Source: an uncultured bacterium
Lineage (GTDB): Bacteria > Abyssobacteria > SURF-5
DNA: 14,155 nucleotides
Assembly (NCBI GenBank): GCA_964510165.1
Contig: CAZEBC010000054.1
Span: forward strand, 6,566 to 20,720
Direction of reading: 5' to 3'
The position numbers and the translations under genes were made by a program. Positions within the stretch are counted from its first letter, which is position 1, and every line of letters begins with the position of its first letter. Below are positions 1-14,155 of this stretch, piece by piece. The notes beneath the pieces were generated by a model. It did not search any database, was not told where the DNA came from, and saw only the letters and a list, made by a program, of their open reading frames with translations.

Positions 1-2
1 AG

Positions 3-1019
3 GCGCATGTCGCCGTGGCAATTCAGACAGCCCATTCCATGCACTTGCGAGTGTACGTCCCTCAAGCACCGGGTCTCAGGACCGGGATGGCAATAGTAAC
101 ACCCGTCCGTCGTGTTGGGGATCGGCGCGGCGAATCCGTGCAATCCGTGCACGGCGTTCGAAAGGTTCGGCAGGGTGGGCTGACCGGGAAGCCCCAACGC
201 ATTGGAACCATGGCATTCTGCGCACAGCACTGGCCGCCTATCCATCAGGGGGACCGGATAGTTGTGACCTGCCAGCAAATCGTGCAATGTGAGGATGTTC
301 GTCTCGACCTTGCCCGTCGGGACAATGCCGTACTTCAGTGTGGCGAAACCAGTGTCGGAATGGCATATGTCACACCGCAGTTCGGACGAAACCGGCGCCA
401 CGGGAGCGTTTCGGGCAAGTATGGCGCCGCTGGTGCTGTCGCGTGCGGTGATGATGGCGATTTGATACGGCCGAACGGCAAGCGAGTCAATATATTCAGT
501 GAGCGGAATGCCCTCGGCCTCAAAGTGGTCGCCTACCAGGTCCATCGTTCCGCTCAGACCCTTTCCCGCAAGTCCGACATTCGGAGGAAGCGGTTGAGGC
601 AGATTGAACAGGTCTTGTGCATAAGTCCAGAAATTCGTTTTCCCGGCCGAGTAAATGTTCCTGTAGATGCGGTATTGAACCGTGATACCGGTCGTGACGA
701 TTTGCGGTGGATCGCCCACTTTGATGACTTGCGCCCAGAGATTATTGTACGGAGGCAGCACGGCGAGGTCCTGGAAATCAGGATTGTAACAGTGCATCCC
801 GAGGTCGTTCCACGCAAGGATGACGTAGGGCCGGGTCTGGGCAGGCTCGGCTGCCGAAATTCCCTCCGTGTTTGTCATTCCTGCCCCCGATAAGGCCAAA
901 ACCGTTACAACAGCACACAGCACGGCCCATTTCATCGCAGGCTTGCGAAGAGATTCTTGAACCACCGGACCAAATCGAAAGGCCTTCCAAAGTGCCGTGC
1001 ATCTATCATTCTTGCTCAT
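3..1019 (-). CDS. Secreted/periplasmic multiheme c-type cytochrome, 5' part (runs off the left edge)
   Basis: Manual translation of the minus frame is open from ATG 1019 (SD AAGGAG upstream; alternative ATG 935 begins a signal-like MKWAVLCAVVTVLALSGAG) to the window edge. It contains YVILAWNDLGMHCYNPDFQDLAVLPPYNNLWAQVI and CxxCH motifs CDICH (360-374), CAECH (210-224), CYYCH (87-101) and CLNCH (15-29). It is absent from the ORF track, probably because there is no stop in the window. Confidence 0.93.
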   Translation of the reverse strand, partial: MSKNDRCTALWKAFRFGPVVQESLRKPAMKWAVLCAVVTVLALSGAGMTNTEGISAAEPAQTRPYVILAWNDLGMHCYNPDFQDLAVLPPYNNLWAQVIKVGDPPQIVTTGITVQYRIYRNIYSAGKTNFWTYAQDLFNLPQPLPPNVGLAGKGLSGTMDLVGDHFEAEGIPLTEYIDSLAVRPYQIAIITARDSTSGAILARNAPVAPVSSELRCDICHSDTGFATLKYGIVPTGKVETNILTLHDLLAGHNYPVPLMDRRPVLCAECHGSNALGLPGQPTLPNLSNAVHGLHGFAAPIPNTTDGCYYCHPGPETRCLRDVHSQVHGMGCLNCHGDMR

Positions 1020-1112
1020 CGTATCCATCTCCTTCTTGTCGAGTCTCCGTGAAACCAACAAGATCAGGCCATTCGCCACCACCTCGCTCATCATGACTTG
1101 TACGGGAGCAGC

Positions 1113-1138
1113 GGGCGGCCACAGAGGGCCGCCCCCAC
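1113..1138 (-). repeat. REP-like GC-rich palindrome
   Basis: Minus strand GTGGGGGCGGCCCTCTGTGGCCGCCC: 8-bp stem GGGCGGCC/GGCCGCCC, resembling GTAG-family REP elements (GTAGGGGCG...CGCCC). Confidence 0.5.
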
Positions 1139-1229
1139 CGCGTACTACTCTCCGTCATTTGTGCGGGAGCAGATTGCTGCGACCTATGCCGTCGTGCGAC
1201 TGTCCGTCAGCAAGGTCGCATACATTTGT

Positions 1230-1258
1230 ATTATTCAACCAGAACGCCTGGTTGACAA
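1230..1258 (-). promoter_or_regulatory. Putative sigma70 promoter of the cytochrome gene with an inverted repeat in the spacer
   Basis: Minus strand TTGTCA-17 nt-AATAAT. The inverted repeat TCAACCAG-N5-CTGGTTGA (1235-1255) fills the spacer. Confidence 0.45.
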
Positions 1259-1268
1259 TAGAAGGAAC

Positions 1269-1335
1269 AAAAAAAGGACGTGGCCGCTTACCGGAAGGGA
1301 TATGCGCGGCACGGAGCCGGTCCTGACCGGCTCCG
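1269..1335 (-). terminator. Probable intrinsic terminator after htpX (tandem hairpins plus U tract)
   Basis: Perfect hairpin CGGAGCCGGT-cctg-ACCGGCTCCG (1312-1335), an overlapping second stem (1279-1313), and a 7-U run (A7 on plus, 1269-1275) downstream of the htpX stop. Confidence 0.6.
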
Positions 1336-1352
1336 CAGATTGGAATGGATTC

Positions 1353-2195
1353 TTAGAAGCGCAACTCGCGCAGACGACGCACACGCTCCTGAATTGGCGG
1401 GTGAGTGCTTAGTAGGTTCCAGACGCTCTTGCCGCGAATCGGGTTCACTATGAACAGGTGCGCCGACGCGGGATTGGCCTGCAACGGCCTCCTCTGGGCC
1501 GCCATCTCCAGTTTCTCAAGAGCGCTCGCAAGACCGTATGGGCTGCCGGCTATCCGGGCGCCGGAACTGTCGGCGCCGTATTCGCGCGTGCGCGAAACCG
1601 CAAGCTGTATAAGCATGGCGGCAATAGGTGCGACGATCGCTGCCGCCAACAGTCCGATGGCGCCGCCGTTATCCCGGTCGTCCCTGCCGCCACCGCCGAA
1701 TATGGCCGCCCAGCGCGCCATGAAGGCGAGCATTGAGATCGCGCCCGCAAGCGTGGCCGCGATCGAGCCTACCAGCATGTCCCGGTTCCGCACGTGCGCA
1801 AGCTCATGAGCAAGCACGCCCCGGAGTTCTTCCTCGCTCAGCAGGCTCATGATACCCTCCGTCACCGCAACGACGGCGTTCTGCGGATTGCGGCCCGTCG
1901 CGAAGGCGTTGGGCGACTGGCTCGGAATCAGATAAAGCTTGGGCATGGGAAGTCCGGCATTTGTCGCCAGTTCCTTCACCATCGAGTAAAGCCTCGGAGC
2001 TTCGTTCGGCGATATCGGCTGCGCCCGGTACATGGTGAGCACGAGCTTGTCGCTGAACCAGTACGCGCCCATATTCATCACGACGGCGAGCGCAAATGCA
2101 AACACTGCGCCATCCGTGCCGCCAACAGCCTGTCCGACAAGCACGAACAACAGCGTCAGCGCGGTCAGTAATAGCGTGGTACGAAACACATTCAT
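1353..2195 (-). CDS. htpX: Membrane zinc metalloprotease HtpX (M48 family)
   Basis: N-terminal hydrophobic helices, [13 protein letters not shown] (HExxH), SRTREYGAD and STHPP motifs; GGAGG upstream. Confidence 0.96.
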
Positions 2196-2264
2196 TCTTT
2201 ATTCATCCTCCCGTCAAGTCCTGATTAAACGGCGACATTGCATGCCGCCTGTCGCCTATTCATT

Positions 2265-2294
2265 ATTGTAACAGTTTCCCGCGCGCCACATCAA
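2265..2294 (-). promoter_or_regulatory. Putative internal sigma70 promoter (extended -10) for htpX
   Basis: Minus strand TTGATG-18 nt-TACAAT with TG-n directly before the -10 (TGTTACAAT), about 70 nt upstream of the htpX ATG. Confidence 0.55.
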
Positions 2295-2331
2295 CCCTGC
2301 GCCTGGGCGGATCCGCGACTTCGAATTGAGG

Positions 2332-2349
2332 GGCCGTCCGCGGACGGCC
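2332..2349. repeat. Perfect 18-bp palindrome just after the second hsp20 stop (3' stabilising hairpin or pause site)
   Basis: GGCCGTCCGCGGACGGCC is self-complementary; there is no U tract. Confidence 0.55.
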
Positions 2350-2352
2350 GCC

Positions 2353-2706
2353 TCATGCTTCAATCCGAATCTTCTTGGGCAGCACTTCTTTCTTCTTGGG
2401 AATCGTAAGCGTGAGAATTCCCCGCTCGACGGTCGCACTGATACCCGAGGGGTCAAGGTCTTCGCTCAGGACAAACGCTCTCCGGTAATCTCCCCCGGAG
2501 CTTTCTCCATAAATCAACTTCATGCTCGAGTCAACCGGCTTGCGTTTCCCGATCATCGTGAGTTCATCACCGTCAACGGTTACGTCGAACTCGCCCTTCT
2601 CAACCCCCGGCATCTCGGCGCGAAGTGTGACCGAATCCTTTCCCTCTTTGATATCAACGAAAGGAACCCTGTACTGCTCTTTTGGTTTCTGCTCTGTATG
2701 TGCCAT
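2353..2706 (-). CDS. Small heat shock protein (Hsp20/alpha-crystallin), short N-terminal arm, 117 aa
   Basis: PFVDIKE..LRAEMPGV..YRRAFVL..ISATVERGILTLTIPK and a C-terminal IxI (KKIRI). Start moved from 2784 to ATG 2706, which has GGAGAAGAGGG upstream; the longer extension runs through a hairpin. Confidence 0.92.
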   Translation of the reverse strand: MAHTEQKPKEQYRVPFVDIKEGKDSVTLRAEMPGVEKGEFDVTVDGDELTMIGKRKPVDSSMKLIYGESSGGDYRRAFVLSEDLDPSGISATVERGILTLTIPKKKEVLPKKIRIEA

Positions 2707-2753
2707 TGTCCCTCTTCTCCTTGCTTTCGCGGAAATCTTGTTGGCGGTTGCCG

Positions 2754-2787
2754 GCAGTGGGGCAGGCATGGGGGCCTGCCCCACTGC
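2754..2787. repeat. REP-like 14-bp hairpin between the two hsp20 genes
   Basis: GCAGTGGGGCAGGC-atgggg-GCCTGCCCCACTGC. The minus strand GTGGGGCAGGCCCCCATGCCTGCCC resembles GTAG-type REPs. Confidence 0.6.
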
Positions 2788-2796
2788 ATTGGCTCC

Positions 2797-2828
2797 AATC
2801 GGGACGCAGTTAGCCGCAAGAGGAGCCG
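2797..2828 (-). repeat. Downstream arm of the long-range inverted repeat flanking hsp20 (pairs with 3364-3396)
   Basis: GCCGCAAGAGGAGCCG (2813-2828) is the exact reverse complement of CGGCTCCTCTTGCGGC (3364-3379); pairing extends to 2797 with G-U pairs. Confidence 0.85.
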
Positions 2829-2835
2829 GCTCGTG

Positions 2836-3303
2836 TTAGTTCACGCTGATTTTTATCTGTTTGGGCTTGGCCTCTTCCTTCTTGGGCAGCTCGATCTCGA
2901 GCACGCCGTTCTTGAAGGAAGCCTTCACCTTGTCGACAGCTACCGCAGTCGGCAGGGGCATCGAGCGTTGGAACGCGCCATACGCTCTCTCGATCCTGTG
3001 GTAGTTCTCTTCCTTCTTCTCTTCTTCCTTTTTCTTCTCACCCTTGATGGTGAGGGTATTGTCCAGAACGCTCACCTCGATGTCCTTTTCCGTCATGCCG
3101 GGCAATTCGGCCTTGACGACGACCTTGTTCTCGTCCTCATACATATCTACCGCAGGCGCCCACGCTCCTTCGAGCAGGCCCGCGCGTTCGAACGGCCTGC
3201 GTCCCAGCGTGAAGTCGAACAACCGGTTAATCTCGTCCTGGATGCTCAGCATGTCCCTGAAGGGATCGATCTCGGTCCTTGGTCTCCATCTGATCAGCGC
3301 CAT
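2836..3303 (-). CDS. Small heat shock protein (Hsp20/alpha-crystallin), 155 aa
   Basis: DPFRDM..INRLFD, WAPAVDMYE, KAELPG, ERAYGAFQRS, ASFKNGVLEIELPK and C-terminal IKI; strong SD AAGGAGGT. Confidence 0.96.
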   Translation of the reverse strand: MALIRWRPRTEIDPFRDMLSIQDEINRLFDFTLGRRPFERAGLLEGAWAPAVDMYEDENKVVVKAELPGMTEKDIEVSVLDNTLTIKGEKKKEEEKKEENYHRIERAYGAFQRSMPLPTAVAVDKVKASFKNGVLEIELPKKEEAKPKQIKISVN

Positions 3304-3363
3304 AGTTCATACCTCCTTTTTTTCGTTGAATATTCGGGAAGAGCGAATCAAGTGCCCATCTAA

Positions 3364-3396
3364 CGGCTCCTCTTGCGGCCAAGAAAGCGCCCAATC
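3364..3396 (-). repeat. Upstream arm of the long-range inverted repeat flanking hsp20 (pairs with 2797-2828)
   Basis: Minus strand GATTGGGCGC-tttc-TTGGCCGCAAGAGGAGCCG, located in the dnaK-hsp20 intergenic region. Confidence 0.85.
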
Positions 3397-3410
3397 CGCT
3401 GCCCCGATAC

Positions 3411-5339
3411 TCATTTCTTCTCCTCGTCAACGACCTCGTAATCGGCGTCAATCACGTCTTCTTCCTTGCCGGCGCCTCGTTCCCGACGAGGCTCACCCTC
3501 TGGACCGCGATATGCGCCTCCGCGAGGCCCGGCCTGCGCGCCCGCCTGCTGGTACATCTGCGTCGAGACCTCTTGCCAAGTCTGGCTCAGAGCGTCTGTC
3601 GCCGACTTGATCTCGCCAACCTCGCCCGCTTTTACGGCTGCGTTGACGCGCCCGACGGCAGCCTCAAGCCTGCTTTTCTGGTCGGCGGCCAGTTTGTCTC
3701 CAAACTCCTTTATGTTTTTCTCAGTCTCGTACGCCATGGATTCGGCCCGATTGATGGCGTCGGCCTTCTCACGCTTGACACGGTCCTCCCCGGCATGGGC
3801 TTGCGCCTCTTTCACCATCCGGTCTATCTCGTCCTTGCTTAATCCGCTGGAGGCCTCGATCCGGATTTTCTGCTCTTTTGCTGTGGCGAGGTCCTTAGCC
3901 GACACATGAAGTATTCCGTTCGCATCGATGTCAAAGGCGACCTCGATCTGCGGAATCCCTCGCGGCGCCGGCGGTATGCCGGTCAAGTGAAACCGTCCAA
4001 TGGTCTTGTTATCGTACGCCATCTCCCGTTCGCCCTGCAGCACATGTATCTCCACGCTGGTCTGGCCGTCCTCGGCGGTCGTGAATATCTCGCTCTTGCG
4101 AGTCGGTATCGTGGTGTTGCGCTCGATCAGCTTCGTGAACACCCCGCCCTTGGTCTCGATGCCGAGCGACAGAGGCGTCACGTCGAGCAACAGCACGTCG
4201 CGAACCTCGCCGCCAAGCACGCCCGCCTGGATGGCCGCTCCGACCGCGACGACCTCGTCGGGGTTGACGCCCTTATGCGGCTCCTTGTTGAAGATTCCTC
4301 GCACAAGGTCCTGCACTTTCGGCATGCGAGTCTGACCGCCAACGAGGATAACCTCGTCGATCTGGCCCGGTTTCAGGCCGGCGTCCTCAAGGGCCCTCAT
4401 GACCGGTCCTCGGCAGCGCTCGATAAGGTCGTCAACCAATTGCTCGAGCTTCGAGCGCGTCAGCGTGATGTTCAGATGCTTCGGACCCGAGGCGTCCGCC
4501 GTTATGAACGGCAAATTGATGTCGGTGGTCTGTGAAGTCGAGAGTTCGCATTTCGCCTTCTCGGCGGCCTCTTTCAGCCGTTGCAGCGCCATCCGGTCCT
4601 GTCGCAAGTCAATTCCCTGTTCCTTCTTGAAATCATCGGCCAGCCAGTCGATGACGCGCTGATCGAAATCATCGCCGCCCAGGTGAGTATCCCCGTTGGT
4701 GGACAACACTTCAAATACTCCCTCGCCAAGCTGGAGTATCGATATATCGAATGTGCCGCCGCCAAGGTCAAACACGGCAATCTTTTCGTCTTTTTTCTTT
4801 TCCAACCCGTACGCGAGCGACGCCGCGGTAGGCTCGTTGATGATCCTCAGCACTTCGAGCCCGGCAATCTTGCCGGCGTCTTTGGTCGCCTGTCGCTGGG
4901 AATCGTTAAAATACGCCGGAACCGTGATCACCGCCTGCGTTACTTTCTGTCCAAGGTAGTCTTCGGCGCTCTGCTTCATTTTCTGCAGGATCATCGCCGA
5001 AATCTCCGGCGGCCGGTATGTCTTTCCGCCAGCCACCACCTGGCAATCTCCATTCGGCCCTTCGGTCACTTTGTAGGGTACCAGCTTGATCTCGCTCTGG
5101 ACTTCATGAAACTTCCGCCCCATGAATCGCTTGATCGAAAAAACCGTATTCTCCGGATTTGTGATCGCCTGTCGTTTGGCGACCGTCCCTACCAGGCGTT
5201 CTCCTCCTTTGGTGAATGCGACAACCGAAGGAGTAGTGCGCCCCCCCTCTGCGTTCGGTATCACGACGGCTTCGCCACCCTCAAGCACCGCAACGCACGA
5301 GTTGGTAGTACCCAAGTCTATCCCTATTACCTTTGCCAT
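3411..5339 (-). CDS. dnaK: Chaperone DnaK (Hsp70)
   Basis: [36 protein letters not shown] linker and C-terminal DADYEVV; SD GGAGGAG. Confidence 0.99.
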
Positions 5340-5402
5340 TGCTCTGGTCTCCTCCCGTTCAGGACTCTTTCACCTGGTTCTCATAAGACCATTGCTCTGA
5401 AA

Positions 5403-5419
5403 AGCAAGCGCAGTGCCAA
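5403..5419 (-). promoter_or_regulatory. Sigma54 (RpoN) -24/-12 promoter of the dnaK operon
   Basis: Minus strand TTGGCAC-TGCGC-TTGCT matches YTGGCAC-N5-TTGCW with exact GG-N10-GC spacing, about 65 nt upstream of the dnaK ATG. Confidence 0.8.
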
Positions 5420-5447
5420 AGTCATCGTATACCGATAAGTGATTAAA

Positions 5448-5460
5448 TATCAATTAGTTA
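5448..5460 (+). promoter_or_regulatory. IHF binding site
   Basis: TATCAATTAGTTA is an exact match to WATCAANNNNTTR, in AT-rich DNA about 30-40 bp upstream of the sigma54 -24 element, where IHF sites typically lie. Confidence 0.7.
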
Positions 5461-5615
5461 CAAAGTGCGAATCGAATCCGCGAAGGCTTGAACGATTGGT
5501 ATTCGTTTGATTTTGAAACAGATAAAATGTGGGAATTTTCAACAAGGAGACCGTCCTATAGCCTTGCACATGCAATATCGTGCACGAATCATCGGGCACG
5601 AATCCGATCGGGAAG

Positions 5616-5651
5616 AATTGTAAACCGACAAAGGCTGAATGGTTGACAATT
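5616..5651. promoter_or_regulatory. BirA (biotin repressor) operator
   Basis: AATTGTAAACC-N14-GGTTGACAATT matches the BirA palindrome consensus TTGTAAAC-N14-16-GTTTACAA and overlaps the -35 of the bio promoter. Confidence 0.88.
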
Positions 5652-5671
5652 TGCTGTGCTATTGCTAGAAT
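5643..5671 (+). promoter_or_regulatory. Sigma70 promoter of bioBFDA
   Basis: TTGACA-17 nt-TAGAAT with an extended -10 TG (TGCTAGAAT). Confidence 0.85.
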
Positions 5672-5748
5672 TCTAGATTGGCACATGTTGCTTTGGCTCT
5701 GAGCATAGGGGCGCACGACGTGCGTCCTCGAAGGAATGAATACCCGTA

Positions 5749-6744
5749 ATGAAACCACAAGAATTATTCAACGATCTCGCGAACCGCGTGATACAAGGCG
5801 AGGCGCTCGGACATCGTGAAGCGCTTCAAGTCCTCAACACTTCGCGCGAAGACGTTTTTCACCTGCTGGCCGCCGCCGATGAGGTCCGCCGCCACTTCAA
5901 AGGCGATGTCATAAATTTCTGCGCCGTCATAAGCGCAAAGTCCGGCGCATGTCCCGAGGATTGTGCGTTCTGCGCGCAATCCGCGCATCACGCCGCGAAC
6001 GCGCCGGTGTATCCGCTCATGCAACCAGAAAGAATCCTCGAGCACACCCGTGCGGCCCAGGCGATGGGCGCCAACAAAGTGGGGATCGTCACGAGCGGCC
6101 CCGGCATCGAGACCGAGCAAGAGATGAAGATGCTCTGCGACGCTCTTTCCGGCATCGCGCACGAGACCGGCGTGGACCGGTGCGCCTCGCTCGGAAGCCT
6201 TGACTCCCGCCAACTTATCCGGCTCAAAGCGGCAGGCCTTCAAAGCGTGCACCACAATATCGAGACCGCAGAGAGTTTCTTCGAGCACATCTGCTCAACG
6301 CATACATACCAAGACAGGATCAAGACAGTCCGTCTCGCGAAGAAAGCCGGATTCTATGTGTGCAGCGGCGGCATCTTCGGCATGGGCGAGACTCCGGAGC
6401 ATCGCATCGAGATGGCGCTCGCGCTGAGGGACCTCGACGTGGACTCGATTCCGCTGAACTTCCTGAACCCGATCCCGGGCACAAGACTTGAGAACGCTCC
6501 GCCCTTGCATCCGCTCGATATACTGAAGATCATCGCGATGTTCCGCTTCCTGCTTCCCAAAAAGGACATACGCATCTGCGGAGGACGCGAGAAAAACCTG
6601 CGCTCGCTCCAGCCGCTGATGTACGCGGCGGGCGCAAACTGCACGATGCTCGGCAACTACCTGACCACCCAGGGCCGCGACTATCTGGAAGACCTTCAGA
6701 TGATCTCCGACCTTGGGCTGCGCCGCGTCATGAAGAGCCCTTGA
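5749..6744 (+). CDS. bioB: Biotin synthase (radical SAM)
   Basis: SAKSGACPEDCAFCAQS (CxxxCxxC), HNIET, VCSGGIFGMGE, IPLNFLNPIPGT and GNYLTT motifs. Confidence 0.97.
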   Translation: MKPQELFNDLANRVIQGEALGHREALQVLNTSREDVFHLLAAADEVRRHFKGDVINFCAVISAKSGACPEDCAFCAQSAHHAANAPVYPLMQPERILEHTRAAQAMGANKVGIVTSGPGIETEQEMKMLCDALSGIAHETGVDRCASLGSLDSRQLIRLKAAGLQSVHHNIETAESFFEHICSTHTYQDRIKTVRLAKKAGFYVCSGGIFGMGETPEHRIEMALALRDLDVDSIPLNFLNPIPGTRLENAPPLHPLDILKIIAMFRFLLPKKDIRICGGREKNLRSLQPLMYAAGANCTMLGNYLTTQGRDYLEDLQMISDLGLRRVMKSP

Positions 6745-6767
6745 ATGAGAGAGAGGCAGCGCCCATC

Positions 6768-7940
6768 ATGAGACATGAGAGCCTGACGCCGGTTCTGGCC
6801 CAAATCGAGGCGCGAGGTCTTCTTCGGAAGCCCAAGCTGGTCGCCGGCCCCATCGGCACACGCGTCATTATAGACGGCCGGGACACGCTACTCTTCTGCA
6901 CCAATGACTACCTTGGCCTCGCCAATCATCCGGCAGTGAAACAGGCTGCCATGGACGCCGTCAACCAATACGGCGCGGGCGCGGGCGCATCGCGGCTCGT
7001 GTCGGGCACGCTGCCGATCCACGCGGGATTGGAGGCCGAACTCGCATGTTTCAAAGGAGCCCAGGCGGCGCTGGTCTTCGGCTCGGGTTATCTCGCAAAC
7101 CTAGGCATAGTCTCAGCACTGATGCGCCAGGACGGCGTCATCTACAGCGACGAACTGAATCACGCCAGCATTATTGACGCCTGCCGTCTGAGCAGGGCCG
7201 AGGTGAAGGTATATCCGCATCGCGACACGCGTTCTCTGGAAAGAATGCTGAAGGCCGGAAACGCGCGTCGCCAAAGATTGATCGTGACCGACGGCGTGTT
7301 CAGCATGGACGGCGATATTGCGCCGCTGCCGGAACTCGCGCGACTGGCCTCCGAGTTCGACTGTTATCTCATGGTGGATGACGCGCATGCCACGGGCGTG
7401 CTTGGCCCCGACGGCCGGGGAACGGCCGCGCACCACGGTCTTTACAACGGGATCGATATCCAGATGGGCACTCTGAGCAAAGCGCTCGGCAGCTACGGCG
7501 CCTTTGTCGCAGGCTCGCGTGAACTCATCAACTTCCTCGTGAATCGCGCGCGCAGTTTCATCTTCACGACCGCGCTCCCGCCAGCGTCCGCAGCCGCCGC
7601 GCTCGAAGCGCTCAAGACCGCGAAGCGCGAACCAGAGCGGCGCGAGCGCCTCTGGCGAAACGCCGCGCTGCTCAAACAGGGACTCGCCTCGGCAGGATTC
7701 AACGTCGGCCCATCGGAGACGTTCATAATCCCTGTGATTGTTGGCGGCGCGACTGAATGCGTCGCGCTGGCCGAGCGCCTCCTCGAGGAAAGCGTATTCG
7801 CTCAAGCCATCCGCCCACCATCGGTGCCCGAGGGCTCATCGAGGCTCCGCGTGGTACCCACGTCGGAGCACAGCATCAACGATATTGAGTATGCTATCGA
7901 GGCGTTTATTCGCGCTGGCAAGAAGTGCGGTGTTATCTGA
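6768..7940 (+). CDS. bioF: 8-amino-7-oxononanoate synthase
   Basis: NDYLGL, ASRLVSG, NHASIID, DGVFSMDGD, DDAHATG and GTLSKA (PLP lysine). An alternative TTG start at 6741 overlaps the bioB stop. Confidence 0.95.
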   Translation: MRHESLTPVLAQIEARGLLRKPKLVAGPIGTRVIIDGRDTLLFCTNDYLGLANHPAVKQAAMDAVNQYGAGAGASRLVSGTLPIHAGLEAELACFKGAQAALVFGSGYLANLGIVSALMRQDGVIYSDELNHASIIDACRLSRAEVKVYPHRDTRSLERMLKAGNARRQRLIVTDGVFSMDGDIAPLPELARLASEFDCYLMVDDAHATGVLGPDGRGTAAHHGLYNGIDIQMGTLSKALGSYGAFVAGSRELINFLVNRARSFIFTTALPPASAAAALEALKTAKREPERRERLWRNAALLKQGLASAGFNVGPSETFIIPVIVGGATECVALAERLLEESVFAQAIRPPSVPEGSSRLRVVPTSEHSINDIEYAIEAFIRAGKKCGVI

Positions 7941-7970
7941 GGCGACCGACCGAATCAATGGAGTTGCTGA

Positions 7971-8695
<725 letters not shown>

Positions 8696-8696
<1 letters not shown>

Positions 8697-10075
8697 TGCC
8701 GACTAAGCCAAAGAAAGATCATGACGCGGAACAGTTGGAAAACGATGACCTGCGCTTCATCTGGCATCCGTTCACCCAGATGCAGGACTATCAGGCCGAA
8801 AGGCCGCTCGTCATCGAGCGCGCAAAGGGCGCGTACCTGTATGACGTGCGCGGCAAACGATACCTCGACGGCGTCTCATCGCTCTGGGTCACAGTGCATG
8901 GCCATCGCAAGCCGACGCTTGATTCCGCCATCCGCCAGCAGCTCGGCAAGGTGGCTCATTCCACACTGCTCGGCATCTCGAACGTGCCCGCCATCAAGCT
9001 CGCCCGCATGCTCGTCGAGCGCGCCCCAAGCGGTCTCACAAAGGTTTTCTATTCCGACAGCGGCTCGACCGCGGTCGAGATCGGCCTCAAAATGGCGTTC
9101 CAGTACTGGCAGCAACACCGCAGCGGCGCCCACAAGCGACGCACCCGGTTCATCTGCTTCGAGAACGCGTACCACGGCGATACCATTGGCAGCGTCGGCG
9201 TCGGCGGCATTGACCTGTTTCACAAACTTTACCGCCCCCTGCTTATGAACTCGATCCGGGTAACCGCGCCCTATTGCTACCGCTGTCCACTTGGTCTCGA
9301 CAAAGACACGTGCGGCATTGCGTGCCTCGAATCAGTTGAGACCGCGCTCCGTAATCATGCTGAAGAGGTGGCCGCGCTCGTCATCGAACCGCTCGTCTTC
9401 GCGGCGGCGGGAATCATTGTCCAGCCGCCCGGATACCTTCGCCGAATTCGCGAACTATGCACGGAGTACGGCGTGTTCATGCTTGCCGACGAGGTCGCCG
9501 TCGGCATGGGCAGAACGGGTGCGCTGTTCGCATGCGAGCACGAGAGCGTGGTTCCAGACCTGCTGGCCGTCGCGAAGGGCTTGACCGGCGGGTACCTTCC
9601 CGTCGCCGCCACATTGACAACTGACGAGATTTACGCCGGATTCCTGGGACAATACGAGGAGTTTCGGACGTTGTTTCACGGCCACACCTATACCGGAAAC
9701 CCGCTCGGCTGCGCAGCCGCCATTGCCAACCTCGAGATATTCGACCGTGAACATACCCTCAAGAAAGCACGAAAGAAAATCGAGTCCGTGCGCGAATTGC
9801 TCAAACCCTTTGAGGAACTCTCCCATGTGGGCGAGGTCAGACAGTGCGGCTTGATGGTCGGCATCGAACTCGTCAAGGATAAGCGCACTCGCGAGCCCTA
9901 TGACCCTTCCGAAAAGATCGGCATTAAAGTCATCATGGAAGCCCGCCGCCGGGGTGTCGTCATCCGCCCCCTCGGCAACGTCATCGTGCTGATGCCGCAC
10001 CTCACCTTCACGACAGCCCAGCTAGGCCATCTCGTGGAGGTCACCCGCGCCTCGATTGAGAAAGTCACGCAGTAG
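8696..10075 (+). CDS. bioA: 7,8-diaminononanoate (DAPA) aminotransferase, PLP class III
   Basis: WHPFTQM, FYSDSGSTAVE, YHGDT, ADEVAVG, AKGLTGG and HGHTYTGN motifs. The start is ATG 8693 or 8696, overlapping the bioD stop (ATGATG); the ORF-track start at 8447 lies inside bioD. Confidence 0.96.
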
Positions 10076-10094
10076 GGCTGAGCCGCAACCAAAG

Positions 10095-10128
10095 ACCCTC
10101 TCCCTTAGGGAGAGGGTTGGGTGAGGGG
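10095..10128 (-). repeat. boxC-like extragenic repeat (CCCCTCACCC..CCCTCTCCC..GGGAGAGGG), possibly acting as the 3' hairpin of the bio operon
   Basis: ACCCTCTCCC-tta-GGGAGAGGGT stem followed by the tail TGGGTGAGGGG, 20 nt after the bioA stop. Confidence 0.7.
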
Positions 10129-10294
10129 CAAACACGAAACGCGCAATAACCCCACAAAATGCTCACTCTGCACGTTTTCTGTATATCCCGCCGGGCCGAG
10201 CACCCGATTGGCAAATATCGAGGCAGCCGCCGCAAGTCATTACGTTCATGCCGGTTATGAGAAAACCGACGCAATTCGCAAGTTCGCTCGGACG

Positions 10295-10310
10295 CTGGCA
10301 CAAATCTTGC
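10295..10310 (+). promoter_or_regulatory. Sigma54 -24/-12 promoter of the diguanylate cyclase
   Basis: CTGGCAC-AAATC-TTGC with GG-N10-GC spacing, followed by SD GGAGGTGA (10331-10338) and an in-frame ATG at 10349. Confidence 0.68.
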
Positions 10311-10348
10311 CCCTCAACCCGCCACATGGGGGAGGTGATAGTTCCCAT

Positions 10349-12382
10349 ATGCCAAAGGGCACGGTGCGTGCTTCACTCAGAGCGCAGAGACTGCACTCAG
10401 AAGATAACCCGGAAATGCAAGACAGCATGGCAATCGCTAAGGATGTACGTACCCTCATAGAAGAAACCGTTATCTCCCTGCCCACCATTCCCAGCGTGTT
10501 TCTGACGGTACTCGACAAAGTGGCCAGGGACAAATCTTCGGCGGAGGACGTCGCGCGCATCATCGAGCGCGACCAATCGCTCACCTCGAAAGTGCTCACG
10601 GTCGTCAATTCGTCCGCCTACGGCTTTCAAAACAAGATATCCACGGTCCCCCGCGCGGTCGCTTTGCTCGGGTTTGACCTCATTCGAAATCTGGCGCTGA
10701 GCGTCTCCGTATTCGACGACTTTCTGAAGCGCCAGGAGATCGCGTGCTTCGACAAGACCAAGTTCTGGGAACACTGCCTTGTGTGCGCCGCCGTTGCCCG
10801 GGAAATCGCCCAGCAATTGTACCTGCCGAATCCGGACGAAATCTACGTCGCCGGACTCCTTCATGATATCGGCAAGGTTGCCCTCGACAAGGTCTCGCGA
10901 GAAAACTACAGCGAAATCATAGCCCATTCCTCGATGAGCAGGAACTGGCTTGCCGTCGAGCAAACACGCCTCGGAGTGAATCACGCCGAGGTCGGCGGCA
11001 TCCTCGCCCGCAAATGGTCGCTGCCCGACAATATCGGCGCCGCAATCACCCATCATCATGAAATGCCTAAAAGCGGACTGACAGAGGAGCAGGCGCACAT
11101 GACCGCCGCCGTAAGCGTAGCCGATTTCATTTGCTGGACTCACGGCTTCGGTTCAGTATATGTCCTGCATCCGCCGCACCTGTGCGAACGAGTCAGCGAC
11201 CTGGTGGAAATAGACAACCTCGATATCGGGAAGATATATGACGCGATGGACCGTCAGATCATGAGCACAGCCAAGCTCTTCCACCTCTCGATCCCCGATA
11301 CGCGCACGTTCCGGGAAGCTCTCATGAGGGCGAACTCCGAACTCGGCCACCTGAATTCGCTCTACCAGGAAGCCAGAACTCAACTCGACCGGCAAGTGAG
11401 GCAACTCTCCTGCCTCAACCGCGCCATTTACCAGATTCGGCAGGACCTGGATGCGAAGGCCACCGTGAAGGCCCTTCTCCGTGCGATCCGGGATGAGTTT
11501 GGCTTTGCAAGAACTCTGTTCTTCAAGCTGAATGAGAGCGGCGAACGGCTTGAGCTTACGGATTCCCTGACCGAACCCTTGAAGGAATCTTATGAAGCCG
11601 CCGGTTTCCAGGAAAGCAGGCTTCTCGCCCGCTCCCTCAAGGAAAGACGAATTGCGAAATTCGAGAACGCCGGCGAGTGGAAGGGCGACCCTTTGTTCGT
11701 CAGCCTCATGACCAACGAGATATTCGTCATTCCAATTCCCTCGAAGCGAGGTCTTGTCGGTGTGGTCACCGCCGACAACGGCGACAGCCGCGAGGCCGCC
11801 GATTCTACATCAATGGATTCACTCAATATCCTCGCCCAGGAGGCGGGGCTTGCCATCGAAAACGCGCTTCTGTTCGAGAAGACGAGAGAACTCGCCATCA
11901 AGGACGACCTGACTCAGTTGTACAACCGCCGCCATATTCTCCAGGCTCTGGAAACCGAGATGCAGCGCTCCCAGCGCTACGATCGCCCGCTCTCCATCGC
12001 CATGCTCGATATCGACCATTTCAAGAAGATCAACGACGCTTTCGGACATCGAACCGGCGACGACGTGCTCAGGTCAATCGCGCGCTACTTGAAAGGCTCA
12101 TCACGAGTCACCGACATGGTGGGCAGATACGGCGGCGAGGAATTCCTCGTGATATTACCCGAGACGAACGCCGAAGGAGCAATAGGGTATTCCGAACGTG
12201 TGCGGCGCGCCGTCGAGGAGTTCGGTAAGACGCAGTTGAGCGAATTCGCGCCCAACCTCACGATCAGCGGCGGAGTTTCCGCCTTCGACCCATCTGGAGA
12301 CACCCTCGAAACGCTTCTGGACAGGGTTGACCGCGCACTCTATAAAGCCAAGGAAACCCGCAACCGCATAGCAGTGCTGTAA
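10349..12382 (+). CDS. HDOD - coiled coil - GAF - GGDEF diguanylate cyclase
   Basis: HDOD: LPTIP, DQSLTSKVLTVVNS, FWEHC, GLLHDIGK, HAEVG..W.LP. GAF-like end: IPIPSKRGLVGVVTADN..LAIENA. GGDEF: DDLTQLYNRR, DIDHFKKINDAFGH, RVTD I-site, RYGGEEF. The start is uncertain (10349, 10415 or 10427); 10121 lies upstream of the predicted promoter. Confidence 0.93.
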   Translation: MPKGTVRASLRAQRLHSEDNPEMQDSMAIAKDVRTLIEETVISLPTIPSVFLTVLDKVARDKSSAEDVARIIERDQSLTSKVLTVVNSSAYGFQNKISTVPRAVALLGFDLIRNLALSVSVFDDFLKRQEIACFDKTKFWEHCLVCAAVAREIAQQLYLPNPDEIYVAGLLHDIGKVALDKVSRENYSEIIAHSSMSRNWLAVEQTRLGVNHAEVGGILARKWSLPDNIGAAITHHHEMPKSGLTEEQAHMTAAVSVADFICWTHGFGSVYVLHPPHLCERVSDLVEIDNLDIGKIYDAMDRQIMSTAKLFHLSIPDTRTFREALMRANSELGHLNSLYQEARTQLDRQVRQLSCLNRAIYQIRQDLDAKATVKALLRAIRDEFGFARTLFFKLNESGERLELTDSLTEPLKESYEAAGFQESRLLARSLKERRIAKFENAGEWKGDPLFVSLMTNEIFVIPIPSKRGLVGVVTADNGDSREAADSTSMDSLNILAQEAGLAIENALLFEKTRELAIKDDLTQLYNRRHILQALETEMQRSQRYDRPLSIAMLDIDHFKKINDAFGHRTGDDVLRSIARYLKGSSRVTDMVGRYGGEEFLVILPETNAEGAIGYSERVRRAVEEFGKTQLSEFAPNLTISGGVSAFDPSGDTLETLLDRVDRALYKAKETRNRIAVL

Positions 12383-12389
12383 CGTCTCT

Positions 12390-12424
12390 GTAGGGCGTCA
12401 CGCTTAAGCGTGACTGCGCCGCCC
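12390..12424. repeat. GTAG-preceded palindrome between convergent genes (REP-like or bidirectional 3' hairpin)
   Basis: GTAGGGC followed by the perfect 18-bp palindrome GTCACGCTTAAGCGTGAC (12397-12414) and CGCCC, in the 43-bp gap between the two stops. Confidence 0.6.
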
Positions 12425-12425
12425 A

Positions 12426-13862
12426 TTAGAATTCAATCTGCCACTGCACGATAAAGACTCCCTCGCAGTCCTCCGGCTTTCCCCTGACAATGACATCTCG
12501 ATTGAACTCGGTGCGCTCGTAGTTAAAAAACATGCGAACGAACTCGTTAAGATGCCAATTGAGGCCGATTGTGAATGCTTCCGCGCGAGGAGCGCCGCTG
12601 GCCATCCCGAGTTCGAACAGGTCTTCTTCAGAGTCGAATATCGAATATCGAGCGGCGATTTCCCACGCTCCCCACCCTCCTGCCGAGGGATTGAACGGCC
12701 TGTTCGGCACAATCTTCTTCCAGCACTTGTGCTCCCCCGTCAGAAGATAGCTGCCCGAGAGGTACCAGGAGTAGAAAAACAGGTCTTCCTCAACGGAGTC
12801 TACCCCGAAATCGTCCAACCACATCTGCATCAACTCGGCCTTGATCGAGGCCGGGCCAACCGGCCAGACGAACTCCTCTCCCAGACGAGTCCGGGTTCCC
12901 CGGTGAATCGCGCCCTCCGCAAAATCGACAAATTCGGTTCGGCCCACGGTCCTGAACGCGATGTTCGAAAAATCCGTATTCTGATCGCCATGAGTTGAGG
13001 CCAAACCCAGGCACATGAACGAAACATACTCGCTCGGAATCGCCGCAAACGGACGGAACACCAGTCGGGCCGCAATATCTTTCGAGTCATTGTTATCGCC
13101 CTGGTTTTCGCCCGCGCCGTTCAGCACCGCGAAGCGGTACCCGATCAGGTCGCCTCCATACCGGCCATAAAGCATCGCGCCGATATCGCGCGCGCCAAAC
13201 ACCATGTTCCTCGACGCGATGGTGACATCGGCAAAGTCCGTGTAGTTTTGCGCCTGCATTACTTCCAGGCCGAACGGAACAATGAACTGTCCAAGCCTCA
13301 GCCTGGCGTCCGGGAAGTGTCGAAATTCGAGGTAACCGTCCTTCAGTTTGACCGGTTCAGCAAACTCGGCCTCCATCCTCACAAAATAGTCGAGCAGGCT
13401 GGCTTCCGTCTCCAAACGCGCCCGTTTGATCGAAACCGCATCGTCGAGCGGATAACCCGAATCGAAGGCGCTCAACCGGCCGGTCAGCTTGCCTCCGAAA
13501 TGAAGGCTGTACGGAAGCGCCGACGATCTGAGACAGAAATTTTCGTCGTATCGCGCGCCTAAGTCTAAGCCCAACTCCTCAGGGCTTCCAGCGGGACAGA
13601 CAGCTTCCACCTCCCCTTCTCCGCGCACAAACAGAGGGAGAGCCTCCCCCGCATGGAGATCTCCCTTCAGTGCGCCGATCTCTTGCTCCAGCTTCCTGTT
13701 GCTCTCCTGCAGCGTCCTGATTTCACTTTGGATCCGCAGGATTCGCTCGTCCACGCCGGGTAACTCCCCGGCGCGCACATGAGCGCTATCGGACAACAAG
13801 AACCACGCCGACAGAAAGAGAATGAACGTCACAGGGAAGGTGCATCTTGATGTGCGTCTCAT
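12426..13862 (-). CDS. Outer-membrane porin, OprO/OprP (phosphate-selective porin) family
   Basis: Signal-like MRRTSRCTFPVTFILFLSAWFLLSDSAHVRA, N-terminal coiled coil, KRARLE, LGQFIVPFGLE, RDIGAML, SYLLTGE, GAWEIAARYS and a C-terminal beta-signal WQIEF. The start is uncertain (13862 preferred; 13901 or 13970 possible). Confidence 0.85.
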   Translation of the reverse strand: MRRTSRCTFPVTFILFLSAWFLLSDSAHVRAGELPGVDERILRIQSEIRTLQESNRKLEQEIGALKGDLHAGEALPLFVRGEGEVEAVCPAGSPEELGLDLGARYDENFCLRSSALPYSLHFGGKLTGRLSAFDSGYPLDDAVSIKRARLETEASLLDYFVRMEAEFAEPVKLKDGYLEFRHFPDARLRLGQFIVPFGLEVMQAQNYTDFADVTIASRNMVFGARDIGAMLYGRYGGDLIGYRFAVLNGAGENQGDNNDSKDIAARLVFRPFAAIPSEYVSFMCLGLASTHGDQNTDFSNIAFRTVGRTEFVDFAEGAIHRGTRTRLGEEFVWPVGPASIKAELMQMWLDDFGVDSVEEDLFFYSWYLSGSYLLTGEHKCWKKIVPNRPFNPSAGGWGAWEIAARYSIFDSEEDLFELGMASGAPRAEAFTIGLNWHLNEFVRMFFNYERTEFNRDVIVRGKPEDCEGVFIVQWQIEF

Positions 13863-13927
13863 GCCGATAAACCAAAGCCGGCAAACAACCCATCTCCGCA
13901 TATCTCGCCCAGTGGCTGTACAAAACA

Positions 13928-13972
13928 GGAAAATGAAATGTGCGAGAGCCTCCCTTGCCGGGAAACGCACAT
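13928..13972 (-). terminator. Possible terminator or attenuator hairpin upstream of the porin gene
   Basis: Minus strand ATGTGCG..TTCCC-ggcaa-GGGAG..CGCACAT followed by the U-rich TTCATTTTCC. Confidence 0.35.
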
Positions 13973-14088
13973 ACTCTATCAGATGAGCCCAATCTCTTTC
14001 CAGCAGGTGAGGAATTATTCTCTGATTCTCGTGGTCGGTGTGGCCTCACTGTCTCGTTTTCGGCGTCCGTTCCTGACCGCTTTTCGGC

Positions 14089-14154
14089 TCAGAAAAGATT
14101 CTTCAACAGGAGATGCCCGAGTCTGTAAGCGTCTTCCACTGAAAGAATAGTCGC
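14089..14154 (-). CDS. Possible C-terminal end of an upstream gene (ATILSVEDAYRLGHLLLKNLF*)
   Basis: Open frame from the right edge to TGA at 14089-14091 with a protein-like helix; too short to verify. Confidence 0.3.
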   Translation of the reverse strand, partial: ATILSVEDAYRLGHLLLKNLF

Positions 14155-14155
14155 C

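Follow-up and report, generated by a model that had tools for sequence, protein, structure and literature searches.

Why should the intergenic sequences on either side of one small heat-shock gene be complementary to each other, and what would their pairing do to the message? The question is raised by a locus within a stretch of 14,155 nucleotides from an uncultured bacterium (the window, meaning the whole of the DNA analysed), in which dnaK, hsp20 and hsp20b follow one another on the minus strand. The upstream cistron, dnaK (3411..5339), encodes an HSP70 (E 1e-269). The middle one, hsp20 (2836..3303), encodes a protein of 155 aa with a match to PF00011 (E 5e-26), and its nearest named record comes from a Candidatus Poribacteria MAG at 74% identity. 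Downstream is hsp20b (2353..2706), a second small heat-shock gene of 117 aa, and a gene call for an M48 peptidase (1353-2195) stands on the same strand.

The complementary sequences are recovered by an inverted-repeat search of the window as two 19-nt segments, 2810-2828 and 3364-3382, that are 95% complementary with one mismatch, lie 535 nt apart and contain an exact reverse-complement 16-mer (2813-2828 and 3364-3379). On the transcribed minus strand the sole mismatch is a G-U pair, and the two segments form a main helix of 19 bp. Its 5' arm (3364..3382, minus strand) lies within the 107-nt spacer between dnaK and hsp20 and stops 60 nt short of the hsp20 start codon; its 3' arm (2810..2828, minus strand) is CU-rich and begins 8 nt past the stop codon. 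Both arms are intergenic, and the loop that they enclose is the whole 468-nt hsp20 coding region, so that the paired segments flank one and the same cistron, beyond its start and its stop, on its coding strand. As the helix is set inside a polycistron here, its 5' arm falls in an intercistronic spacer. Past an internal loop of 4 x 2 nt, whose four-nucleotide side is 3383-3386, pairing resumes in an outer helix of 10 bp (5' strand 3387..3396, 3' strand 2797..2807, both on the minus strand) with two G-U pairs and one bulged U at 2804.

The sequence-only reading that drew attention to the locus had claimed exactly this 16-mer and this pairing, and both the repeat search and the fold bear it out. 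The minimum free energy (MFE) structure of 2740-3420 on the minus strand (-273.8 kcal/mol, z -6.2 against 20 shuffles) includes the main and the outer helix alike, and the full-length fold of the locus has 37 pairs between the upstream and downstream flanks in the MFE structure, with 35.8 expected from the partition function. The outer helix belongs to this genome only; relatives are without it, and in a close strain changes at 2805 and 2808 abolish the outer pairs. Left to itself, the leader makes a stable local hairpin (-38.3 kcal/mol) that has to be displaced for the long-range helix to form. The true SD, GGAGG at 3312-3316 on the minus strand, is unpaired in the local fold.

Is the pairing kept in relatives? 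The Poribacteria set comprised 11 genomes, eight of which supplied 11 hsp20 loci; a metagenome scan with the hsp20 alignment returned 80 further loci, all at <=59% identity and none from a close Poribacteria relative, and the set therefore remains at 11. Arms are present at six of these loci, namely the window, G001, G004, one locus of G006 (C28) and two of G005 (C26 and C3). No helix was found at the hsp20 loci of G002 and G003 or at the other locus of G006 (C58). The two arm-bearing loci of G005 are away from dnaK, and the hsp20 next to dnaK in that genome lacks arms and has a spacer of 25 nt; G009 retains a sequence like the 5' arm and has lost the 3' arm along with hsp20b. The order dnaK-hsp20-hsp20b and the orientation of hsp20 are kept in seven genomes of seven genera. 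Where arms occur, a purine-rich 5' arm stops 26-70 nt short of the start codon and a CU-rich 3' arm sets in 2-12 nt past the stop; the two are paired in the MFE structure of the full-length message at all six loci (16-36 upstream-downstream pairs expected).

Set in a fixed register, the six Poribacteria helices are 12-22 bp long, and their 107 positions comprise 92 Watson-Crick pairs, 11 G-U pairs, one A-C pair and three other mismatches. Changes on both sides of a pair are seen at six positions, p-5 (UA/AU/GC), p0, p8, p10, p12 and p14, and at p0, p8, p12 and p14 a third locus has the G-U intermediate. The six-sequence alignment has 79.4% of its cells paired in register, compared with 38-48% when it is slid by one to three columns and 75.1% in column shuffles, 22 of 500 of which reach the observed value. 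The six double-sided changes compare with 4.5 in shuffles (reached by 104/500), and the covariation score is reached by 50/500. Formal covariation from the six Poribacteria sequences alone is thus weak, because a 12-nt core is nearly invariant. When partners are swapped among the six loci, the observed total fit is reached in 59 of 20,000 permutations. The pairing, for which the sequence-only reading had proposed a covariation test in relatives, is kept there through changes on both strands: the double-sided changes and the swapping of partners speak for it, and column shuffling of the six sequences alone gives it little weight.

A wider comparison took in 162 sHSP loci from many phyla, in which the flanks of each gene were ranked as cognate pairs against non-cognate pairs. 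An ungapped helix score was adopted for this kind of comparison; RNAduplex on flanks of 200 x 120 nt and gapped local alignment were dropped as over-permissive, because their long, loop-rich alignments drowned the signal. At p<0.01 there are 11 cognate pairs, compared with an expectation of 1.6: the six arm-bearing Poribacteria loci, three from Desulfobacterales and two more. None of the five Omnitrophota loci of the set (L025, L026, L032, L035 and L055) passed the arm criterion. Of seven viral sHSP loci, one has a perfect 14-bp pair in the same positions.

The Desulfobacterales were then represented by a set of their own: 151 genomes were searched, an orthologue was found in 18 of them at E<=1e-40, and together with two first-scan loci these gave 23 loci. 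A helix is present at 11 of the 23, each with a score reached by at most three of 200 shuffles. Between the 5' arm and the start codon there are 20-54 nt, and from the stop codon to the 3' arm 5-18 nt. The arm sequences differ from those of Poribacteria and among themselves, as the pairs CCCGGGGAGGGCA / TGCCCTCCCCGGG, GTTGGAGAGATTGGAAG / CTTCCTGTTTCTCCAAC and AACAGCTCCGGAGAG / TTCTCCGGGGCTGTT illustrate. Constant throughout the Poribacteria and Desulfobacterales is the polarity, with the purine-rich arm upstream and the CU-rich arm downstream on the coding strand. Swapping of partners among the Desulfobacterales loci reached the observed fit in none of 20,000 permutations. No dnaK lies within 1.5 kb of any of the 23 loci.

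The sequence-only reading had tied the helix to the dnaK polycistron, as a means of setting hsp20 apart from it. That tie is not supported, as arms also surround stand-alone hsp20 genes (L016, L019 and the Desulfobacterales) and the dnaK-adjacent copy in G005 is arm-less. The element belongs to hsp20 messages and not to the dnaK operon as such, since it is found at hsp20 loci away from dnaK, at Desulfobacterales loci and at the viral locus. It is also dispensable, as it is absent from five of the 11 Poribacteria and 12 of the 23 Desulfobacterales loci. A quick, unrooted tree sets the genes of Poribacteria and of Desulfobacterales in clades of their own, with arm-less genes in between, and forces at least four gains or losses. 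A common origin of the two sets of helices was not adopted in view of this tree, and the helices may be either homologous or convergent.

The arms are very probably the two strands of a long-range RNA helix that is under selection. The sequence-only reading had argued for RNA from the substitutions, which it took to be G-U pairs on the transcribed strand only. The argument stands at the window locus, where three of three are G-U; across the 17 arm-bearing loci the asymmetry is only suggestive of RNA, with 11 G-U against seven A-C pairs adjoining the Watson-Crick seeds and four against none where the helix goes on past a non-canonical pair.

If the arms are RNA strands, what is their purpose? 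On balance the helix is probably a clamp that acts after transcription on the hsp20 part of the message and sets its processing and stability; that processing or stability is what the helix controls, and not translation, we give about an even chance. The helix would join the bases just past the stop to the hsp20 leader, here the spacer that follows dnaK, and loop out the coding region. Once transcribed, the 3' arm would displace the local leader hairpin and a duplex of ~29 bp would result. In a read-through transcript of dnaK, hsp20 and hsp20b the duplex would be a substrate for RNase III, an enzyme specific for double strands, whose cut would free hsp20 from its neighbours; in any context the helix would bury the sequences adjoining both ends of the cistron. 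Exonucleases working from the 3' end, and nucleases that depend on the 5' end, would stall at the helix and leave an hsp20 segment with a lifetime of its own, and we infer that the net effect is stabilisation and not decay. The clamp is favoured because RNase III is encoded in the genome, because three published precedents exist (long-range duplexes and hbs in Bacillus subtilis, and yabJ-spoVG) and because no hairpin-plus-U terminator was seen at the 17 arm-bearing loci. The RNase III gene (G000:C62:9586-9969) matches PF14622 with 142 bits.

The precedents deserve comparison. In B. subtilis, RNase III targets identified in vivo include long-range mRNA duplexes of 10-36 bp whose strands are up to 505 nt apart, as reported in bioRxiv 10.1101/2023.03.12.532304. 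The 19+10 bp of the window and the 12-22 bp of its relatives fall within that range of lengths and suit a processing stem, which calls for a nearly unbroken duplex of about two helical turns, although at some loci the helices, at 9-15 bp, are short for RNase III. Cleavage of the hsp20 helix by RNase III is proposed only, and the enclosed unit is a protein-coding cistron. The stems that process rRNA operons likewise bracket a whole functional unit and free it from a polycistronic precursor (PMC6582327). The nearest parallel in layout is the hbs mRNA of B. subtilis, in which a 14-bp pairing of the 5' and 3' UTRs modulates cleavage by RNases (Braun, Durand and Condon 2017, PMC5737220). There too, according to that account, a duplex between leader and 3' UTR, of ~14 bp, encloses the whole open reading frame of one small, highly expressed gene, and it acts on the access of ribonucleases rather than directly on the SD. 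As described, hbs stands alone, in one species, and the enzymes examined on it were RNase Y and J1. The hsp20 helix differs in its 19+10 bp, in being kept across genera, in recurring with other sequences in a second phylum and, at this locus, in lying inside a polycistron. The cis duplex of yabJ-spoVG, which is an RNase III substrate and gives sub-operonic control of one gene within a polycistron (bioRxiv 10.64898/2026.09.18.752551), is formed in that report between the 5' UTR and an intercistronic region; unlike hsp20, the regulated cistron is not enclosed on both sides.

Both arms would have to be carried by one RNA in vivo. The likely start of such a transcript is a match to a sigma-54-type promoter, TGGCAC-N5-TTGC (5404..5418, minus strand), 65 nt upstream of dnaK. 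A weaker sigma-54-like match (3343-3357, two mismatches) is found past the 5' arm and ahead of the SD, and if it is real, hsp20-only transcripts made here would be without the 5' arm. No sigma-70-type site recurred consistently when the sequences ahead of the 5' arms were scanned. Sigma-54-type promoters are recognisable at three stand-alone loci (L019, L193 and L215); from the -12 element to the start of the 5' arm there are 29-48 nt, which puts the arm inside the leader, and this is the one indirect sign that a single transcript has both arms. At the other end, no intrinsic terminator of hairpin and U-run is found on the minus strand in 2200-5800, and a simple scan found no hairpin-plus-U terminator within 220 nt downstream of the stop codon at any of the 17 arm-bearing loci, which suggests that the helix itself may be the 3' barrier. 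A long-range terminator composed of the helix and a U-run was considered and rejected, as a U-rich tail follows the 3' arm in few loci only. In the window, a perfect local hairpin of 14 bp (2754..2787, minus strand), unique in the genome and without a U-run, follows the outer 3' strand after 9 nt and is probably the 3' stabiliser or terminator of the hsp20 segment.

Two further functions proposed by the sequence-only reading find no support. Nothing speaks in favour of a circular RNA. Control by temperature fails on stability, as a GC-rich helix of 19+10 bp would not melt at physiological temperatures, and on position, as the SD is unpaired in the local fold. The RNA thermometers of sHSP genes (ROSE, fourU and cyanobacterial hsp17) are, as described in PMC4152365 and PMC3669281, hairpins within the leader that cover the SD and open on heating. 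They share with the hsp20 helix the property of being post-transcriptional RNA structures on small heat-shock genes; the hsp20 helix differs from them in its open SD, in a stability too great for melting and in the lack of an Rfam match, none being found near the arms at E<=5 or in nine related loci at E<=0.1.

A translational switch is unlikely as the function of the helix, though its chance is real. It would be of the icaR or hok type, with a CU-rich, anti-SD-like 3' arm that pairs with the 5' arm or with the true SD and so gates initiation; as a further element, a ribosome that terminates 2-18 nt from the 3' arm would feed back on the helix. The composition of the arms suits such a switch, the 3' arms being CU-rich and the 5' arms SD-like at 17 of 17 loci, and so does their placing: the 3' arm always begins 2-18 nt from the stop codon, and some Desulfobacterales helices come within 20-28 nt of the start codon, with only a few bases between helix and SD. 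There are also precedents. In Staphylococcus aureus icaR mRNA, a UCCCCUG element of the 3' UTR pairs with the SD, blocks initiation and makes a substrate for RNase III (PMC3868564); as with hsp20 and yabJ-spoVG, a C/U-rich 3' element meets a purine-rich 5' element of the same transcript. The icaR element pairs with the SD itself in that account, whereas the hsp20 SD lies outside the helix, which ends 60 nt before the start codon here and 26-70 nt before it across the Poribacteria. Pairing of the icaR type is accordingly not found at hsp20: the true SD is left unpaired in the local fold and could pair with the 3' arm over ~5 bp only, compared with 19 bp for the 5' arm. In hok mRNA of plasmid R1, pairing of the mRNA ends (tac/fbi) gives a closed, stable full-length message, preceded by a metastable 5' hairpin that arises ahead of its 3' partner (PMC9841398); the hsp20 leader, folded alone, likewise gives a local hairpin. 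Closed hok mRNA, as reported, is translationally silent because a box sequesters the SD, and trimming at the 3' end reopens it; hsp20 shows no box of this kind. An upstream open reading frame driven by the SD-like 5' arm was rejected as well, since the mini-ORF that follows the arm (3348-3359) is not conserved, which counts against the switch too.

More of an outside chance is a closed-loop device of sHSP messages, arisen or kept repeatedly, in Poribacteria and Desulfobacterales among others, in which the helix places the stop codon (2-18 nt away) beside the ribosome-binding region, itself between a few and some tens of nt from the opposite strand. Ribosomes that terminate might begin again on the message they have just read, which would become sealed once translation stops. 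If true, this would make the helix one of a widespread, undescribed class of cistron-enclosing mRNA structures tied to one gene family.

The chance is slighter still that the helix serves as a platform for autoregulation, on which the sHSP itself or some other protein might bind the closed structure and repress or degrade its own message, by analogy with IbpA of Escherichia coli. Recurrence of the helix specifically at sHSP genes of unrelated lineages would fit, and IbpA is described as repressing itself via its 5' UTR; however, IbpA works through a local leader structure and not a 5'-3' helix, and at hsp20 the arm sequences vary by clade and only the pairing is kept, so that any recognition would have to be by shape.

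A post-transcriptional clamp remains our preferred reading, and it can be set against what is known of pairing between the ends of bacterial messages. The sequence-only reading had not recognised the arrangement as a described system. This is so in the narrow sense that no description of an sHSP-specific, cistron-enclosing helix was found in the literature searched, with most subscription journals outside its scope, but the kind of structure is known from hbs, icaR, hok and the long-range RNase III duplexes. End-to-end pairing in bacterial mRNA amounts to a handful of single-species cases (hbs, icaR and hok), for which conservation has rarely been shown. In the sHSP family a cistron-enclosing helix occurs in two distant phyla and on a viral contig, with arm sequences that differ and a geometry that is the same, and within the dnaK operon it could give one cistron a separate fate. 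If confirmed, it would represent a family-wide post-transcriptional layer of the heat-shock response, invisible to searches of the Rfam type for local motifs, and would offer a compact natural system in which to study the effects of 5'-3' closure on decay, RNase III processing and ribosome recycling.

It is very improbable that the arms are a feature of the DNA, whether the split halves of an integron cassette site, the terminal inverted repeats of a mobile cassette or the recombinase sites of an invertible segment. The boundaries of a cassette do look like inverted repeats around a single small gene, and in G005 the arms accompany hsp20 paralogues. Integron cassettes have core sites GTTRRRY and RYYYAAC at their boundaries and a folded attC after the gene, and stand in arrays; the outer ends of the helix (TTGGCC ... 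GGCTAA) are loosely like the core sites. At either end one or two positions depart from the motif, the sequence after the 3' arm offers no partner site, and the 10-bp outer helix crosses the presumed cassette boundary. Nor does an integron cassette or attC site fit the chromosomal synteny, which is kept: hsp20 holds a constant position and orientation between dnaK and hsp20b in the seven genomes of seven genera. The polarity of the arms relative to transcription is likewise constant, the arms keep close to the start and stop of the cistron in both clades, G-U intermediates are present on the coding strand, and no joint at the arms appears in the DNA contigs of two runs, though contigs drop rare variants.

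The arms are also unique in their genome. The sequence-only reading had raised the case of a 16-mer that is a high-copy genomic repeat, and this is ruled out: in the 4.17-Mb genome the 16-mer has two exact copies, those of the hsp20 locus, and one copy with a single mismatch on contig C38, so that a dispersed repeat of the REP or MITE kind does not account for it. The C38 copy was considered as a partner site and rejected, having neither a partner nor a heat-shock context of its own. Exact inverted repeats of at least 16 nt at a spacing of 150-3000 nt number only 25 in the genome, and several of the longest share the dispersed repeat motif or are GC palindromes. By complementarity of its flanks, hsp20 ranks fourth among 9,492 naive open reading frames of 100-400 aa; the three ranked above it owe their place to a dispersed REP-like repeat that flanks them in inverted copies, and the hsp20 arms do not belong to this repeat. 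That two GC-rich spacers are complementary by chance, for which it might be said that a lenient search of the 14-kb window returns 36 inverted pairs, is virtually excluded, as the helix score is reached in none of 200 shuffles and by none of 302 non-cognate flank pairs, and conservation of the same arms in other genera refutes it.

Some sequencing runs touch the locus; among the public runs listed for it there is none of RNA. Contigs of two small runs that are labelled metatranscriptomic, and that were rated as probably DNA, cover 2163-5373 in pieces and leave the rest of the window uncovered. Record 11 of X3 (2771-3663) spans both arms, and record 24 of X5 runs across the junction of dnaK and hsp20 (2841-3569); in either run the last contig stops at 5373. 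As contigs cannot give transcript ends or levels, the gaps, depths and ends of these two runs were excluded as evidence. Two DNA runs cover the window in 30 of 30 bins.

Inside the arms of the 19-bp helix that encloses hsp20 (5' arm 3364-3382, 3' arm 2810-2828), no strain difference was found among the variants listed. The outer 10-bp helix (3387-3396 with 2797-2807) does vary: positions 2805 and 2808 differ in a close strain (other runs), with the loss of its three outermost pairs. Just past the 3' strands of the helix, at 2754-2787, lies a hairpin whose 14-bp stem is perfect and whose loop measures 6 nt; no U-run follows. This hairpin occurs only once in the genome (it is not a REP element) and is absent from G001, a relative in the Poribacteria. 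Folded alone, the spacer between dnaK and hsp20 (3304-3413, minus strand) forms a long hairpin with imperfect pairing (-38.3 kcal/mol; z -2.8), within which the 5' arm is sequestered. This predicted hairpin could possibly be a metastable structure that precedes transcription of the 3' arm. The spacer also contains a three-codon mini-ORF, ATG GGC ACT TGA (3348-3359, minus strand), 7 nt beyond the end of the 5' arm that resembles an SD; relatives do not conserve this mini-ORF.

A perfect match to a sigma-54-type promoter, TGGCAC-N5-TTGC, lies upstream of dnaK at a distance of 65 nt (5404-5418, minus strand). Where 0.09 occurrences of this pattern would be expected in the window, two are present; the second, also exact, is at 10296-10310 on the plus strand within the 753-aa ORF 10121-12382. 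The source genome encodes two sigma-54 homologues (contigs C50 and C20). The dnaK heat-shock operon may be sigma-54-driven. A weak sigma-54-like match, with two mismatches but retaining GG and GC, is present at 3343-3357 (minus strand), between the 5' arm and the Shine-Dalgarno sequence of hsp20. Were this a real promoter, hsp20-only transcripts arising here would be without the 5' arm, leaving the helix as a mark of read-through RNA only. A block similar to this weak match is also seen in G001.

Three hsp20 paralogues (L009, L016 and L019) are carried by a single genome, G005, another of the Poribacteria relatives. The dnaK-adjacent paralogue has a 25-nt spacer and is without arms; both stand-alone copies are flanked by arms, and these differ from one copy to the other. 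Flank helices of 12-14 bp occur at further single sHSP loci, namely L041 (an Atribacteria MAG), L061 (a Nitrospirota MAG) and the metagenome contigs L133 and L129, in the last extending over 26 nt with mismatches. Those of L061, L129 and L133 count as arms under the criterion applied to flank helices. L041 ranks at p<0.01 against non-cognate pairs, formed from the flanks of different loci, yet its 3' arm begins 27 nt past the stop codon. By eye, its 5' arm lies a few nucleotides downstream of a near-consensus TTGACA-17-TATAAT promoter. The flanks of a phage-borne sHSP gene (ORF 305-766 of the viral contig L221) pair perfectly over 14 bp, with the 5' arm ending 66 nt upstream of the start codon; its 3' counterpart starts 16 nt past the stop.

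Other genes of the source genome are bracketed as well. Inverted copies of a REP-like dispersed repeat, of the type CCCTCACCCC.ACCCTCTCCC, flank several small genes on both sides (C227:3755-4087, C89:4084-4587 and C126:9867-10418), and the flank complementarity at these genes exceeds that at hsp20. By eye, the enclosed genes look thioredoxin-like, HIT-like and CBS-like. Elsewhere, at C86:12629-13836, three collinear exact inverted-repeat segments of 14-16 nt enclose ~1 kb; this arrangement could represent an insertion element or a further gene bracketed in this way.
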